Below the pieces are notes generated by a model. It did no database searches and was not told the origin of the DNA. It was given only the letters and a program-made list of their open reading frames with translations. A stretch of 64,000 nucleotides of DNA, taken from positions 40,299 through 104,298 of the forward strand of contig WJMJ01000123.1 of the NCBI GenBank assembly GCA_014728035.1. Direction: 5' to 3'. Made by a program: the position numbers and the translations under genes. Numbering within the stretch: the first letter of the stretch is position 1; each line of letters starts with the position of its first letter. The stretch is from Promethearchaeota archaeon (GTDB lineage Archaea; Asgardarchaeota; Thorarchaeia; Thorarchaeales; Thorarchaeaceae). Below, piece after piece: positions 1 to 64,000 of this stretch.

Positions 1-2
1 GT

Positions 3-986
3 ATAGACTTGGACAGCATTCCGTTGGAATGGATACAGGCAGCAAAGGACTCTGTGATTATTCATTATGCTCATACAAGTCACGGTAGCCAAATCAATAC
101 GGGTCTGAGCCGAATAGAGTCTATTAACTCGACATATGATACTAGTGTTGGAGTCTGTTCTCTTCCAGCAACGCTAGATTCACTCTGTATATTTGATGGA
201 CAGGATAATAATTCTGGAGACAACTACATCACTCCTGACGAGTACTGGGAATCCAATGCTGGGATTGATCTGACTCAAGGCACTTTGGATGAGAATCCCA
301 CAATTAATGTATCATTGTGGTCCTGGTGTACACAATTGAATTATTACTCAGAAGGGCAAGTCGAAAATTATCTCGAAGTCATGAGTCACTTCGAAGATGC
401 GAATCCAGATGTGACCTTTGTGTATATGACTTGTAATGCTCAGGCTGGTGGTTCGGAGGGCTATAACCGATGGATAAACAATAACCTCATTCGTAATTAT
501 TGCATCCAAAATGATAAAATTCTCTTTGACTTTGCAGATCTTGATTCTTGGAGTGATGGAGAACAGAATACTTACCAATATGATGATGGAGAAAGTATTC
601 ACACCATTCCTATTGAGCATACTGATTTCAATGGCAATGAAGCTGGTCATACAACTTACTCTAGTTGTGAACAGAAAGGCAAAGCATTCTGGTGGTTAGT
701 CGCAAGTATCGCTGGGTGGAACGCTCCTGATGTTACAACTACAACCACCACTGATACGAGTACAACTGAAACAACTACAACCACCACTGATACGAGTACA
801 ACTATGCCACCATCAAGTGGAACCACATCGACAACAACAACTGCTACGACAACTTCTACCGCAGAAACTACAACAACGGTAAACTGGGATGATATACCTC
901 TTAGAAATGAAGTATTCCTTGGAGCTGGATTGTTTTTGGCTGGGCTTGTTATATTGTCTGTTCTCTACGCACGACGAAATGGATAG
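3..986 (+). CDS. Cell-surface protein, 5'-truncated: SGNH-hydrolase-like domain, Thr/Ser-rich linker and C-terminal TM anchor
   Basis: The frame is open from the window edge. Motifs HTSHGSQ and LFDFADLDS...GHT, then a TTTTTDTST linker, a hydrophobic helix and a basic tail RRNG. Confidence 0.6.
   Translation: MDLDSIPLEWIQAAKDSVIIHYAHTSHGSQINTGLSRIESINSTYDTSVGVCSLPATLDSLCIFDGQDNNSGDNYITPDEYWESNAGIDLTQGTLDENPTINVSLWSWCTQLNYYSEGQVENYLEVMSHFEDANPDVTFVYMTCNAQAGGSEGYNRWINNNLIRNYCIQNDKILFDFADLDSWSDGEQNTYQYDDGESIHTIPIEHTDFNGNEAGHTTYSSCEQKGKAFWWLVASIAGWNAPDVTTTTTTDTSTTETTTTTTDTSTTMPPSSGTTSTTTTATTTSTAETTTTVNWDDIPLRNEVFLGAGLFLAGLVILSVLYARRNG
735..803 (+). repeat. 36-bp tandem duplication encoding the Thr-rich linker
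   Basis: acaactacaaccaccactgatacgagtacaact occurs at 735 and again at 771. Confidence 0.9.
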
Positions 987-987
987 C

Positions 988-1035
988 AAAGAAAAGAAAA
1001 AGACGGCGGGAGCTCAAACCCCGCCTTATCTTTTT
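988..1035. terminator. Bidirectional hairpin terminator candidate between convergent genes
   Basis: ggcggg/cccgcc stem flanked by an A-tract and a T-tract. Confidence 0.55.
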
Positions 1036-1043
1036 GTTAGAAT

Positions 1044-2288
1044 TTAGGCTTCATCATCTACTTCGATAGGTGATATGGAGTCAGTATGTCCATGTGCTTC
1101 TGGTAGGAAATAGGTGCCAATGCATGCTATGGAAATGAAGATTACCACTAGGATTCCTAGTCCCACAATCAATCCCCATGTATCATAGAAGAACTGTCCT
1201 GCTAATGGACCTATTATCATTCCTGAACCAAAGAAGATGCTGTAGACTCCCATTGTACTTCCTCGTGCATCAGCCTCGGAAATATCAGTTAGATACGCCA
1301 TTGCAGCTGGAGGAAAGCCTCCCGCAACAAATCCAAGTACAGGTAGAAGTGGCCAGACACTCCACAACTGTTCAAAATGTTCTGCATTTGCAACTAGAAG
1401 GAAAGCCAATACCCCTAATGCAATCAGTCCAGAAACAATGAATGGACGCCGTTTTCTCAAGTGGTCTGAGAGGTGTCCCATGATGATAATACCAAGAACC
1501 AGTGAACCTCCAAGCATTGCGAAGAGTATCAGTATATCGGTTGCCTCAAGACTGAAATGGGTTTCAAGAATGTGTTCAGCTTTAGAAATCACGAGCCCAT
1601 AAAGTGAGATGATTGGGACATAAACAGGAATCATTTTTTGAATTCTTTTGTCTTTTGCAACTTTGCTAAGTAATTCAATTATACTGGCTTCCTGTGTTGT
1701 TTCACATCTAGTCTCCTTGATGACAAGATATGCTATAACTCCAGCAATGGCACAAGCAATAGAAGCAGCGATGAGAATAAGATTCACATTGAATCCAAAC
1801 TGAATGAGAATCATTCCAAGTCCATATCCACCAGCAAGCCCCATCAAAGTTGATAGGTCATAATACCCCATCAATCTAGCTCTGTCGTCCTCTCCAGAAC
1901 AGTCTGCTATTATTGAGAGTGTAGTTGTTACCTTCGATGCTGCACCAATTCCAAAAAGTGCTGCAAATACAAATGCTAGAATAGCAAGTGGAGATATTGC
2001 AAATAGAAAAGCTGCAATTGCCGTGATGAATAGGCTTGCAACTAAGATTGGTTTTCTTCCTATTTTATCACTGTACGATCCGAAGAACGAAACTGTACTC
2101 AGTTCAGCCAATGGATAGATTGCTAATACCATTGAAGCTCCCCAACCTACAAGTTCGCCACCCATGTAGAAATTACTCTGAATGACTGCAATTGTAGCAT
2201 AGAAAGCAGCTCGCATGACCAAAGTCACAAAATATAATGTAATCAAAGTCCATTTGTTTTCGGAAGCTCTCAAGCCCATTATTTTCAC
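1044..2288 (-). CDS. MFS transporter
   Basis: About 12 TM segments. Motif A GSYSDKIGRKP and its repeat GHLSDHLRKRRP. Confidence 0.9.
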   Translation of the reverse strand: MKIMGLRASENKWTLITLYFVTLVMRAAFYATIAVIQSNFYMGGELVGWGASMVLAIYPLAELSTVSFFGSYSDKIGRKPILVASLFITAIAAFLFAISPLAILAFVFAALFGIGAASKVTTTLSIIADCSGEDDRARLMGYYDLSTLMGLAGGYGLGMILIQFGFNVNLILIAASIACAIAGVIAYLVIKETRCETTQEASIIELLSKVAKDKRIQKMIPVYVPIISLYGLVISKAEHILETHFSLEATDILILFAMLGGSLVLGIIIMGHLSDHLRKRRPFIVSGLIALGVLAFLLVANAEHFEQLWSVWPLLPVLGFVAGGFPPAAMAYLTDISEADARGSTMGVYSIFFGSGMIIGPLAGQFFYDTWGLIVGLGILVVIFISIACIGTYFLPEAHGHTDSISPIEVDDEA

Positions 2289-2348
2289 CTTGATGTTAGC
2301 ACTGACCTTACATTACGCTTTATAAGGCTCTCCCCATACCTGTTAGGT

Positions 2349-2690
2349 ATGTCAGACGGAACAACTGAATTTGTCTATCTTCAGCTCTATAGATTACGAA
2401 CTATGACGGACGAAGAGAAACACCAGTGGTTCAAAGATTGGGCTGAGATAAGAAAGAACCTCCCTAAAGGAGTGAAGATAGTGACTGAGGCTGGCAATGC
2501 ATTCGGAACTCCCTTTACTGGATTCACGGTTTATGAAGGCCCACTAGAAAAATTTGAAGAGTTAACAGAAATACTTCAGAAAAAATCAGGTCACATCGTT
2601 GAACGATCGATGACGATAATGGGAACGAAGGGATTCACTCTGCCAAGTGCTAGTATCGAGAAGATTCTTTCAACTCGGCCGATAGATTAG
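2349..2690 (+). CDS. Hypothetical small alpha/beta protein (GYD/dimeric-barrel-like), paralogue of 48187-48492
   Basis: Clean ORF. Shares the pattern YR..M...E....W......PK...IV......AxGT.xxGF.V.E with the paralogue. Confidence 0.55.
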   Translation: MSDGTTEFVYLQLYRLRTMTDEEKHQWFKDWAEIRKNLPKGVKIVTEAGNAFGTPFTGFTVYEGPLEKFEELTEILQKKSGHIVERSMTIMGTKGFTLPSASIEKILSTRPID

Positions 2691-2767
2691 ATTCTCGTTG
2701 CCGCAGTACCTCAGTTTTTTAACTATCTCTTTAAGGACCAGATACAGCAGAATTGAGAGTGCCATTC

Positions 2768-4531
2768 ATGACTGACGAGATTCCTAAAAAGACCGTTATT
2801 GTGCTGATAATCTCAGTTGTTGCTGGGTTGGTTTTGTATACCTATGCCCCTCCGTCAATTGAACCTGGTGCATATTCAGCAACACTTCACATCGAGTCAG
2901 AAGGGATTTCACTTCAGGATACATATTCTGTAGAATTTGCTGAAGGAATATCTTCAGAAGAACTCATGTTTTCATATAGTGGCACTTCTTCCAACATTAC
3001 TATAACGATAACTGAAAAGGTGAATATTGCTCCATCAAGTGAATTAGTAATTGTTGTTCATGTAATTGGTGATCCTCTTGACGCTGAGGACATTCATGTT
3101 ATCTTGGAAAATAATGATGGATTCTATCAAACTTTGCGACCCACAAAGCAAGATGGACAGACATTTACAATAGCATATCAGCCGCTTGTTAAATCGAATT
3201 ATGCAGTAATGATTCTTGGTGTAGTTGCCATTCTTTGGTTTTCAGAAGGAATAAGTTTGGTTGCAACATCAATACTGATACCAGTTATGATTGTGTTAGC
3301 AGATATCAGAACACCGAAAGAAGCTCTTTTGCCCTTTTTTGATCCTGCTGTAGCACTGATTTTTGGTGGCTTTCTGATTGGTCGAGCTCTTACGAAATAT
3401 GAATTAGATAAGCGACTTGCTTTGCTAATTCTGTCAAGAAGTGCTGGGTCTGGATCATCCCTGCTTCTGACTGTAATGGGTGTTACTGCTTTTCTCTCAA
3501 TGTGGATTAGTAATACAGCGTCGGCTGCAATAATGATCCCTATTGCGTTAGCAGTAATATCGAAGATTCGAAGTGATAATGTAAGAGACAAATATGGGAA
3601 GGCATTGGTACTTGGAGTTGCTTATTCTGCAACCTTGGGGGGTGTTGCCAGCTTGGTGGGATCGCCGCCGAACCCTCTAGCTGCCACTTACATCAAGTCA
3701 TTTCTTGGTATTGAATTCTCATTCGTTAGCTGGATACCCTTTGGCTTACCAGTAGTTCTCATCATGCTACCAATTATCTGGAGATATATCATATTCCGTT
3801 TCAAACTACCAAAAGACATCGAGGAGATGCGTGAGCTCAAACATATTTCTCTAAACGAGTATCTGCGTCTTGGTCCAATGACTAACCAGCAAAAAATTGT
3901 TGTTCTGGTATTTTCAAGTGTAATTGTACTATGGCTTACAGAACAATTACCCGATGTCGTGTCCAACTTGATAGGATGGTCTGGGCATGGAATTTCAAGT
4001 TCCATTGTTGCATTACTGGGTGGATTATCTCTATTGGTTCTTAAGTTGCTTGATGAGAAAGACGTATCATCAGAAATCAGCTGGTCATCACTATTGATTC
4101 TAGGTTCAGGGATTGCTTTGGGTGGTGCAATGATTGATACAGGACTTTCAACATTTTTAGCTTTTCAGATGGGAGGCCTTGGAGTATTGCCATCTTTGGC
4201 GGTTGTTGTCATTATTGGGATAATTGCGGTACTGGTTACCATGGTAGCATCCAATACTGGAGCTGCTGTCATCTTGATTCCAATCGCAATACCTCTTGCC
4301 ACTGGACTTGGTATCGATCCATTGCTCATCACGATGGTTATAGCTATAGCTGTATCGATGGACTTCGCACTACCAACAGGAACTCCTCCCTCAACAATTG
4401 CCTATAGCACAGGAAAACTAGAAATTCGTGAAATGATATCTACTGGATTGGTAGTAGATTTGATTTCAGTACTAGTAGTTACAATAATTGCTGTGTGGTT
4501 GTGGTCACTCTTTGGACTTGTAGTCTTATAG
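2768..4531 (+). CDS. DASS/SLC13 family Na+-coupled anion symporter
   Basis: SMWISNTASAA, SNTGAAVILIP and FALPTGTPPS motifs; many TM helices. Confidence 0.9.
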   Translation: MTDEIPKKTVIVLIISVVAGLVLYTYAPPSIEPGAYSATLHIESEGISLQDTYSVEFAEGISSEELMFSYSGTSSNITITITEKVNIAPSSELVIVVHVIGDPLDAEDIHVILENNDGFYQTLRPTKQDGQTFTIAYQPLVKSNYAVMILGVVAILWFSEGISLVATSILIPVMIVLADIRTPKEALLPFFDPAVALIFGGFLIGRALTKYELDKRLALLILSRSAGSGSSLLLTVMGVTAFLSMWISNTASAAIMIPIALAVISKIRSDNVRDKYGKALVLGVAYSATLGGVASLVGSPPNPLAATYIKSFLGIEFSFVSWIPFGLPVVLIMLPIIWRYIIFRFKLPKDIEEMRELKHISLNEYLRLGPMTNQQKIVVLVFSSVIVLWLTEQLPDVVSNLIGWSGHGISSSIVALLGGLSLLVLKLLDEKDVSSEISWSSLLILGSGIALGGAMIDTGLSTFLAFQMGGLGVLPSLAVVVIIGIIAVLVTMVASNTGAAVILIPIAIPLATGLGIDPLLITMVIAIAVSMDFALPTGTPPSTIAYSTGKLEIREMISTGLVVDLISVLVVTIIAVWLWSLFGLVVL

Positions 4532-4591
4532 TGTTGATTCACGACAGCTTTAAATCAAATAGTAAACCGAGTTAGACCGAGTTGAATAGGC

Positions 4592-5353
4592 ATGAATTGG
4601 ATAGCAAAGATAATTCACGGAAAAGCTGATGAATTTGCTCACGCTAGATTAGTGAAGTTCGGAATGGGTCAACACATTGGTCCACGTGCAGAATTGAGAA
4701 TCACATCTTCCAGAATTACTTTCAAAGTAGATATGGACCTTGAAAAAGCAATGCTCGAGACCTATCTAAGAACTGGACCTGAAGGGTCACATAAAGTAAA
4801 GGGTAGTATTATCACATATGAAGATAGAAGAGAGGAGTTTGCTGCTCTGAACATGCCTCTTGAATTCAAGAAGAAAAAGAAGAAGGGTGGTGCTTTCACA
4901 TTTCAAGCAAAATTCAATGAACAAGCACCAAAAGAGGATATTCATGCATTGCTCAAAATTGCTGACTCTGAGACCTTCTATCTTATGAATTTGAGTCCGA
5001 AGCCTGCGAAGCAGCCATGGAAGCTCACGACGAAATCTCGTCCACAAAAACCAATTGCTGAATTAGAAGATGCCAAAGCTCCTAACTTTTGCACTGGTGC
5101 ATTCGATAATACTGATGAAGTGAAGGAAACTCTTTTTGAGGAATTATTTCCTGATGCGAAGGATAAAGTCACAGAAGATGCAAAATCCATCAAGATTCTG
5201 AATATGCTACATATTGAGGAAATTGAGATTCCCAAAGATCCGAATATGTCATTTAAAGAGAAACGAAAGCAAGCTAAGAAACGTGGAAAGTTAGTTAGAA
5301 CTGTTGATATCGATGGGGAAGAGCATACTTTCGAATACGAGTTCTTTGTCTAA
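4592..5353 (+). CDS. Conserved archaeal hypothetical protein (basic)
   Basis: 253-aa ORF, Lys-rich, C-terminal AKKRGKLVRTVDIDG. Confidence 0.6.
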   Translation: MNWIAKIIHGKADEFAHARLVKFGMGQHIGPRAELRITSSRITFKVDMDLEKAMLETYLRTGPEGSHKVKGSIITYEDRREEFAALNMPLEFKKKKKKGGAFTFQAKFNEQAPKEDIHALLKIADSETFYLMNLSPKPAKQPWKLTTKSRPQKPIAELEDAKAPNFCTGAFDNTDEVKETLFEELFPDAKDKVTEDAKSIKILNMLHIEEIEIPKDPNMSFKEKRKQAKKRGKLVRTVDIDGEEHTFEYEFFV

Positions 5354-5432
5354 TGCAAAAGCTGAACGACCGTGATGTTTAAATTGACTAGTCATTGGGA
5401 GAATTAACTACCGGACAAAAGAGGAATCATAA

Positions 5433-5636
5433 ATGCTTCAGATTATTGTTGAAACTCTGTATATCTACTTTGCAGCAGCCTTCATCCTATTTGGGATGAT
5501 GGCCTTCGGATGGCTTATTATTCATGTTGAACACGGTCGTCATCTCTCTCTCCCAAGAGTAATAATGTCCGGTATCTTCGCAGCCATCTTCCTTGGTTTC
5601 GGTCTTCATTTCCTCCTCCTTTCATTCATATTGTAA
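5433..5636 (+). CDS. Small 2-TM membrane protein
   Basis: GAGGA ribosome-binding site upstream; two hydrophobic helices around IHVEHGRH. Confidence 0.65.
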   Translation: MLQIIVETLYIYFAAAFILFGMMAFGWLIIHVEHGRHLSLPRVIMSGIFAAIFLGFGLHFLLLSFIL

Positions 5637-5715
5637 TTTAGGATTCTCTCATTCTATCTATTATATGGATGATTTTTAGAAAGAGTACACACAATAAACA
5701 TATTTTATCATAATA

Positions 5716-5766
5716 GGATACTCAAGCATGACTCATACGAGTCAAATTCAGGATAGAGGAGTATCC
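5716..5766 (+). promoter_or_regulatory. Nested inverted repeats upstream of the 5768 operon
   Basis: tgactc-atac-gagtca (5729-5744) lies inside ggatactc...gagtatcc. TATA-like ttttatca at 5703. Confidence 0.35.
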
Positions 5767-5767
5767 A

Positions 5768-6955
5768 TTGCAAACTGATACAGACCTTGAGAAAATTGCA
5801 GTTTCGAGTAGAAAGCGACTCACTAGAGAATTTGCTGAAAAATACACGAATTTGCAGGAGCGTTCACGAAGAATTCCAATTTCTGATGTGAAACAGATAG
5901 CAGAAGATTTCTCATGTCCACTACAGATTGCAATGATTTCTTATTTGGTTAATCTTGATGGTATTATTTCACTTAAAGAGGCTATACTCTATCTGATGAC
6001 TGAATTGAATCGACGAGCCTCTGTTGGTGTAGAGGTGCCCAACATTCCTGGGAATATCATGGAGTTCGCTTTGCTGGAGGGGCGCTGGCTCGTTTATGTT
6101 TACGGAACTTTCATTCGTGATTTTGAGTTTAAGATGCGCGAATTAGCTAACCTTGAAGGGGCTATTGATGAGACCAATATATCCTTAGAAAAGGCAATAC
6201 ATGTCAATGCATCTAGAACAAAACTAGCTGAAGGATATCTTGCTCCAGTTGTTGAGGCATGGATTAAAGACCATCCTAATTCCAATAGTGAAAATGCATT
6301 GATGTTCTTGGGTCCTGCAATCACAAAATGGAAAATTGCCACACTAAAAGGACGCGTTCTTCACCTCCGTAGGCGTTGTCAAGCATTATTCAGGGTTCTA
6401 AGAAAAGCAATGGATGGACCATCAGAATCTGCAACTATTGATGTTTCATTGAAAAGAATCGACCAACTTATACAAGACTTGGATTCTGAATTGAATAGCA
6501 TGCCCATTCGCGCTCTCTCTCATCTTCTTTTACATATTGCACCGAAGCCTACTGGACGAGGTGACAAGTCCTCATTTGTTGAAGTAGGTGCTGGATCGAC
6601 AAGAGGTGGAAAAAGTGAGCCTGATATGGTATCGCCTTTTGACTTTCTAGAACGAGATGTGTATTTAGCAAAAAGGAGAACAAAGGAAGAACGGATGAAT
6701 TATCTCACAGAGAGAATTGACCGGGTTGTACGCGTTTTGCTATATCAGGGAACACCACTCATTAATTGTGTGATGATGTGTGTCAAAGAAATGAACGAAC
6801 GATTGAAAATAGCTAATCCGCCTCTTGAGGAATTGGAGGATAAGTTCGAACAAAAATTGAATGATTTACCATCCGATCAACGGAACGCATTAGCTGTAGA
6901 ACTAATTTATGATTATATCAATGAATATGTATACGAGGAAACGAAAGTTGATTGA
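5768..6955 (+). CDS. Hypothetical alpha-helical protein
   Basis: 395-aa ORF with GAGGAG RBS; no recognised family. Confidence 0.65.
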   Translation: MQTDTDLEKIAVSSRKRLTREFAEKYTNLQERSRRIPISDVKQIAEDFSCPLQIAMISYLVNLDGIISLKEAILYLMTELNRRASVGVEVPNIPGNIMEFALLEGRWLVYVYGTFIRDFEFKMRELANLEGAIDETNISLEKAIHVNASRTKLAEGYLAPVVEAWIKDHPNSNSENALMFLGPAITKWKIATLKGRVLHLRRRCQALFRVLRKAMDGPSESATIDVSLKRIDQLIQDLDSELNSMPIRALSHLLLHIAPKPTGRGDKSSFVEVGAGSTRGGKSEPDMVSPFDFLERDVYLAKRRTKEERMNYLTERIDRVVRVLLYQGTPLINCVMMCVKEMNERLKIANPPLEELEDKFEQKLNDLPSDQRNALAVELIYDYINEYVYEETKVD

Positions 6956-7721
6956 TAGTGCTCCACTCTACTGGTTACTTGATGTTGAATCCTTTGATTA
7001 TGATGTTGGGATTTTTCGTGATGCTGATCTGTCTGGAAAAGCATTGATTATTTCCCGGCAGTTGTGGTCTCTTCTCAGAGGATCTACTGTGATTTCTGGT
7101 CTAATAGGTCCTGGAATCTTTAAGGGTGTGGCAGAAAGTGGTAATCGTCGAATGGACATCATGAAACCTATTTGTGCACTGCTGTTTGATCCTACCGAAC
7201 TTAGAATGGACGAACCCGTACCAGCGGTCGATATCATCAATCCCGAGGTAATAGACCCTCTTGGATCTGTTGAAGAAGAAGAGATTGTTACAGTTTTACG
7301 AGAATTAGTTCTAGAGAAAGGTAACGTATTAGCCGAGAGCCCAGTTGCAAAGATCAAGGGTGACACATCAGTTCCTCGAACTATTCACTATAGAGAAATG
7401 GTAAAAAAGATCAGAGTATCTCATGTTTCTGGAGTTATGCGGGCTAAATTCATTCTTGGTGGTGCAAATGGACCAATGTACAAGAAACTAGTCACTACTT
7501 TTGAATCACGTGGATATATGAATCCAGAACGTCTTGAGGTAATGGCAACAAATGAACGTGTATTCAATAGATTCACAGATGAAGAAGCTATGGGTGAATG
7601 GATGATTGTTGAACGGTCCGGTTTTGATACATCTGTCGGAATTGATGCTTTCCGTGCAGAATATGACGAAACTTTGAAAGTAATCAAGAAAAATGTTGAT
7701 GAGTTCATCTATGAGATATGA
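6948..7721 (+). CDS. Hypothetical protein
   Basis: Likely TTG start overlapping the upstream stop, with GAGGA RBS. Confidence 0.6.
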   Translation: MIDSAPLYWLLDVESFDYDVGIFRDADLSGKALIISRQLWSLLRGSTVISGLIGPGIFKGVAESGNRRMDIMKPICALLFDPTELRMDEPVPAVDIINPEVIDPLGSVEEEEIVTVLRELVLEKGNVLAESPVAKIKGDTSVPRTIHYREMVKKIRVSHVSGVMRAKFILGGANGPMYKKLVTTFESRGYMNPERLEVMATNERVFNRFTDEEAMGEWMIVERSGFDTSVGIDAFRAEYDETLKVIKKNVDEFIYEI

Positions 7722-7737
7722 ATAGACCAAAAGAGTT

Positions 7738-10425
7738 TTGCAGAGTAATTTTCTCGCTTGCAAGAGGCCCATTACAGTGGAGGTTGCAGATGCTGATATT
7801 CAGAGGCGGCTTGCCAAACCATATTCTCTTGTACTACGTGATGCTAGGCAAGAAATGAGTGCAACTATCGAGCTCTTTTCTGATGTATTAAGAGACCGTC
7901 AGCGTCGCTATCTTGGTGGAATGATTGAATTTGGTAGAAAAGGAAATGGATTACTAGAAGTACGTCGAATGTGGTTTGTGAAATATAACAAACCAGTATA
8001 TTTTCAGCCAAAGGAAGTCCATCAAATTCTTAGAAAAGCTAAACACATATTGGTGCCAAAGAAGCATAAACCTCCTTTCATGCGAGACCTACAGGATTTT
8101 CTAAAAAGAATGCAAGCACGAAAAGCTCGTGTAATCCCAGTTTGCGAAAGCTGTATTCGAAATGATCGTCTTACTATTCTCTCAAAAAGAAATGTTGTCA
8201 AAGTTTCTACAAATGAGGTTGCATGTCTTTCGTGTGCACGTTCGGATATGCATATAGACCTAAAATCAATAGGTGCTAAACTCTCAAAACCTATGCTAAG
8301 ATATATGGACCATCAACTCTCTCGTGTCAAATCTGTTACAGAAGTTGTTGAATTACTAAAACCTGGCTTTGACCCAGTCTATAATTCTGAAATAACGATG
8401 TATGATGAGTTACAAGCTGGCAAGCTTGTTGAAGGTCGTAGTATAGATGACCTTGATATTCCTGATAAGCTCAAAGACATTCTAAAAGAAGATGGATTGA
8501 AGCAACTCCTTCCTGTTCAGGAACTAGTAGTGGAAGCTGGATTATTGAAGGGAGAAGACCTGCTTATTGTATCATCCACTTCATCAGGAAAAACACTTCT
8601 TGGAGAGCTTGCAGGGATACCACAAGCACTTGAAGGTAAGAAGTTAATTTATCTTTCACCACTAGTTGCTCTTACCAATGAGAAATACAATGCATTTCGA
8701 AAACGTTACAAAAAATTGGGGCTTCGCGTTGGTATCCGAGTAGGTATGTCTCGAATTGATATTGGAAAAGATGGAAAGGTAATAGTTGATACTGATGTTA
8801 GAAAAGCACAGGTTATTTGTGCAACTTATGAAGCTCTGGATCTTCTATTCCGATCTGGTGAAAATAAGCAGATTGGAGATATTGGTACCATCATTGTTGA
8901 TGAAATCCAGAATCTAGCTGAAGAAGAACGAGGACCCGAATTAGATGGGTTGTTAGCTAGAATGCGGTTCCATTACCCGAAAGCACAAGTTCTTGCTCTT
9001 TCAGCTACAGTCGGGTCTCCAGAGCAATTAGCCAAGGAACTTAAACTCAAACTTGTTGAATATCATGGGAGACCTGTTCCCCTAGAACGACATCTAGTTT
9101 TCGCTCGAAATGATGAGGATAAGAGAAGAATCATTCGTCGTCTTGTGGATGCAGAGTTCAGAACTAAGAGTAGCTCAGGCAACAAAGGGCAATCAATTAT
9201 TTTCACATTTTCTCGACGACGAGCTCATTCTATAAGCGATTGGTTACGTGAACATGGAATTCGTAGCGCTGTGTATCACGGTGGGCTGTCTTATAACAAG
9301 CGAAGAAGTGTAGAGTATTCATATGCAAAACAGAGGTATCCGTGTGTCGTCACAACTGCTGCATTGGGTGCAGGGGTTGACCTTCCTGCATCTCAGGTTA
9401 TATTCGAATCTCTGGCTATGGGTGCAGATTGGATTTCTACTGCTGAGTTTGAACAAATGCTTGGTAGAGCTGGTAGACTCGGTAAACACGATAGAGGACG
9501 TGTATACTTGATAGTACAGCCTGAACGGAAGTATCATGGAGGGCAAGATAAATACGAGGACGAGATAGCAACTGAACTCCTAGCTGGCGATATTGAGAAT
9601 GTTGAACCATTTGCTGATACAGAACGATGTGCAGAACAGATACTTGCAACGATTTGTTCAACAGGATTGACTGAACTAAAATCAGTTGCCAGATTTTACA
9701 AGCAAATGCTATCAGCTACAGTTCCTCCTTCCGATGCACTCAAACATTTAGTTCGAACTCATATGATTCGAGTCAGAGAGGGTGGAGCTCATCCTACCGA
9801 CCTTGGAAAAGCCACCTCTATTTCCTTCTTAACGCCATCAGAAGGATTTGATGTTGCAAAGCACGTCAAAACTATGGATACACTTGAAATCGCAATCAAG
9901 TTATCTCCTTTTGAAAATGCATATCTTAGCAATAAATTACAGCAGGAGGTTAATGCAGCTTTTAAGACATATATGCCAACACGTCTTTTCTCTGGTGTTT
10001 TTTCTGATATTAGCAATGTAGGAACTCCTGGTACTGGTGCATCTCGATTGCCTCCTTGGGTCTTCAGTATATTTGGAAAATGGGCTCAGACATTCTTCAA
10101 ATGTGAATGCAAAATGTATCCCGATTGTGACCATGGGAAAATAGAATTTGGAAAGTGGGTAGTTGAAAGACGCAAGGAAGGTCTCAACCCAACTGGAATT
10201 GCAAGAGAATTACGAAAGGAATTTGAAATATGGGTTTATCCTGGAGATATATTCTCTTGGCTCGATTCCTTAATCCATCACCTGAAAGCGGTGCAACGTG
10301 TAGCAAAGGTTGCTGGTGAAACGGATATCAACGAAGAAATAGAAGAACAGATTGCTAGGATTGAGAAACCCAAACAAGAATCTGACAAAAAGCAAGAAAC
10401 TGAACAGAAAGAAGAAACAGAGTGA
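7738..10425 (+). CDS. SF2 DEAD/DEAH-box helicase, archaea-specific Ski2-like (ASH type) with Cys-rich N- and C-terminal domains
   Basis: Q motif LLPVQ, Walker A SSTSSGKT, DEIQ, LSAT, QMLGRAGR, C-terminal CECKMYPDCDHG. Confidence 0.9.
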   Translation: MQSNFLACKRPITVEVADADIQRRLAKPYSLVLRDARQEMSATIELFSDVLRDRQRRYLGGMIEFGRKGNGLLEVRRMWFVKYNKPVYFQPKEVHQILRKAKHILVPKKHKPPFMRDLQDFLKRMQARKARVIPVCESCIRNDRLTILSKRNVVKVSTNEVACLSCARSDMHIDLKSIGAKLSKPMLRYMDHQLSRVKSVTEVVELLKPGFDPVYNSEITMYDELQAGKLVEGRSIDDLDIPDKLKDILKEDGLKQLLPVQELVVEAGLLKGEDLLIVSSTSSGKTLLGELAGIPQALEGKKLIYLSPLVALTNEKYNAFRKRYKKLGLRVGIRVGMSRIDIGKDGKVIVDTDVRKAQVICATYEALDLLFRSGENKQIGDIGTIIVDEIQNLAEEERGPELDGLLARMRFHYPKAQVLALSATVGSPEQLAKELKLKLVEYHGRPVPLERHLVFARNDEDKRRIIRRLVDAEFRTKSSSGNKGQSIIFTFSRRRAHSISDWLREHGIRSAVYHGGLSYNKRRSVEYSYAKQRYPCVVTTAALGAGVDLPASQVIFESLAMGADWISTAEFEQMLGRAGRLGKHDRGRVYLIVQPERKYHGGQDKYEDEIATELLAGDIENVEPFADTERCAEQILATICSTGLTELKSVARFYKQMLSATVPPSDALKHLVRTHMIRVREGGAHPTDLGKATSISFLTPSEGFDVAKHVKTMDTLEIAIKLSPFENAYLSNKLQQEVNAAFKTYMPTRLFSGVFSDISNVGTPGTGASRLPPWVFSIFGKWAQTFFKCECKMYPDCDHGKIEFGKWVVERRKEGLNPTGIARELRKEFEIWVYPGDIFSWLDSLIHHLKAVQRVAKVAGETDINEEIEEQIARIEKPKQESDKKQETEQKEETE

Positions 10426-10436
10426 TTTTTTTAAAA

Positions 10437-10697
10437 TCACTCCTCTGTTTCAAAACGAACACGAATATTATAGACCTGATCTGGAGTTAGTGCATCAAGA
10501 TTCACATCTATCCAATTGTGAAGGTCTTGTCGAATCATCTCTTTTGTGGGTAAACCACTTGTCATTCCAATAGGTTCCTGTTCAACTAACTGAAAGCTTG
10601 TACATCCACATGGACAAGCTCCATCAAGGACCATATCGATATCGGCAGAGGTATTACCACAATTTCTGCATTTGAATATCATTGTCAATCTCTCCAT
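10437..10697 (-). CDS. Zn-ribbon protein (OapC/DUF2072-like)
   Basis: CRNCG...GACPCGCTSF. Confidence 0.6.
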   Translation of the reverse strand: MERLTMIFKCRNCGNTSADIDMVLDGACPCGCTSFQLVEQEPIGMTSGLPTKEMIRQDLHNWIDVNLDALTPDQVYNIRVRFETEE

Positions 10698-10810
10698 TTT
10701 AGATTGATACCAATCTAACTATGAGAGTTGGTACAGCTGAGGTAATACTCACTTCCACAGGGGACAGACTTATCTATCATATTACATGGCGATAAATTGG
10801 GGCAAGTTCT

Positions 10811-11068
10811 ATGGCTAAATCATGTCCTCTCTGTCGGGCCAAAACAAAAATCAGGTGTGATAAATGCAGGAACGAATTCTGTCACGATCATGCCATCAAA
10901 TGTCCAAATTGTGGAACAATTACATGTATCAGAGACTTGGGGAAATCCATCAAATGTCCTCAATGTGAGGAGAAGTTGGATGTTTGTCCGGAATGTATGC
11001 TAGCTGGAAAACTTGTTCGTACCATAAAAGATGCTGATATATGTCCTGAATGTGGATGGAATGGCTAA
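10811..11068 (+). CDS. Multi-CxxC zinc-finger protein
   Basis: Repeated CxxC/CxxH pairs: CPLC, CDKC, CHDH, CPNC, CPQC, CPEC twice. Confidence 0.7.
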   Translation: MAKSCPLCRAKTKIRCDKCRNEFCHDHAIKCPNCGTITCIRDLGKSIKCPQCEEKLDVCPECMLAGKLVRTIKDADICPECGWNG

Positions 11069-11310
11069 TAGAGAACCAGAATAATATAGGAAATAAATGC
11101 GACAAATAGGATAGCCATTATTATTTTTCCTTTATCTCCAAAGCCCCATACAATAGGGATGGGACCTATTAGTATAATGCCTTTGTGATCAGTTCTCCCA
11201 GAATCATGTTGTCCATTCTTATTGGATTGAATAATACCTAAAATAATCAAAATAATTCCAACGATAATTATCGCCATTGATAGTATTTGTAATGAAAAAA
11301 TACTCTGCAC
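11065..11310 (-). CDS. DUF131/TIGR00304 family membrane protein
   Basis: GIILIGPIPIVWG signature between two TM helices. Confidence 0.85.
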   Translation of the reverse strand: MQSIFSLQILSMAIIIVGIILIILGIIQSNKNGQHDSGRTDHKGIILIGPIPIVWGFGDKGKIIMAILFVAFISYIILVLY

Positions 11311-11882
11311 TACAATCTCCTCTTTGTTCTTGTATCGAGTACTTTCTCAGGCAGTGCAAATTCCATACGTTCGTATCCCCCTACCTCTTCTCCCTCCAGT
11401 GCCCAAAGAACGACAAGATCATTATAGATTTCAAACTCAAGCATGGTATCGATATCTGTAATCTTAGTACCCGCAGGAAAACGCCATATTATTTCAAAAT
11501 CATAGGGAGCAATCTCCTCTTCTAACCATGTTACAATTTTGTTTTCTCCCTCCTTGAATCTTCCTGCGAAATCAATCATGTAAGTCACAGCTACAACATC
11601 ACTAACACCTTTGGGAAAGATATCAACATATACAACATTGGAACGAACTCTTTCTGTATTTATCTCAACTCGTTCTTTATCAAGATAATATTGCATGTTG
11701 TCAGCTAGTTTTTCGATTTCTTTTCCAAATAGTTCCTCGTCACGAAGCACTCGTTTGTAATAACCATCTGGGTCCAAGTATTCAAAGGATAATTTCTCAT
11801 GTATCTCTCCAGATATTGCCACAGAGAAAAATGAATCCGCATGGATAGGTTCAACCATCTCAGAGAGTTCAATCTCGAACAT
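11310..11882 (-). CDS. Conserved archaeal hypothetical protein
   Basis: Acidic 190-aa ORF tightly coupled within the minus-strand operon. Confidence 0.65.
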   Translation of the reverse strand: MFEIELSEMVEPIHADSFFSVAISGEIHEKLSFEYLDPDGYYKRVLRDEELFGKEIEKLADNMQYYLDKERVEINTERVRSNVVYVDIFPKGVSDVVAVTYMIDFAGRFKEGENKIVTWLEEEIAPYDFEIIWRFPAGTKITDIDTMLEFEIYNDLVVLWALEGEEVGGYERMEFALPEKVLDTRTKRRL

Positions 11883-11886
11883 ATTA

Positions 11887-12891
11887 TCACTCCAGTGGAA
11901 CAGCTGTTATACCTTCTTCATGAAGATGAGATGCAAGAATACCCGCATTTCCTGTAAAAACGTATGCTATTCTTGGATCGACATCCTTTGCAAATTGAAT
12001 CAAATTTGGAAAGTCAGTATGAGCACTTAGTGGAAAGCCTTTGCCCTTCATTCCTCCGAGTGTCCAGCCGGACAATGAATATGTTAATGCTTTATGTTTA
12101 ACTTCTCGAAATAGGTCAACACCTAAAATTTTCCTGATGTTTGTGAACGTATGTGCAGGTGATGAGCTTACAATAGCACAACCCTCATCAAGGTGGTCAA
12201 TTACATCTCCAGACCGTAATGATACTGCGGTCAATTCAGCACCATGTTTATTGTAAGCCTCATTTACCGAGTCGATTGTTCCATTTCCACTCACCACGGG
12301 TATTCCTCTATATTGTAATAATGCAATTGCTTCTTGCGCTTTTCCAAGAGAGTATGCTTGGAAAATGGGAATTTTTCCACGATTGATTTCTTCAGTTGCA
12401 GTTTTCAGGATATCAAAGTAAGTCTTCTCCCGTTTAGGAAAAATCCATTCGGGAGACCCATATGTTGCTTCTGTAATGAGTACATCTGCATCTATTGGTA
12501 CCGCTGCGTTGTGCACCAAACTATCCTCCACATTGAAGTCTCCCGTATAAAGAACTGATAGGTCATCATCAAACTCAAGCAAGAACATGGTGGAACCCAG
12601 AACATGTCCTGCATCATAGGCAGTTATTTTGACACCTAGTTGTCCTGTTGATTCACCATAATCAATGATTCTTCTTTCACAGTCAACTTTTCCCTTTCTT
12701 GCTTCAAGTGTATCAAAAGTGCCTTCTGTTGCAATAACACAATGTGCAAGGTCAAGTCGTCCAATATGATCTGCATGTGAATGTGATATGAGTGAGGTTT
12801 CGTTTTGTACTCCCGTATCAAGACCTAATCTTACATGCCCATATTTCAAAAGAAAACCGGTACTTTGTTTCACAAGTTCTAATGTGGGCAT
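11887..12891 (-). CDS. MBL-fold (beta-CASP-like) nuclease
   Basis: SHSHADH, AGHVLGS, YTGDF, EATYG, YSLGKAQE, LSAHTDF. Confidence 0.88.
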   Translation of the reverse strand: MPTLELVKQSTGFLLKYGHVRLGLDTGVQNETSLISHSHADHIGRLDLAHCVIATEGTFDTLEARKGKVDCERRIIDYGESTGQLGVKITAYDAGHVLGSTMFLLEFDDDLSVLYTGDFNVEDSLVHNAAVPIDADVLITEATYGSPEWIFPKREKTYFDILKTATEEINRGKIPIFQAYSLGKAQEAIALLQYRGIPVVSGNGTIDSVNEAYNKHGAELTAVSLRSGDVIDHLDEGCAIVSSSPAHTFTNIRKILGVDLFREVKHKALTYSLSGWTLGGMKGKGFPLSAHTDFPNLIQFAKDVDPRIAYVFTGNAGILASHLHEEGITAVPLE

Positions 12892-12963
12892 AGATTAAAT
12901 TCGTCCTATCTGTGCTTTGTCATCCAAATATAAAACCAATATGACTCTCTCGTTATGACAGCG

Positions 12964-13848
12964 TCAGAGATTTTTTCTATATAGGTCCAATTCTTGAATT
13001 TCTGCCTTAGTTTGTAACATTTCCTCCATCATGTCTATCATTTGCATCTGCTCTTTTCCAACGATGGGAAGTTCAATGGAATTCACGTTTCCTAGTTTGT
13101 TTACTATAATACGAAGTGAATCATCTATGGAAACATCTTTACTAATGAATAATGGTGAAATAATGCCGGTCTCTGCTATTCTCAACAAACCTGCAGAAGC
13201 AACAACTACATCTTCAATAGTCCGAGTATGAAACGAGTTGCTTTTGAGCATAATATCTCTCAATAACCAGACTTGTGAGAAGTTCAGTCCTGTTTCTTTT
13301 CTAAGATCCCACATAAGTTTTCGACTACCGTCTATGTTCGGTTTTTTGTCCCAAGGGCTGTACTCATTATTTTCAGGAATGATGATATCTTCTAATGTAG
13401 CTTTGTAGAGGATGTCGGTTTTTTCGAAATTTAGAGTTTCAAGTGATTTTGCTGTCCAACATGCTAGCTCGGTTGATATGGGGAATGGAAGATTTGTGGT
13501 ATCATCTGAAGGATTTACGATTGCATCCACATTCCTTATTGCCATACTTTTGAAAAATGGAAGTGATGATTTAATCAGGTGTGCTACGACTCCTTTCCTG
13601 AATGTTTTCTCCAAAGACAAAAATACTAGAGCCATTGCTAATCGGACTCTATCTCTGTAGACTGCGGTACCTCCGATGTTTTTACCCTCAACTGATGAAA
13701 TGAAATACATACTGTCTTCAAGCTGCATAAACTCAACTGCATATTCAGTAAATAGACTTCTCTTCTGACTATCTGGACAACATACTTCAATCCAGGTTTC
13801 AATCTCATCAGACCGCAATCGTCTATTATACATCACAGGATCTGTCAT
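12964..13848 (-). CDS. Hypothetical protein, possibly GNAT-like fold
   Basis: FRKGVVAHLI resembles a degenerate acetyl-CoA loop; coupled to mer. Confidence 0.45.
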   Translation of the reverse strand: MTDPVMYNRRLRSDEIETWIEVCCPDSQKRSLFTEYAVEFMQLEDSMYFISSVEGKNIGGTAVYRDRVRLAMALVFLSLEKTFRKGVVAHLIKSSLPFFKSMAIRNVDAIVNPSDDTTNLPFPISTELACWTAKSLETLNFEKTDILYKATLEDIIIPENNEYSPWDKKPNIDGSRKLMWDLRKETGLNFSQVWLLRDIMLKSNSFHTRTIEDVVVASAGLLRIAETGIISPLFISKDVSIDDSLRIIVNKLGNVNSIELPIVGKEQMQMIDMMEEMLQTKAEIQELDLYRKNL

Positions 13849-14921
13849 GAGTAATCCCTCTCACGAAAAATAGGGATTATTTCTTTTCCTATTTTCTCTA
13901 TAGCTTTTCTTTTATCAGGCCCAATAGGTGATCCTACAATGAAATGGGTTACCCCTACATCTTCCATTTCATGAATCCGATTTATGCAGAACTCCTTATC
14001 TCCTACAATTGCAAAGGCATCAATCATTTCATCCGTGATTAAACTATCAAGGTCTCCATACCTTTTTTCTGATAGTGCGTTTTTAACGGCATCACATTGC
14101 TCGAAATTGAGACTATGGCGTTCAAGAACCGAACTTGGAGAACCTGCAACAATGAAAGCAACAACCATTTTTGTATCACCCTTTAGTGCATCTTGATAGC
14201 TGTCTGCAATACTGAAAGCTGTATATGCTCCGATATCCAAATCCTTGATATCTCGCCCAGATTGATTTACTCCCTCTTTTATGAGTTTCATTGCAATCTC
14301 GATGTCTTTTGGATGACTCGCATTGGTGAGGATGCCATCTGCTAGAGTAGCAGTTTTTTTCAGCATCATCGGTCCTTGTGCACCAGCATAAATTGGAATT
14401 CTTCTTCCACTAATAACCTCCTTTCCGTCCTTCAGGATTCTCTTGCCATCCTTGTCAACTTGATGTTCCTTCTTTACATGGGATAGTTTTGCTCCACGAA
14501 TATCAAACACACGTCCATGAAATCTTACCCTTTCACCATTGATGAGCTTTCTCAAAATTTGAATTCCCTCAATGACTGTCGTGACAGGTAGATTCCATTG
14601 TATTCCCAATGTTTCCAGAGTCATTCTGTCTCCAGCGCCCAATCCAACTGCTGTTCTCCCTTCAGTCAGCTCATCAATAGTAACTATTGCTGCAGCTGAA
14701 AGAGCTGGACTTGTATGAAATGGATTAGTAACACCCGGACCAATGGTTACTTTACTAGTATTCAATGCAATTGCTGTCAGAGTTACCCATAGGTTACGAT
14801 TATTGAAGTGGTCAGTAATCCAGATGTTATCAAATCCCACAGATTCCGCTATTTTTGACCAATTTACTATTTGATTCACTGGCTCATCTGGTACAAATTC
14901 AATTCCAAATCGCAAAGACAA
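13845..14921 (-). CDS. mer: F420-dependent 5,10-methylenetetrahydromethanopterin reductase (LLM family)
   Basis: FGIEFVP, WITDHFNNRN, GPGVTNP, AGAQGPMML, NASHPKD, GSPIGPD. Confidence 0.85.
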   Translation of the reverse strand: MSLRFGIEFVPDEPVNQIVNWSKIAESVGFDNIWITDHFNNRNLWVTLTAIALNTSKVTIGPGVTNPFHTSPALSAAAIVTIDELTEGRTAVGLGAGDRMTLETLGIQWNLPVTTVIEGIQILRKLINGERVRFHGRVFDIRGAKLSHVKKEHQVDKDGKRILKDGKEVISGRRIPIYAGAQGPMMLKKTATLADGILTNASHPKDIEIAMKLIKEGVNQSGRDIKDLDIGAYTAFSIADSYQDALKGDTKMVVAFIVAGSPSSVLERHSLNFEQCDAVKNALSEKRYGDLDSLITDEMIDAFAIVGDKEFCINRIHEMEDVGVTHFIVGSPIGPDKRKAIEKIGKEIIPIFRERDYS

Positions 14922-15050
14922 TCAGCTCCTGAGAAGGTGCAATGCAATCTTTGAAACATATTTATTCTTGATAAGATTATGGCACTTTTGATGCTCTATA
15001 TCGCAATCCTTATCCTTTTGGATGCTTAGTCTTTCGTATATTTACTTGAG

Positions 15051-16049
15051 GTGGAAATAATACAAAGTTTGATTCTTACAGATGATGGGCTCCATCTTGC
15101 AGACGTTCCAATTCCGAGTCTACTTCCAGGAGAGATTAAAATTGAAGTTCGGTATGTTGGCTTATGTGGGACTGATGTTTCAATATGGAAAGGCGACCAT
15201 AATGTAAATCTCCCTCTGGTATTAGGACACGAATTTACAGGCGTAATTCACCAAAGTACTATTCCACAATTCAAGGTAGGCAGTTTAGTCACCGCTGAAA
15301 CAGCCATCTCATGTGGCTCCTGTTGGTATTGTACTAACAATATGACTAGACATTGCAAAAAACGTGAGACCCTCGGAATCACTACTGATGGTGCTCTCTC
15401 GGAATTTCTGACAGTACCCTCTGAGATTGTTCATGTATTACCTCCCGATATTGATTCTGTTTCAGGAACCTTTGTAGAGCCTATTGCTTCTGCTATTCAA
15501 ACTCGTATTAAGACTCCAGTTGATGATGGTGAACCAATGGTGATAATTGGGTGTGGAAAACTAGGACTCATCATTGCTCAGGTGTATGATGCTGTAGGAG
15601 CTGAAGTATATCTTCTTGATAAGAATCCATGGAAACTAGGTCTTGCAAAACAACTTGGATTTCGTCGTACTATAGATGTCACAACAGCTGATTGGTCATC
15701 TGCAATTCTAGATGAAACATACGGTGTAGGTCCACGGGTTGTAGTCGAAGCAACTGGAACCGCAAAAGGACTTGATATGGCATTGGATATCGTTCGGAAC
15801 AATGGTGTTATCGCACTAAAGAGTAAACATAGTGATAGATCGAGCATTGATCCCAGTCAACTTGCTGCTCGTGAGGTGCAATTGCAGGGTTCTGCAGACG
15901 GACCATTTGACATTGCTATTGATATGCTTAACAAGGGTAGAATTGAGGTTAAACGCTTAGTTACAAAGCATTTTCCACTTGAGGACTCCCAGAAAGCTTT
16001 TGAGTATGCTGCAAAACCAGATGTCAATAAGGTCATCATAGGTATTTGA
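15051..16049 (+). CDS. Zn-dependent medium-chain alcohol dehydrogenase
   Basis: GLCGTD, LGHEF, CGSCWYC..C, GCGKLG. Confidence 0.9.
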   Translation: MEIIQSLILTDDGLHLADVPIPSLLPGEIKIEVRYVGLCGTDVSIWKGDHNVNLPLVLGHEFTGVIHQSTIPQFKVGSLVTAETAISCGSCWYCTNNMTRHCKKRETLGITTDGALSEFLTVPSEIVHVLPPDIDSVSGTFVEPIASAIQTRIKTPVDDGEPMVIIGCGKLGLIIAQVYDAVGAEVYLLDKNPWKLGLAKQLGFRRTIDVTTADWSSAILDETYGVGPRVVVEATGTAKGLDMALDIVRNNGVIALKSKHSDRSSIDPSQLAAREVQLQGSADGPFDIAIDMLNKGRIEVKRLVTKHFPLEDSQKAFEYAAKPDVNKVIIGI

Positions 16050-16052
16050 AGT

Positions 16053-17336
16053 GTGGTAGTTTTGGAAGAATATACTGTCGATTTACACATTCATAGTCTC
16101 CATTCAATTGGAGTAAGCAATAAAATGACAATACCAAATTTAGCAAAGGGTGCTGAACAAAAAGGAATTCGCATTTTGGGCACCGGTGACGCGACCCAGC
16201 CAGATTGGTTAGATCATATTAAGAAAACACTTCATCAAAACGATGGATATTTGGAATATGATTCCACTATCTTTCTTCCAACTGTTGAGTTTGAAGATGA
16301 AGAATCAATACATCATGTTATCCTTCTTCCGAATTTAGAATCTGTTGACAGACTAAGAAACCTTGTGAAATCTGATTCACCCAATTTGGATGACGAATGG
16401 GGTGGTCGACCAAGGGTGAATCTTGGTGGTGAAGAAATTGCTGGACATGTTCGTGATGTAGGAGGAATGATAGGCCCAGCTCATGCTTTTACTCCCTTTA
16501 AAGCAATATTTCGTGAAAACAAACATGATAGTCTCGAAAGTTGTTATGCGTCTGAAACAGAGAATATCCATTTTATCGAACTTGGACTATCAGCAGACAG
16601 TGAAACTGCAGATTATATCCCCGAACTGAGAAAACTAACATATATAACATCAAGCGATGCTCACTCTCCGACTCCTAACAAGCTTGGTAGGGAATTCGTG
16701 CAATTTGTTATGAAAGATCCCAGCTTTGAAGAACTAAAGAAAGCAATTATTCGAAACGGGGGGAGAAAACCAACTTTGAATCTTGGATTCAATCCCCGCT
16801 TAGGAAAATACTTCCTTTCATTCTGTTCCTCTTGTCGAAAGACCCTAGTTATCAAAGATGGAGATGCTCCTCCATCGTTCGACGAATTAAATGTATATTT
16901 CAGCTGCAAAAACGAAGAGGACGCACGGAATCTTATTGATGGTATTCATAGGAGAAAAATATTCTGTCCAGACTGTGGAAAAAAAATGCGGCTTGGAGTT
17001 AGAGACCGGGCAAGGATGATTGGCGAATTGGAGAGCAAGAAACCCACTCATAGACCTCCTTATCTCTATATTCCTCCTCTTCTAGACCTTATCTCCACAG
17101 CAATTGGTGTGAAGTCAACAAGTTCCAAATCCGTCAGAAATCTATATGGGAAAATTATCGAATCAATGGGGCCGGAATCTTCAGTTCTTACAAAAGGCTC
17201 AATTGAGTTACTTAAGGAACATGATGAGCGGTTGGCAAAAATAGTTCATGCCTATCGTAATGGTGATGTTAGCTATATATCTGGTGGCGGAGGTAGATAC
17301 GGTAAAATAATAGCACCTTGGGAGTCTCAAAAATGA
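16053..17336 (+). CDS. endoQ: Endonuclease Q (TIGR00375, PHP domain + Zn finger)
   Basis: DLHIHS, GTGD, GPAHAFTP, ELGLSAD, SDAHSP, CSSC/CPDC, GGGGRYG. Confidence 0.85.
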   Translation: MVVLEEYTVDLHIHSLHSIGVSNKMTIPNLAKGAEQKGIRILGTGDATQPDWLDHIKKTLHQNDGYLEYDSTIFLPTVEFEDEESIHHVILLPNLESVDRLRNLVKSDSPNLDDEWGGRPRVNLGGEEIAGHVRDVGGMIGPAHAFTPFKAIFRENKHDSLESCYASETENIHFIELGLSADSETADYIPELRKLTYITSSDAHSPTPNKLGREFVQFVMKDPSFEELKKAIIRNGGRKPTLNLGFNPRLGKYFLSFCSSCRKTLVIKDGDAPPSFDELNVYFSCKNEEDARNLIDGIHRRKIFCPDCGKKMRLGVRDRARMIGELESKKPTHRPPYLYIPPLLDLISTAIGVKSTSSKSVRNLYGKIIESMGPESSVLTKGSIELLKEHDERLAKIVHAYRNGDVSYISGGGGRYGKIIAPWESQK

Positions 17337-17641
17337 CAGTGGTTAAAGGCGTTATCCGCGAGGTTGGAAAGAGTAGCGCAATGCGGATTTCTGCTAGAAG
17401 ATGGCATGCTTCAACACAAATAGTTGTTCAAGATCCAGAAACAAAGAAGACGTACAGTGTTAGAGTTTCATCAAAGACAATGGATCGTTGCCGTTTCCTT
17501 CCAAGAGTAGGTATCCCTGTTGTGATTCATGGTTATGTTGAAGAAGCAGAATTTGGACTCTCAGACTTTGTGGTTTCGAGGGTCACTCACATCAAACGTC
17601 AGGGTGCAGGCATTACAGATGTTCACTCGTTCGATGATTGA
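17333..17641 (+). CDS. Small OB-fold-like protein
   Basis: ATG overlaps the EndoQ stop (ATGA). Pattern VKGVI...VG..VVIHGYV is typical of OB folds. Confidence 0.55.
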   Translation: MTVVKGVIREVGKSSAMRISARRWHASTQIVVQDPETKKTYSVRVSSKTMDRCRFLPRVGIPVVIHGYVEEAEFGLSDFVVSRVTHIKRQGAGITDVHSFDD

Positions 17642-17649
17642 CATATTGT

Positions 17650-17964
17650 TTACTGCTCAACGATAATAAAAGATGGTGGTAAAATCCACTCTGATTTGCA
17701 TTTGGGGCAACGAGATGGTTTCTTGACACTTCTTCTTCCTTTAAACTCGAACTGGCATTTCCCACATGTAGGAGTTCGAGCTACGAGTTGCTTACCATCA
17801 TTTTGAACCGATTTTGCAATATGCTTCAAATCTTCAGTAACTAGCGACCTCTGTGGAATTTCAAGAATTTGACAAATCTCAGTGACTGTTAGTGGATGTT
17901 CGATTTCTTCCAGAAGTTCGGTAATTCTCTGCCTACGAGTCTGCATCTTGTGAAAATCTCTCAT
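17650..17964 (-). CDS. HTH + Zn-ribbon transcriptional regulator (PF0610/COG3357-like)
   Basis: TRRQRI..LL, DLKHIAKS, CGKC, PSRCPKCKSEWI. Confidence 0.85.
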   Translation of the reverse strand: MRDFHKMQTRRQRITELLEEIEHPLTVTEICQILEIPQRSLVTEDLKHIAKSVQNDGKQLVARTPTCGKCQFEFKGRRSVKKPSRCPKCKSEWILPPSFIIVEQ

Positions 17965-18063
17965 TGGATTGTTGCACTATTCTTTGTAGCTGTACAATCA
18001 TTTGAACAGTGTGTTCAAAACGTAGTGTGATATACTATTAAATCTACTATTGTCTTGATTATT

Positions 18064-18798
18064 ATGAAGGAGTATAGTGATGGATTCAGTAGGACTGCAA
18101 TAACTCTTGTTGTAATTGCTGTCGTTATTTCATCTGGAATTCTTGTTGTTTCCCTGATGCAACCAAACGGGAATACGACTACTACAACGACTACTACTAC
18201 CACAGCAACCAACAATGGTGCTGGATATGGTTCAGCTGCAGTTGACTATATTGAGAGTAGACGAGATGATGTTGTCTTCTATTGGTCAAGTAACAACACA
18301 CTGGTTAATGAAGACCTTAGCTCATATTATCAAGCTACAGAGCCTTCTGCTTTTGTTGATGGTGTATTTATCAATCAGACTGAAAGCGGAGCTGACATCA
18401 GTGTGTTATTTTCCCCGTATCATGAAAATATTGTTGGTGAGGGATCAATTGATTCTGATACCTATGAAACCATGAATGGAGCTCTTCTAGATGAGGGAAT
18501 TGGCCTTATGGAGGATGCTTCAACTCATCCTAGCAGTTTTCCGTCAACATGGCCAATCGAACTGTACATCTACATATTTTTTGATGACAATACCTTTTTC
18601 TATCTAGGACACACCAGCAGTGATGGATATGTCTTCATTCGAAATGGTACGTGGGATGGATTTACATCAGGTGGTGATCCATCTATTACTGGATTTGTTG
18701 GTGATGGACATTGGCTGATTGAAGGAGGTCATCTACAAACTGGAATTTCCTCTCTCTATTCAGTAATTACTAACAATGTTGATTATCCCGAAGCATGA
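18064..18798 (+). CDS. Membrane-anchored extracellular protein with poly-Thr linker
   Basis: N-terminal TM/signal helix, a T10 run, then an acidic domain. Confidence 0.65.
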   Translation: MKEYSDGFSRTAITLVVIAVVISSGILVVSLMQPNGNTTTTTTTTTTATNNGAGYGSAAVDYIESRRDDVVFYWSSNNTLVNEDLSSYYQATEPSAFVDGVFINQTESGADISVLFSPYHENIVGEGSIDSDTYETMNGALLDEGIGLMEDASTHPSSFPSTWPIELYIYIFFDDNTFFYLGHTSSDGYVFIRNGTWDGFTSGGDPSITGFVGDGHWLIEGGHLQTGISSLYSVITNNVDYPEA

Positions 18799-18822
18799 AT
18801 ATGCGACTGAAATCAATTCAGA

Positions 18823-19281
18823 TTGTTGAATCATGGGGATGAGGTAGTGAAACGGGAAACCATCTACAAGCTTGTGAAGGGCAGGACAATGAGTGTCTAT
18901 GCCCTTCTACTCACCAATGAAAAGATGGGAGTACGGGAGATACAACGCGAATTGGGATTTTCAAGTCCCAGTTTAGCTCTCCACCACTTGACTAAGCTTA
19001 TTGATTTAGAACTTATTGATAAAGATGAACACGGAGAATATTTTGTTACAAAGACTGTTCGGGTTGGCTCGCTATCTCTTTTCGTTCGTATAGGGCAGAA
19101 ATTGTTACCTAGATTTCTCTTTCTTATCGTTTTTGTTGCAAGTATGTTATTCCTGTATACGGCATTTTTCGTATCTACCCCTGTCGAAGGAAAAGATATC
19201 ATGTTCTATTCGTTATGCTTCATCTTCTTCATCGTGGTGGCTTATGAAACAAAACGTATCTGGAATTTGAAACCCGTCTAA
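18823..19281 (+). CDS. Winged-helix regulator with two C-terminal TM helices
   Basis: MGVREIQRELGFSSPSLALHHLTKL, then LPRFLF and TM segments. Confidence 0.8.
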   Translation: MLNHGDEVVKRETIYKLVKGRTMSVYALLLTNEKMGVREIQRELGFSSPSLALHHLTKLIDLELIDKDEHGEYFVTKTVRVGSLSLFVRIGQKLLPRFLFLIVFVASMLFLYTAFFVSTPVEGKDIMFYSLCFIFFIVVAYETKRIWNLKPV

Positions 19282-19360
19282 ACTCATTGGAATTGAGTGA
19301 TATGTCTAAATATTTAGATGATTCAATCTTATATTATATCATTAATAGAGCGAGGAATCT

Positions 19361-20620
19361 ATGTCCCAGAGTAAATTAGAACACACTCACCAGAGTAGTC
19401 TATCATTCAATGATAGGGTGTGTGCTAAATGTATGGGACATCGTTCACTATGTGGTGTCAAGCCTTGTCCATTACTTATGCGAGCTAAGTCTCTGGTAAA
19501 TCTAGACACCTCACTACGAGGTCTTGACTTGATTGGATCCTCACCACCTTCGGTATTCGTTGGATCTTATGGATATCCTAAAGTATTGATGGGGCCCTTA
19601 GTTCCACCTGTACGCGGTAGGGAAACTGAACTAATGGAACGACCTGATCTTTGGCTAACCAAATCTCTTGACCAAATTCTCTCGATCCGATTCAAGCTAG
19701 TTAGAACAAAATCTAGAATTCCTGTCCGTGAGCCAGTAGACCCTTCCAGGCTCCTTCATGATACACAGACTTTAGCCTTATCCGAGAAACCTACTGATTC
19801 GGATGCCACACTTCTGAAACGACCCAAGTTTACTAGTGTTTTCTCTGACAGAACCCTTCCAATTGGTCCTTCTGCACCTCTTGAAAAATTTCGACTGGAA
19901 GACAATCCTAGTGTTCCACGAAAAGTTGACAAGGTCACTTCTGATACTGATTTCAAAGCAGCTCCAGGTATAGTAGAATTATTTGACGAAGGGATTAAAC
20001 AGGAACACATTACTAGGTTATTATCGGTTGGTCTACTAGGTCAGAGAAAAGCACGAAAATTGGTTCCAACTGAGTGGAGTATAACTGCTATTGATGACAT
20101 TGTTGGAAAGGAATTACACAAACGAGTACTACGACTGCCATGGATTAATGATTACTATGTCTTAGGAGACTATGCACTAGGAAATACAGTAGTTCTTCTA
20201 TTCATGCCACGTGCATGGCAATTTGAAGCACTTGAGTGTTGGCTTTATGGAAAGAATTCCAACGTCATTAGCGATCACGAATTTTCAAAGGGTCGAACAA
20301 CTTATGCAAAGAATGTAGTTGGTGCTTACTATGCGACGCGACTCCCCTCTTTAGAGTATCTTACGAGCATCCGTCGTCAGGCTGGGGTAATTGTCTTTAT
20401 GGAGATCAATCCTCAAAAATGGGTGCCATTGGGAGTATGGCGTTTTCGCGAGATTGCTAGAAGAGCACTAACAAGAAAACCTCGAAGATACTCCACCTTA
20501 GAAGAAGCTATCTCTGAGGTGAGTAACTATCTTCGAAATCCAATAGAGAATTATCTCAATTCTTCAGTCTTATACAAAGAAGTCAAATCACAAACTATTC
20601 TTCCTGACTTCTTTACCTAG
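19361..20620 (+). CDS. nreA: Nre family DNA repair protein
   Basis: CAKC..LCG..PCP, SSPPSVFVG..GYPKV, LVPTEWSITA, C-terminal PIP box QTILPDFF. Confidence 0.9.
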   Translation: MSQSKLEHTHQSSLSFNDRVCAKCMGHRSLCGVKPCPLLMRAKSLVNLDTSLRGLDLIGSSPPSVFVGSYGYPKVLMGPLVPPVRGRETELMERPDLWLTKSLDQILSIRFKLVRTKSRIPVREPVDPSRLLHDTQTLALSEKPTDSDATLLKRPKFTSVFSDRTLPIGPSAPLEKFRLEDNPSVPRKVDKVTSDTDFKAAPGIVELFDEGIKQEHITRLLSVGLLGQRKARKLVPTEWSITAIDDIVGKELHKRVLRLPWINDYYVLGDYALGNTVVLLFMPRAWQFEALECWLYGKNSNVISDHEFSKGRTTYAKNVVGAYYATRLPSLEYLTSIRRQAGVIVFMEINPQKWVPLGVWRFREIARRALTRKPRRYSTLEEAISEVSNYLRNPIENYLNSSVLYKEVKSQTILPDFFT

Positions 20621-20680
20621 AGCATTCTTCTATATGAATCGTACATCTCTTTTATCTATGCATTCCATCTCACTATTATT

Positions 20681-22036
20681 GTGATGAAATTGCACGCCTC
20701 AAGAAATCTTACTCTCGTTTGGATTATTTCGTTATTGCTGTTACCTGCTGTTCTGGCACCAACAGTAGCTGCTTACACACCTGGTGATGAAGCAGAAATT
20801 TTCGGTCACAGCTTTTCGGAAGAATATTGGACGAATGACTCGATAATTGTATCAAATGAGGATACAGGAAATGAAGCTAGTCTGACTGCATCTTATGTCG
20901 GTGTCGGAGATTTTCAAGCTTTCCTGATTGCTTTCAATAACATTAGCACCGGTGATGATGTGTTACAATTGCCGTATCAGCTTTTTGGAATGCATTATCT
21001 TACACCTGAAAATCAGGAAGTCTTCATTGGTGCCATTTTTGCCTTCTTATTGGTTCATAACGAGTCTTATGGGAACAATAATCTTCCTGATGTTGGGAAT
21101 GAGAACGCATGGTACATTGTTCCATTTACACGGAATCTTCCATGGGCTGATGTAAATCCTACAGTTGAAGCTATTCCTACAACAAAACTTGGAGATAACC
21201 ATTATCGTTTTGGAATGCGATACAACAATATGACTGCAAAGATTGTGAATAGTAATGGTACCTTTCTAGACTATTTGCTAGCACCTTTCATGACTGTACT
21301 CTTCTCTGAATTTGTTGTTGAATATGATATTGTGATAAATGAAGATGGCACAGTTAATGCAGAAACGCTATACACGATTGGCCAAGTACAACGTGTTAGA
21401 ATTGGTCTTATTGATGAGACCCCTACTGATGTGATATCTGATTCGATGTGCATTTCTGCAGTGCATTACCTCTCGATTTTCACTTCTGAGTATAACGTAA
21501 CTCGAACATCAAGTGGAAATACTATCGAACCTCCAACAAGCACTAATCCAATTGATGATAACATCACCATTACAATTGGAAACAACACACAACGTGCATT
21601 TGATATTGGGATGGGGCGAGAGTACGCACTCTTGAATGAGTCCACAACTCCTTGGGATATTATCTTAGAGTCTGAAAATGCTCTAAATTCTCTGCTTGGA
21701 GCGAGAAGGAGTGATTTCTTCCTAATCTCTTGGCAGGCACCCATGTCAGCTTGGCTATTCTCCCACATGGCTTATGGTCTCTCGCGACAGGTTCGCAGAA
21801 CATACAACAGTGTAAATAATCTTGTGAGAAATTCAGCTGCTGCATTTCACGATAGCCAATGGTGGTATGCTGTGACATTTCCTGAATGGAATGGATATCG
21901 TATTCAACAAGATCCTGTTTATACTGCATATACCAATCTTTCTGAAGATGTGTCTGGTGGCAGAACCGGATTCCTTCTTATTGCTGTTGGCATAATAGCT
22001 TTACTAGCAATTGCTGTTGTTGTAAAACGAAGATAA
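20681..22036 (+). CDS. Secreted/cell-surface protein with C-terminal TM anchor
   Basis: Signal peptide, many N-x-S/T sequons, C-terminal TM helix followed by KRR. Confidence 0.7.
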   Translation: MMKLHASRNLTLVWIISLLLLPAVLAPTVAAYTPGDEAEIFGHSFSEEYWTNDSIIVSNEDTGNEASLTASYVGVGDFQAFLIAFNNISTGDDVLQLPYQLFGMHYLTPENQEVFIGAIFAFLLVHNESYGNNNLPDVGNENAWYIVPFTRNLPWADVNPTVEAIPTTKLGDNHYRFGMRYNNMTAKIVNSNGTFLDYLLAPFMTVLFSEFVVEYDIVINEDGTVNAETLYTIGQVQRVRIGLIDETPTDVISDSMCISAVHYLSIFTSEYNVTRTSSGNTIEPPTSTNPIDDNITITIGNNTQRAFDIGMGREYALLNESTTPWDIILESENALNSLLGARRSDFFLISWQAPMSAWLFSHMAYGLSRQVRRTYNSVNNLVRNSAAAFHDSQWWYAVTFPEWNGYRIQQDPVYTAYTNLSEDVSGGRTGFLLIAVGIIALLAIAVVVKRR

Positions 22037-22042
22037 GTTATC

Positions 22043-22083
22043 ATTTCCCGGCCAGTTTCTGGTTGGGAAATTATTCTTTTTTT
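22043..22083 (+). terminator. Hairpin + T-tract terminator candidate
   Basis: atttcccggccag-ttt-ctggttgggaaat followed by T7. Confidence 0.55.
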
Positions 22084-22141
22084 GAAATGCGGGTAATTTA
22101 TGAGAGCTGATAGTACATGAAATTTTGAGGAAAATTCAGAT

Positions 22142-23671
22142 ATGTACGAACGGGTCTGTCAGTTCTCAAGTAGACTTCCAATTATTGGCAAATTTGGACC
22201 GCGTTATGAGGATAGGGATCTAACTAAAGCAGTAACATTTGTCCAACCAATGATGAAAATATCTGTAGCTGGTGTAGTATCTGCAGCGTATTTCTCGGGT
22301 TTGTTATCTTTTATTCTACTGTTTCTGCTGTTATTTTTACTAGGAACGGACCTGCTCGTCATATTCCCTCTTGCTTTCATTACAGCTATCATTACCTATT
22401 ATGTCATTATCAGTTATCCTGTTTCAGTGATGAATCGCTATAGATTAACTCTATCTGAGGAAGCAGATTTACTCTTTGAACAGTTTATTCTAGTATTTGA
22501 GGCCGGTGGTACAATCTTTGATGCAATTGAGATTGTAGCACAATCAAATCATGAGTATATATCTAATGCATTTCAAGAGATTCTTGGGAAAATTGACCAA
22601 GGAATCCCTCCTGAGGAATGTTTGAGTGAATTCGCTAAGAATCAACCTTCGGATGATCTGAGACGATACATTATGGCTATTCTCTCAGCATTAGAAAAGA
22701 AAACCGATTTGTTACAAATGCTTTCAGGAGAGTCTTTTGAGGCAGACCTAAGTCTTCGACAAAAAAATCTTGAACTTGAGAGTCGATTATTGATAGTTGC
22801 AGCATTAATCACATATGTTCCGATTATGTTCACATTAGCAGCGTCCCTTGCTGGATGGGCAACTAATCCAGCGATACTTGTGGTAGTTCCATTATTTATC
22901 TTGTTGAATATCATCCTGCGATCTCGTTTTTCGAATCAATTCTCAGCATATTTTGATAGACCTAGAAATCCGGAATTAGTTGGTCCTACTCAAAAAGAGA
23001 TTCTAGAAGAATACGAGGAGTTTCTGAATTTTATGATGTTGTTGGGTGAACGCATGAGTAATGGTGATACTTTGGAAGTAGCACTTTCTGAAGTCAGAGA
23101 TGATGTTGATGTTGAGGTTCAGCGACTGATTGATCCTGCAATTCATTCTATCTATGGAGAAGAACAAGATATCCATACCGCAATGAAGAAGGCGTCTGAG
23201 CAAGCTTTAGGGGAGCGAGTTTCAAATATGATTCTCATGGTTTCACGAATGACCGAAGTATCTTCTATTGAGGCAGGTGAGAGAATCACCAGAATTGCAG
23301 CTCGTCTTGTTGAAAGATCTGCAGTTGCGAAAGAACGTGATAGTATAATAGCTGCTCAAAAAATGAAAGTATACCTACTAACATTGACTAGTTCTATAGT
23401 CTTGGGGCTATTAGTTTCTTTAGCACCATTTCTTTCGATTGGATCACTTCTATCATCTGGACCCATGTGGTCTCCATCACTCGTTTCATATGTGGATATT
23501 CTTCCTTTGTATCTTTCACTGGGGATAATCTCTCTCTCTTCGGGTTATCAAAACACATTGATGGTTTCTGGTAACCGTCCTAAAGTATTTGGAATCGTTT
23601 GCATGTTGTTGTTTTGGATAACCGCTGCATTGACATCTAGTTTTCTAGGGCTTGATTACAGTTGGCAATAG
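22142..23671 (+). CDS. Type II secretion system F / TadBC / ArlJ-like membrane platform protein
   Basis: Two T2SSF-like repeats (AGGTIFDAI...GIPPEECL; SNGDTLEVAL) alternating with TM hairpins. Confidence 0.75.
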   Translation: MYERVCQFSSRLPIIGKFGPRYEDRDLTKAVTFVQPMMKISVAGVVSAAYFSGLLSFILLFLLLFLLGTDLLVIFPLAFITAIITYYVIISYPVSVMNRYRLTLSEEADLLFEQFILVFEAGGTIFDAIEIVAQSNHEYISNAFQEILGKIDQGIPPEECLSEFAKNQPSDDLRRYIMAILSALEKKTDLLQMLSGESFEADLSLRQKNLELESRLLIVAALITYVPIMFTLAASLAGWATNPAILVVVPLFILLNIILRSRFSNQFSAYFDRPRNPELVGPTQKEILEEYEEFLNFMMLLGERMSNGDTLEVALSEVRDDVDVEVQRLIDPAIHSIYGEEQDIHTAMKKASEQALGERVSNMILMVSRMTEVSSIEAGERITRIAARLVERSAVAKERDSIIAAQKMKVYLLTLTSSIVLGLLVSLAPFLSIGSLLSSGPMWSPSLVSYVDILPLYLSLGIISLSSGYQNTLMVSGNRPKVFGIVCMLLFWITAALTSSFLGLDYSWQ

Positions 23672-23721
23672 TTTTTATTACACCAAGTAATTGAAAGCTG
23701 TAGTTAGATGAGGTGTAAACC

Positions 23722-24375
23722 TTGCAAGGCTTAGGAATCTTCGATTTAACACTAGATGAAATCATGTTATTCTTCCAAAACGAATGGGTTGTTGGTTGGG
23801 TATTGATTCTATCAGGAGTTATTGCTGCAGCATGGCTCCTTGAAAATATCACTGACCCAATTCCTCTTCTCGGAACAATATTTGATATTCTCATCAAAGT
23901 AGGTACTTATGTCGGCTTTTTTGTCGGTATATTAGACATGCTAGTTGGGTATGTTGTCTGGGCTACAAACCCTGACGGCATTATTGTTGCTGCAGTTCTA
24001 GTAATTACTGGCTTCTCATTAGTAATGCGGTTGCTAGATAAGTTCCCATTAGCTTTGGTATTTGCTATTGCGGTTGCTGCCTTCGCCACATTTACCATAT
24101 ACGGTGCACTAGCACCTTATACAAGTGATCCTCTCCTTGGTGAAATTGCTACACAAGCTACATCTTTGAAGTGGATGGCAGTCATTGGTATCATTATCTT
24201 TTGTGTGGTTTATGTAATTGGTGGATTAGTAATCAAACTGATTCAACTGATTGGTAAGGTATTTTCATCGACACCTGTTAGTGTCTTAATTGGTCTTGCT
24301 GCAATAGCTATAGGAGTAATTGTTATTGTTGCTCCAGCAATTGTTGGTCTTGTAATACCTTGGCCAGGTACCTAG
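23722..24375 (+). CDS. Polytopic membrane protein of unknown function
   Basis: About 6 hydrophobic helices; GAGGTG RBS. Confidence 0.7.
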   Translation: MQGLGIFDLTLDEIMLFFQNEWVVGWVLILSGVIAAAWLLENITDPIPLLGTIFDILIKVGTYVGFFVGILDMLVGYVVWATNPDGIIVAAVLVITGFSLVMRLLDKFPLALVFAIAVAAFATFTIYGALAPYTSDPLLGEIATQATSLKWMAVIGIIIFCVVYVIGGLVIKLIQLIGKVFSSTPVSVLIGLAAIAIGVIVIVAPAIVGLVIPWPGT

Positions 24376-24380
24376 ATTCA

Positions 24381-24406
24381 GAGGGGAATACCCCTCCTTT
24401 CTTTTT
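24381..24406 (+). terminator. Hairpin + T-tract terminator candidate
   Basis: gagggg-aata-cccctc then ctttcttttt, between convergent genes. Confidence 0.5.
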
Positions 24407-24743
24407 ATTTTTCTAAAGGTTTTCGAATCTCTCTAAAAGACAAAAATTTCACTCCTAGGCCATTATAGAAGTGCTCTAGTGTATTCATGAACTTTTTTGC
24501 TGGAACTATCCCTGCAAACCATTTTGATACATACAACTGTCGTTGTTCTTCGGGAATTTCGATTGATATATGGTCTATACCTTCAGGGATATCGAGTCCA
24601 TCGGGTATAAAAAGAGCTACTCTGAACTCATTTTTTCCGCGTAACTCCATCCACATCTCGCAATACTCGCTCAATAGAATACCTCGTGTAGTTGATTCTC
24701 TGTTGTAGATAACAGTTATACTCTCATTTTGATTCAAATACAC
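24405..24743 (-). CDS. Hypothetical protein
   Basis: 112-aa ORF filling the gap between flanking genes. Confidence 0.55.
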   Translation of the reverse strand: MYLNQNESITVIYNRESTTRGILLSEYCEMWMELRGKNEFRVALFIPDGLDIPEGIDHISIEIPEEQRQLYVSKWFAGIVPAKKFMNTLEHFYNGLGVKFLSFREIRKPLEK

Positions 24744-24903
24744 TTAATCTTGTTCCTGTTGAATTGTATTTCTTACATCTCGCTCTCCCAAAGAGTTCTT
24801 ATACTAGCTTCGTATGGATACTATCAGCCATCAGTAGAATTGAATAACCAATAATCAAATCGGTTACACATTATTCTGCAGCGTGGAATTGATGGAGGTA
24901 AAT

Positions 24904-25467
24904 ATGGTGGTTAGTAAATCAGATGACGAAAAGAAATCTGGTGATAGAAAGAAAATTATCAGCGTTACCGTATCTCAGTCATTAGTAGACCGGATAGACG
25001 AATTGGTTCAAGAAAGAGTAGCTCGTTCCCGAGCCCAGCTAATCGAAGATGCAGTCAGATGGTATCTTGAACGAACTGTATACAAATGGACTGAACGCGG
25101 AATCTATATCGACTCCTTTAGAATCATATTGGAATCAGAAACCCTCTCATCTCTCTTTTTCTCGAAGCTTACTCCAACTGACCAGTATGAGTTAGGAAGA
25201 ACTGCAGGAAGTCAAGCTCCTTTTGCTGATGTGGTTCGTCTATTTCATGGACAGGATCCTACTAATCCGAATACAAGAGAACTAGTTTACAATCTACTCC
25301 AGGAAAATGGCTGGGGGTCGTTTAGCCAACGTGATGATATAATTGTCATTGCTAGTCCGTTTTATCCAGGTCCATTCATTCAAGGATATCTGGAAACGCT
25401 CTTAGATGTAGAACTAGAACTAATGGGTACCAATGTAAAAGATAATGTTGCATTAAAAATCAAATAA
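24904..25467 (+). CDS. Ribbon-helix-helix (CopG/NikR-like) regulator with V4R-like C-terminal domain
   Basis: IISVTVSQSLVDRIDELV...SRAQLIEDAVR, then YELGR, NGWGSF, FIQGYLE. GGAGGT RBS. Confidence 0.7.
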   Translation: MVVSKSDDEKKSGDRKKIISVTVSQSLVDRIDELVQERVARSRAQLIEDAVRWYLERTVYKWTERGIYIDSFRIILESETLSSLFFSKLTPTDQYELGRTAGSQAPFADVVRLFHGQDPTNPNTRELVYNLLQENGWGSFSQRDDIIVIASPFYPGPFIQGYLETLLDVELELMGTNVKDNVALKIK

Positions 25468-25508
25468 ACTGCAAAAGAGTTTGGTGGGTTGTAGGTTTTC
25501 GCTTTGAT

Positions 25509-25952
25509 CTACCACTCCTCACCCATCATTAGAATCTCAAATTCGCTTTCAAAAAGACCAGGAATGCTCTCCAGAGTGTTTCTGATTGAATTTTCCTTTG
25601 ATTTGATATCATCTGAGGAAAAGTATACTTCGTAGATACATCTATTCTGTTCAAAACAAAAGCCCGTAGAAAATAAGACCTTTAGATTCATTTCTTTAAA
25701 CAGCTTTGTCATGGTTTCCATCAGTTCTCTGTGAACCTTCTCAACTTCTAATCTGATTCTAGCTCCACTTTTTCTCATCATCGGAAAAAGTTTGATTTCA
25801 CCAGAACGTTCAAAATAGATGACCATTGCAGCTTGCATATCTTTCAGCATTGGGTTCGCAAAGAATTCTTCTGGAAGTGAAATGTTTCTTTTTTTTCGGA
25901 TATCAGCAATCATTCCTTTAGTAAGTCCGGCAGCCACGTTTGATACCTCCAA
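25509..25952 (-). CDS. Hypothetical protein with AbrB-like N-terminus and ACT-like C-terminus
   Basis: IRKKRNISLPEEF followed by a beta-alpha-beta-beta-alpha-beta pattern. Confidence 0.45.
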   Translation of the reverse strand: MEVSNVAAGLTKGMIADIRKKRNISLPEEFFANPMLKDMQAAMVIYFERSGEIKLFPMMRKSGARIRLEVEKVHRELMETMTKLFKEMNLKVLFSTGFCFEQNRCIYEVYFSSDDIKSKENSIRNTLESIPGLFESEFEILMMGEEW

Positions 25953-26039
25953 ACTCTCATTTATGAATTGGTGTTCATGTCCTTTTATCTATTTGGACCG
26001 TTGTCCAAGTTTTCACCATCTACTCACAACCCTGCAATA

Positions 26040-26924
26040 TCAGTCCTTTGTAATGACCAAAGACATCATAATAAACATAGCACCTACTAAGAGCATTGTA
26101 GATATTGGTTCTGAGAGCAGTATGATTCCTAAAACCAATGCAACTACTGTTTGCAATAACAAATATACTACTGATACAGTTCCTCCTAGAGTTTTGAGAC
26201 CGGCATAGTAGAGTATGTATGCTATCGCTATTGAAAATATTCCAAGATAAAGAGCGGCAGACCAAACTTCTATAGATGGACTTGCTAAACCAGTCATGGA
26301 TTCGAATAGCACTACACTAATGAGAAGTAGGAGCGAAGTGATTACTGCATTTGGAGCTGCAATCCGGATTGCATGTTCTGTTTTCTTCAACTCTTGATCT
26401 GCTATAACTATCCACAACGCCCACATTAATCCTGCACCAAGTGCTAGATAATCTCCAATTAGTGCACCTGAGAGTATCAAAGATATATCTCCTTCAGTCG
26501 TAATTAGAAAAGCTCCAATCAGACCAAGAATCAGAGCAAAAATTTCATTTCGCCGAATTGATTCCTTGAATATTGTCATGCTGAATAATGGAACAAAAGC
26601 AATCCCTAAATTCACCAGTAAACTTGTTTTTCCTGCAGTTGTTAAAGTTAGGGCGATATATTGCATCGCATAAGCGAGACCGTTGCAGACTCCAATCAAA
26701 ATTACAGTAGGTTTAGCAAATCCTTCAAGCTTTGATTTAAACTTCTCATCCCTCTCATACCACAATAGAGCAATCAATAGAACCACCGAACCGATGATAT
26801 TTTGCAGGAAACTGAATGTAAGTGGTTCGATGAACGTGACAGCAACTCTTCCAACGATGAATGATGACCCCCAAATGGCTGCTGAAATGAGCAAAAGCCC
26901 TTTCGCTCGGTTTCTTTCATTCAT
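26040..26924 (-). CDS. DMT/EamA family transporter
   Basis: AAIWGSSF, two 5-TM repeats, GDYLALGA, LLSEPIS. Confidence 0.9.
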   Translation of the reverse strand: MNERNRAKGLLLISAAIWGSSFIVGRVAVTFIEPLTFSFLQNIIGSVVLLIALLWYERDEKFKSKLEGFAKPTVILIGVCNGLAYAMQYIALTLTTAGKTSLLVNLGIAFVPLFSMTIFKESIRRNEIFALILGLIGAFLITTEGDISLILSGALIGDYLALGAGLMWALWIVIADQELKKTEHAIRIAAPNAVITSLLLLISVVLFESMTGLASPSIEVWSAALYLGIFSIAIAYILYYAGLKTLGGTVSVVYLLLQTVVALVLGIILLSEPISTMLLVGAMFIMMSLVITKD

Positions 26925-27049
26925 CTATAGAATCACCTTTTAATGATTGCAGTGAAATTGAAAAGGTCTACTTGAACTCTTGGTCATGAAGAAAATCATA
27001 AATCTAATGATTCTTAGATAGTATTGTATCTACTCTGGAGTATTTAGAA

Positions 27050-27175
27050 ATGGCAAAAGAAGGAGCAACTTATGTATGTGATATATGCCAACAAATTGTT
27101 GTTGTGCAAAAATCAGGTCCTGGAACTTTAGTATGCTGTGGACAACCCATGAGACTATATGCAGAAGAGGATTAA
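27050..27175 (+). CDS. Desulforedoxin-like Fe(Cys)4 protein, 41 aa (not in the ORF track)
   Basis: MAKEGATYVCDICQQIVVVQKSGPGTLVCCGQPMRLYAEED carries the CxxC...CCG.PM signature. GGAG RBS upstream. Confidence 0.85.
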   Translation: MAKEGATYVCDICQQIVVVQKSGPGTLVCCGQPMRLYAEED

Positions 27176-27182
27176 TCTGGTT

Positions 27183-27229
27183 GATGGCATTGAGTCATTC
27201 TAATCAGTGCCATTAGTCATTCTTTTTTT
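27183..27229 (+). terminator. Hairpin + T-tract terminator candidate
   Basis: gatggcattga...tcagtgccatt then T7. Confidence 0.5.
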
Positions 27230-27294
27230 AAATCGATAATATTTATTAGCGATTAGCTATCTCTGACGCTGAATTTCTTTATCGAGGTGGCATA

Positions 27295-27855
27295 ATGGCT
27301 GACCTACCTTCAATTATCATAAAAACTAGAAATCTTCTCAGCATGCGGGGTTATACTGTTTCCGAGCTATTTGAGTATGAAAACAGATATGTTCTTTATC
27401 CCATCCGTGAAAAGGACGGTAGTACTTACAAACAAGTCGTCTGGATTTTCAAAGAACCACTAGTTGTTGGAATTGCCTTCGTAAAAGATTTGTATTATGA
27501 AATGCAAGAAAAAGATGCGATTAACGGGATGTTAGTTGGAGGTCTGAGATTTACACCCGCTGCGAAGAAGGGAGCTCGTGGACGTCGAGTGGAACTGATT
27601 CAAGGGAATTATTCCTCTTTCGATTTATTTGACCATCATCTTGTTCCCCGTCATCGTATTGCAGAAGATGATGAAATCAATCTTCTTCTTAACTTCTATG
27701 GAATTACAAGGTCTGAACTACCAAGGATTATCCGTGATGATCCAGCAGTCAAAGTTCTTGGAGCACGCCCTGGTCAGGTTATCCGAATAGAAAGAGATAG
27801 TCTGGTTGCGGGAATTACATATTATTATCGACTAGTAATTGACGGTAAAAGATAA
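27295..27855 (+). CDS. rpo5: RNA polymerase subunit Rpo5/RPB5 with eukaryote-type N-terminal jaw domain, copy 1
   Basis: C-terminal HHLVPRHRI...LPRIIRDDPAVK...GQVIRIERDS..AG..YYYRLV. N-terminal RGY.V and VG...MQE...TPAAKK. Confidence 0.88.
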   Translation: MADLPSIIIKTRNLLSMRGYTVSELFEYENRYVLYPIREKDGSTYKQVVWIFKEPLVVGIAFVKDLYYEMQEKDAINGMLVGGLRFTPAAKKGARGRRVELIQGNYSSFDLFDHHLVPRHRIAEDDEINLLLNFYGITRSELPRIIRDDPAVKVLGARPGQVIRIERDSLVAGITYYYRLVIDGKR

Positions 27856-27878
27856 CCAATCGTAACCATTCAAGAAAC

Positions 27879-27905
27879 CTTATAACCCCAATTCAGAATT
27901 GGGGT
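27879..27905 (+). promoter_or_regulatory. TATA-like box abutting a perfect 21-bp palindrome (candidate operator of rpo5 copy 2)
   Basis: cttataa at 27879, then accccaattc-a-gaattggggt at 27885-27905. Confidence 0.55.
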
Positions 27906-27926
27906 CTTGGCCCTGGTGTTGATAAT

Positions 27927-28490
27927 TTGGTTGAATTTCCGACTGTTGTAATGAAAACAAGATCTCTCCTCACTTTAAGAGGATATGAGGTTGATGAGTT
28001 ATTCGAATATGAAAATCGTTACGTGATGCATCCAACTCGAACCAACTCTGAAGGGATTACCATCAAGATGATTGTTTGGGTTCTAAAAGAACCAAAAGTA
28101 GTCGGAGTCGCAGTTGCAAGAGATATTCAACGTGATATGATTGAAGAGGATGCTACTCGTGGTATGATTGTGGGTGGTGCACGTTTTACTCCTGCTGCAA
28201 AGAAACACTCTAGGAAAAATGGTATAGAACTGGTAGAAGGAAACTATGCATCTTTTGATCTATTTGGGCATGAATTAGTTCCTGAACACACAATTGCTGA
28301 TTCTGATGAAGTTGATCTAGTACTAGACCATTATGGAATTGACAAACCACACTTACCAAGAATCAGGCGAGATGATCCTGCTGTTCGTGTGTTAGGAGCA
28401 AGAACTGGTCAAGTCATTCGAGTCGAACGTGATAGTGCTACGGCAGGTCGAACATACTATTATAGACTTGTAATCGATTCTAAACGATAG
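27927..28490 (+). CDS. rpo5: RNA polymerase subunit Rpo5/RPB5 with eukaryote-type N-terminal jaw domain, copy 2
   Basis: HELVPEHTI...LPRIRRDDPAVR...GQVIRVERDSATAGRTYYYRLV. Colinear paralogue of copy 1. Confidence 0.88.
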   Translation: MVEFPTVVMKTRSLLTLRGYEVDELFEYENRYVMHPTRTNSEGITIKMIVWVLKEPKVVGVAVARDIQRDMIEEDATRGMIVGGARFTPAAKKHSRKNGIELVEGNYASFDLFGHELVPEHTIADSDEVDLVLDHYGIDKPHLPRIRRDDPAVRVLGARTGQVIRVERDSATAGRTYYYRLVIDSKR

Positions 28491-28491
28491 T

Positions 28492-29262
28492 CTATATTAC
28501 AATAACTCCAAGAATTGTTGCTACATAGAACATCACAATCGTACAAATCATTGGTACTGTTACATTATCTGTACCTTTTGGACTGACTAATTCCACTAAT
28601 GTTGCTGTTACTGCACCCGTTAGCGCTAGAAGAATCATCTCAACAAACAGAATTTCTCCGCTGCTGACAAATACTTGATAATTTACAATTCCAAAGAACC
28701 AGAAAGCAATCAATGAACCTATGAATCCAAAGATGAAAAGGGCAGAGCATCCGTGAAGACTTCTTTTTGAGCCTTTTATCTCAATACAATGATTGACACC
28801 CCATTTCATTCCAATTGGTGCTGATAGACCATCACCTAACATCATGATATGAATTGCAGCTGCAGCAACGAAATACCAAGCATCATTTCCAGTGAAAGTA
28901 AAAATTGCAGTGAGAACTGTAATAGAAACTGCGTACCAGAAGGGGCCTCTAACAGAATCACTCTCTTCATCTTCTGATCTCGCCATTGCATGGAAAAACC
29001 TTTCAAACCTCTTTGAGCTTGCCATTCCCAACATAATTACAAAAGTTAGAGCAACAAGAGTTGCCACCCATGGATGGGGATAGTATGGAACGGTCCATAT
29101 TGCAGCACCTGCAAACAGATGCACGATCTTTCTGGTAAAGTCCGACCCCATATCTAATTTCCTTCGTGCAACATCAGCAACTGTCAAGACAATAACAGCG
29201 TATAATACTGCGATAAAATATACAACGATGTCTTCGAAAGTGATTAGTAATTCGACCTGCAT
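28492..29262 (-). CDS. CTP-dependent polyprenol (dolichol/phytol) kinase family protein
   Basis: TRKIVHL, GDGLSAPIG, KRSLHG, ELVSPKGTDNVTVP. Confidence 0.85.
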   Translation of the reverse strand: MQVELLITFEDIVVYFIAVLYAVIVLTVADVARRKLDMGSDFTRKIVHLFAGAAIWTVPYYPHPWVATLVALTFVIMLGMASSKRFERFFHAMARSEDEESDSVRGPFWYAVSITVLTAIFTFTGNDAWYFVAAAAIHIMMLGDGLSAPIGMKWGVNHCIEIKGSKRSLHGCSALFIFGFIGSLIAFWFFGIVNYQVFVSSGEILFVEMILLALTGAVTATLVELVSPKGTDNVTVPMICTIVMFYVATILGVIVI

Positions 29263-29327
29263 TGATTAGCTCTCCAAGTAGATTTCCCGTAAAAACCTAA
29301 CAATATACTTATCGGAAATGTTGTTTT

Positions 29328-30146
29328 TTACGACTCGACTCTTCTTGCAGGTTTTCCTGATAGCTTTTCAAGCCCTTTTATCGCATCATCAATTCGTTCA
29401 TCTAAGGTTTCCTTCTTTTCTCCTCTTGCGGAAATCCATACTCTTAGCACAGCAGAATCTCCATATCTTTTCGGCATCGATTTCAGATATATTCCTTTTA
29501 CCGTTTTCATAATCTTGTCCAGAAATGGAGAAAAGACTGATTCATCTCGAAATGGAAACTCTACAATGCATTCGGAATATGTATTGTTTGCTCGCTGTTC
29601 TAACCAAGACTTAACAGAGTGATCAAAGATATACTTCAGCTCCGGAGGTACTCCCGGAAGACAAAATATTGTGAATGCCTCTTCATTGACCATTACACCT
29701 GGTGCTCCTCCAACCTGATTATCCAAAGGAACACTTCCTTGGGGAATATATGCCATTTTTCGCCTGCTATCAATCATATCTGGACTATCCACGATTCCTC
29801 TTTCAAAGAACATTCGATACTGACGTTTCACTATGTCAAGGGCTTTCTGGTTTTCTTCGAGTGGTTTTCCTAACCACCTTGCGACCGCTTTCAATGTCAT
29901 ATCATCGTGTGTAGGACCCAAACCTCCAGAGGTTATTATGATATTACAGGACTCAACTAGGAAATCCAAAGCTTTTCCGATTTCATCTATCTGATCTCTT
30001 ACTGAAATCAACCTTCTTACTTCTACAGAAAGCAACGCTAATCTAAGTTCAAGCCAATTTGAATTGGTATCTAGAACTAATCCATCTAATACCTCATCAC
30101 CAATTGAAAGAATTCCTGCAATCAGTTTCTTTTTCTCTTGCTTCAT
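29328..30146 (-). CDS. CinA-like molybdopterin-binding-domain protein
   Basis: IGDEVLDG..LDTN, SGGLGPTHDDMT, LPGVPPE. Confidence 0.88.
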   Translation of the reverse strand: MKQEKKKLIAGILSIGDEVLDGLVLDTNSNWLELRLALLSVEVRRLISVRDQIDEIGKALDFLVESCNIIITSGGLGPTHDDMTLKAVARWLGKPLEENQKALDIVKRQYRMFFERGIVDSPDMIDSRRKMAYIPQGSVPLDNQVGGAPGVMVNEEAFTIFCLPGVPPELKYIFDHSVKSWLEQRANNTYSECIVEFPFRDESVFSPFLDKIMKTVKGIYLKSMPKRYGDSAVLRVWISARGEKKETLDERIDDAIKGLEKLSGKPARRVES

Positions 30147-30790
30147 GATTTACTTCCTAACTCCTTCTTGAGTGATACTACAAAAGACTCGATGGTCTGT
30201 AATCTGAATTCTGCAATCTTCTTCGCTGTTTCTGTTTGCATACTGGAAGCTATTCTTCTGGCAGTCTTAAGATACGTTTCAAGTCCATTCTTGATGTCGA
30301 ATAGTGTTCTTCCTGGCCAAAGTCTGATCGAGTTGATGAAATAGTGGACAAGTCCAGTAGAACCTAGTTTCACCAATTTATCTGCTTCCCATAATATTTG
30401 TGCTTCCAATGAATCCAAAGGCGCATCAAGAAATAATCCTACATGTTTAGTGATGACTTCAGTTATCTTTTCAATGAGTGTTTTTTCAAAACCGATATCT
30501 TTCAGAATTCTACGTGCTTTTAATGCACTTTTTAATCCATGTTCTTCCACTCCCCCTAACCCTGGCTTTGCAATGTCATGTAGCCAAGCAGCAGGAACAA
30601 CTATCTCTAAATTTGCATTTTCCTTTCCAGCAAGGATTTTGGCTACTCGTACTACTTCCCTGACATGATCTAATCTATAATCAAATAGTGGTTGGTCGAA
30701 GTCGTTTTGAGTAGTTTTCCACTCCTTTATAGACTTCTCAGTTGTTAGGTCTGATACGATTTTTTCCAACTCCATTTCGATGGATCTCAT
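30143..30790 (-). CDS. HD-domain phosphohydrolase
   Basis: DH...AAWLHDIAK...H...EADKL. Confidence 0.85.
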   Translation of the reverse strand: MRSIEMELEKIVSDLTTEKSIKEWKTTQNDFDQPLFDYRLDHVREVVRVAKILAGKENANLEIVVPAAWLHDIAKPGLGGVEEHGLKSALKARRILKDIGFEKTLIEKITEVITKHVGLFLDAPLDSLEAQILWEADKLVKLGSTGLVHYFINSIRLWPGRTLFDIKNGLETYLKTARRIASSMQTETAKKIAEFRLQTIESFVVSLKKELGSKS

Positions 30791-30799
30791 GTCTTAACC

Positions 30800-31573
30800 T
30801 CATTTTATTCTTTGATATAACCTCAAAGTATTAGCTAGAATAATTTCTCTCAATTCTTCTTTTTCTCTTTGCAGTATTTTCGAAACTTCATCTAACGCAA
30901 TTGTGATATTGCTTGGAACATTTCTCTCCCCTTTTTCAGGTCCTAAAACAGGACTATCAGTTTCTAGCAATAATCGTTCGATTTCAATGGCTTTCACCAT
31001 CTTTTGCTTTTGACGAGACCTTACAATCGAAGTAGGTATTGAGAAATAATATCCTAGGTCTCTGGATGCTTTTTGAGCATAGCTTGACCTACCATCAAAA
31101 GCATGCATGTGAATGTTGACTGCTTCCATATCTTCTAAGATATCTAATGCTTTTTTCCCAGCTGATCGTGAATGAACTTGAATCGGAACTGATAATTCCC
31201 TAGCAATCTCAATCAAATTCTTGAATGCGTTTGCTTGGGCCTCTCTTTGACGATGATCTCGAATTCGGTAATGATCTAGTCCGATTTCTCCTACTGCAAC
31301 TATTTCATCCTTGTTCTTGGATATGAATTCTGATGCTTCTGAAACATATTGATATTGTATTGGGTCCAGTCCAATAGATAAAAACACAGTATCGTATTGC
31401 TTTGATATCTGATGTCCCTTTTCCCAGGTATCTGGTCTTATTGCTGAAGATATCATTCCAATTTTTTGGGTGGATGCTTTTTGGATAACCATATCAATTC
31501 TGCTGTTAAACTCATCATCTTCTAGGTGACAATGAGTGTCAATGAAATGAAACTCTTTTTTGACCATATACAA
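30800..31573 (-). CDS. tatD: TatD family nuclease
   Basis: IDTHCHL, VGEIGLD, VHSR, MHAF, LLETDSP. Confidence 0.9.
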   Translation of the reverse strand: MYMVKKEFHFIDTHCHLEDDEFNSRIDMVIQKASTQKIGMISSAIRPDTWEKGHQISKQYDTVFLSIGLDPIQYQYVSEASEFISKNKDEIVAVGEIGLDHYRIRDHRQREAQANAFKNLIEIARELSVPIQVHSRSAGKKALDILEDMEAVNIHMHAFDGRSSYAQKASRDLGYYFSIPTSIVRSRQKQKMVKAIEIERLLLETDSPVLGPEKGERNVPSNITIALDEVSKILQREKEELREIILANTLRLYQRIK

Positions 31574-31635
31574 ACATCACGTCCATAACTAATAGATGTG
31601 CTGACTTTAATGACTTATTTCTCAAATTCGCATCT

Positions 31636-32667
31636 TCATGGTGTATATCCAAGAAACTTCATTAGGTCAATAATTTGAGCTTCTTCAAGATGCTCTCTCC
31701 ATAATGAACGATCGTATTTCTTCCATTTATGAATCATATCTTTAGTGATTTTTTTATCATAATGATGAGTGGTACCAATATTTTCCAATTTTGAGGAGTC
31801 GTGGTATACTTCGTTAATAATCTCACTTGGAACCTCTAAAAAATTCGCTTTGCGATATATCTCTTCTATTGTTTTCTTTGGCTTTTCCACAAAGTCTTCA
31901 AATCGGATAGTTATCTGCATGTTCCCAGGAATTGTCTGCATATCTTTTAGCATCTGAATCGTATTGATTTTCCAGAGAATAAGGATGCGAATAGGAGGGA
32001 ATTTTGTTCTGGAATATTCCACTGCATCAGCCCAATCAGAATCATCTTTTAGTAAGTCCAAATATTCTTGGTAACAATAGATTGAGTGACATTTTCTTTT
32101 TTTCGTTGCGAATCTTCCTCTCTGTTTCAAAAAATCGATGCCAAAGGATATTGGAAGAAATCGTTTATCATATTTGATTAAATACTGAATCCGTCTAATG
32201 ATATCTTTGTAATCCGATATACCCTCGAGAAAATATTCTTTACTAGCTCTCCGTAGGTAGCTATGACAAACTGCTCTTGGATCTCTGATTAGATTGATGA
32301 AGAACACTTCTGGGAATCTATCTCTAATCCATGAACATCGTAACCCAATTCTTGTAAATTTAGTGATGCTGTTATTGACAAGTATTTTTTCCAAGTATTG
32401 CTTCAGCAATGGAAATTTTTCTTCTCTTCCCATCTTAATTTTTTCATAATTGAATTTGTGTGACCAGTATTCCATGATTTCTGGTATCTCTCTTATACTC
32501 TTCATTGCTGCATGTTGTTCAGATAATACTGGCAGTTCTTCATGTAAGGGTTCATAAAATCTATATTTATACACTGGATCACTACTAAGAATTCTCCAGA
32601 AAATACTTGTTCCACTTCTATACATTCCATTGATGACTACTGGATTCCTTGTCTGTTTGATAGCCAT
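31636..32667 (-). CDS. Sulfotransferase
   Basis: 5'-PSB loop GMYRSGTS, YEP, IRDPRAV..S, IRFEDF. Confidence 0.85.
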   Translation of the reverse strand: MAIKQTRNPVVINGMYRSGTSIFWRILSSDPVYKYRFYEPLHEELPVLSEQHAAMKSIREIPEIMEYWSHKFNYEKIKMGREEKFPLLKQYLEKILVNNSITKFTRIGLRCSWIRDRFPEVFFINLIRDPRAVCHSYLRRASKEYFLEGISDYKDIIRRIQYLIKYDKRFLPISFGIDFLKQRGRFATKKRKCHSIYCYQEYLDLLKDDSDWADAVEYSRTKFPPIRILILWKINTIQMLKDMQTIPGNMQITIRFEDFVEKPKKTIEEIYRKANFLEVPSEIINEVYHDSSKLENIGTTHHYDKKITKDMIHKWKKYDRSLWREHLEEAQIIDLMKFLGYTP

Positions 32668-32706
32668 ATAATCATCCTCGCTAACAACTTTTCAGTTCCA
32701 ATTCAT

Positions 32707-33537
32707 TCAGAAATACCCAAACTGTTTCATGAATGGCTCAATATCCATTCTTACCTTCTGTATTTGAGCGTTAGTAAGTTCGTCACGCCAACTATCAATC
32801 TTACCTTTATCGAATGTTCTCGTTCCACCATAAAGATTTGAAACTATCCGAGATAATTTTTCCTTAGAGATATCTATATTTAGATATTTAACCAAAGACT
32901 GAATTACTTCCTGCTGTATCTGTTTGCTACCTCCTCCTTTTGGTCCTATTATACTTTCAAATTTTACAATATGTACTTCTTCTCTCAACCAAGGTTGAAT
33001 TGCATTATAACAAGCTTGCAAAGATGGAAATGAGCATTCTTCTCCAGAATACCCTTCTATTAGAATATCAAAAGCTGTTTCTTCATCTACTTTTTTCAGT
33101 ATCTTATAAGCAGGATTTCTTTCTTTTTGTTTCATTATGTAATGAAATCTTGAACGCAATACTGCTAGAGGATTTCTAATGGTTAAGACTAACTTGTACT
33201 TCAAAGAGAGAGCTTTGTTCAGAATAACATCTGAATATCCTAAATGCCCTTGGATAAATTGGCCATCCTCAGTTATTTGAAATAACTTATCAATTGCTTC
33301 TCGCTGAAATTCGGATGGATTCATTATTCCGATAATATACCCTCTTCGGTCATCAAATTGTTTTCGTATTTTTCGTGATAATTTAGAATATCTGGAGCGA
33401 ATTCTCCCCATTTCACGACGTAACACAACTCCTCTATAATCTAGGCTTCCTGACATCTTCATTCCAAATCTATTCAAGAGCTTAACTATTAGATTTGTCC
33501 CAGATTTTGGCATGGTGTTAAGCAGTAGTCTAGTCAA
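32707..33537 (-). CDS. Sulfotransferase domain protein
   Basis: TMPKSGTN, GHL, IRNPL, TFDKGKIDSWR. Confidence 0.85.
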   Translation of the reverse strand: MTRLLLNTMPKSGTNLIVKLLNRFGMKMSGSLDYRGVVLRREMGRIRSRYSKLSRKIRKQFDDRRGYIIGIMNPSEFQREAIDKLFQITEDGQFIQGHLGYSDVILNKALSLKYKLVLTIRNPLAVLRSRFHYIMKQKERNPAYKILKKVDEETAFDILIEGYSGEECSFPSLQACYNAIQPWLREEVHIVKFESIIGPKGGGSKQIQQEVIQSLVKYLNIDISKEKLSRIVSNLYGGTRTFDKGKIDSWRDELTNAQIQKVRMDIEPFMKQFGYF

Positions 33538-33711
33538 GATATCATCAATACTCCAAGGTAGTTCTCACCTAATCGGTAATTATTCGGATTCCATATTGAT
33601 GATAAACATTTTCAAAGTGATATTTTATTTGAAGACTTTTTATTTCAGTTATACAATTATCATTCAGCAAAATGTACTTTAAGGCATCCTTAATGCTCAT
33701 CCTGAGGATGA

Positions 33712-34761
33712 ATGAATTTGAGAGTTCTTCATGTAGTTCAATCTAACAAACCTCCGCAGTTTGTTGTTAAGGATACAATCTATCTTAAGAAATTAGCAAA
33801 CATAGATTCGGAAATCCTACTTGCTCCGCGGTATGGTTCTTTAAAGAGACTTTTTCTCACAATTTTCCAATCCCTCAAAGCAGCTATGAAGATTATCCGT
33901 CATAGACCTGATGTCATTCATTTTCACTTTCTAAGCTCTACTTTACCTGATATTCTCCATTTCACTCCTAGTATCATTTCGATCCAGGAATCATTCAGCT
34001 GGTATCCGAAATGGTGGTTAGCCATATTCAAAATTCTTGCATCTCGTTCTAAAACAGTCTATATTTCGGAGCATAATAGAGATATGTGGACTCCGACTCT
34101 TAAAAAGAAAGGACGACTCATTTATCATGCAGTTGATGCATCAGTTTTCAATCCAGAACGATACAATCCTGAACTAAGAGATCAATTGAAACAAGAATTA
34201 GGTATTGATTATCTTATTATGCTCATGGGTCCATTTAACCCAACTCGCGGATATGAATTAGCTATTAAAGCGTGTCAGATTATTCGTAAAAAAGGAATCA
34301 ATGCTGGTATTGTTTTCAAAGGGTATGGTCACGGAGTTTCTTATAAAGAAAAAATGGTGAAACTTGCTGAAGAACTAGAAGTTCCTATGAAGCTCGTTAC
34401 TCGATATCTTACAGAGGATGAATTAATTGAATACTATGCGAGTAGTGAAGTATTCATTCGTCCAGGTATTGCTGAAGGTTTCGGGATTGCCGTTCTTGAA
34501 GCTCAAGCATGCGGCACACCTGTTATTGTAACTGAATGTTGCAGCCTAAAAGAAATTTTCAAGGATTCTTCATTGAAATTCAGACCTTTTGATCAAATCA
34601 CACTTGCAGAACATCTAGAAGCGCTCTATCATAATGAAAGCCTTCGAGAAGATATGATTCAAGCTGGTTTGAAAAATGCCGAGTACTTCTCATGGGATCG
34701 AAAGATTGCTGGGTACATTAAAGCATACCGTGACGCAATTGAAGAATCACTCTTAAGATAG
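33712..34761 (+). CDS. Glycosyltransferase family 4
   Basis: EGFGIAVLEAQACGTPVI, FSWDR. Confidence 0.9.
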   Translation: MNLRVLHVVQSNKPPQFVVKDTIYLKKLANIDSEILLAPRYGSLKRLFLTIFQSLKAAMKIIRHRPDVIHFHFLSSTLPDILHFTPSIISIQESFSWYPKWWLAIFKILASRSKTVYISEHNRDMWTPTLKKKGRLIYHAVDASVFNPERYNPELRDQLKQELGIDYLIMLMGPFNPTRGYELAIKACQIIRKKGINAGIVFKGYGHGVSYKEKMVKLAEELEVPMKLVTRYLTEDELIEYYASSEVFIRPGIAEGFGIAVLEAQACGTPVIVTECCSLKEIFKDSSLKFRPFDQITLAEHLEALYHNESLREDMIQAGLKNAEYFSWDRKIAGYIKAYRDAIEESLLR

Positions 34762-34763
34762 AC

Positions 34764-35318
34764 TCAAGCATCATCTGTTGCATCTGAAGATTTTGCTTTT
34801 ATCTCCAAAAAATCTGACATGTTGTGATCAATCATGTATTTCTTTCTGAGCGCAATTGCTTTTTCGATATCATCTTTTCTTTCTGCAGTGAATTTGCTTA
34901 GTTTTGCATAGTACTCTTTTGTTTCCTGAATTTCCGTATCATCAATCTCTAACTTCTTTGCAATTCTCTGGCTAGCTGTTAGTAATGATGAAAAGAGTGG
35001 AAACCAGAAAATTTCTTCTTTTGGGCTTGGGACATATTGGTATGGATTCCGCTCTGTAGTTACTTCTCCAGATGGAGCCCACATAACAAGAACCCTATCA
35101 TACACATAACCTAGGATTAGAAAGAACACTAAAGCTGTAGCTGCAAAAGCAAAAGGCCCCCACGTTCCCATATCCTCAAAGAGAGGAATATAGATGAAAT
35201 AGGAGTATGCAAGTAACAATGTACTATAAAAGAGACCCCAGATTCCTCTAACTTGAACAATTCTCCATTGTTGTTTCATTAACCATTTCTTAATTCTCAC
35301 TTTTTGTTCCTCCCTCAA
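34764..35318 (-). CDS. Uncharacterised 2-TM protein (one WLMKQ...YD...W...RNPY unit)
   Basis: Paralogous to both halves of 35315-36352; start overlaps that gene's stop. Confidence 0.7.
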   Translation of the reverse strand: MREEQKVRIKKWLMKQQWRIVQVRGIWGLFYSTLLLAYSYFIYIPLFEDMGTWGPFAFAATALVFFLILGYVYDRVLVMWAPSGEVTTERNPYQYVPSPKEEIFWFPLFSSLLTASQRIAKKLEIDDTEIQETKEYYAKLSKFTAERKDDIEKAIALRKKYMIDHNMSDFLEIKAKSSDATDDA

Positions 35319-36352
35319 ACTGTTTCAAATAGTGTACCAAATTCACGACTATTCGATTTCGCTTTCTGCATGTTTTGATTTGTGCTAATATTCAATTCTG
35401 TGTATTCTCGTAAGTATTCTACTGTCTTCTCTAGATCTGACTTATCACAATCTAATTTATCGCATAATTCTATGTAAAACTGTAAGATTGCATAGAAGAA
35501 TGGAATATACATAGTATACTCTTTTGGAGCTGGAAGATATGTATATGGATTACGTTCCACCTGTACTGCGATATCAGATCTCCACACTGACAATTTTTTG
35601 TCATAGTACCAACCAGCTATTGCTACCACTGAAACAATTGGGATAGATATTAGTGCGACACCAGTTATCAACAAGAAGAAGGGTAATCTGTTATCTACTA
35701 CCAGTGTGGGAAATATCAAAGTAAGATAGAATGCTCCTAAAACCATGATGTCCTGAAATAGACCTGTCAAAGCCTGAATCCATGTTAATCTCAACATATT
35801 GTCTTCAAAGGCACCTTTTGCTCTTCCAATCAAACCAATTTTCGGCATGTCTTCTATTTCTTCTTTGATAAAAGGGTGTTCTTTCATGTATTCTTTTGAT
35901 GCTGAATGACTATCGAGTAAATCGCTCTTTTGGATTCCCCGATTGAAATAGGTTATGAAATAATTTGGCAGTTGCGTCAGACTGCTATTCTTTATACCAA
36001 GCTTTTTCTGAAATTGAATTAGTGTCTTTATCAATATGTAGAATATAGGATATTCAATAGCTTTACTCCTAAAGTTGGGTATATATGAATAAGGATTTCT
36101 TAAAATTTTAGCTCTGATACTATAACTCCACATTACTGCTTTTACATCATAATACCAACCTATGCCCATAAACAAAAGAATCAGTATTGATCCTAAGAAA
36201 ATAGCACCAAAAACTCCCCAGTCTTGGATGATTGGAATATATCCATAATACCAGCGGCCGAGAACCATCATTCCCAATGCAAGACTTAGTAATGTTCTAA
36301 TTTGTCCCATTCGCCAATATTGCTTCATGAGCCATTTTGAAATGCTGACCAA
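35315..36352 (-). CDS. Uncharacterised membrane protein with an internally duplicated 2-TM/RNPY unit
   Basis: GWYYD...W...RNPY.Y.P occurs twice; GGAGG RBS. Confidence 0.7.
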   Translation of the reverse strand: MVSISKWLMKQYWRMGQIRTLLSLALGMMVLGRWYYGYIPIIQDWGVFGAIFLGSILILLFMGIGWYYDVKAVMWSYSIRAKILRNPYSYIPNFRSKAIEYPIFYILIKTLIQFQKKLGIKNSSLTQLPNYFITYFNRGIQKSDLLDSHSASKEYMKEHPFIKEEIEDMPKIGLIGRAKGAFEDNMLRLTWIQALTGLFQDIMVLGAFYLTLIFPTLVVDNRLPFFLLITGVALISIPIVSVVAIAGWYYDKKLSVWRSDIAVQVERNPYTYLPAPKEYTMYIPFFYAILQFYIELCDKLDCDKSDLEKTVEYLREYTELNISTNQNMQKAKSNSREFGTLFETV

Positions 36353-36450
36353 TATGGTTCCTCCATTCTCTTACTGCGAATCCAATTTGCTGGGTTAATA
36401 ACTTAATCTCTTTTAACACGGATACTATATGAAATTAATGAGCATCTGAA

Positions 36451-37845
36451 TCATGTACTATCTTTCATGTACTCTGGTGCAATTTCAGATCTTACGAAAA
36501 CTAGTTTTCCAGATCTAGTTTGAGGTAGTTCAGATTCTTCAACCTCTTCAAACTCTATTGTGACAGACTCTCCCAGAAATTCTTTCATCGCAGTTTCCAA
36601 ATCATCTAATTCTTTTTCTTTGAATTGTTCGTTTGGAACAATCTTGATTTGAAGCAGTTCAATACTTGGCTGATGGGCATAGAATCTATCAAATCCTTGG
36701 ACTTTTCTGAAAATATGCGGAATAAATACACCTGGTAATAATTTACCATCAGTACTAACCACGAAATCATATGTTCTACCCACTACACTTTCAAGGGTAG
36801 TTAGTTTTCTCCCACATTTACAACTCCGAGAAGTATTTCTTACAATATCTCCCAAATCATATCTGATAAACGGCATAGTATAATTATCAAGATTGGTTAC
36901 GATAGCTGGAGTGAGCTCTGGTCTATCGAAACCTAATGATTTAGTTTCAACTATTAGATGTTCATCATTGATATGATACAATTCCTTTTCTTCACATTGG
37001 TTAGCAATTGAATAAATCTCGCCAGAACCGTATTGGTCAAACACATCCACAGCAAGACCTTCTTCAATGTCACTTCTTTGAAAATCGTACAATCTCTCAG
37101 CTGTTGTAATTGCAATCTCGAATTGTTTCAATATCTTATGATTCTTCATTGCAAATCTTGAAAGAATCCACAGTGCTGATGGATATCCTCTAAGGATTCT
37201 AATTGGATTTTTTTCGAGTATTGATTCAATCTTGCTTATCTGTTTATCATCCAATGAAAATGCTTGAATGAAAAATCTTCCCTCTATTCGGTCACGAAGT
37301 TCAGTAATCATTGTTCGCAAATTTCGTTTACGTAGTATTCCTCCTAGCGAACCTCCAGCAACCGTCATTACTGATTCTCCCAATTCCATTCCAATCCATG
37401 AGTAAAATCGTCTCATACAAGCAGTTGCCCATGCTTCGGTATTTCGGTCTCTATACAATTGAATTGGTAATCCAGTTGATCCTCCAGTATGTCCCTTAAT
37501 TCTATCCCTTTGTTGGGCGTTTCGAGAAATAATTGATCTTGCATACTTGCGAACATCATCTTTAGTAAGAATTGGTATCTTTTCTAAATCTTGTAATTCT
37601 TTAATATCTGATGGGACTATGCCTGCATTTCTGAATGCTTTCTGATAATATGGCACATGGGTATATGCATGCTTTACCAGCTTTTTCAGTTTCTGGAGCT
37701 GGAACTCTCTTAGCTTATCCAGACTCCACCATTGACTCTTGAGAAGAAAATTTGTCTTCTCTTTCATTCCTGTTCCATGATAGAGGTCTGAAAATCTATA
37801 TATTGCCTTAGTCAAGAGTCGCATAGCATCACAGAAAGTAGACAA
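36451..37845 (-). CDS. Phenylacetate-CoA ligase/CapK-like adenylating enzyme
   Basis: TGGSTGLP, GYPS, DQYGSGE, MPFIRYDLGD, GRTYD, SGK. Confidence 0.85.
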   Translation of the reverse strand: MSTFCDAMRLLTKAIYRFSDLYHGTGMKEKTNFLLKSQWWSLDKLREFQLQKLKKLVKHAYTHVPYYQKAFRNAGIVPSDIKELQDLEKIPILTKDDVRKYARSIISRNAQQRDRIKGHTGGSTGLPIQLYRDRNTEAWATACMRRFYSWIGMELGESVMTVAGGSLGGILRKRNLRTMITELRDRIEGRFFIQAFSLDDKQISKIESILEKNPIRILRGYPSALWILSRFAMKNHKILKQFEIAITTAERLYDFQRSDIEEGLAVDVFDQYGSGEIYSIANQCEEKELYHINDEHLIVETKSLGFDRPELTPAIVTNLDNYTMPFIRYDLGDIVRNTSRSCKCGRKLTTLESVVGRTYDFVVSTDGKLLPGVFIPHIFRKVQGFDRFYAHQPSIELLQIKIVPNEQFKEKELDDLETAMKEFLGESVTIEFEEVEESELPQTRSGKLVFVRSEIAPEYMKDST

Positions 37846-37951
37846 TCCAGAATCGGATTTAAAGTATACCCAATTGATGAATATGCCTTCATGGAGATAG
37901 TAGATTGAATCGAGAATTGTACCTAATTATTCTGTATGGGAGTATCCTCTA

Positions 37952-39130
37952 ATGCCACGATTACTCATTGTTTCATATGCATATCCACCTTTAGGTGGCA
38001 TTGCTATCATACGTGCTCTCACTCTTGCAAGGAAGGCAATGGATGAAGGTTGGGAAGTAGCTTTTCTTGCAGTTGCTAACGACCCGCTCTATTTAAGAGA
38101 TGAATCCCTTTCAACCAAGGCCCCTGCAGTCTATGCTTATAGATATCCGATCTACTTGATTACGAATCGATTCTTACGGCGCTTACTTCCTGGAAAACGA
38201 CTTCTTTGGTCTTTTCTGGATTCTTTCTACGATTGGGTTCCTGATGCAGTACATGTAGGAAAAAAACTCTACAAGAAGTGGCCTTATGACGTAATTTTTG
38301 CCTCAGCTCCACGGTTCTCCTCGCTAAGAGTTGCAAGGAAGCTCAAGGAATCACTTAACGTTCCCGCCGTTGCGGATTTACGTGATTCATTCATTTACAA
38401 CTTTGCAATTGATTATATCCACCCATGGATTCGACGATTTTGGCATATCTACTATCACAATCTCCTCTCAAAATTCGATAAGATTACCGCAGTTGATTAT
38501 AATGCTATTCGGGGTATCAATCTTCCACATGAAATTATATACAATGGATTTGACGAGGAAGAGTTTTCTGGAGATATCCAGAAATTTGAAACATTCACTA
38601 TTGGTCATATTGGAACAATTTATCCGCAATACCGGATTGAATCTTTAATCAAGGGGATTCTAAAAATACCCTTAGAGTTACGAAATAGAATGCGGGTTTT
38701 ATTTGTCGGTGATAACACTGATGTCATAAGGAAAATGAAGAACAAAATGAATCTTGATTTTATTGAAGTTAGATCTCGTGTACCTCGTGATGAAGCGATT
38801 GAGATTATGAGGAGATGTCACGTATTACTTGTACTCTCAGGAGCAGTGACTGATGCACTAGGTGCAAAAATTTTCGAATGCGCAAGAACTGGAGCAACAG
38901 TTTTGAACTTTGCAAAACCCGGAAGCATTCCATGGAAATTTGCAGAAGAAACAGGGCTTGCTCATAATGTAGCATTTGACAGACCCAGAGAGATTGCGAA
39001 GGCAATTGTTCACGCATCCAAACGAGAATCATTTGATCCCCCAAAAAACATACAGCAATATTCACGGGATGCAGCTTCCGAACAACTGCTGGATATTCTA
39101 TCGGACTTGGTGAAATCAAGTAGACATTAA
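37952..39130 (+). CDS. Glycosyltransferase family 4-like
   Basis: YAYPPLGG, ADLRD, IYNGFDEE, KIFE, YSR. Confidence 0.8.
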   Translation: MPRLLIVSYAYPPLGGIAIIRALTLARKAMDEGWEVAFLAVANDPLYLRDESLSTKAPAVYAYRYPIYLITNRFLRRLLPGKRLLWSFLDSFYDWVPDAVHVGKKLYKKWPYDVIFASAPRFSSLRVARKLKESLNVPAVADLRDSFIYNFAIDYIHPWIRRFWHIYYHNLLSKFDKITAVDYNAIRGINLPHEIIYNGFDEEEFSGDIQKFETFTIGHIGTIYPQYRIESLIKGILKIPLELRNRMRVLFVGDNTDVIRKMKNKMNLDFIEVRSRVPRDEAIEIMRRCHVLLVLSGAVTDALGAKIFECARTGATVLNFAKPGSIPWKFAEETGLAHNVAFDRPREIAKAIVHASKRESFDPPKNIQQYSRDAASEQLLDILSDLVKSSRH

Positions 39131-39164
39131 CAATTTATGTCTGAACACGAGATGAGAATCGTTA

Positions 39165-40592
39165 TTAATCTCGTGTCCAGATACTAAAGGTTCCACCCTG
39201 TGAAGTATACAGTAATGAAAATCCATCTGCAGATGGATTCCACCAATCTTCTATACTCCTATTTCCCTTATGTTGGATTATCATTGAAACATTATTTACA
39301 ATCAGTTGATTGTATTCCGTTTTATTGCTTGGTATTTCCAATACTGTATCTCGCCCGTACGGGTAGATGAATGTGATCCAGTTTGTTAGAATGATCTCAC
39401 CCTCACTTAAATTTCCATCAATTATTGTTCTTACTTCTGCAATCTCTTGGTAAAATGAAGAAGTTCTGTATTCAGTGAGAACAACTCCTGCGAGAACACA
39501 ATTTCCCAATAACATAATAAGAACTGCACCAATGAAAATCTGGTCTGATTTGAAGAGGTTGTTTAGTTCTATTGCAGCAAGCATTACTGTTCCTGCAATC
39601 CATGGGAAAGCTAATCGCACAAAAAGACCACCAGATCCAAGGTCAAAATTGGACAGATGAAATGTATCCAATCTTAGAACTATTTGAATAAAAACTGGAA
39701 CTATCAACCATAAGGCTAGGACAATTAGATTGAGTCTTCGCCCAATCAACCCACGGGTTATCCCTGTTATGAATGGTAAAATCATAGAAACCAAAAGATA
39801 TCCAAGTACTAGTCCTGAAACCATAATGAATTCAAAAGGGGTTGGTGCTGCGGCAAGATTAGACGAATTGACTTGGGAGTATAATTCTAAGAATCCTAAA
39901 GGGGTACCAGTTGTGTAAATACTAAGAACTGGTAACACAAGAACTACAATACTCATTCCTACAAACGAAACAATGTATAACTTCAAGTCTTCGATTATTG
40001 TTTGATAGAATATTGCAGCTAGAAATACTGGTATCACTAATAGAACTGCTGTAAATCGTGTGAGAATTGATAGTCCAAGAAAGATACCTGCTAGAAAATA
40101 GTCTTTAATATTCCTGTTTTCTTCAGAAAGTTTCATAGCTTTTGGAATCACAATTGCAAGGAAGAAGTTCCCAAATAGAATCATCAGCGACTCACTCATA
40201 ATTCGGCCACCAAGATTCAACCAAATTATAGGTAAAGAAAGAGTGAGTAAATATGCTAAATTTGCTTCTTTTTCATCAAGCACCTTGTTATACAGTTTCC
40301 AGAAAGAGAATAACATTCCAATTCCTATAAGCCATGATGTTATTTCAGCAACAATTGGGGAATATCCTGTGATCAGGAAAATAATACCCAACAGCATTGG
40401 CCAAAGAGGTGGTCGATATTGCTCAAATTGCATTATTAACCCCTGTTCAGCAAGCTCTCTTGCTTGGGTTATGTATACAACTTCATCCCAAGACAGAATA
40501 TGGGGGTCAAGCATGGCTAGACGTTTTGCTAACGTGATAACCAGAACAGCAATCGTGAAAATTAGTAGCCAGTTCTTTTTGATTTCCTCCAT
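39165..40592 (-). CDS. GT-C fold glycosyltransferase (GT39/ArnT/PMT-like)
   Basis: WDEVVY...RPPLWP, MSE, LSILTR; multi-TM. Start refined to MEEIKK. Confidence 0.8.
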   Translation of the reverse strand: MEEIKKNWLLIFTIAVLVITLAKRLAMLDPHILSWDEVVYITQARELAEQGLIMQFEQYRPPLWPMLLGIIFLITGYSPIVAEITSWLIGIGMLFSFWKLYNKVLDEKEANLAYLLTLSLPIIWLNLGGRIMSESLMILFGNFFLAIVIPKAMKLSEENRNIKDYFLAGIFLGLSILTRFTAVLLVIPVFLAAIFYQTIIEDLKLYIVSFVGMSIVVLVLPVLSIYTTGTPLGFLELYSQVNSSNLAAAPTPFEFIMVSGLVLGYLLVSMILPFITGITRGLIGRRLNLIVLALWLIVPVFIQIVLRLDTFHLSNFDLGSGGLFVRLAFPWIAGTVMLAAIELNNLFKSDQIFIGAVLIMLLGNCVLAGVVLTEYRTSSFYQEIAEVRTIIDGNLSEGEIILTNWITFIYPYGRDTVLEIPSNKTEYNQLIVNNVSMIIQHKGNRSIEDWWNPSADGFSLLYTSQGGTFSIWTRD

Positions 40593-40828
40593 TATACGCA
40601 ATAATAGCACCTCTCTTTTATGGTTGAATCCAAACCGAAATAATCCGTTTTCCAAGTGATTGATTGGGTCTTTTAGGTTTATTGTACTAAAAGGCCAATA
40701 TATTGCCAATGATTCAAAACTATGAGTGAATAGAAGGTTTATTTGGAACTAGAAACTCTCCAACATATTCTGTAGTTGCAGACTAGGCATTATCAACTAT
40801 CTCAAAATGGCTCTGAAGGATTGATACC

Positions 40829-41641
40829 ATGGTACAATATGCTGCAGTGATTAACATCTGGAATGAAGAAAATAGAATTGATGCTCTTTTTGATGAGTTG
40901 GAAAAACAGACAAAAAAACCAGCTCTCTGGATATGGATTGATGATGGTAGTACAGATGATTCGGTTGTAAGAATTGAGGAAAGATCACAGGATTCCTCCA
41001 TTCCTGTTTTAGTTCTTAGAGCCCCCACAAAACAAAAAGGTGATTTTGATAGTATTGGAAAAGCTTGGAATCATGTATTTGACAAAATCCAATCTTTGAA
41101 GGGATACGACTATCTACTAGTAGTTGATTCAGATTGTCATTTCCCAAGAAATTATGCTGAAAATATGATTGACTTCATGGAATCCCATGAAAATTATGGG
41201 GTTGCTGCAGGCCAAGTTCGTGGTGAAACTCGTTTACATATGCCAATGAATGCTGGAAAGATTGTCCGATGGGAGATTGTTGATTCGATCGAACGGTTTT
41301 GGGATATTGTCCCAGACACATTTTGGAACATTCGTGCACTATTCTTGGGGTATGACCTTGCTATTAGACCCGACATTATCATTGATGCATCACCATCCGC
41401 TGGTTTTACAAGAAAAGGAAGGTTCAGGTATGGCCGTCTTTCATATTATGTAGGCACTCACTTCTTGAGGGTTCTATTTGAAGCGATGAAGTTCTTACTT
41501 ACTGGCGGTATGGCAACTGCTTTCCTGCATGGGTATTTCTATGAGTGGTCAAAAGGAGATTGGAAATGTGACATTCCAATGATTCGAAAATTCTATTCCC
41601 TATCCGGTCTGATTCGTTGGCGTTTGTCACATTTCCTATAG
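40829..41641 (+). CDS. Glycosyltransferase family 2
   Basis: NEE, DDGSTD, VDSD. Confidence 0.85.
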   Translation: MVQYAAVINIWNEENRIDALFDELEKQTKKPALWIWIDDGSTDDSVVRIEERSQDSSIPVLVLRAPTKQKGDFDSIGKAWNHVFDKIQSLKGYDYLLVVDSDCHFPRNYAENMIDFMESHENYGVAAGQVRGETRLHMPMNAGKIVRWEIVDSIERFWDIVPDTFWNIRALFLGYDLAIRPDIIIDASPSAGFTRKGRFRYGRLSYYVGTHFLRVLFEAMKFLLTGGMATAFLHGYFYEWSKGDWKCDIPMIRKFYSLSGLIRWRLSHFL

Positions 41642-41662
41642 TTTCTACTTCGATTCGAGAAT

Positions 41663-43234
41663 CTATATGAGACCGGCTTTTTGAGCGAATTTTCTATACC
41701 CTTTCATTAACAGTTTTACTATATTACGTCTGAGATTGAATTTGATCCATTCTTCATCAGTAGGTTCTTTGAAGAAGAGTCCAAATTGAGCTGCGTATTC
41801 ATCTTCACTCTTAAACGATGTAAGTGTTTCAACAGCTGCGGGTGAGAAAATCAATTCCACATCTGGGTTTTCAGCTCTTCGTGGAATGACTTCTATCTCT
41901 CCTTTGTCAACAACAAGGACATGAAATCGTTCTCCTTTAATCTCATAGTCAATGACAGCATCTTTCTTCAATCCATCAAAGATTAGAGGATGTTTTCTTA
42001 GGTACTTCATAAATTGGGTCTTAAGAGGATGTTCTGATGTTTTAGATTTCTTTTTACCTTCTTTGACATATGGTATCAAAAACTCCGGAAGGTCTAGAAT
42101 CTTCATTGAACTTTCCGCATAATCCGCTCCATCTACCAGACCTTTATGACAGAATGGACAAGCAGTCACTAAGATCTGAGCATCAGTTTCTTCAGCTTCA
42201 TGAATACGATCTGCAGCAACTTTGTTTGCCAACTCTCCAAATGAACTCTTGACACCTCCGCCACTTCCACAGCAATGGGCATACCGTTTGTTTGTTTCCA
42301 TCTCAACTAGTTCAACATTTTCAACAGCTTGAATTACTCTTCGAGGAGCTTCATATACCTCAGCATGGCGTCCCAGGTGACATGGGTCGTGATAGGTCAC
42401 TTTGATATGTTCAGGAGCTTCAAATGATAGCTTCTCTTCCTGAATCAATCTATCAAGATACTCTGTGATATGAAGGACTTCAAAATCATAGTCATTTCCT
42501 TGTTCAATAACATCAACCTTCCAAGTTCTAAAACAACCCGCACACGATGTAACAACAGTCTTAGCACCTGATTCCTTGATCTTCTCAATATTGTGAGCAG
42601 ATAGTGCTGCAAAACTATCAGTCCTTCCTACTCTTAGAAGTACTGAACCACAACATCGTTCATCTCTCAATACTGTATAATTTATGCCTGATCGGTCAAG
42701 AAGGTCAACAGTCATTCGAGCAATCTCCTTCTCTCGATACGCGCTAGTACAACCAACAAAATAGACGATATCAGCTTTTTCAGGCCATTCTCGCTCACCA
42801 AATATTTCCAATCTTTTACTGTGTTGTTCTTTGTATGGGTTTCCAAGCTCATTGATTGATTTCTCAATCTTTTCATGTTTTTCTAGTTGATACCCAGCTT
42901 CAACAAGGTCTCTTCGAAAAGCTTCCATAATTTCTGGTAATCTAATGCCGTCAGCTGTGGCAGTACAGGTTTCTTGGCAGTTACGGCAAGTTGTACAGGT
43001 GTATGCCCAATTGATGATATCATCATCAACTTGGAGTTCGCCCACGAGGAGATCGTTTAAGACCATGATACGACCTCTGCAAGCAAATACCTCGAATCCA
43101 AGTACATTCTTAACGGAACAAGGATGAAAAACATCTCTATCCGAAGCTACTATTTTGTCAGCGAGAGAGCAATCTCCGCATCTTCCACAGAGAAAAAGAT
43201 CTTGTTCGTATTCTGACAAGTGATTGTATTCCAT
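41663..43234 (-). CDS. HdrD/GlcF-like Fe-S oxidoreductase with C-terminal SCP2-like domain
   Basis: CGRCGDC and CTTCRNCQETC ferredoxin motifs; two CCG domains (CCG, HDPCHLGR, CCGSGGG, TACPFC); an extra C-terminal domain of about 125 aa. Confidence 0.85.
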   Translation of the reverse strand: MEYNHLSEYEQDLFLCGRCGDCSLADKIVASDRDVFHPCSVKNVLGFEVFACRGRIMVLNDLLVGELQVDDDIINWAYTCTTCRNCQETCTATADGIRLPEIMEAFRRDLVEAGYQLEKHEKIEKSINELGNPYKEQHSKRLEIFGEREWPEKADIVYFVGCTSAYREKEIARMTVDLLDRSGINYTVLRDERCCGSVLLRVGRTDSFAALSAHNIEKIKESGAKTVVTSCAGCFRTWKVDVIEQGNDYDFEVLHITEYLDRLIQEEKLSFEAPEHIKVTYHDPCHLGRHAEVYEAPRRVIQAVENVELVEMETNKRYAHCCGSGGGVKSSFGELANKVAADRIHEAEETDAQILVTACPFCHKGLVDGADYAESSMKILDLPEFLIPYVKEGKKKSKTSEHPLKTQFMKYLRKHPLIFDGLKKDAVIDYEIKGERFHVLVVDKGEIEVIPRRAENPDVELIFSPAAVETLTSFKSEDEYAAQFGLFFKEPTDEEWIKFNLRRNIVKLLMKGYRKFAQKAGLI

Positions 43235-44659
43235 TTAGAAACCTCCTTCAAAGACATGTGGGCTTAGTATATTCTCAGGGTCCAGTGCTTTTTTCACTGT
43301 CCAGTATGCATCCAAAAACTTCTGGTCTGTCTGTTGTAATGCTCGTTTCTCCCATAGTAAACCATTCCAGTATGGACAACCTTTTGTTTCAATGACACTA
43401 TCTAACATCTCGTTCCAAGCTTTTAGAGCTAAATCCATCTTCTCCTTATTAGGAGCAAAAATAGTCACCCATCCAGTTGCGTAAGCCCTTTCAGCTCCAA
43501 GACAGCTTGCAATCCATTTGATTCCATTATCAAGAAGTTTGTATTTATCAAATATTGCCCACATTCTTTCCATCAAGTCTGGTATTTTTGTAATTGGTCT
43601 CAGATGGCATGTGTTTAACCAGAATCCATTATTGTAAAGTGGTTGAACTAAGTTAAAGAGCTCCGACCAGTGCATTTGTGAGGCAAAATTACCGAGGTCT
43701 TTTCCACCATGTTTCAATGCAATCTCTCGGATAATCTCCATTTTTCTTTTGGCAAGTTGTGCATCAATCTCCTGGACTACAGACGCGAACATTGACTTGA
43801 TCTCTGGATGTTTATCCAAGAATCCTGGGAAGAATGTATCGGTAGATTGTCTGTCTGCAAGAAGATTAAGCTCTTCTGTGAAGCCGAGCTTTTGAACCTC
43901 AAGAAAGGCCTTTGTGGCGTCTTCTAGACTTTTGAACCCAAAGTCTCCATAAGTAAAGTGGTCAGCTTTTGGATAGACCTTCAGAGTAACTTTGGTTTTC
44001 ACCCCCAAAGTACCATGGTCTCCAAGAAACAACCCAGTCATATCATTATATGTTGTATACCTTGCAAAGATTTGAGCATCTTTATTCCAGCCCGACCCTG
44101 TTTGGATAACATCACCATTTGCAAGTACAACTTCTAGAGAAACAACACCCTCTGTAGATGGTCCGAATTTTGATGCAGCGTATCCAATACTATTGATACT
44201 CACCGATCCTCCTACAGTACCCGCATTACCACCATAAGGGCCACGAAAACCAAGTTTGTATCCTTTTTCATCTAGACGGTGGATTAATTCCGCCCATCTA
44301 AGCCCTGCCTCTACTGTAACCGTCATGACATCCTCATCCAATTTGACGATTTTATCCATCTTCACCATGTCAAGCATAACAGCACCCTCAGACCTTGGAA
44401 GACATGCTCCACATATACCGTTTCGACCACCAGCTGGCACCAACGGTGTCTTTGTCTTCGCACAGAGCTTCACTATACTCTTAACTTCTTCAAGGGATTC
44501 TGGCATGACTACAATTTCAGGACGTTTCGCAGTAAGATGACAGGCATCTTTACTATATGCGGATATTACAACTCGACTATCACTAACTCGTTCTTCACTA
44601 ACTATTCTCTTTAGATCGTTATAGAGTGGGTGATTTTGAGAAGACTTGATGATACTCAT
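43235..44659 (-). CDS. FAD-binding oxidoreductase (GlcD/VAO-PCMH family)
   Basis: P.GGRNG, VEAG, TVGG, GDHGTLGV.T, VKKALDPENILSP. Confidence 0.88.
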   Translation of the reverse strand: MSIIKSSQNHPLYNDLKRIVSEERVSDSRVVISAYSKDACHLTAKRPEIVVMPESLEEVKSIVKLCAKTKTPLVPAGGRNGICGACLPRSEGAVMLDMVKMDKIVKLDEDVMTVTVEAGLRWAELIHRLDEKGYKLGFRGPYGGNAGTVGGSVSINSIGYAASKFGPSTEGVVSLEVVLANGDVIQTGSGWNKDAQIFARYTTYNDMTGLFLGDHGTLGVKTKVTLKVYPKADHFTYGDFGFKSLEDATKAFLEVQKLGFTEELNLLADRQSTDTFFPGFLDKHPEIKSMFASVVQEIDAQLAKRKMEIIREIALKHGGKDLGNFASQMHWSELFNLVQPLYNNGFWLNTCHLRPITKIPDLMERMWAIFDKYKLLDNGIKWIASCLGAERAYATGWVTIFAPNKEKMDLALKAWNEMLDSVIETKGCPYWNGLLWEKRALQQTDQKFLDAYWTVKKALDPENILSPHVFEGGF

Positions 44660-44767
44660 TCTCAGGCCTCGTACATTTTGAATCAATTTGCACTATAAGT
44701 ATTCAACGATACTGACCTTCATTAGAACGGTTTATCTAGCTCACAACTATATCTCTCATGAGAATTT

Positions 44768-45250
44768 ATGATGAAGATGGGTGTTGTACTCGGCCGAGGT
44801 GGACATACTACAGAAACACTTGGTTTGGTGGATTTACTAGGAAGTAATTTTGATTACGTCTATTTTGTGGATGTACTTGATAGGATAGTGGAAAGAAAAA
44901 TACGCTTTCCTGGACTTGTCTTGCCACTTCTAATTCCTAGATATCTTCCATCTGATTCAAAAATACTTTCTGTAATTCGTACTCTTTCCTCATTTGTCTT
45001 GTCTTTGTTTTTCATTCTTCTATTTCGACCTAGGGCAATAGTTAGCTGTGGGTCCGGACTAACAATACCTGTTTTTCAGGCGGCACGAATTCTTGGAATA
45101 AAAACAATCTATGTCGAAAGTATTGCAAGAGTCACTACTCTCTCCGGAACGGGGAAACTATTACTAGGCAAGTGTGATCTTTTCTTTTCGCAATGGCCTC
45201 AGCTTGCCAATTTACATCCGGAAATCGAATATGGGGGTTTGATTCTTTGA
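44768..45250 (+). CDS. alg14: Alg14-like UDP-GlcNAc transferase subunit
   Basis: LGRGGHT, YVESIARV..LS.TGKLL, QWPQL. Confidence 0.8.
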   Translation: MMKMGVVLGRGGHTTETLGLVDLLGSNFDYVYFVDVLDRIVERKIRFPGLVLPLLIPRYLPSDSKILSVIRTLSSFVLSLFFILLFRPRAIVSCGSGLTIPVFQAARILGIKTIYVESIARVTTLSGTGKLLLGKCDLFFSQWPQLANLHPEIEYGGLIL

Positions 45251-45696
45251 TATTTGTAACAGTTGGAACATCAAGCTTTGATCCTCTTATCGAAGCTATC
45301 GACCATCAAGTAGAAACAGGCCTGATTGCTGATTCTGTTGTTGCACAGATTGGTAGAGGTCGTTATGAACCAAGTCATATTCGGTATTTTAGATTCATTC
45401 GTTCCTTGGATTCAGCTTACGAAAGGGCAGATGTGATAATCAGTACAGGTGGTGCTGGAACAACCCTTGAATGTGTAACCAGAGGACTTCGGTTGGTGTC
45501 TGTTGAAAATACAACTTTGATGGAGGGTCACCAATCAGAATTAATCTCAGAGCTTGAATCTAAAGGTCACCTCATATGGTGTCGAGACCTTGGAAATCTA
45601 CATACTATCATTGAAAAGGCAAAGAAAAAAACATTCATCCCTTTCAAACCTGAACCTCCAACTGTACATCTATCTATCCTTGAGTATCTATCATAG
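45247..45696 (+). CDS. alg13: Alg13-like UDP-GlcNAc transferase catalytic subunit (GT28 C-terminal)
   Basis: TTG start overlapping the alg14 stop. IFVTVGTSSFD, QIGRG, GGAGT.LE, LM..HQ.EL. Confidence 0.8.
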   Translation: MIFVTVGTSSFDPLIEAIDHQVETGLIADSVVAQIGRGRYEPSHIRYFRFIRSLDSAYERADVIISTGGAGTTLECVTRGLRLVSVENTTLMEGHQSELISELESKGHLIWCRDLGNLHTIIEKAKKKTFIPFKPEPPTVHLSILEYLS

Positions 45697-45878
45697 AAGA
45701 ACCAAATCTTACTTCTGAACCTATCCTGGTGACAAGTCCTTGTGTTTTTTACTTAATTGGCGCGATTTGCATCTCTTGTTTATCCCCTCTTTGGAGGCTC
45801 TCCTTCAAGTTGATACCCCAACTAGTATGTGGATATTACTCTCATACATATCTGGCCTAGGCTTGGGTTGTATGTGAC

Positions 45879-45932
45879 TTTTATATACTGAAAAACACCT
45901 ATTCTCCATAGGAAACAGAGGTAAGTTACCTC
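45879..45932 (+). promoter_or_regulatory. TATA-like box followed by two inverted repeats
   Basis: ttttatata (45879), cctat-tctcc-atagg (45898-45912), gaggtaa-g-ttacctc (45918-45932). Confidence 0.4.
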
Positions 45933-45960
45933 GGTTAACTAAACTACGAGATGAGGAAAT

Positions 45961-46746
45961 TTGTCCAAAAGGAAATCAACCACCAAGGGCGCATCCAAGA
46001 AGCGCAAGAGGAAATCTAAGAAATCTACCGTGATTAAAACACGCGGTATTGGTATGGCTATCAAGTTGTTCAAGTATAGCGGGATAAGTGAGTCTAGCAC
46101 AAAGCTTGCTCGAGAACTTAGAGATATCACTTACGAACCAGCTGACGACAAAGACATTCAAAGCGGCTTTACAAAAGTCAAGAGGTCTGGTGATCTCATC
46201 ACTGCTGATTTTGTTGCTGGTTTTAGAGTTCCCGTACTTACTTATGACAAGAATGGTATGTTGACACCCCAGCATTATGTGAGTGTTGACAAAGGTACTG
46301 TCTTGATAAAAATGGACCGCGGATCTATTGAAGTTCGGGGCTCACAGCGAATCGCGAACAAATTCCGTCGGATTCTTGAAGACATAACCGGCGCTGAAAT
46401 CCTTCCAATGAACCTTAATGGTGGAACAAAAAAGCTCTATGATGAAGCTGCAGAGATTGCATCTGTCCTAGTATCTGGCATCGACAAAGGTAACCTATCA
46501 CAGGTTGAATTCAGAGGTGCTGGTATTCATACTGAGGAAGAAATTGGTATGTACACCCGAAGATACAAGGGTGAGATAACTCGTTTCCGCGGTGCATTCG
46601 CTTACCCAAGTGGTGCTTTCCTAACCACTTCCGTAAATGCTGAAAATGGTTCAATCATGCTCTACAAGAGCGGTGATGGTATCCAGGAGGCTGACCTGCA
46701 ATACATAGTCGAGCTCATGGAAAATGCATCATTAGAACACAACTAA
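45961..46746 (+). CDS. Hypothetical protein with Lys/Arg-rich N-terminal tail
   Basis: SKRKSTTKGASKKRKRKSKK tail; GAGGA RBS; own terminator candidate. Confidence 0.75.
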   Translation: MSKRKSTTKGASKKRKRKSKKSTVIKTRGIGMAIKLFKYSGISESSTKLARELRDITYEPADDKDIQSGFTKVKRSGDLITADFVAGFRVPVLTYDKNGMLTPQHYVSVDKGTVLIKMDRGSIEVRGSQRIANKFRRILEDITGAEILPMNLNGGTKKLYDEAAEIASVLVSGIDKGNLSQVEFRGAGIHTEEEIGMYTRRYKGEITRFRGAFAYPSGAFLTTSVNAENGSIMLYKSGDGIQEADLQYIVELMENASLEHN

Positions 46747-46794
46747 AGAACGGATATGGGCCTTGGTGGCCCTCTCCCCGTTCTTACTATTTTT
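46746..46794. terminator. Hairpin terminator candidate
   Basis: aagaacgg..gggcc-ttggt-ggccc..ccgttctt then a T-tract. Confidence 0.5.
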
Positions 46795-48135
46795 CTAGCT
46801 ACTATCTTTCAAGCGTATTAATGATTTTAATGAAGATGCCATCTGATTTGATATATTAACCAGAAATCTAGCTTCAGAAGGATCTGTTGTAATCTTGATA
46901 GAGAGACCAATTTTACTCAAGGCATCTTCAATAACCCTGAATTCTTCCAATTCCATAGGTGTCTGCAGTCCATTGTGAAATTGGTTTAGTAATTGATGTC
47001 CATATGCAGTGAAGTATAGTGGTCTCGTATTGATTTTTTCATCGTCCTGATATAGCACTAATTCCTCGACCTCTTCTTTTCGTCTTTGGATTATCTTCTC
47101 TGCGAGGAAAACACAGTCTCCACAGTCCTTAACCATCTTCTTAATATCGAATAGAACGGTTATTCCTTTGTTATCGATTTGTTTACTTACTTCTTCTAAC
47201 AGATATAGTTGTAATTTTCTTCTGATTTCTTCTGAAGTCAAATCTCTTGGTAGGTTGTTTACATACTCTACAATATTTCCTTCATATCCTATGAAATAAT
47301 CTAGACCATAGGATAAGAGAATAAGAGCTGAAACATGAAGAATTCTGTCATCTTCATAATATTGACCAGGATTGAAAGATTCTGAAGGTTCTGAATAAAA
47401 AATTGCGAATTTTCTTATAGCTGTTCTAAAATCTTGATGCAGAGATTGGTTTCGTAAATCTCCTCTATTCCAACGAACATCATATCGAATATTCCTTTCT
47501 TCAAATATTTTATCGTCAATCAATTCCAAAGCTCGTAACGCAACACCTGTGAATTGTGTATCTTGTTCATGAATGAGAAATCGAGATACATCAATAGAAT
47601 CAAATCTGTTCTCACCCAGAGAAACATCCTTCAAAGAATAACATGTCAGCAAAGGATCTAATTGTATCTCGGCAAGGAGATTGTTACCAAGGTCTAGTAA
47701 CCGCAACTCTCCATGGTCAATAAGTGGAGCTAAATCGATTTGCCTGATTTTATTGGACGAAAGAATTATCTCCCTTAGATTTTGACAATTCTGCAAAGGT
47801 TTGAGGTCTATTTTCCTCAGTTGATTTCGATTCAAGCGAAGAATACGGAGAGCGCTTACAGATTTTAGTGGAGCAAGGTTGATCGTTTTGAGTCGATTAC
47901 CACTCAGGTATAGTTTTTCCAGACTTGAGCAATATCTGAGAGAACCGAGATTGATTTCTTCTAGGTCATTTTCGGACAGGTCTATTTCTCTGATTCTCTG
48001 ATTAGAGGAAAGTCCAGAAAGATCAATCGATTCAATTTGCTGTCCTGAGAGATTCAAAACAATCTGATGAGAGTAGATGTGAAGCGTTTCAGGAGTACCA
48101 TCGCTTTTTCGCAGAAATAATGAGACTCTTCCCAT
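46795..48135 (-). CDS. Leucine-rich repeat protein
   Basis: About seven 22-aa repeats L..L.L..N.L..I.L.PL. Confidence 0.9.
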   Translation of the reverse strand: MGRVSLFLRKSDGTPETLHIYSHQIVLNLSGQQIESIDLSGLSSNQRIREIDLSENDLEEINLGSLRYCSSLEKLYLSGNRLKTINLAPLKSVSALRILRLNRNQLRKIDLKPLQNCQNLREIILSSNKIRQIDLAPLIDHGELRLLDLGNNLLAEIQLDPLLTCYSLKDVSLGENRFDSIDVSRFLIHEQDTQFTGVALRALELIDDKIFEERNIRYDVRWNRGDLRNQSLHQDFRTAIRKFAIFYSEPSESFNPGQYYEDDRILHVSALILLSYGLDYFIGYEGNIVEYVNNLPRDLTSEEIRRKLQLYLLEEVSKQIDNKGITVLFDIKKMVKDCGDCVFLAEKIIQRRKEEVEELVLYQDDEKINTRPLYFTAYGHQLLNQFHNGLQTPMELEEFRVIEDALSKIGLSIKITTDPSEARFLVNISNQMASSLKSLIRLKDSS

Positions 48136-48186
48136 ACTAATCTCAATCCTGACCCAATTACTGCGGTCACAAGATTCTATAGATGG

Positions 48187-48492
48187 TTATTGTGATTCCA
48201 ATAATTGATCACTATCTCGTTTGATTCCAATCACAGTACGAGTGTTTTCAATATACCATCTGGTCTTATCACGGAAATGAGGCCAGAATTTAAAGAACAT
48301 CTGTGGGTCGTCCGTTTCTACAACGAGAAATCCACTCCACTCCGTTCCCCAGGCGTATCTATAATCACCTACAATCCTCAATTCCTTGGGCCAACTTTCT
48401 TCTGAAAACTTCATCCAGAATTCTTTTGCTTCTCTAGCTTCTTGTTCCGCCATTAATTTGTATCTATAGAATACCAAGAATCCATAGGTCAT
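48187..48492 (-). CDS. Hypothetical small protein, paralogue of 2349-2690
   Basis: Start refined to MTYGFL, which removes the overlap with the 48565 ORF. AWGTEWSGFLVVE. Confidence 0.6.
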   Translation of the reverse strand: MTYGFLVFYRYKLMAEQEAREAKEFWMKFSEESWPKELRIVGDYRYAWGTEWSGFLVVETDDPQMFFKFWPHFRDKTRWYIENTRTVIGIKRDSDQLLESQ

Positions 48493-48564
48493 CTCATCTA
48501 CACCTATGTCATATGCAGTCGGTGGACTAAAAAAGATTCGCGCTTGTGCTAATTTGGATATGCC

Positions 48565-49296
48565 ATGGATCCAAGTAGTGAAGATATTGTCAGAAGAGAC
48601 TACAAGCACGGCAAGATTGCATATGGATTTCAGTGGAATATGGCAAGACATCGTGACTTGGGAAACACAGAAGGTGACTTAGCTTCTCTTTGGGCTCACC
48701 TGTTGAAAATAAAGAACGGAGTGATTCCTGAAGACCCCTTTCGGGACCCGTTCTATGGCCGTTCTTCCAAACTAAGGTTACCAAAAATGAGTTCACCTGC
48801 AAAATTGGCTTTTCGTAGAAAACTTGTTAGAAATGGAACTGTAATCAAGGATGTATCAAACCCCCTTGTATCGTTCATTAGGGATTTTCATTTTCAACGT
48901 GATGATCACAGCTTTAGAGCGGATCATAGTATTCTTCAGGATTTTCTGTATGAAGATTCCCGCGCTATTGCAATTGAAGTCCCAGTTTGGTCTGAGCGAT
49001 ACAAGATTTCTGGACACATTGATTTGATTCGTTTTTCAGATGAAAAAATTCAGGTTTGTGACTATAAACCAGGTCCCTTGGATAGTGTAGCAAAGCGTTT
49101 TTTGGATTCAATTCCTCAGGTCGCATCTTATGGAGAAATGCTATCGCACCACCTCTCTCAGACCCTTAGAAGTGCATTGGATGCATCTTTTCTTCCCAAA
49201 GTTGAGTGTTGTATCTTTGACACACATTCATGTTGGAGATTCGATTCTAATCTTTTTGTCACATTGGAAATGACAGATAAAATAGTCGGTCTTTAA
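48565..49296 (+). CDS. PD-(D/E)XK nuclease family protein
   Basis: H...IEVPV...GHIDLI...CDYKP...QVASY. Confidence 0.75.
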   Translation: MDPSSEDIVRRDYKHGKIAYGFQWNMARHRDLGNTEGDLASLWAHLLKIKNGVIPEDPFRDPFYGRSSKLRLPKMSSPAKLAFRRKLVRNGTVIKDVSNPLVSFIRDFHFQRDDHSFRADHSILQDFLYEDSRAIAIEVPVWSERYKISGHIDLIRFSDEKIQVCDYKPGPLDSVAKRFLDSIPQVASYGEMLSHHLSQTLRSALDASFLPKVECCIFDTHSCWRFDSNLFVTLEMTDKIVGL

Positions 49297-50129
49297 TTTT
49301 GACCATTATTATAGAGTGACATTTTCACGCTCTCTTCAATTAATGGACGCTCTGGAGAACTCCTTGACCATTTCAGTTGAAGTGTGGGGCGTTCTGAAAC
49401 TAGTCCTTCTCTAATTCTTGAAAAGTAGTTTTCATTGAGTGTTCCAAATCTACCAAGAGCCGGATCAATAGGAATCCACCCTACGTTTTCAAGGAACACT
49501 TCTGCCCATGCATGAGGTTCAGGTTCTTGAGCCCCCCGATAATAATGTCCAACAACTCTTCTAGAAGGAATCTTGACGGCTCTAGTCAAAGCTATGAATA
49601 AATCTGCGTGCTCATCACAATCCCCCTCTTTTCTTCGTGCTGCAAGAGCTGCACCCAACCTCTCATCTAGATGAGTTTTCAGCTTCACTTGTTCTCGCAC
49701 AACTTGAAATGCAATTTTTGAGTATGTCAAGTCATTATTGCTTCGTTCTGCAATCAACTCAGACAACTCTTGAATTATGGGTTCTTCAGTTTCCCAATAC
49801 TGTTTCATGGAGCAGAATTGTCCACAAGTTCTTTTTATCTCGTTTTTTGTGGTTCTTTGTGGTTCCATTAACCAATCCCGAGTTGTAGTGTCCATTCTCA
49901 TAATTGCCGTAGGTTGAAAATTCTCTCCTGGGCTGAGTTCTGGTACTTTAATGATGGCTACCATGTTATTCTCCGCTTTTTCAACTACTCTGGCTGGTGG
50001 AAATACATCAAACATTCGCACAAATTGGTTATCCATGTCTGTAAAAAGATGCCAAATCATCTTTCCATCTCTAATCTTTGATGAACCTCTGTTTCGTATG
50101 TTTGCTTCCATTTCCACCATAAGTCTCAA
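49293..50129 (-). CDS. Transglutaminase-like domain protein
   Basis: GDCDEHA, HAWAEV, GWIPIDP (Cys-His-Asp triad). Confidence 0.88.
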   Translation of the reverse strand: MRLMVEMEANIRNRGSSKIRDGKMIWHLFTDMDNQFVRMFDVFPPARVVEKAENNMVAIIKVPELSPGENFQPTAIMRMDTTTRDWLMEPQRTTKNEIKRTCGQFCSMKQYWETEEPIIQELSELIAERSNNDLTYSKIAFQVVREQVKLKTHLDERLGAALAARRKEGDCDEHADLFIALTRAVKIPSRRVVGHYYRGAQEPEPHAWAEVFLENVGWIPIDPALGRFGTLNENYFSRIREGLVSERPTLQLKWSRSSPERPLIEESVKMSLYNNGQN

Positions 50130-50231
50130 ACGGTATTACCTCTGTCCTGTTCTAATTCAAAAACACATCCGAATAGATTTATGTGTTATCAGGACTTCTC
50201 TTTCAATATCACTTACTTTAGGTGTCGCGTA

Positions 50232-51698
50232 ATGTCTGATAAGAAAAAAGAGGCTGATGCTGATCGTTTGGATGTCAAAGATGCTGAAGGTGTAGTTGGC
50301 AAATTGTTAGCTGAACTCGGTGTTGATGATGATATGAAACAGGAATTAGTTGATTCTGGGAGATTAAGTGGTGATGTCTTTCGAGTTGAAAGTGCAGACC
50401 AAGTACGTCGAAGAATTGAGATAGAAAAAAGTGGGGATAGGTTACGCGAAACCCTGCATTTGGTTGAGAGGTCTCTTATCTCAACAGAAGAAACAGTTGA
50501 TAGTATTGAACGAGATATAATCCCCGTTGTTCTATCGTTTTTGGTAGGTCTAAAGGGGAAATTGGTTAATCTTAGAAATTCAGTTATCCAGAAGGGAAAG
50601 AAACAAGCTAAGACTGCTTTGCAAGCTAATTATGTAGATAACCAAATCCGTGAAATCATGGAAACTGAATTTGAGGTGATTGAAAGTTCTCTTACTTCTG
50701 GAATGTCTACACCCGTTCTACAAAAAGTACGAGACGTTGCTGAAGAATTAAAGCAGTCAGTCCGTTCTACTTATGATGACTTATCTAATCTAAAATCCAA
50801 TTTTGATGATTACCTGCAGAAATCCGTCACTGAGATGGAATTTCTTGCGAAAGCATTGAGTATGAAACCTCGTGTTGAAGTACCAAAAGAAATTGAAGAA
50901 GATATGAAGGCGCTTCAAAGAACTAATGAAGAACTAAAGAGAGATCTAGAATTGTCAAGACAAAAACTTGAGAATCGTGAATCTGACATCCAAAGACTTC
51001 GAGTTGATTTGTCAACCTCTAAACTCAGAATAGATTCTCTAGAAGATCAACTTGCTGATGCCAAATCCACTCCTACTGATATGGCTGATATTTCAGAATT
51101 AAGAATGAAAATCAAGAGCATTGAGGCATCTAGAGATTTACTCTCTCAAAAAGTAAACGAAGCTGAAGATCGTGCTGAAAAAGCGAAGGCCGAAGCGAGA
51201 TTAGCAAAAGCAGAACTTGACAAGCGTGATTTGACCATTGCAGAGGTAAATACTAGAATTCGTCAGTTAGAAGAAGAGATTGAGGAAAGCAAAAAATTAC
51301 AATCTCGCGTGGATGACTTAAAGTCGCAGATCAGAACATTGGAATCTGGTGATCAAGTACGTGAACTTGGTCGAACAAAAACAGAACTAGAGAGAGCCAA
51401 GGCTAATCTCGATAGAATGTCAAAAGAATATGTTGAGATGCGACACAAACTTGATCATACTCTGGCTCGAATTGATTCCTATATGGGTGTCATGCAAAAC
51501 ACAGAGAAAACCAAGGCCTTTCTGATGGTTGAAGAAACTGGTGAACTATCTATCAGAGAAGTAGCAAGATCTGTTGGAGTCAGTCCTGCGGTTGTTAGAA
51601 CATGGGCTGAAGACTTCCAAAAACTAGGAATTGCTGATTTGGTTGACGATACAACATTGGTATTAACGCTTGGGAAGAAAAAAGAAGATAGTGACTAA
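50232..51698 (+). CDS. Long coiled-coil protein with C-terminal winged helix
   Basis: Heptad-rich middle; LSIREVARSVGVSPAVVR. No Walker A motif. Confidence 0.7.
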   Translation: MSDKKKEADADRLDVKDAEGVVGKLLAELGVDDDMKQELVDSGRLSGDVFRVESADQVRRRIEIEKSGDRLRETLHLVERSLISTEETVDSIERDIIPVVLSFLVGLKGKLVNLRNSVIQKGKKQAKTALQANYVDNQIREIMETEFEVIESSLTSGMSTPVLQKVRDVAEELKQSVRSTYDDLSNLKSNFDDYLQKSVTEMEFLAKALSMKPRVEVPKEIEEDMKALQRTNEELKRDLELSRQKLENRESDIQRLRVDLSTSKLRIDSLEDQLADAKSTPTDMADISELRMKIKSIEASRDLLSQKVNEAEDRAEKAKAEARLAKAELDKRDLTIAEVNTRIRQLEEEIEESKKLQSRVDDLKSQIRTLESGDQVRELGRTKTELERAKANLDRMSKEYVEMRHKLDHTLARIDSYMGVMQNTEKTKAFLMVEETGELSIREVARSVGVSPAVVRTWAEDFQKLGIADLVDDTTLVLTLGKKKEDSD

Positions 51699-51715
51699 TC
51701 AAAAAAGGAATAGTT

Positions 51716-52165
51716 TCATCTAATCCGAGCTAAAAACTCAACTATCTCTATAAGGCCATCGATGTTTAATGCATATTCATAGAGACTTTCAATATCACTT
51801 GGTTCACCTGAATTTCGGGACAGGTACGTTCTAACCGCTGGTTGTAGAATACTCCTAACGTACTCTTGCTTGAGGCTTTTCAGTGCTGTAAGGAGGTTAT
51901 CTCCAAAAGACTCCTGTTCTAAATATCCCTGTATCTCATCAATTGAAACGATTTTCATTCCTTGAATTTGTTGCTGGAACTGTTTGTTGAAAATTGCCTG
52001 ATTTGCTAGAGAGCGATATTCATGAATTGCAAGGTCAAAATCCGTCATTGCCAACACCTTAGTTTCAGCACATTTCTCTAGAAACGGATGCCGCCTGATT
52101 GAGAGCGTTTCAAGCAGATCTCTAACTTTTTCTAGTCCTTTGGATTTTGACATTGAACCAACCAT
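51716..52165 (-). CDS. Hypothetical helical protein
   Basis: 149-aa ORF. Confidence 0.55.
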   Translation of the reverse strand: MVGSMSKSKGLEKVRDLLETLSIRRHPFLEKCAETKVLAMTDFDLAIHEYRSLANQAIFNKQFQQQIQGMKIVSIDEIQGYLEQESFGDNLLTALKSLKQEYVRSILQPAVRTYLSRNSGEPSDIESLYEYALNIDGLIEIVEFLARIR

Positions 52166-52259
52166 CTGATACTAGTGTTGTTTCCTTTTAACGATTTCAT
52201 AATTGGACCTTTCAATATACCAAAACAAGAATAAGACATGACGCTTATCTTATCATGAA

Positions 52260-53303
52260 ATGAGAGAAGCATTGCTTTATACGAAAATTAAGGATGGAGT
52301 ACGCTGTGACCTCTGTGCTAGAAGATGTGTCATTGAAGAGGGCAAGAGTGGCTTTTGCAGAGTTAGAGTTCTAGAAGACGGAAAACTATACTCAAAAGTA
52401 TATTGTAAGATTGATGGAATGGCTGCAGATCCAATAGAAAAAAAGCCACTGTTCCATTTTGCTCCTGGCTCCAAAGCTTTCTCTATTAGCACATCATCGT
52501 GTAATTTTCGATGCAAATTCTGCTTAAATTACCACTCTTCTCAAAGAGAGGAACCTGTAGGACGTGAACTAACACCAAATAAGATAGTTGAGTTGGCTAT
52601 CCAAAATAATTGTGATGGTATTAGTTATACCTATACGGAGCCAACGATATTCATGGAAGTAGCGTTTGACACAGCAAAAAAATCTCATGAAAGAGGTTTA
52701 TACAACACCTTTGTAACTAATGGATATCAGACTCCTGAAGCTATAGAACTCATTGCTCCTTATTTGGATGCTGTAACTGTTGACTTCAAAGGAAGTGGAA
52801 ACAAGGAGTTCTATGAAAACTACATGGATGTTCCTAAAGTCAAGCCTATCTTTAACGCTCTTAAGAAGTTCAAGGAAGAAGGCATATTTATTGAAATAAC
52901 TAATTTGATTCTTCCTGAAGTGGGAGACTTGGAAAATGATACTACTCATCTGTCAAATTGGATTGTAGAAAATCTTGGTTCTCGTACTCCCTTGCATATT
53001 ACTGCTTTTTCACCAATGTACAAAATGCAGCACTTACCAAGAACAGATTCAGAAACACTGCAGCGTCATATTGAAATTGCTAAAAATGCTGGGCTGACTT
53101 TTGTCTATTCCGGTAACATTCCTGGTCATGATCACGAAAATACCTATTGTTTCAATTGTGGTTTCAAAGCCATTGAAAGATACTCGGTGTATCTTAAGAA
53201 AAACAACTTGAATGAGGCTGGTCACTGTCCAAAGTGTGATGCTGATTTGAACATCTCGGGAGTCAAGTGGATGGGGCATGGGACCGGTCGAAAGCTCTTC
53301 TAA
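52260..53303 (+). CDS. amrS: AmmeMemoRadiSam system radical SAM enzyme
   Basis: C.LC.R.C, DPIEKKPLFHF, CNFRCKFC, YTYTEP, VTNGY, YSGN, CFNC/CPKC. Confidence 0.9.
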   Translation: MREALLYTKIKDGVRCDLCARRCVIEEGKSGFCRVRVLEDGKLYSKVYCKIDGMAADPIEKKPLFHFAPGSKAFSISTSSCNFRCKFCLNYHSSQREEPVGRELTPNKIVELAIQNNCDGISYTYTEPTIFMEVAFDTAKKSHERGLYNTFVTNGYQTPEAIELIAPYLDAVTVDFKGSGNKEFYENYMDVPKVKPIFNALKKFKEEGIFIEITNLILPEVGDLENDTTHLSNWIVENLGSRTPLHITAFSPMYKMQHLPRTDSETLQRHIEIAKNAGLTFVYSGNIPGHDHENTYCFNCGFKAIERYSVYLKKNNLNEAGHCPKCDADLNISGVKWMGHGTGRKLF

Positions 53304-53407
53304 GCTGCAAATTGCACAAAAATAATCAGATTAGAATAATTTGTAACGCGAATGTTCATGTAGAAGCATCGAACTAAGTTTATTTAGGCTCTTGAAGTAT
53401 CGTTAAA

Positions 53408-54265
53408 GTGATGATGCAAGCAGAATTGGACGATGAGAAGGTTAGATACATCTCTATAGTCCGCAAAGAGGGCGGCGAGCCTATCATTGGAATACCTTAT
53501 CGAGAGATGAGTGTAGACCCTGATCTTGTTGCGTCTTTTGTTCTTGCAATTATCATTTTTGAAAATCGGCAGCTCAAAACCTTTACCAAAGAAGGATATG
53601 TTGTAATTATTGAAGAAGGTGAGCAAGTAGTCAGTCTTTTAATTATTGACCGGGTTGAAGATGACTCCGCGTATAGAACTACTTTAGCAAAAATGACAGA
53701 ACGATTTGAGTCTGAATACGAATCTCTACTTGATGCTTGGAAAGGGGATATTAGACCCTTTCGAGAGTTTGCTTTGGGGATTCTTGAATCCTTTCCATAT
53801 CGTATTCTGGATGAGTCATTGGTTCCTAAACTCGTAAGCAAGTCTGATGCTGCTCCTGATCATCGTTCTGAAATTCCGTGGAGCGTTGGAAAAACCCATG
53901 AGAAAATCCATAAGATTCTGAATTTTATTAACGGGAAACGGTCCATTGAAGAAATTGTCAGTACTTCAGGAATGCCAAAAAGCGAAGTAATGGCTATTTT
54001 TTCTTTACTTGACCGATATAATTGGGTAACACTATCTCCAAAAATCACACCCTCAGTGTGTTTGCAAAAAGTCACAAAACCACCCGATTTCCTTATTGCT
54101 GTATATGGAGAACAAATCTCCAATCTTGTTGAGTTATGTGATGGTACTCGTACACTTGGAGAAGTGAGTGATATGCTTCCCTACAGCATTGAGGTAGTAA
54201 CAGTCGTATCAAAAACCCTCATTGATTATGGTGTTCTTCGATACACCCCCGAGGAGGAGCAATGA
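53408..54265 (+). CDS. Longin-domain protein with two C-terminal winged-helix repeats (NPRL2/NPRL3-like architecture), copy 1
   Basis: Longin-like N-terminus (DPDLVASFV.AI, WKGDIRPF); ILNFINGKRSIEEI and LCDGTRTLGEV repeats. Confidence 0.65.
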   Translation: MMMQAELDDEKVRYISIVRKEGGEPIIGIPYREMSVDPDLVASFVLAIIIFENRQLKTFTKEGYVVIIEEGEQVVSLLIIDRVEDDSAYRTTLAKMTERFESEYESLLDAWKGDIRPFREFALGILESFPYRILDESLVPKLVSKSDAAPDHRSEIPWSVGKTHEKIHKILNFINGKRSIEEIVSTSGMPKSEVMAIFSLLDRYNWVTLSPKITPSVCLQKVTKPPDFLIAVYGEQISNLVELCDGTRTLGEVSDMLPYSIEVVTVVSKTLIDYGVLRYTPEEEQ

Positions 54266-54373
54266 TGAGTCTACTATCAGAGTCCAACAGAACTTGGATA
54301 CTTTTTTATAGACCAACAATGCAGAACTTGGAGGAGCAGTTACGTACCATCGAATTTATGTTTAGGAGTATGT

Positions 54374-55213
54374 GTGCATTTGGCTGTTGATGTATCTAGG
54401 ATAAGGTATGTATCAATAATTAGACTTGAAGGTGGTGAATCTATCTTGAGTCTACCATATGCCACCATGACCGTGGATCCAGATTTGATTGCTGGATTTG
54501 TTACTGCGGTCATCATTTTTGCTAAAACCCCTATTCGGACGATACGAAAAGCAGCTTATGATATCCTCATAGAGGTTGGTAAACAAGTTCTTATTCTACT
54601 TGTTGTCGACCCTGTTCCTGATGAAACCCCCTATCGAAACCAACTAAAAGAAATACTCAAGAAATTTGAAACTCGTTATGAGGAATCTCTATCAGACTTT
54701 GATGGTGATATCCGGCTTTTTCGAGAGTTTTGTTTCTCTATCCTTGTCCACTTTCCTTACCACCAAATAGATCATGATTTGGTCCCACTAAAACGTAAAG
54801 GCGAACAGATTCCATATAGAGTCGGTGAAGTGGACGAAAAGATGGAGGAGTTTGAGGATTTCATAAATGGTAAGCGTTCTCTCGGTGAGATTGTTAATCG
54901 AATTGCATTGACTGATGGAGAGGTCATGGCTGTCGCTTCAGCATTAGCCAAATTCAAATGGATTCACTTTAAGAAACCACTAACCAATAAAGATGTTCTA
55001 GTAAGACTAGAATGTGACCCCATGGTTATAGAGAGATTGAAAGCACAATATGGTAAACCCGTAGATGACCTGATTAGATGTTTCGATGGCTCTCAGGAAA
55101 TTCAGGAAATAACACAAACTTTGCCTTATGATACCAGTGCAATTTGGTTTCTAATCAATCTGTTAGTTGATACTGGATGTTTAGGTTTGGCGGGATTGCA
55201 ACCACTAGGCTAG
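54374..55213 (+). CDS. Longin-domain protein with two C-terminal winged-helix repeats, copy 2
   Basis: DPDLIAGFVTAV, FDGDIRLF, FINGKRSLGEI, CFDGSQEIQEI. Colinear with copy 1. Confidence 0.65.
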   Translation: MHLAVDVSRIRYVSIIRLEGGESILSLPYATMTVDPDLIAGFVTAVIIFAKTPIRTIRKAAYDILIEVGKQVLILLVVDPVPDETPYRNQLKEILKKFETRYEESLSDFDGDIRLFREFCFSILVHFPYHQIDHDLVPLKRKGEQIPYRVGEVDEKMEEFEDFINGKRSLGEIVNRIALTDGEVMAVASALAKFKWIHFKKPLTNKDVLVRLECDPMVIERLKAQYGKPVDDLIRCFDGSQEIQEITQTLPYDTSAIWFLINLLVDTGCLGLAGLQPLG

Positions 55214-56037
55214 AGTATTTCATCCTGTCCGGGAACTCCAACAACATCACTTCTACATTGTTTGCAATGGAGAAATTGGGGGATAAAACTACTTGTTTCG
55301 TTACGTGTTTTGTCCAATTCTTCTTGTGTTGGACTTCGATACCTTGTAGCACTATCCCATGGAATTAATGGTACAATGTTTTGTAATTTCGCACCGTGTT
55401 TCCGAATCTGTCTAGACAAATCCAATATTTCATTACCGTTGATTTCAGGAATTAAAATTGTATTAACTTTGATTAGAATTCCTGCTTCACTCGCATCACT
55501 GATACCTGAAAGTTGTGATTCTAGAATATGTGAGGCCATATCAGAACCAGTAATTCTTTTTCCTTTGATTACTATCCATTCATAGATTTTTTCTATAGAC
55601 GATTCTTTTACTGATGACATTGTGACAGATACTGTTTCTACATTCAATTCTACAAGTTTCGATACACATGATGAGAGTAGTGTTCCATTTGTACTCAAGC
55701 AGATCTTAATGTTTGGTTGGAAGCCTCTTATTGTTTCAAGAGTTCTGAAAGTTTCTTTGTTTGCAAGTGGTTCCCCAGGCCCAGAAACTGCAACTATTCT
55801 CAAATTTCCTCTTCTGGATAATTCATTGATACAACGTTTTGTTGCTTCTTCTGGACTCATGAGACTTCGACTGATTCCGGGTCTAATACCTGAATGGCAA
55901 TTGCTACCTAATCTATGATCACAATAGATGCATTTCACGTTACATTTTCTTGCAACTGGTAAGTGTATTCGTTCCCATCGGTCTCTAATCGACCAACAAG
56001 GATGATGCTGAAAGGGATACCTTTCTCCTATACTCAT
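55210..56037 (-). CDS. NifB-like radical SAM protein (SAM domain only)
   Basis: HPC, RIHLPVA, CNVKCIYC, SGPGEPLAN, LSTNG, CKQCRSD. Confidence 0.8.
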   Translation of the reverse strand: MSIGERYPFQHHPCWSIRDRWERIHLPVARKCNVKCIYCDHRLGSNCHSGIRPGISRSLMSPEEATKRCINELSRRGNLRIVAVSGPGEPLANKETFRTLETIRGFQPNIKICLSTNGTLLSSCVSKLVELNVETVSVTMSSVKESSIEKIYEWIVIKGKRITGSDMASHILESQLSGISDASEAGILIKVNTILIPEINGNEILDLSRQIRKHGAKLQNIVPLIPWDSATRYRSPTQEELDKTRNETSSFIPQFLHCKQCRSDVVGVPGQDEIL

Positions 56038-56040
56038 TTT

Positions 56041-56433
56041 TCATTCATATCTCTGGATAAGTCTTGAAGCTTCTCTAGCTACTCGTTTCGCATCGTTGAA
56101 TATCAATCCCAATTTTGCATTTTCTGGAGCTGTCACACAAAGAAGATAACCTCCTGGGATTGAAAGCACTATTGTAGTACCCAGATCTCCCTCAACAATG
56201 ATATTTCGCAAATTCCCTTGTTTCAATTCTTTGACTGCCTGTTCACCAGTAGAATAAATTCCTGCAACCATAGCTGCGATGGTTGCTTCTTCCATACCTC
56301 TATGGAAATGACTTTCAAGAGGGAGGCCTTCTACTGAGAGAATTGCAGCACCAAGGATTGGTGAATTTGTTGATAAGTCTCTAAGAAGTTCTTTTAGGAG
56401 TTCGGGAACATTTATTGCTGATGGACTTTCCAA
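56041..56433 (-). CDS. Roadblock/LC7 (MglB/LAMTOR-like) protein
   Basis: GAAILSVEGLP, IAAM, ELKQG.L..IIVEG, AKLGLIF. Confidence 0.9.
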   Translation of the reverse strand: MESPSAINVPELLKELLRDLSTNSPILGAAILSVEGLPLESHFHRGMEEATIAAMVAGIYSTGEQAVKELKQGNLRNIIVEGDLGTTIVLSIPGGYLLCVTAPENAKLGLIFNDAKRVAREASRLIQRYE

Positions 56434-56526
56434 ATGAGCACCTTCAAGAAAAGTGGATTGTATATTCTCGCTAAACTAACTAGTTTGCGCAAATAAACCT
56501 TGGTAGAACAACCAAATAACTGTTAT

Positions 56527-57528
56527 TTAACCTATTAAACGAACAGATGTAACACTATCACTGTGTAAAGCATAAGTCGGGACTTTCATAACCTGAAGAA
56601 TATTCTCTGCGTGTTCATCTAATCCTACATCTTTTAGCATCTTGTAGAATTCCATCCCGTTGGTTACTGCGAGACCTCTAATTGGATGGCCTTCGAAACA
56701 TGATTTGAGTAACTCGTCAGCAGAAATTAATTTACACTTCAAACCCAAATCTCTGTGCTTTTCAAGATGTTTGATTCCTTTCCTAGAAATCCCTCTGTTT
56801 TCTTTTTGTTCTTCAGTATATGCCCTTTTCTTTCTGATTGTCTTCAATCTGGGAATTCCATTGTTTACTAACTCTTTTACCGTTATTGTGTCACCGTAAA
56901 GGTCTCTAACTGTTTTTTGAGTAGTAGTAACAAGCCATGAAGTACCATAAACAGCCTGATAGCGCATACCTTTGAGCATTTCAGACTCACTCAATAGGGC
57001 TAAGGACCTATATCCCTTGTATTCAACAGAAATTTCCCAATTCGGATTCTTATGGGTTATAACAAGGTCAGGTGTCAAACCTTCTCCTGTTTGTGGGATT
57101 CGAGTTTCCACATCACCAAAGAGATGTTCTGATAAATCGACAAAGGCTTCATGAAAGAGGTTGTGTCGAAGATTTCTGGCTTCCTGTGGATGACGTACTC
57201 CAGCATGTTGATAGAGGAGGGGCATTTCCATCTTCTGACCAGTTTTCTTTTTAACCTCGCTTTTCGTAGTTAGTCTTCCTCTTTCATGGTTAAATTGAAC
57301 AAGTCTAATAGCTGCCTCACGGCCAACTAGTTTGAATATTATCCGTCCTTTGTTAGACTTCTTTTCTTCTTGCTCCTCAATTAGCCTTTGAGCTTCATCC
57401 TGTGCCCATTCAATGACCTGTTGAGCATCTTCTCCAAGAATCATTACAATACTATCAAGTTTCCTGAATAGATTGTATCTCTTGAGGTATTTTCGCAAGG
57501 ATGAATTATATTTTAATTTCTTAGCCAA
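56527..57528 (-). CDS. Hypothetical protein with PD-(D/E)XK nuclease-like motif
   Basis: TPDLVI....W.ISVEYKGY; basic protein. Confidence 0.55.
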   Translation of the reverse strand: MAKKLKYNSSLRKYLKRYNLFRKLDSIVMILGEDAQQVIEWAQDEAQRLIEEQEEKKSNKGRIIFKLVGREAAIRLVQFNHERGRLTTKSEVKKKTGQKMEMPLLYQHAGVRHPQEARNLRHNLFHEAFVDLSEHLFGDVETRIPQTGEGLTPDLVITHKNPNWEISVEYKGYRSLALLSESEMLKGMRYQAVYGTSWLVTTTQKTVRDLYGDTITVKELVNNGIPRLKTIRKKRAYTEEQKENRGISRKGIKHLEKHRDLGLKCKLISADELLKSCFEGHPIRGLAVTNGMEFYKMLKDVGLDEHAENILQVMKVPTYALHSDSVTSVRLIG

Positions 57529-57575
57529 AGTACGACATCTCGATTAGTAATACTAGATTAAGAGAGGATGCCTTT

Positions 57576-58268
57576 CTAAAGTATATCCTTTAGGAGCTTC
57601 ACTTCTTGTGTTTCATCATCATAGCTGACCAATTCTGCATTTCTCAAGTCATGGATAGCTTTCAGAATCGCAGTTGCCATAATGCCTGTACTCTTCTCAA
57701 GGTTCTTTCTTGGAATTGCAGTTTGGGTATTGTGAAGAGTGTATAGAACTCTTGCATGGGGTTTCCCACCAAATACAGTTTCGATTAATGTGATGTATAT
57801 ACCAAGAAGATCACTAACATCTACCTTCTCTGCAAGCTTCTCTTTTTCTTGTGCTGTTTCGCGATAGAGTTCAGATACTCTTTCTAGCTTGCTTGTGATT
57901 TCATCCATCTCTTTCTTCAATTCGTCTCTTTCAGCTGTCACCTTTACTAATTCATCTTCTTTTGATGTGTCGGATTTGAGTTCATCAATTTCTCCCTTCA
58001 GCTCATCAATCTTGGCTTCCAAAGCAGCTTTTTCTGCTTCTATGGTCTTAATCTTCTTTTCAGCTTCTAATAGTTGAGCTTTTGCGTTCTTCAGATCTTC
58101 TTCAGTTTGCCAGGCTTTTTCTTCTGCTTCACGACGGGCACTTCGAATTTCATCAGCTTCACTCGCAAGCTTATCTCTTTCTTCCATAAGCTTGACAATT
58201 GCTGCTTTGAAATTCTCAAAAAGTTCCAACATATTCTCTTTATCAAGTGACACGATAACACTCCTCAT
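57576..58268 (-). CDS. Coiled-coil protein with C-terminal winged helix
   Basis: About 140-aa heptad region; KPHARVLYTL...STGI...DLRNAELV. Confidence 0.7.
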   Translation of the reverse strand: MRSVIVSLDKENMLELFENFKAAIVKLMEERDKLASEADEIRSARREAEEKAWQTEEDLKNAKAQLLEAEKKIKTIEAEKAALEAKIDELKGEIDELKSDTSKEDELVKVTAERDELKKEMDEITSKLERVSELYRETAQEKEKLAEKVDVSDLLGIYITLIETVFGGKPHARVLYTLHNTQTAIPRKNLEKSTGIMATAILKAIHDLRNAELVSYDDETQEVKLLKDIL

Positions 58269-58310
58269 ATTTTCATGTAGCTTCGCTGCTTAAATCAGTT
58301 ACTTACTACT

Positions 58311-59459
58311 TCAGTAGGTCAGCTTGATATCATACTCACTAGCTTTAGTAGCTATATAGTTCATGTATGTATTTCGCAGTTCAGCAATTGGTAGGCCAAA
58401 AGCCTTGAATGCTTCCAATTCTCCCTTTCGCTTCTTCTTGAGTAGGGTTTCATTTTCTTTTTTCAATACTGGATCTTCACAAATTGCAGGTATATTTTGA
58501 TTTTGTTTCGCACATTTGATGTCCGATTTTGACATATCTTCAAGTGTGTGTTCTATATCTTGAAGAATACCATCTTGGGACCAGAAGTCATCAGCTGTAA
58601 GACCAAGAAAAATGGATTCAGGAGCTGCTAATCCTTGGATATTTGCTAACTCGATTGAATTGCTCTTTATTGTTGAGAATATTCTCAACGACCATGGGGA
58701 CATGTCAACCAATACAAGAATGGGGACCTCATTGTCAGAAAGTCGTTTGATCCATGCTCTCATATTTCTTCCCGGTTGACCAAATAGTGCTCCTACTCCA
58801 ATCTTCATGTCTTCAGGAAGACCTAATTCAATTAGGTTTCTAGCCATCGCTTCTTTTTCCACAAACACTGCTGCATCAATATTAATCTCATGTATCTTCA
58901 CATCGAAAGGTCTTGAAGAAATGAACCAACCATATTCGCCTGCATAATCACATCGCAAACGTTTTCCTGAGAGGTCTGTAAGCGAAACATCACCATAAAA
59001 TGTACCTTTTGGAGAGCTTACCACACCAAATTCTTCGCGCGGGATTGATGAACCTCGAAGTCGTAAGATTCGTTCACAGAGATTTATCAACCGATTTGTT
59101 TCATTCTGATTATCTACTTTCAGAATCTTTTGGACTTCTTTGACCTTATGCATATAGTAGAAGTCTCGTAGGCTCATTGACATGCCTTGGTCAAGATGTT
59201 CTCTAAATCTAGTCAATCCATAAACAAGACCAGCAATAGTCTTTGCGCTCTTAACTTTGCGTCCATCAAGAAATGATGCTTTCTCATCTATCGGTGTGTA
59301 TCCAGTTTTGGCCAAGTATTCCACATTCTTCTTGGATGAACCATAATATCCAATTTCTGGAAACATTCCTTCTTCAATTGTATCCGCAATTGTATCAATC
59401 ACATTATCAATGAGTTGGATTACTTCTGAATTCGTCACATCATGTATTCTTTCAGTCAT
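58311..59459 (-). CDS. top6A: DNA topoisomerase VI subunit A (Spo11-like), divergent
   Basis: Catalytic SLRDFYY, Toprim VEKEA, GQP, DMSP in place of DxDP, KGELEA. Follows top6B. Confidence 0.8.
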   Translation of the reverse strand: MTERIHDVTNSEVIQLIDNVIDTIADTIEEGMFPEIGYYGSSKKNVEYLAKTGYTPIDEKASFLDGRKVKSAKTIAGLVYGLTRFREHLDQGMSMSLRDFYYMHKVKEVQKILKVDNQNETNRLINLCERILRLRGSSIPREEFGVVSSPKGTFYGDVSLTDLSGKRLRCDYAGEYGWFISSRPFDVKIHEINIDAAVFVEKEAMARNLIELGLPEDMKIGVGALFGQPGRNMRAWIKRLSDNEVPILVLVDMSPWSLRIFSTIKSNSIELANIQGLAAPESIFLGLTADDFWSQDGILQDIEHTLEDMSKSDIKCAKQNQNIPAICEDPVLKKENETLLKKKRKGELEAFKAFGLPIAELRNTYMNYIATKASEYDIKLTY

Positions 59460-59465
59460 AAGACT

Positions 59466-60995
59466 TCATCTCTCCTTTTCAAATAGAACAGTATGAGTAA
59501 TCTTGCGACCAGTAGCAGCTGAAAGTGTTTCAGCAAGAAATTCATAGTAATTTTGTAGCTTGTTCTCTCGTCTAGCTTTTCTTTTTGCTCTGTTCTTTTT
59601 TCGAACTCCTTCAGATATCCTTCTAAGGCATTCTTTGAAACCAAGATCTACTTCACGACGGACTGCGTCGACATCTCCAATGAATTCTTTTCCAACTGTT
59701 TTGTAAGGTACCTTTGTTGAACAAATGTGAGTTAGAAATACAAGGGGGTCTTCTGATTTCAAATCATAATGTTTGAGATGAAGGTCTCGAATGACTCTAC
59801 TTGATACATCGGACCTTTCATCGTAAAGCAACGGAATTCTGTTTGCAAAACGAAATAGACTGATTCCTGGTGAGAGGTTTCCTCCGTAAGCTATTGCGGT
59901 TTCGATGATAAAAGGATGTCCTTCATACACACTTGGTGATCTTGTGGTTACAGCCACAAACTCTGGTTCCAATCTCCTTAGTCCCGCCTCAATAACGTCC
60001 TCTCCCGCAGGAGATAGCGATTTAGGAGACGGTGGTAGGAATTTATCATAAGATGACATCGCATTCATGAGTTCCACTAACTCTTCACGATTCAGTGTTT
60101 TTGGTGAGGTGTCTGCGTCAAAACCTGCATATTCGAGAAATGCATGTGCTATCGTCTTTCCTACTCGCTGAAATGCACGATTGAAGAATTTTGCGAGTGT
60201 TCTTTTACTCGTCTTACGAATCATCTGTTTAAGCATCTCAACATCTATTCCCTCTGGATGGGGCTTCATATCCTTGGGTTGTTTTGGCAAGGTTTCAATT
60301 ATCCTGTGAAAAGTCAGCTTTTCTCCATCTGGGTTTTTGAACTCAATATCAGCATATGGAACAATAATACTGGTCTGTGTGAAATAATCTGCAATTCTGG
60401 TCTTACTTCTTAACCAATCACCTTGCAATGAGAATTCTACAGTAGTACCATGTACACTCGGGTTTTTTGAATATGTTTGCTCCTCAATAATCCTTGGTTT
60501 GTTCTTTTCTATATCCAATCTCATTACAAGCTCATGTTGAACATCTTGGCCTTCCAAGGCGGTGAGTATTCTTATTGGTTTTTGAGTTGTGACTTGCCCA
60601 TAAAGAAGAGCTAGACTTCCTCCAAGTCCAAAAGTACCTCGATTTTGTCGAAGCATGAATTTTGTTCCTGTAAGCATTTTACCAATTAATTTTGGTACCT
60701 TATCCTTTGGAATTCCTCCCCCATTATCAACGACTTTGAGTTTGAATTCTTCTGGTCCTGCAGAAAACAAATCAGCTGAATCCGATTGCTTCGATGTTCG
60801 AGAGAGAGTAACTGATACATCTGGTAGATACCCTGCTTCTTCGCTAGCATCAAGACTGTTTTCCACCAGTTCGCGAATAGATACGTAGAGGGATCGTGCA
60901 GGATTGTCAAAGCCTGCGATGGTACGATTTCTGTAGAACCATGCTGAAACTGATAGTTCAACTACATCCGTTTCGATTGGTTTGATGCTTTGCAA
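59466..60995 (-). CDS. top6B: DNA topoisomerase VI subunit B
   Basis: ELVENSLDA, DNGGG, RGTFGLG, HGT, RFANRIPLLY, STKVPYKTVGKE. Confidence 0.95.
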   Translation of the reverse strand: MQSIKPIETDVVELSVSAWFYRNRTIAGFDNPARSLYVSIRELVENSLDASEEAGYLPDVSVTLSRTSKQSDSADLFSAGPEEFKLKVVDNGGGIPKDKVPKLIGKMLTGTKFMLRQNRGTFGLGGSLALLYGQVTTQKPIRILTALEGQDVQHELVMRLDIEKNKPRIIEEQTYSKNPSVHGTTVEFSLQGDWLRSKTRIADYFTQTSIIVPYADIEFKNPDGEKLTFHRIIETLPKQPKDMKPHPEGIDVEMLKQMIRKTSKRTLAKFFNRAFQRVGKTIAHAFLEYAGFDADTSPKTLNREELVELMNAMSSYDKFLPPSPKSLSPAGEDVIEAGLRRLEPEFVAVTTRSPSVYEGHPFIIETAIAYGGNLSPGISLFRFANRIPLLYDERSDVSSRVIRDLHLKHYDLKSEDPLVFLTHICSTKVPYKTVGKEFIGDVDAVRREVDLGFKECLRRISEGVRKKNRAKRKARRENKLQNYYEFLAETLSAATGRKITHTVLFEKER

Positions 60996-61067
60996 TCTGA
61001 ATTACTCCTTCAATTCTCAATTGAAGGAACATATTCCTAGACTATCAACGAGTGTATTACTAGCAGA

Positions 61068-61988
61068 TTACATAGCAAGGAACAATGGAATTACAGTATA
61101 ACCAACAATTAGGAGGACAAGTAGACATATTGTCAGCACGCCCCAGACCATTTTGTCCCAGGCCATTACAGTAGCACCATCAAATGGTTGAAACGGAATC
61201 ATGTTGAACAGACCTAAGAATGCATTGAGTATTATACCGTACTGTGCCAAATTTAATATTACAAAACCTATTGTGCCAGCACCTGCGATTGGACCTCCAA
61301 GTATCAATCTGTATATAATAAGACCTCCAATTAAGACTGATGCTAGTATAAAATTAGATAATGGTCCTGCAAGATTTGTCTTAGCATCTTCTTCTTGTGA
61401 GCCAGTTCCACTCGAAAGAACAACACCCGTTCCTACAATTGGAACTGAAGCTAAGATTGAAAAAACAGAGATAATGTAACCTGTTGGTAACATGCGGAAC
61501 TCACTCCACATACCATATCTTTGAGCAGTGAATTTGTGAGCTAGCTCGTGAATCAAGAATGAACTTACAAATATACCGATCATTGCTAATGGGAACCAAC
61601 CAAATCCTGCATTGATATACACAACAAGATTACTCAAAGCTGGAATTATACCTTGAAAGGGTGCCATCAAAGCTAGTCCCACCAACGCAACCAGTATAGT
61701 TGCAATACTAAGGTCTCGAATCTCTGTTTGAGAAAATCTGTATTTGCTTCTTCGAGACGCACGAGTCTTCTTCTTTTTCCTTCCGAATCTACTTTTACTT
61801 GAATCATCTTCTTGATAGTATTGTCCACTAAAACTCTGAGCAATCTTTCTCCTAGCATCATCTTTGGCGAGCTGTAATGCTGGACATCCATGACTCTCTG
61901 GAAGTCTGTGTTCTGAGCAATATACTGATTTGCAGTACGGGCAAGTGAAACAGAGATCTTCTGCTCCGCAAAGTGAACAATTCGCCAT
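61068..61988 (-). CDS. AN1-type zinc finger fused to M50 (site-2) metallopeptidase
   Basis: CSLC..CPYCKSVYCSEHRLPESHGC; HELAH, AGPLSN, NMIPFQPFDG. Confidence 0.85.
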   Translation of the reverse strand: MANCSLCGAEDLCFTCPYCKSVYCSEHRLPESHGCPALQLAKDDARRKIAQSFSGQYYQEDDSSKSRFGRKKKKTRASRRSKYRFSQTEIRDLSIATILVALVGLALMAPFQGIIPALSNLVVYINAGFGWFPLAMIGIFVSSFLIHELAHKFTAQRYGMWSEFRMLPTGYIISVFSILASVPIVGTGVVLSSGTGSQEEDAKTNLAGPLSNFILASVLIGGLIIYRLILGGPIAGAGTIGFVILNLAQYGIILNAFLGLFNMIPFQPFDGATVMAWDKMVWGVLTICLLVLLIVGYTVIPLFLAM

Positions 61989-62122
61989 TTTGTGTATCTC
62001 CATATTTAATATTGGATTAATGCGGAATTGGATTAGACTTTCTTAAGCATATTCCTCGTGGTAAATTCAAGAAATAGGTAAATACAAACCCTTAAGAGTG
62101 AACTTCCTAGCGCGGCATTGTC

Positions 62123-63577
62123 TTGGAAACTCTTTTGGAGAGAACCCATTTGCAATATGATGTCGCTATCGTTGGGAGTGGTCCTGCAGGAATCTTTTGT
62201 GCTTTGGAATTGATTGAGAAGAAACCCGATCTTAAAATCGTCATCATTGAGAAAGGGAAAAGCATCTCAAAACGTCATTGTCCTAATACTACAGCTGCTC
62301 GCGGTTGCAAAAAATGCAACCCATGTTCCATTTTAGCTGGATGGGGTGGAGCTGGAGCTTTCTCAGATGGCAAACTGACCATCTCAACTGAAGTAGGTGG
62401 TTGGCTTGATGAATTCATTGGTGCTGACAGATTAATGAATCTAATCAAGTATGTTGATCAAGTGTACATGAATTATGGTGCACCTACGAAAATATACGGA
62501 GAGGACAGAGATGCTACAGAAGAATACATGAGAAAAGCAGCTCTGGTTGGTATGCAGCTCATCCCTCAGCAAGTACGACATATGGGTAGGGAAGGATGCA
62601 TTGACGTGATGGGCTCGATGTACAAACATATCCTTGCTAATTCAGAAGTGCGTTTCACCACAGAAGCTGAAGATATCCATGTGAATGAAGGTACAGTAAC
62701 TGGTCTTCATACTAATAAAGGTGAATTAATCAAGGCAAGGTATGTTGTTGCTGCACCTGGCAGAATCGGAAATGAATGGCTCTCAACACAGGCAACACGT
62801 CTTAATCTTGATACAGAGAATAATTATGTCGATATTGGTGTAAGAGTTGAAATTCCTGCTCCGGTAATGACTGATATTGCAGAAGCCCTATATGAACCTA
62901 AATTAGTCTATTATTCTCAACGTTTCGATGATAAGGTTCGTTTGTTCTGTTTCAATCCTGGTGGTGTAGTGACCAGCGAGTATTACGATGAGATACTTAC
63001 TGTAAATGGCCAATCCTTCGCTCATAAAAAGACGCAGAACACAAACTTTGCGTTATTAGTATCTACAAGATTTACAGCACCATTTAAGGAACCAATTGCT
63101 TATGGACAACACATTGCAAGACTTGCTAACATGCTTGGTGATGGAGTGATTGTGCAACGATTAGCAGATCTTCAAAGAGGAAAACGAAGCACAAAGGACC
63201 GAATTAGTCGAAGTCCTGTAAAGCCAACCCTTCCAAGTTCTAGTCCAGGAGACCTTAGTTTTGCATTGCCTTATCGCCATCTCAGCTCGATTATGGAAAT
63301 GTTAGAAGCTCTAGACAAATTGTGTCCAGGCGTGAATGGACCGGGAACTCTTCTATATGGTGTTGAAGTCAAATTCTATTCTTCTCGGCTCAAATTAAAA
63401 CAAAGTCTCGAAACTCAAATCGATAATCTCTATGCTGCTGGTGACGGTGCGGGTATTACCAGAGGTCTCATGCAGGCATCCGTATCTGGTGTTATGATTG
63501 CCCGTGATATTCTTATAAAAGAAGGAATTGATGTGGAGCTCCCGAATGGCGAACGACCAAATGGACATAACAGCTAG
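62123..63577 (+). CDS. NAD(P)/FAD-dependent oxidoreductase (COG2509-like)
   Basis: GSGPAG, GWGGAGAFSDGKL, DIGVRVE, EVKFYS, GDGAG.TRG. Confidence 0.88.
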   Translation: METLLERTHLQYDVAIVGSGPAGIFCALELIEKKPDLKIVIIEKGKSISKRHCPNTTAARGCKKCNPCSILAGWGGAGAFSDGKLTISTEVGGWLDEFIGADRLMNLIKYVDQVYMNYGAPTKIYGEDRDATEEYMRKAALVGMQLIPQQVRHMGREGCIDVMGSMYKHILANSEVRFTTEAEDIHVNEGTVTGLHTNKGELIKARYVVAAPGRIGNEWLSTQATRLNLDTENNYVDIGVRVEIPAPVMTDIAEALYEPKLVYYSQRFDDKVRLFCFNPGGVVTSEYYDEILTVNGQSFAHKKTQNTNFALLVSTRFTAPFKEPIAYGQHIARLANMLGDGVIVQRLADLQRGKRSTKDRISRSPVKPTLPSSSPGDLSFALPYRHLSSIMEMLEALDKLCPGVNGPGTLLYGVEVKFYSSRLKLKQSLETQIDNLYAAGDGAGITRGLMQASVSGVMIARDILIKEGIDVELPNGERPNGHNS

Positions 63578-63585
63578 GAGACAAA

Positions 63586-63711
63586 TTTTATAAGCACTAA
63601 TACACCTTTTAGTCCCATGGGACCAAAAAGTCCCATGCTAACAACACGTACTAGAAGCCCAACTGGTGACTCAAAGGGCGGATACCCGCCCTGGGCTTCC
63701 CTAGTAGGAGG
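63586..63711 (+). promoter_or_regulatory. TATA box, palindromic operator candidate and structured 5' leader of the Hsp20-like gene
   Basis: ttttataa (63586); gtcccatgggac (63612-63623); stem tactag-aagccc/gggctt-cc-ctagta enclosing agggcgg-atac-ccgccct; GGAGG at 63707. Confidence 0.55.
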
Positions 63712-63722
63712 ATGCCCACAAA

Positions 63723-64000
63723 ATGATAGATGATGATTTCGACAAAATGATACGCCAAATGTTCGAGCAATTCTTTGGAGGTACTCTAAGTCCTAATGGA
63801 ACAGGTAGTAATACCATGCGATTCAAAGTATCCCAAAATCCTGGATCAAGCAGAGAACCAGAAACACATACTGGTCCTTTTCTGGAAAAGATTGATCTTG
63901 GAAATGAAATCTTGATAGTAGTTGACACTATAGCAGGAGAACCGATGGTCAAAGTAGAAGGTAGAGAAGTGACCATTTCATCACCATTAGATAACAAACC
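63723..64000 (+). CDS. Hsp20/alpha-crystallin-like protein, 3'-truncated (not in the ORF track)
   Basis: MIDDDFDKMIRQMFEQFFGG...PFLEKIDLGNEILIVVDT...VKVEGREVTI; open to the window end. Confidence 0.6.
   Translation, partial: MIDDDFDKMIRQMFEQFFGGTLSPNGTGSNTMRFKVSQNPGSSREPETHTGPFLEKIDLGNEILIVVDTIAGEPMVKVEGREVTISSPLDNK

What the first reader, a model, noticed from the sequence alone, without database searches (positions are those of the whole stretch)
27295..28490. Two tandem full-length, eukaryote-type RPB5 genes
Seen: two paralogues of 186 and 187 aa, each with an intact Rpo5 C-terminal domain plus an N-terminal domain of about 110 aa. Established: typical archaeal Rpo5/RpoH is only the roughly 75-85-aa C-terminal domain and usually sits in the RNAP operon, whereas eukaryotic RPB5 carries the extra jaw domain. 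The N-termini match eukaryotic motifs recalled from memory: KT..LL..RGY.V versus KTIMQLCHDRGYLV, and PKVVGVAV..DI..DM.EE....G.IV....TPAAK versus PKVGIKTIK...MQEE....ALIV....TPSAK. No other RNAP genes are nearby. Inference: the two copies are interchangeable jaw subunits giving RNAP isoforms, analogous to the plant RPB5/NRPE5 paralogues.
Basis: partly seen in the sequence, partly recalled or inferred. Interest (0 to 1): 0.75.

Follow-up and report, generated by a model that had tools for sequence, protein, structure and literature searches.

The report
Paired jaw-bearing RNA polymerase Rpo5 genes
A Thorarchaeote (Asgard archaeon) has two adjacent, old and well-kept genes for RNA polymerase subunit Rpo5, its only copies, each carrying a dead-nuclease "jaw" domain homologous to the jaw of eukaryotic RPB5, which the literature calls eukaryote-only, so its single polymerase may exist in two versions.

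Summary
ORFs 27295-27855 (186 aa, ATG) and 27927-28490 (187 aa, TTG) are 61% identical. Each has a strong Rpb5_C domain and a ~105-aa N-domain.

The N-domain is homologous to the eukaryotic RPB5 jaw:
- A profile of the N-domain alone hits only eukaryotic RPB5 jaws among PDB sequences (E 2e-8).
- The AlphaFold model superposes on full-length RPB5 (TM 0.71-0.76).
- It is a catalytically dead Mrr-type fold: the QxK motif is lost.

These two genes are the genome's only rpoH genes, and the rpoB-rpoA operon lacks one.

The pair is not strain-specific or decaying:
- Tandem pairs occur in 5 of 16 Thorarchaeota genera.
- Upstream and downstream copies form separate clades within each genus.
- A single old duplication is not rejected (p-AU 0.77).
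- dN/dS is 0.01-0.2 for both copies.
- Each copy has its own conserved promoter.
- Every downstream copy starts at TTG or GTG.

The claim of two polymerase isoforms remains an inference. I found no expression data, and no consistent paralogue-specific residues except two K/R swaps.

Long Rpo5 is not special to this genome. It is widespread in Asgard (including Heimdall and Hodarchaeales) and in Bathyarchaeia, and absent from Loki- and Odin-like genomes. This scan had already noted it on other DNA (about 39 genomes, several with Thor tandem pairs). I found no paper describing it.

The parts
27235..27248 (+). Promoter-like element of copy 1 (GATAAT-ATTTATTA), a diverged form of the family-wide cTTGACAATnTTTATAT motif, 46 nt before the ATG
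   Evidence: Read. The same motif lies 42-49 nt upstream of 26 of 27 upstream copies and 23 of 23 single-copy rpo5 genes in the family. Assigned by sequence only; no transcript data.
27284..27289 (+). Shine-Dalgarno-like GAGGTG, 5 nt before the ATG of copy 1
   Evidence: Read. A GGGTG-type element precedes nearly all orthologues.
27295..27855 (+). rpo5 copy 1 ('upstream type'), 186 aa, ATG start. N-terminal jaw about 27295-27606, Rpb5_C about 27622-27837.
   Evidence: ORF. PF01191 E 3.8e-23, Mrr_cat E 9e-4, NA-iREase1 E 1.3e-3. NF007129 85.5 bits. 77% identical to its orthologue in Thorarchaeota isolate BC. C-domain dN/dS 0.08; the whole-gene and N-domain ratios are undefined because dS is saturated.
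27873..27885 (+). BRE/TATA-like element (agaaaCCTTATAA) of copy 2, 41 nt before the TTG
   Evidence: Read. A TATA-like hexamer 39-43 nt before the start is present in 26 of 27 downstream copies across five genera.
27885..27905 (.). 21-bp perfect palindrome (10-bp arms, 1-nt centre) between the TATA box and the expected transcription start of copy 2
   Evidence: Read. 0 of 300 shuffles reach a 10-bp arm. The congener has a different 6-bp-arm inverted repeat at the same place, but only 3 of 27 spacers in the family beat shuffles. It is lineage-specific and its role is unknown.
27915..27918 (+). Shine-Dalgarno-like GGTG, 8 nt before the TTG of copy 2
27927..28490 (+). rpo5 copy 2 ('downstream type'), 187 aa, TTG start. 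N-terminal jaw about 27927-28241, Rpb5_C about 28257-28472.
   Evidence: ORF, with TTG as the first start codon after an in-frame stop. PF01191 E 1.5e-24, Mrr_cat E 3e-5. NF007129 90.9 bits. AlphaFold2 model with pLDDT 83.7. 95% identical to its orthologue in isolate BC, dN/dS 0.01.

Best explanation
Both genes encode working RNA polymerase subunit Rpo5 (RpoH) in the long, two-domain form.

The C-terminal assembly domain docks on Rpo1 as in all archaeal and eukaryotic polymerases. The N-terminal domain is a catalytically dead Mrr-type PD-(D/E)XK fold, homologous to the jaw of eukaryotic RPB5. It most likely sits at the lower jaw next to downstream DNA, using the conserved T-P-A-A-K motif, which is the counterpart of the eukaryotic TPSA motif.

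The pair arose by one old tandem duplication within Thorarchaeota, and the duplicated unit included the promoter. The upstream copy kept an ATG start. The downstream lineage uses TTG or GTG. Some genera later lost one copy.

The genome has one Rpo1, one Rpo2 and no other Rpo5. So the two proteins are most likely alternative occupants of the single Rpo5 site, giving two versions of one polymerase. Their ratio would be set by separate transcription and by unequal translation starts.

Shown here: homology, fold, loss of catalytic residues, gene history, purifying selection and promoter conservation.

Inferred: incorporation into RNAP, DNA contact, and any functional difference between the two versions.
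For: Domains:
- PF01191 and the RpoH equivalog are found in both copies.

Jaw homology:
- phmmer aligns copy 2 residues 43-182 with human RPB5 67-209 at E 2e-19, better than the short archaeal Rpo5 chains.
- A profile of 35 N-domains alone hits only RPB5 jaws in the PDB (human, fly, Arabidopsis, three yeasts; E 2e-8 to 3e-3) and no nuclease.
- Against 1.84 billion representative proteins, eukaryotic RPB5 ranks 53rd (E 5e-11). That is ahead of intact Mrr nucleases, which appear from about rank 96 at E 1e-7.
- By Foldseek, the top 34 PDB hits are RPB5-type chains E (mostly cellular eukaryotic RPB5, plus two ASFV RPB5 homologues). Cellular RPB5 gives TM 0.71-0.76 over about 205 columns. Short archaeal Rpo5 gives TMq 0.35.

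Dead nuclease:
- In the joint alignment, the Mrr residues Q and K of IIQCK are W and L in Thor, and the D of GGIDI is V.

Only rpo5 genes:
- The genome has two PF01191 matches and both are these genes. The rpoB-rpoA1 operon is headed by an SDR gene.

Age and retention:
- Tandem pairs about 650 bp apart occur in genera g1, g3, g11, g12 and g16.
- Upstream and downstream copies form separate starred clades within each genus.
- Downstream copies plus TTG-start singles held as one clade are not rejected: p-AU 0.77, lnL 19.8 better than the quick free search.
- All 27 downstream copies start at TTG or GTG. 25 of 27 upstream copies start at ATG.
- K65/R65 and K154/R154 are shared across 4 of 5 genera.

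Selection:
- dN/dS is 0.01-0.2 in both copies and both domains.

Own promoters:
- A TATA-like box lies 39-49 nt before nearly every copy.

Background:
- The RPB5 jaw and its TPSA motif contact downstream DNA (PMC6690254; PMC2675907).
Against: - No transcript, protein or structural data exist for either copy.
- Pfam's own Rpb5_N model (PF03871) does not hit either protein. Only 1 of 35 Asgard N-domains hits it, and below the cut-off.
- The N-domain is about 35 residues shorter than the eukaryotic jaw. The region between the first helix and the core strands is missing.
- Almost no residues separate the two paralogue types consistently. That argues against a strong structural specialisation.
- No T-rich terminator follows copy 1, so co-transcription is not excluded.
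- The deep part of the gene tree is poorly resolved. The clade test was defined after seeing a first tree.
Confidence: 0.55

Rival explanations
1. Regulatory or dosage subfunctionalisation only. The two proteins are biochemically equivalent Rpo5 subunits. The duplicate is kept because the two promoters and the ATG versus TTG/GTG starts together supply the right amount of subunit under different conditions. There are no functionally distinct polymerases.
For: - Only two conservative K/R positions differ consistently between the types, and the differences are spread evenly along the protein.
- What is conserved between the types is expression architecture: own promoter and start-codon class.
- Several genera do well with one copy of either type.
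Against: - The paralogues are only about 61% identical, yet each is held under strong purifying selection (dN/dS 0.01-0.2). That is more divergence than simple dosage back-up usually tolerates.
- In genus g1 the two copies evolve at clearly different rates: 77% versus 95% identity to the congener.
Confidence: 0.3
2. One paralogue is the polymerase subunit. The other acts off the polymerase, for example as a free DNA- or factor-binding protein, an assembly helper, or a competitor that titrates Rpo1 or a transcription factor.
For: - The faster-evolving upstream copy in this genus could reflect a shifted role.
- Stand-alone N-domain-like proteins without Rpb5_C exist in metagenomes, so the jaw fold can be used on its own.
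Against: - Both copies keep a full-scoring assembly domain (PF01191 and the RpoH equivalog above cut-off).
- C-domain dN/dS is as low as in the other copy.
- Genera that retain a single copy retain either type, so each type can evidently serve as the sole Rpo5.
Confidence: 0.1
3. The N-terminal domain is an active Mrr-type restriction nuclease fused to RpoH, giving a defence or DNA-cleavage function on the polymerase.
For: All 35 Asgard N-domains hit Pfam Mrr_cat (best E 2.6e-12; copy 2 24.5 bits against a cut-off of 21).
Against: - The (Q/E)xK motif is replaced in every Rpo5/RPB5 form. The catalytic D is also lost in Thor.
- 33 of 35 members also hit the 'inactive REase' family.
- The nearest relatives by sequence and by fold are RPB5 jaws, not nucleases.
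Confidence: 0.03
4. Assembly or binning artefact: two strains or contaminant contigs collapsed into a false tandem.
For: The genome bin has 8.5% estimated contamination.
Against: - Both genes lie 71 bp apart inside a contig longer than 100 kb.
- The same arrangement is found in more than 40 independent Thorarchaeota assemblies, including a closed chromosome.
Confidence: 0.01

Closest known systems
Eukaryotic RPB5 / RPABC1 (ABC27, POLR2E), shared subunit of Pol I, II and III; PDB 1dzf, 5xog_E, 6exv_E, 7vba_E
   Same: - Two-domain architecture: PD-(D/E)XK-fold jaw plus Rpb5_C assembly domain.
- Whole-chain superposition at TM 0.71-0.76 and 23-30% identity.
- Shared motifs: RGY helix, EPKVG strand, TP(S/A)AK.
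- Nuclease catalytic residues lost.
   Different: - The jaw is about 105 aa rather than about 140 aa. It lacks the eukaryotic insertion after the first helix.
- It scores better with Pfam Mrr_cat than with Rpb5_N.
- It serves one polymerase, not three.
- Here it is duplicated in tandem.
Canonical short archaeal Rpo5/RpoH (Sulfolobus, Thermococcus, Pyrococcus, Methanocaldococcus; PDB 2waq_H, 4qiw_H, 8cro_H, 1hmj)
   Same: Orthologous assembly domain, 37-51% identical and TMt 0.8. Same expected docking on Rpo1.
   Different: - Those proteins are 77-84 aa with no jaw, and their gene heads the rpoH-rpoB-rpoA operon (PMC10833476).
- Here the gene is long, duplicated and detached from the operon.
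- In Sulfolobales the site corresponding to the jaw is taken by a separate subunit, Rpo13 (PMC2675907).
Long-form Rpo5 of other Asgard lineages (Heimdallarchaeota, Hodarchaeales and others) and of Bathyarchaeia
   Same: Same two-domain architecture at about 175-195 aa. Annotated simply as 'RNA polymerase subunit H'.
   Different: - Those are single-copy, except for one independent non-tandem duplication in G128.
- Many keep the Mrr-like D (IDILA) and share with eukaryotes the V-R-I-P / F-F-P strand with a one-residue deletion.
Paralogous RPB5 systems in eukaryotes: plant NRPB5/NRPD5/NRPE5 and trypanosomatid RPB5/RPB5z (PDB 7eu0_E, 8hyj_E; review PMC6690254)
   Same: Diverged RPB5 paralogues coexist in one organism and could define polymerase variants.
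   Different: - In plants and trypanosomes the paralogues serve different catalytic cores. This genome has a single Rpo1/Rpo2 set.
- The duplications are independent events.
Mrr_cat (PF04471) type IV restriction endonuclease catalytic domain and NA-iREase1 (PF22722)
   Same: Clear sequence relationship along the whole N-domain: helix 1, the VG(V) strand, R(D/E)L, the GILIT-like strand, FT..A, IELI(D/E)G.
   Different: - The catalytic D...(Q/E)xK is not kept.
- The domain is fused to a polymerase subunit.
- Its nearest relatives are RPB5 jaws.

Membership tests
Rpo5/RpoH/Rpb5 assembly-domain family (PF01191; NCBIfam NF007129) | C-terminal Rpb5_C domain scoring above the curated cut-offs | tested here: met
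   PF01191 gives 81.5 and 86 bits against a cut-off of 23.5. NF007129 gives 85.5 and 90.9 bits against 83.
Rpo5/RpoH/Rpb5 assembly-domain family (PF01191; NCBIfam NF007129) | Is a stoichiometric subunit of RNA polymerase bound to Rpo1 | not testable with these tools
   Inferred from these being the only PF01191 genes in a 97.9%-complete genome and from purifying selection. No complex prediction was run.
Two-domain, eukaryote-type RPB5 (jaw + assembly domain) | N-terminal jaw with PD-(D/E)XK fold, packed against the assembly domain as in RPB5 | tested here: met
   AlphaFold2 N-domain pLDDT is about 90. Full-length Foldseek matches to RPB5 chains give TM 0.71-0.76 over about 205 columns. This rests on a predicted model only.
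Two-domain, eukaryote-type RPB5 (jaw + assembly domain) | Sequence homology of the N-domain itself to the eukaryotic jaw | tested here: met
   The N-domain-only profile hits only RPB5 jaws in the PDB, at E 2e-8 to 3e-3. Eukaryotic RPB5 scores E 5e-11 in the 1.84-billion-protein search.
Two-domain, eukaryote-type RPB5 (jaw + assembly domain) | Match to Pfam RNA_pol_Rpb5_N (PF03871) above the gathering score | tested here: not met
   No hit at E<=1 for either window protein or anywhere in the genome. The best Asgard hit is 23.5 bits against a cut-off of 27 (L073).
Two-domain, eukaryote-type RPB5 (jaw + assembly domain) | Full-size jaw (about 140 aa) including the helical insertion after helix 1 | tested here: not met
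   Human residues about 37-58 have no counterpart. The N-domain is about 105 aa.
Mrr_cat restriction endonucleases (PF04471) | HMM match above the gathering score | tested here: inconclusive
   Copy 2 scores 24.5 bits and copy 1 scores 19.8 bits against a cut-off of 21. All 35 Asgard N-domains match at E<=0.1.
Mrr_cat restriction endonucleases (PF04471) | Catalytic D ... (Q/E)xK residues | tested here: not met
   In the joint alignment with 12 intact Mrr proteins, D becomes V, Q becomes W and K becomes L in both window proteins.
Polymerase-specific RPB5 paralogue systems (plant NRPE5 type) | Paralogues assigned to different catalytic cores | tested here: not met
   The genome has one rpoB locus (one Rpb2_6 match) and one rpoA locus (two Rpb1_5 matches, both on contig C25).
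Polymerase-specific RPB5 paralogue systems (plant NRPE5 type) | Both paralogues retained under selection and separately expressed | tested here: inconclusive
   Selection and separate conserved promoters are shown. Expression was not testable: no sequencing run was listed.

The most novel reading that the evidence does not exclude
Thorarchaeota run a genuine two-isoform polymerase. The two jaw paralogues are swapped on a single catalytic core and pair with different members of the expanded TFB set (six TFB genes in this genome) to serve different promoter classes or conditions. This would be a prokaryotic forerunner of the eukaryotic habit of building specialised polymerases by exchanging peripheral subunits. 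Together with the wide archaeal spread of the jaw, it would mean that the RPB5 jaw and its use as a regulatory handle predate eukaryotes.
Probability: 0.15. Interest if true: 0.85.

Novelty: new variant of a known kind. Interest (0 to 1): 0.66.

Why it matters
Structural papers and reviews state that the RPB5 jaw is eukaryote-specific and that archaeal RpoH lacks it (PMC2675907, PMC6690254). The PD-(D/E)XK census lists Rpb5_N as 'Eukaryota' only (PMC3424549).

Here the jaw is present, clearly homologous, and sits between Mrr nucleases and eukaryotic RPB5 in sequence. It occurs in many Asgard lineages, including Hodarchaeales, and in Bathyarchaeia. That moves the origin of this polymerase module, which in eukaryotes contacts downstream DNA and binds regulators such as TFIIB, back into archaea.

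The conserved tandem pair adds a second point. An archaeon with one catalytic core keeps two diverged, separately promoted jaw subunits. This makes the question of whether subunit swapping to diversify a polymerase predates eukaryotes directly testable by proteomics and reconstitution.

Tried and rejected
- **Expression:** The look-up of sequencing runs on 27200-28500 listed no run, and no RNA holder was listed.
- **The search for related loci with the N-domain alignment A2** failed because no stretch was conserved enough. It was repeated with A1.
- **The listing of cluster members with 10 proteins** timed out. It was repeated with 5.
- **Paralogue-specific residues:** none at the strict threshold. 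At the relaxed threshold only positions 4, 16, 65 and 154, of which only 65 and 154 are consistent K/R swaps.
- **Placing eukaryotes among archaeal long forms:** eukaryotes form one long-branch clade and the archaeal side is a polytomy, so no sister group can be named.
- **AU test for 'all upstream copies are one clade':** did not finish in time.
- **Split-gene idea** (jaw encoded separately in short-form lineages): rejected. There was no N-domain match in four of five Loki-, Odin- and other short-form genomes, and one marginal generic hit in the fifth.
- **Active-nuclease reading:** rejected.
- **Palindrome as a general operator of the pair:** not supported. It is not conserved outside genus g1.
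- **Literature:** six full-text searches and a search of the supplements of Eme et al. 2023 found no description of a jaw-bearing archaeal Rpo5. Subscription-only papers and unindexed supplementary tables could not be excluded.
Full report
**What is there**

Two co-oriented ORFs lie 71 bp apart: 27295-27855 (186 aa, ATG) and 27927-28490 (187 aa, TTG). They are 61% identical over their full length. Both carry Rpb5_C (PF01191, E 4e-23 and 1.5e-24) and pass the NCBIfam RpoH equivalog cut-off.

The first ~105 residues of each give only weak Pfam hits to Mrr_cat (E 9e-4 and 3e-5). Neither hits RNA_pol_Rpb5_N.

The flanking genes are on the opposite strand: an EamA transporter and a membrane protein. 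Nothing within about 3 kb is transcription-related.

**The organism and its other RNAP genes**

The window lies on contig C94 of a 4.33-Mb genome that is 97.9% complete with 8.5% contamination. Record titles of close relatives identify the family as Thorarchaeota. The nearest genome is 'Thorarchaeota archaeon isolate BC'.

The genome has exactly two PF01191 matches, and they are these two genes. It has a single rpoB (one match). The two Rpb1_5 matches both lie on contig C25, at one rpoA locus.

The rpoB-rpoA1 operon on contig C82 is preceded by a short-chain dehydrogenase gene, not by rpoH. In other archaea rpoH heads that cluster (PMC10833476). So the tandem pair is the only source of subunit H in this organism.

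**Is the N-domain the RPB5 jaw? Four independent tests say yes**

1. Single-sequence phmmer against all PDB sequences aligns copy 2 residues 43-182 in one stretch with human RPB5 67-209 (E 2e-19). The alignment runs through the EPKVG strand and the TPSAK motif. Full-length eukaryotic RPB5 scores above the 77-84-aa archaeal Rpo5 chains.

2. I built a profile from the N-domains alone: 35 sequences from this window, 10 other Thorarchaeota genera and 16 other Asgard families (A2). It hits only RPB5 jaw domains in the PDB (human, Drosophila, Arabidopsis NRPB5A, S. pombe, S. cerevisiae, Komagataella), at E 2e-8 to 3e-3. It hits no nuclease.

3. The same profile was run against 1.84 billion representative proteins and gave 1133 hits. 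Nearly all of the top ~50 combine the N-domain with Rpb5_C. A metazoan RPB5 ranks 53rd (E 5e-11). Intact Mrr nucleases with DGGIDI...IIQCK motifs appear only from about rank 96 (E about 1e-7).

4. An AlphaFold2 model of copy 2 has mean pLDDT 83.7, about 90 in the N-domain, and a low-confidence hinge at 107-118. It superposes over both domains on RPB5 chains from Pol I, II and III at TM 0.71-0.76 over about 205 columns, with 23-30% identity. Short archaeal Rpo5 covers only the C-domain (TMq 0.35). The first true nuclease, EndoMS, comes at E 8e-5.

**Relation to Mrr nucleases**

All 35 Asgard N-domains also hit Pfam Mrr_cat (best E 2.6e-12). 33 hit the 'inactive restriction endonuclease' family NA-iREase1. 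One, from a Heimdall-like genome, hits Rpb5_N itself below the cut-off.

A joint alignment of Mrr nucleases, Asgard and Bathyarchaeia long forms and eukaryotic RPB5 shows a continuum along the whole domain:

| Group | D-motif strand | QxK strand |
|---|---|---|
| Mrr nucleases | GGIDI | IIQCK |
| Heimdall-, Hod- and Bathyarchaeia-type Rpo5 | I-D-I-L-A (acidic residue often kept) | I-V-R-I-P |
| Thorarchaeota | Y-V-M-H-P | V-W-V-L-K-E-P |
| Eukaryotes | L-T-V-L-V | F-V-F-F-P-E-E-P |

Every Rpo5/RPB5 form has lost the (Q/E)xK. The two window proteins have lost the D as well. The domain is therefore a dead nuclease fold.

That RPB5's jaw has a PD-(D/E)XK fold is already known (PMC3424549). New here is an archaeal form that links it by plain sequence to Mrr_cat.

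**How common is the long form?**

Scanning 400 Asgard genomes with PF01191 gave matches in 369.

- Long open frames (about 185-245 aa) occur in Thorarchaeota and in at least 16 other families. I confirmed the N-domain in all 19 loci that I fetched from them and kept in the alignments. A twentieth, the very divergent f25 locus L071, was left out.
- Cluster names identify long forms from Heimdallarchaeota and Hodarchaeales.
- The largest family (f22), a family holding 4.4- and 6.0-Mb single-contig genomes (Loki-like by size; this is my inference), and a family of 1.3-1.4-Mb genomes (Odin-like by size) have the short 81-100-aa form.
- Five such genomes contain no separate jaw gene.
- The long form is also widespread in Bathyarchaeia: 266 proteins of 175-195 aa with PF01191 plus PF04471 or PF22722. 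So it is not Asgard-specific.

**History of the pair**

Within the family (86 genomes), tandem pairs about 650 bp apart occur in genera g1, g3, g11, g12 and g16. The other 11 genera have single copies.

In a tree of 97 genes, the upstream and downstream copies form separate, strongly supported clades within each genus. The order among genera is unresolved.

Independent characters point to one old duplication:
- All 27 downstream copies start at TTG or GTG, and 25 of 27 upstream copies start at ATG.
- Single-copy genera split the same way: ATG in g2, g5, g8, g10 and g13; TTG or GTG in g4, g6, g9, g14 and g15.
- K65/R65 and K154/R154 separate the types in 4 of 5 genera.

Holding all downstream copies plus the TTG-start singles as one clade is not rejected (p-AU 0.77). 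It gives a likelihood 19.8 units better than the quick free search. The group was defined by gene position and start codon, but after I had seen a first tree.

One unrelated Asgard genome (G128) has two non-tandem copies, which is an independent duplication.

**Are both copies kept by selection?**

Pairwise dN/dS between orthologues is 0.01-0.2 for both copies, in both the jaw and the assembly domain, in all four genera tested.

In this genus the upstream copy evolves faster: 77% against 95% identity to isolate BC. It is still constrained: its C-domain dN/dS is 0.08, although dS is saturated over the whole gene.

**Expression architecture (sequence only)**

A conserved promoter-like motif, cTTGACAATnTTTATAT or a variant, lies 40-49 nt upstream of 23 of 23 single genes, 26 of 27 upstream copies and 26 of 27 downstream copies. 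It is followed by a GGGTG-type Shine-Dalgarno. So the duplicated unit included the promoter, and each gene looks like its own transcription unit.

In the window:
- Copy 1 has GATAATATTTATTA at 27235-27248 and GAGGTG at 27284-27289.
- Copy 2 has CCTTATAA at 27878-27885 and GGTG at 27915-27918.
- No T-run follows copy 1, so read-through is possible.

The 21-bp palindrome at 27885-27905 is statistically exceptional here (0 of 300 shuffles). The congener has a different inverted repeat at the same spot. Only 3 of 27 spacers in the family beat shuffles. It is at most a genus-specific feature.

**What the paralogues probably do**

With one catalytic core and one Rpo5 site, two retained Rpo5 proteins most simply give two polymerase versions.

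Almost no residues are consistently type-specific. What is conserved between the types is how they are expressed. That leaves two live readings:
- distinct isoforms, possibly pairing with some of the six TFB paralogues in this genome (eukaryotic RPB5 is reported to contact TFIIB, PMC6690254 and PMC2675907);
- equivalent proteins kept for expression control.

I could not obtain expression data.

**Novelty**

The papers I could search describe the jaw as eukaryote-specific and archaeal RpoH as lacking it. A 2026 survey of archaeal small RNAP subunits modelled Thorarchaeota and Bathyarchaeota Rpo5 but does not discuss an N-domain. I found no paper reporting the long form or the pair.

This scan has noted the long form before in about 39 other genomes, and the tandem pair in several other Thorarchaeia. 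Those are unreviewed AI notes, and my results agree with them independently.

What this report adds:
- the family-wide map of the pair;
- the single-duplication test;
- the start-codon dichotomy;
- the promoter conservation;
- the selection estimates;
- the Mrr-to-RPB5 continuum alignment.

Noticed in passing
window 27885-27905: Perfect 21-bp palindrome directly after the TATA box of copy 2. It is exceptional here (0 of 300 shuffles). The congener (L034) has a different 6-bp-arm inverted repeat at the same place, but it is not conserved in other genera (3 of 27 spacers beat shuffles).
   Followed up: partly
G000 contigs C151 (58398-58949, 75049-75591, 76292-76834), C45 (104353-104907, 105403-105960), C44 (165660-166208): Six TFB (TFIIB-cyclin) paralogues in this genome, some adjacent to each other. 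They are possible partners for the two Rpo5 forms, but no link was tested.
   Followed up: no
L139 (G000:C82) 1-6000: The rpoB-rpoA1 operon has no rpoH at its head. A short-chain dehydrogenase gene lies upstream instead.
   Followed up: yes
P0134 (481 aa), P0139 (349 aa), P0158 (561 aa), P0159 (436 aa): Metagenomic proteins with one to three jaw-like N-domain stretches (three in P0134 and P0139, two in P0159, one in P0158), mostly followed by Rpb5_C: multi-jaw or extended Rpo5 forms of unknown origin.
   Followed up: no
P0140, P0145, P0154, P0163, P0164, P0167, P0170: Small proteins (about 80-185 aa) made of a jaw-like domain without a detectable Rpb5_C domain. They may be fragments or free-standing jaw homologues.
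   Followed up: no
P0235 (189 aa), P0233 (179 aa), P0259, P0249: Short two-domain proteins with a very eukaryote-like strand (IVFFPETPKIGIK) but without the eukaryotic jaw insertion. They group with eukaryotic RPB5 in the tree. They are known only from unnamed assembled contigs and could be viral or protist.
   Followed up: partly
L062 and L063 (G128:C1, about 150 kb and 254 kb): An unrelated Asgard genome (family f19, 5.8 Mb) has two long rpo5 genes about 104 kb apart that are each other's closest relatives. This is an independent, non-tandem duplication.
   Followed up: partly
P0271 (91 aa) in the cluster of P0176 (189 aa): A Bathyarchaeia 'RNA polymerase subunit H' is annotated at 91 aa inside a 90%-identity cluster of 189-191-aa proteins. 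This may be a start-codon call that cuts off the jaw, so public annotation could under-report the long form.
   Followed up: no
G000:C153:13902-14051: The single Rpo6 (Rpb6) match lies in a 220-aa open frame, far longer than the roughly 55-100 aa usual for archaeal Rpo6. This fits the extended Thorarchaeota Rpo6 described in PMC13257274.
   Followed up: no
L024, L025, L028, L031 (genus g11): Within a genus where most species have the pair, four species have one copy: three keep the upstream type and one keeps the downstream type. Either type can apparently be lost.
   Followed up: partly

Follow-up and report, generated by a model that had tools for sequence, protein, structure and literature searches.

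Two adjacent, co-directional genes in the thorarchaeal window (the whole 64,000-nucleotide stretch of DNA that was analysed) encode NPRL2-like paralogues, here called copy 1 and copy 2. A reading made from the sequence alone had proposed two colinear proteins of about 280 amino acids here, and open reading frames for 285 and 279 amino acids, both on the plus strand, are indeed found. The genes of the locus are as follows.

52260 to 53303, plus strand: AmmeMemoRadiSam-system radical SAM enzyme (NCBIfam TIGR04337, 298 bits against a 220-bit cut-off), upstream of the pair and co-directional with it
53408 to 54265, plus strand: copy 1, open reading frame for a 285-amino acid NPRL2-like protein with a predicted longin domain and two winged helices
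54266 to 54373, plus strand: spacer between copy 1 and copy 2, 108 nt, with a T-rich TATA-like stretch and GGAGG/AGGAG
54374 to 55213, plus strand: copy 2, open reading frame for 279 amino acids, a paralogue of copy 1
55210 to 56037, minus strand: NifB-like radical SAM gene (Pfam Radical_SAM, E = 3.5e-14), a neighbour, with no membership of the pair implied
56041 to 56433, minus strand: roadblock/LC7 gene (Pfam Robl_LC7, E = 8.4e-12), convergent to the pair and 0.8 kb downstream

Copy 1 and copy 2 align from end to end with 39% identity (E = 3e-69), and both proteins are acidic (pI 4.8 and 5.2). The start of copy 2 is ambiguous: it is either the GTG at 54374 or a site two codons on, which gives the called protein P0188 of 277 amino acids. 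Copy 2 and the convergent radical SAM gene overlap by 4 nt, the stop of the former lying in the 3' end of the latter. The 108-nt spacer leaves the two copies in the same reading frame; elsewhere, the open reading frame coordinates of 20 loci put this spacing between an 8-nt overlap and about 139 nt. Copy 1 orthologues share 55-86% identity across Thorarchaeota, and a third full-length paralogue lies elsewhere in the same genome.

Gene order around the pair

The roadblock gene at this locus, one of 14 in the genome, lies about 0.8 kb downstream on the opposite strand, as the sequence-only reading had noted. It belongs to a leftward string of genes (Top6B, Top6A, a coiled-coil protein, a 333-amino acid protein, roadblock and NifB-like). 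The NifB-like gene, which the sequence-only reading leaves out, scores 232 bits against NCBIfam nifB, under the 344-bit cut-off. It lies between the pair and the roadblock gene, and is co-oriented with the latter and 3 nt downstream of it. At least 22 genes around the roadblock gene are collinear in three other genera, and 12 are collinear in all 16 genera. On the other side of the pair, a DUF2797 gene separates the AmmeMemoRadiSam gene from copy 1 in most other genera.

A Ragulator-type link between the pair and the roadblock gene had also been proposed, and it is not upheld. No roadblock gene was found beside family members in nine contexts read outside the collinear block. Being convergent and part of a collinear run that spans at least 22 genes, the roadblock gene gives no functional signal by lying next to the pair. 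Since this whole stretch is collinear, adjacency to the roadblock gene is no better conserved than adjacency to topoisomerase VI. The roadblock gene is a neighbour through inherited gene order only.

Fold and resemblance to NPRL2 and NPRL3

AlphaFold2 models of copy 1 (pLDDT 89.8, pTM 0.84) and copy 2 (pLDDT 93.8, pTM 0.86) both contain the N-terminal longin domain, VP linker and two winged helix-turn-helix units that had been read from the sequence. Each model runs beta-beta-alpha-beta-beta-beta-alpha, which is the longin order, followed by a linker with an invariant proline (VP) and two helix-helix-helix-strand-strand units. Residues 9-131 of copy 1 superpose on Sec22b with Z 15.2 (rmsd 2.3 Å over 119 residues; VIA-align). 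From these models we are confident that both proteins are predicted to fold as a longin domain with a C-terminal lobe of two winged helices. The predicted elements are placed as follows.

53432 to 53800, plus strand: copy 1 longin domain, residues 9-131, with beta1-beta2 loop E-G-G-E-P
53801 to 53878, plus strand: copy 1 linker, with invariant Pro140 (the VP motif), aligned by HMMER to the VPVF stretch of NPRL2
53879 to 54049, plus strand: copy 1 winged helix 1, residues 158-214, with INGKRS motif, placed by secondary structure
54080 to 54247, plus strand: copy 1 winged helix 2, residues 225-280, with CDGTRT motif, acidic (pI 4.1)
54392 to 54760, plus strand: copy 2 longin domain, residues 7-129, with beta1-beta2 loop E-G-G-E-S
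54809 to 55189, plus strand: copy 2 winged helices 1 and 2, residues 146-203 and 214-272

The resemblance to NPRL2 and NPRL3 suggested by the first reading is real, as judged from predicted structures and sequence profiles. In Foldseek searches of the PDB, the top 13 matches of each copy are NPRL2, NPRL3, Npr2 or Npr3 chains from GATOR1 and SEACIT (E 5e-8 to 6e-5, 318-368 aligned columns). The lobes are oriented differently from those of NPRL2/3, which keeps the Foldseek TM-scores of both copies against these chains low (0.31-0.41). Among ESM Atlas neighbours, the sole eukaryotic named cluster is NPRL2 (TM 0.47, residues 10-285).

Sequence profiles point the same way. The best PDB match of the family profile is human NPRL2 (residues 158-239, E = 3.3e-4), aligned to the linker and winged helix 1 of copy 1; the VPVF stretch of NPRL2 quoted in the first reading matches the HMMER output for 6ces_N. 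A profile of the C-terminal part alone aligns NPRL2 residues 167-237 to winged helix 2, not winged helix 1 (E = 7.6e-4). As a caveat on this placement, the two winged helices are internal repeats. Yeast Npr2 in the PDB matches the family profiles at E 0.03-0.04, and winged helix 1 of copy 1 matches Pfam HTH_NPRL3 at E = 2.3e-4 (21.5 bits, under the 27.2-bit cut-off). The longin domain alone gives no sequence signal to NPRL2 in profile searches of the PDB; its top match there is MON1, at a non-significant E of 0.6. Pfam NPR2 (PF06218) and NPR3 (PF03666) match neither protein and find nothing genome-wide at E <= 1 in this 97.9% complete genome, nor does the DEPDC5/Iml1 model (IML1, PF12257) at the same threshold.

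NPRL2 and NPRL3 (Npr2 and Npr3 in yeast) are the longin heterodimer of GATOR1/SEACIT, the GAP for RagA/Gtr1. They are themselves a paralogous pair and have the same two-lobe plan, an N-terminal longin domain and a C-terminal winged-helix lobe. They span 380-1150 amino acids against 280 here, identity is about 7-14%, and their eukaryotic insertions are missing from the thorarchaeal pair.

The catalytic arginine finger of this GAP sits in a longin loop (NPRL2 Arg78, Npr2 Arg84), and we take Arg78 to lie in the beta4-beta5 hairpin of the longin fold. Across 120 orthologues of each copy, this hairpin (E-E/V-G-x-x) has no conserved basic residue. The adjoining alpha1-beta3 loop does hold an invariant arginine in each copy (R54 in copy 1, R53 in copy 2). 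Conservation confined to one copy is seen for R32 and R54, invariant over 120 orthologues of copy 1, and for R53 (100%) and R56 (98%), near-invariant in copy 2. A GP motif before beta2 occurs in catalytic GAP longins and is absent from NPRL3 (PMC12290439). Where beta2 begins, G23-E24-P25 is invariant in copy 1 and G-E-S in copy 2. This asymmetry is like that of NPRL2/NPRL3, yet the motif is G-x-P and not GP.

Other longin systems resemble the pair in part. Among them are the longin-DENN GAP heterodimers FLCN-FNIP and SMCR8-C9orf72 and the Asgard longins of FLCN/SMCR8 type (PMC12290439). Here the paired longins make a cup for a small GTPase, and the catalytic subunit has a Gly/Pro-containing loop before beta2, where copy 1 has its invariant G-E-P. 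However, the FLCN and SMCR8 complexes have a C-terminal DENN domain in place of two winged helices, and GP in place of G-x-P. The longin domains of Fuzzy (Z 13.7) and Mon1/Ccz1 (Z 11) superpose as well or better (VIA-align). Mon1-Ccz1, Fuzzy-Inturned and the TRAPP longin subunits are tri- or single-longin GEF platforms without a winged-helix lobe. Since such platforms are GEFs, the fold alone cannot tell a GAP from a GEF. In MglB/roadblock with MglA, and in the bacterial conservons of CvnB (roadblock), CvnC (DUF742) and CvnD (GTPase), a small GTPase is under the control of a dimeric platform of the roadblock superfamily. Those platforms are roadblock whereas ours is longin, and the thorarchaeal locus lacks a GTPase gene. 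Winged helix 2 gives weak, below-threshold matches to DUF742 in 5 of 25 family members.

Duplication and loss within Thorarchaeia

Both genes are members of the Asgard NPRL2-like family that Liu et al. report, in the available text, "in most Thor MAGs" (bioRxiv 10.1101/2020.10.19.343400, Fig. 5c). The caution in the first reading that such domains might already be catalogued in Asgard genomes was therefore right, as far as that text on Thorarchaeota goes, and PMC9834061 likewise uses the asCOG category "NPRL2-like longin domain". The same available text states that the TOR pathway is absent from Asgard archaea, and it makes no mention of tandem paralogues, the timing of their duplication, the loss of copy 1 or the fusion of the module to GTPases. 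With the family already published, the present locus mainly adds the duplication timing, the loss of a copy from a single genus, the fusions to GTPases and the negative roadblock result.

Matches to the NPRL2-like family occur in 75 of 76 genomes of the Thor family. The tandem arrangement, for which a synteny check across Asgard genomes had been proposed, is kept: copy 1 and copy 2 lie side by side in the same orientation in 15 of the 16 genera sampled. In our tree, the two paralogue clades are strongly supported (100/99 and 99/98) and are sister-level clades within the Thor lineage, while a single-copy relative branches outside both. The duplication is thus independent of the NPRL2/NPRL3 split. 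On this tree, it took place inside Thorarchaeia, and the pair parallels NPRL2/NPRL3 rather than being their ancestor. This topology does not support the label "proto-GATOR1", and neither does the lack of any Pfam NPR2, NPR3 or IML1 match.

Copy 1 has been lost in one genus. Three genomes of genus g4 (96-99% complete) carry only a copy 2 orthologue at the site, which retains 30-31 of 36 copy-2-specific residues. Such residues are therefore independent of copy 1, and a heterodimer, if formed, cannot be obligatory.

At 35 positions, each paralogue is at least 90% conserved, but with a different residue. Fifteen of these fall in residues 38-70, the alpha1-beta3-beta4 region (Fisher p = 2.5e-7, for a segment picked after seeing the data). 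In roadblock and longin dimers, it is these elements that provide the platform for dimerisation and for the GTPase.

Small GTPases and the possible role of the pair

Gene fusions and operons show that the wider family is tied to Arf-like small GTPases. The same genome encodes a 622-amino acid protein (G000:C45) in which the module is fused to the end of an Arf-like GTPase, and such fusions also occur in two other clusters. Deep-branching members from two other GTDB families occur in overlapping-gene operons with an Arf-like GTPase. One family member starts 1 nt after a GTPase gene, another is followed after 3 nt by a TRAPP/Bet3-like gene, and a 422-amino acid relative in the same genome lies just upstream of a Ras-like GTPase. 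Furthermore, the N-terminal extension of "longin-GTPase" proteins matches the family's own longin profile. The genome has at least 38 Ras-superfamily matches, none of them on the window's contig. With no small GTPase gene on this 104-kb contig, the GTPase partner of the pair is a guess. Genome matches to the Gtr1_RagA model are weak (best E = 1.8e-7), and the model also matches the E. coli and M. jannaschii controls.

We suggest that the two proteins are lineage-specific, soluble and acidic NPRL2-like paralogues that form a longin-based platform for a small GTPase, a reading to which we give a little better than an even chance. Copy 1 and copy 2 would be made together and would assemble through their longin domains, and perhaps also their C-terminal lobes, into an asymmetric dimeric platform. 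Its target would be one of the genome's many small GTPases from other loci, which the platform could bind and then either regulate or scaffold. The strongest candidate partners are the "longin-GTPase" proteins, which carry an N-terminal domain of matching longin type. As no arginine finger of the NPRL2 type is seen, the platform may act as a GAP, a GEF or simply a scaffold. A more specific version is tentative: Thorarchaeia might have independently evolved a minimal NPRL2/NPRL3-style longin heterodimer (about 280 + 280 amino acids) that regulates Arf-like "longin-GTPase" switches with a catalytic residue other than the arginine finger of eukaryotes, such as R54 of copy 1 or R53 of copy 2 in the alpha1-beta3 loop.

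In eukaryotes, the small GTPases of membrane traffic and nutrient signalling are controlled by longin-domain heterodimers such as GATOR1, folliculin, C9orf72-SMCR8 and Mon1-Ccz1, whose origin is an open question in eukaryogenesis. The thorarchaeal pair shows that Asgard archaea possess a stripped-down NPRL2-type two-lobe protein and independently duplicated it into a conserved tandem pair. If its members bind each other and act on an Arf-like GTPase, they would offer a small soluble system for studying longin platforms. If the heterodimer is independent and has a different catalytic residue, it would be a convergent, easily reconstituted model for the origin of paralogous longin GAP/GEF platforms.

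The proteins might instead not pair with each other at all, each acting alone or as a homodimer, for example with its longin domain docked on a different longin-GTPase or other partner, so that the tandem merely records the duplication. The copy 2 gene that stands alone in genus g4 with its paralogue-specific residues intact fits this well, as do the single-copy relatives in G112, G048 and G007, the third paralogue elsewhere in the genome, and the TATA-like and SD-like signals that copy 2 has of its own in the spacer. We nevertheless regard it as unlikely. The genes stay adjacent and co-oriented in nearly all genera and overlap in several, the fixed differences between the paralogues cluster in the canonical dimer and platform elements of longins, and the nearest structural analogues (NPRL2-NPRL3, FLCN-FNIP, SMCR8-C9orf72 and Mon1-Ccz1) are all paralogous heterodimers. 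It is improbable that the pair and the facing roadblock protein are a proto-GATOR1/Ragulator module, ancestral to NPRL2/NPRL3 and acting as an arginine-finger GAP for a Rag-like GTPase. Such a module would account for the NPRL2/3-like fold, for a roadblock gene that adjoins the pair in all sampled Thor genera and also the single-copy gene of a sister family (G112), and for a G-x-P motif before beta2, invariant in copy 1 only, that is loosely like the GP motif (PMC12290439). It conflicts with a duplication within the Thor lineage, a convergent roadblock gene that belongs to a leftward string in a long collinear stretch and has no counterpart in the nine contexts outside it, a beta4-beta5 hairpin that lacks a conserved Arg or Lys, and a genome with no NPR2, NPR3 or IML1 match.

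Two further readings concern the winged helices. That the proteins act as transcription factors of the winged-helix type, with a sensor domain at the N-terminus, is very improbable, even though archaeal winged helices usually bind DNA, individual members weakly match TrmB, MarR, ArsR, IclR and HTH_24 models (the window proteins only below threshold), and MarR chains appear in the PDB search at E 0.015-0.05. Both proteins are acidic, winged helix 2 especially so (pI about 4.1), and their presumed recognition helices have a hydrophobic or acidic character. Moreover, over their full length the proteins match NPRL2/3 structures best, and the winged helices of NPRL2/3 serve in protein contacts; relatives are fused to or in operons with GTPases. 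Hardly credible is the idea that winged helix 2 is a PqqD-like peptide-recognition element (RRE) and that the pair acts as a chaperone for a substrate of the two radical SAM enzymes whose genes lie on either side of it throughout the family. PqqD matches are weak (Pfam, 2 of 25 members, E = 8e-4; TIGR03859, E = 0.004; both below cut-off), as are those to the RREs of LynD, MusD and TruD (E 0.05-0.24); none of these matches reaches its threshold, and winged helices are a generic fold. Upstream, the enzyme is of the AmmeMemoRadiSam type and not a RiPP maturase, while the downstream enzyme is convergent and is missing from G112. Family members outside the synteny block adjoin GTPase genes rather than radical SAM genes.

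Architecture of the tandem paralogues

The NPRL2/NPRL3-like architecture of the tandem genes is real, but it has already been published for Thorarchaeota. New here are the conservation of the tandem pair and a duplication that is the lineage's own, the loss of copy 1 in one genus, the concentration of paralogue-specific residues in dimer and GTPase-platform elements, the fusion of the module's relatives to Arf-like GTPases or their place in operons with them, and the finding that roadblock adjacency carries no information. The genes lie on contig C94, part of which is the window, in a Thorarchaeota (Asgard) genome of 4.3 Mb that is 97.9% complete:

Upstream of copy 1: AmmeMemoRadiSam-type radical SAM gene
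53408-54265, + strand, co-oriented with copy 2: copy 1 ORF, 285 aa
54374-55213, + strand: copy 2 ORF, 279 aa
55210-56037, convergent to copy 2: NifB-like radical SAM gene, its 3' end sharing 4 nt with the copy 2 stop
56041-56433, same strand as the NifB-like gene and 3 nt upstream of it: roadblock/LC7 gene (Pfam E 8e-12)

ORFs and Pfam agree with the placement of the pair and the roadblock gene in the sequence-only reading, which made no mention of the NifB-like gene that separates copy 2 from the roadblock gene. Copies 1 and 2 align over their full length with 39% identity (E 3e-69). Their 108-nt spacer contains a T-rich, TATA-like stretch and GGAGG/AGGAG, and both genes are in the same frame. 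Two in-frame stop codons stand back to back at the end of copy 1 (window 54263-54268), with copy 2 following 36 codons on in that frame.

Both copies are predicted to have the two-lobe fold of NPRL2 and NPRL3. AlphaFold2 models of the monomers, built from 63-sequence alignments, are confident (copy 1, pLDDT 89.8 and pTM 0.84; copy 2, pLDDT 93.8 and pTM 0.86). Their elements run beta-beta-alpha-beta-beta-beta-alpha-alpha, then a linker with an invariant Pro (the “VP” motif), then two winged helices, each of three helices and two strands; the N-terminal domain thus has the longin order of elements, not the roadblock order. In a Foldseek search of the PDB with the whole chain, the best 13 matches for both copies were all NPRL2, NPRL3, Npr2, or Npr3 chains of GATOR1/SEACIT (E 5e-8 to 6e-5, 318-368 aligned columns), followed by generic longins from E 7e-5 up. 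TM-scores to these chains were low (0.31-0.41, rmsd 9-13 Å), as expected if lobe angles differ between the copies and the NPRL2/3 chains. VIA-align, whose re-ranking is driven by the longin domain and is silent on the C-lobe, identified residues 9-131 as a longin domain (Z 15.2, rmsd 2.3 Å over 119 residues versus Sec22b), with further longin matches at Z 12-14 to Fuzzy, VAMP7, Ykt6, sigma-adaptins, and a Lokiarchaeal longin. Among the nearest ESM Atlas models, the sole eukaryotic named cluster is “GATOR complex protein NPRL2” (TM 0.47, residues 10-285). Npr2/NPRL2 chains rank top for both copies, so neither is the specific counterpart of NPRL2 or of NPRL3.

The sequence signal emerges at the level of family profiles. 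Phmmer with copy 1 or copy 2 as a single query gave no meaningful match among PDB sequences, and Pfam on copy 1 returned HTH_NPRL3 alone, below threshold (E 2.3e-4). A profile of 25 members of the family, the Asgard NPRL2-like longin and winged-helix proteins, placed human NPRL2 top among 177,635 PDB sequences (E 3.3e-4; profile 122-204 to NPRL2 158-239) and matched yeast Npr2 at E 0.04; this alignment reproduced the NPRL2 stretch quoted in the sequence-only reading. With a C-terminal-only profile, NPRL2 was again ranked top (E 7.6e-4), but aligned to the second winged helix. Since the two winged helices repeat each other within the protein (xNGKRT and CDGxxT), the NPRL2 segment cannot be assigned uniquely to winged helix 1. 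The longin-only profile found no NPRL2 match in the PDB, its best being a nonsignificant hit to MON1 (E 0.6), and the arginine finger is therefore not mappable by sequence. Pfam NPR2, NPR3, and IML1 (DEPDC5) had no match in the window's genome at E <= 1.

The suspicion that NPRL2-like domains were already catalogued in Asgard genomes was correct. Liu et al. (bioRxiv 10.1101/2020.10.19.343400) report the family for most Thorarchaeota MAGs in their section on eukaryotic features (Fig. 5c), and asCOG has a standard category named “NPRL2-like longin domain” (PMC9834061). Asgard longins of the FLCN/SMCR8 type, with a GP motif and an arginine finger, were described in 2025 (PMC12290439). We found no text on tandem paralogues in this literature on Asgard NPRL2-like proteins.

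A lineage-specific duplication

The tandem pair is conserved across most of its lineage. The family is narrow: a search of 1.84 billion representatives gave only 67 clusters at E < 1e-3. Of the 301 phylum genomes searched, 76 belong to the window's GTDB family, and 75 of these had a match. In 20 fetched loci from 16 genera, synteny held: copies 1 and 2 stand next to each other in the same orientation in 15 genera, and their spacing ranges between an 8-nt overlap and about 139 nt. The exception is genus g4 of the window's GTDB family (genomes G037, G027, and G098; 96-99% complete), where the copy 2 orthologue stands alone at the site; in the loci from G037 and G027, copy 1 and a DUF2797 gene are lost, and copy 2 sits between two radical SAM genes. 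In most genera the DUF2797 gene separates copy 1 from the AmmeMemoRadiSam gene (compare locus L009 5071-5964 with window 53304-53407); it is missing at this site in the window's genus and in genome G182. At one locus (L066, G155:C4, 6720-7596 and 8563-9407), two ORFs take the place of copy 1 and two that of the NifB-like gene, a split that could reflect frameshift, assembly error, or pseudogenization.

Copies 1 and 2 form separate, strongly supported clades in the maximum-likelihood tree (100/99 and 99/98). A third paralogue from the window's genome and some other groups fall beside copy 2 (95/91), the single-copy gene of the sister-family genome G112 lies outside copies 1 and 2 with moderate support (89/78), and members from other Asgard families occupy deeper branches. 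These placements indicate that the duplication took place within Thorarchaeia, separately from the split of NPRL2 and NPRL3 in eukaryotes, and so do not support the candidate “proto-GATOR1” that had been proposed. The third paralogue (L044 1351-3062, G000:C36) and its relative, P0128 (L050 4799-6523), each converge on a PAP2-family phosphatase gene, an adjacency retained across distant genomes.

Paralogue-specific residues lend indirect support to a putative copy 1/copy 2 heterodimer. Among 120 orthologues of each copy, 35 positions are at least 90% conserved in each paralogue yet with different residues, and 15 of these cluster in residues 38-70 (alpha1, beta3, and beta4; Fisher p 2.5e-7, for a range picked post hoc). 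In roadblock and longin dimers, the central helix and the next edge strand form the dimer and GTPase-binding face. The final helix of winged helix 2 holds six further distinguishing positions; NPRL2 and NPRL3 also contact each other via their C-lobes. Copy 2 of genus g4 showed no relaxed constraint after copy 1 loss across the 36 copy-2-specific residues compared, retaining 30-31 of them versus 24-33 in other genera, which counts against an obligatory heterodimer.

An NPRL2-type arginine finger is not evident from the sequence of either copy. The finger residue of NPRL2, Arg78, is expected in the beta4-beta5 hairpin, where the copies (E-E/V-G-x-x) have no conserved Arg or Lys in either set of 120 orthologues. 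Published descriptions place the finger in a longin-domain loop, and the GP motif just before beta2, spatially adjacent to it (PMC12290439). An invariant E-G-G-E marks the beta1-beta2 loop of the copies; copy 1 continues with Pro, copy 2 with Ser. Conserved basic residues occur in the alpha1-beta3 loop, which neighbours the beta4-beta5 hairpin (R54 in copy 1, 100%; R53, 100%, and R56, 98%, in copy 2); R32 is 99% conserved in copy 1 only, and R90, R116, and R119 are common to both.

Roadblock adjacency and small GTPases

The “Ragulator” component of the earlier proposal finds no support. The roadblock gene is convergent to the pair, within a leftward string of Top6B, Top6A, coiled-coil-wHTH, 333-aa protein, roadblock, and NifB-like radical SAM genes. 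All 16 genera have an identical 12-gene arrangement around the pair, which G112 largely shares, and collinearity with three other genera spans at least 22 genes (window ~41.6-63.5 kb; 30-80% protein identity). Consequently, roadblock adjacency is conserved no better than adjacency to topoisomerase VI. Outside the collinear block, none of nine contexts read has a roadblock gene beside a family member; the window's genome has 14 roadblock genes. We therefore rejected the pair-roadblock link as uninformative. The NifB-like gene (232 bits, below the NCBIfam nifB cut-off of 344) is co-oriented with the roadblock gene and 3 nt downstream of it in 16 of 16 Thor genera, and absent in G112. Gene-order conservation over window 41600-63600 is unusually long-range for archaeal genomes so divergent.

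Gene contexts of relatives point to small GTPases as the probable functional link of the family. The fused or associated proteins are:

G000:C45:134079-137824 (L045 4079-7824): tandem pair of longer relatives, 571 aa and 622 aa
G000:C37:133975-134793, C77:4254-5078, C111:6227-7006, and L047 3981-4808: longin-GTPase proteins of 275-312 aa, with a longin-profile N-terminus and an Arf-like GTPase domain

In the 622-aa protein, from the window's genome, a longin-like N-terminus precedes an Arf-like GTPase domain (residues 122-254, Pfam Arf E 4e-18), after which comes a longin-wH-wH module that shares 23% identity with copy 1 (E 4e-18); this fusion recurs in two other clusters. In two other GTDB families, deep-branching family members share operons of overlapping genes with an Arf-like GTPase of 275 aa, whose identity to the GTPase portion of the fusion is 38%. 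Another member begins 1 nt past a GTPase gene, a 422-aa relative in the window's genome is followed by a Ras-like GTPase, and a 370-aa member with an extra C-terminal winged helix has a TRAPP/Bet3-like (PF04051) gene 3 nt on (L051 6001-7631). The longin profile built from the family itself matches the ~120-aa N-terminal extension of these GTPases, and three further longin-GTPases stand alone in the window's genome. No GTPase gene was found on the window's contig, and the contexts of P0128, P0135, P0138, P0141, and P0152 were uninformative or on short contigs.

Together, domain content and context suggest that the pair is most likely a putative asymmetric longin platform regulating or scaffolding a small GTPase encoded elsewhere, with the longin-GTPases as candidate partners. 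Winged helices might instead be read as DNA-binding; both proteins are acidic, with a winged helix 2 pI of ~4.1, which argues against this. We also rejected a reading as RiPP-recognition elements, for which all matches were sub-threshold.

Several smaller features accompany these relatives. The 571-aa protein matches the module profile (E 2e-24) and has no recognizable GTPase motif; the genes immediately upstream of the 571-aa and 622-aa pair encode an Eco57I-like and a C5 DNA methyltransferase. An operon of about six overlapping genes is conserved in two other Asgard families (L047 2926-7870 and L043 5143-9358), and encodes a 352-aa wHTH protein, the longin-GTPase, one small protein or two, the family member, and a further two proteins that are small and coiled-coil.
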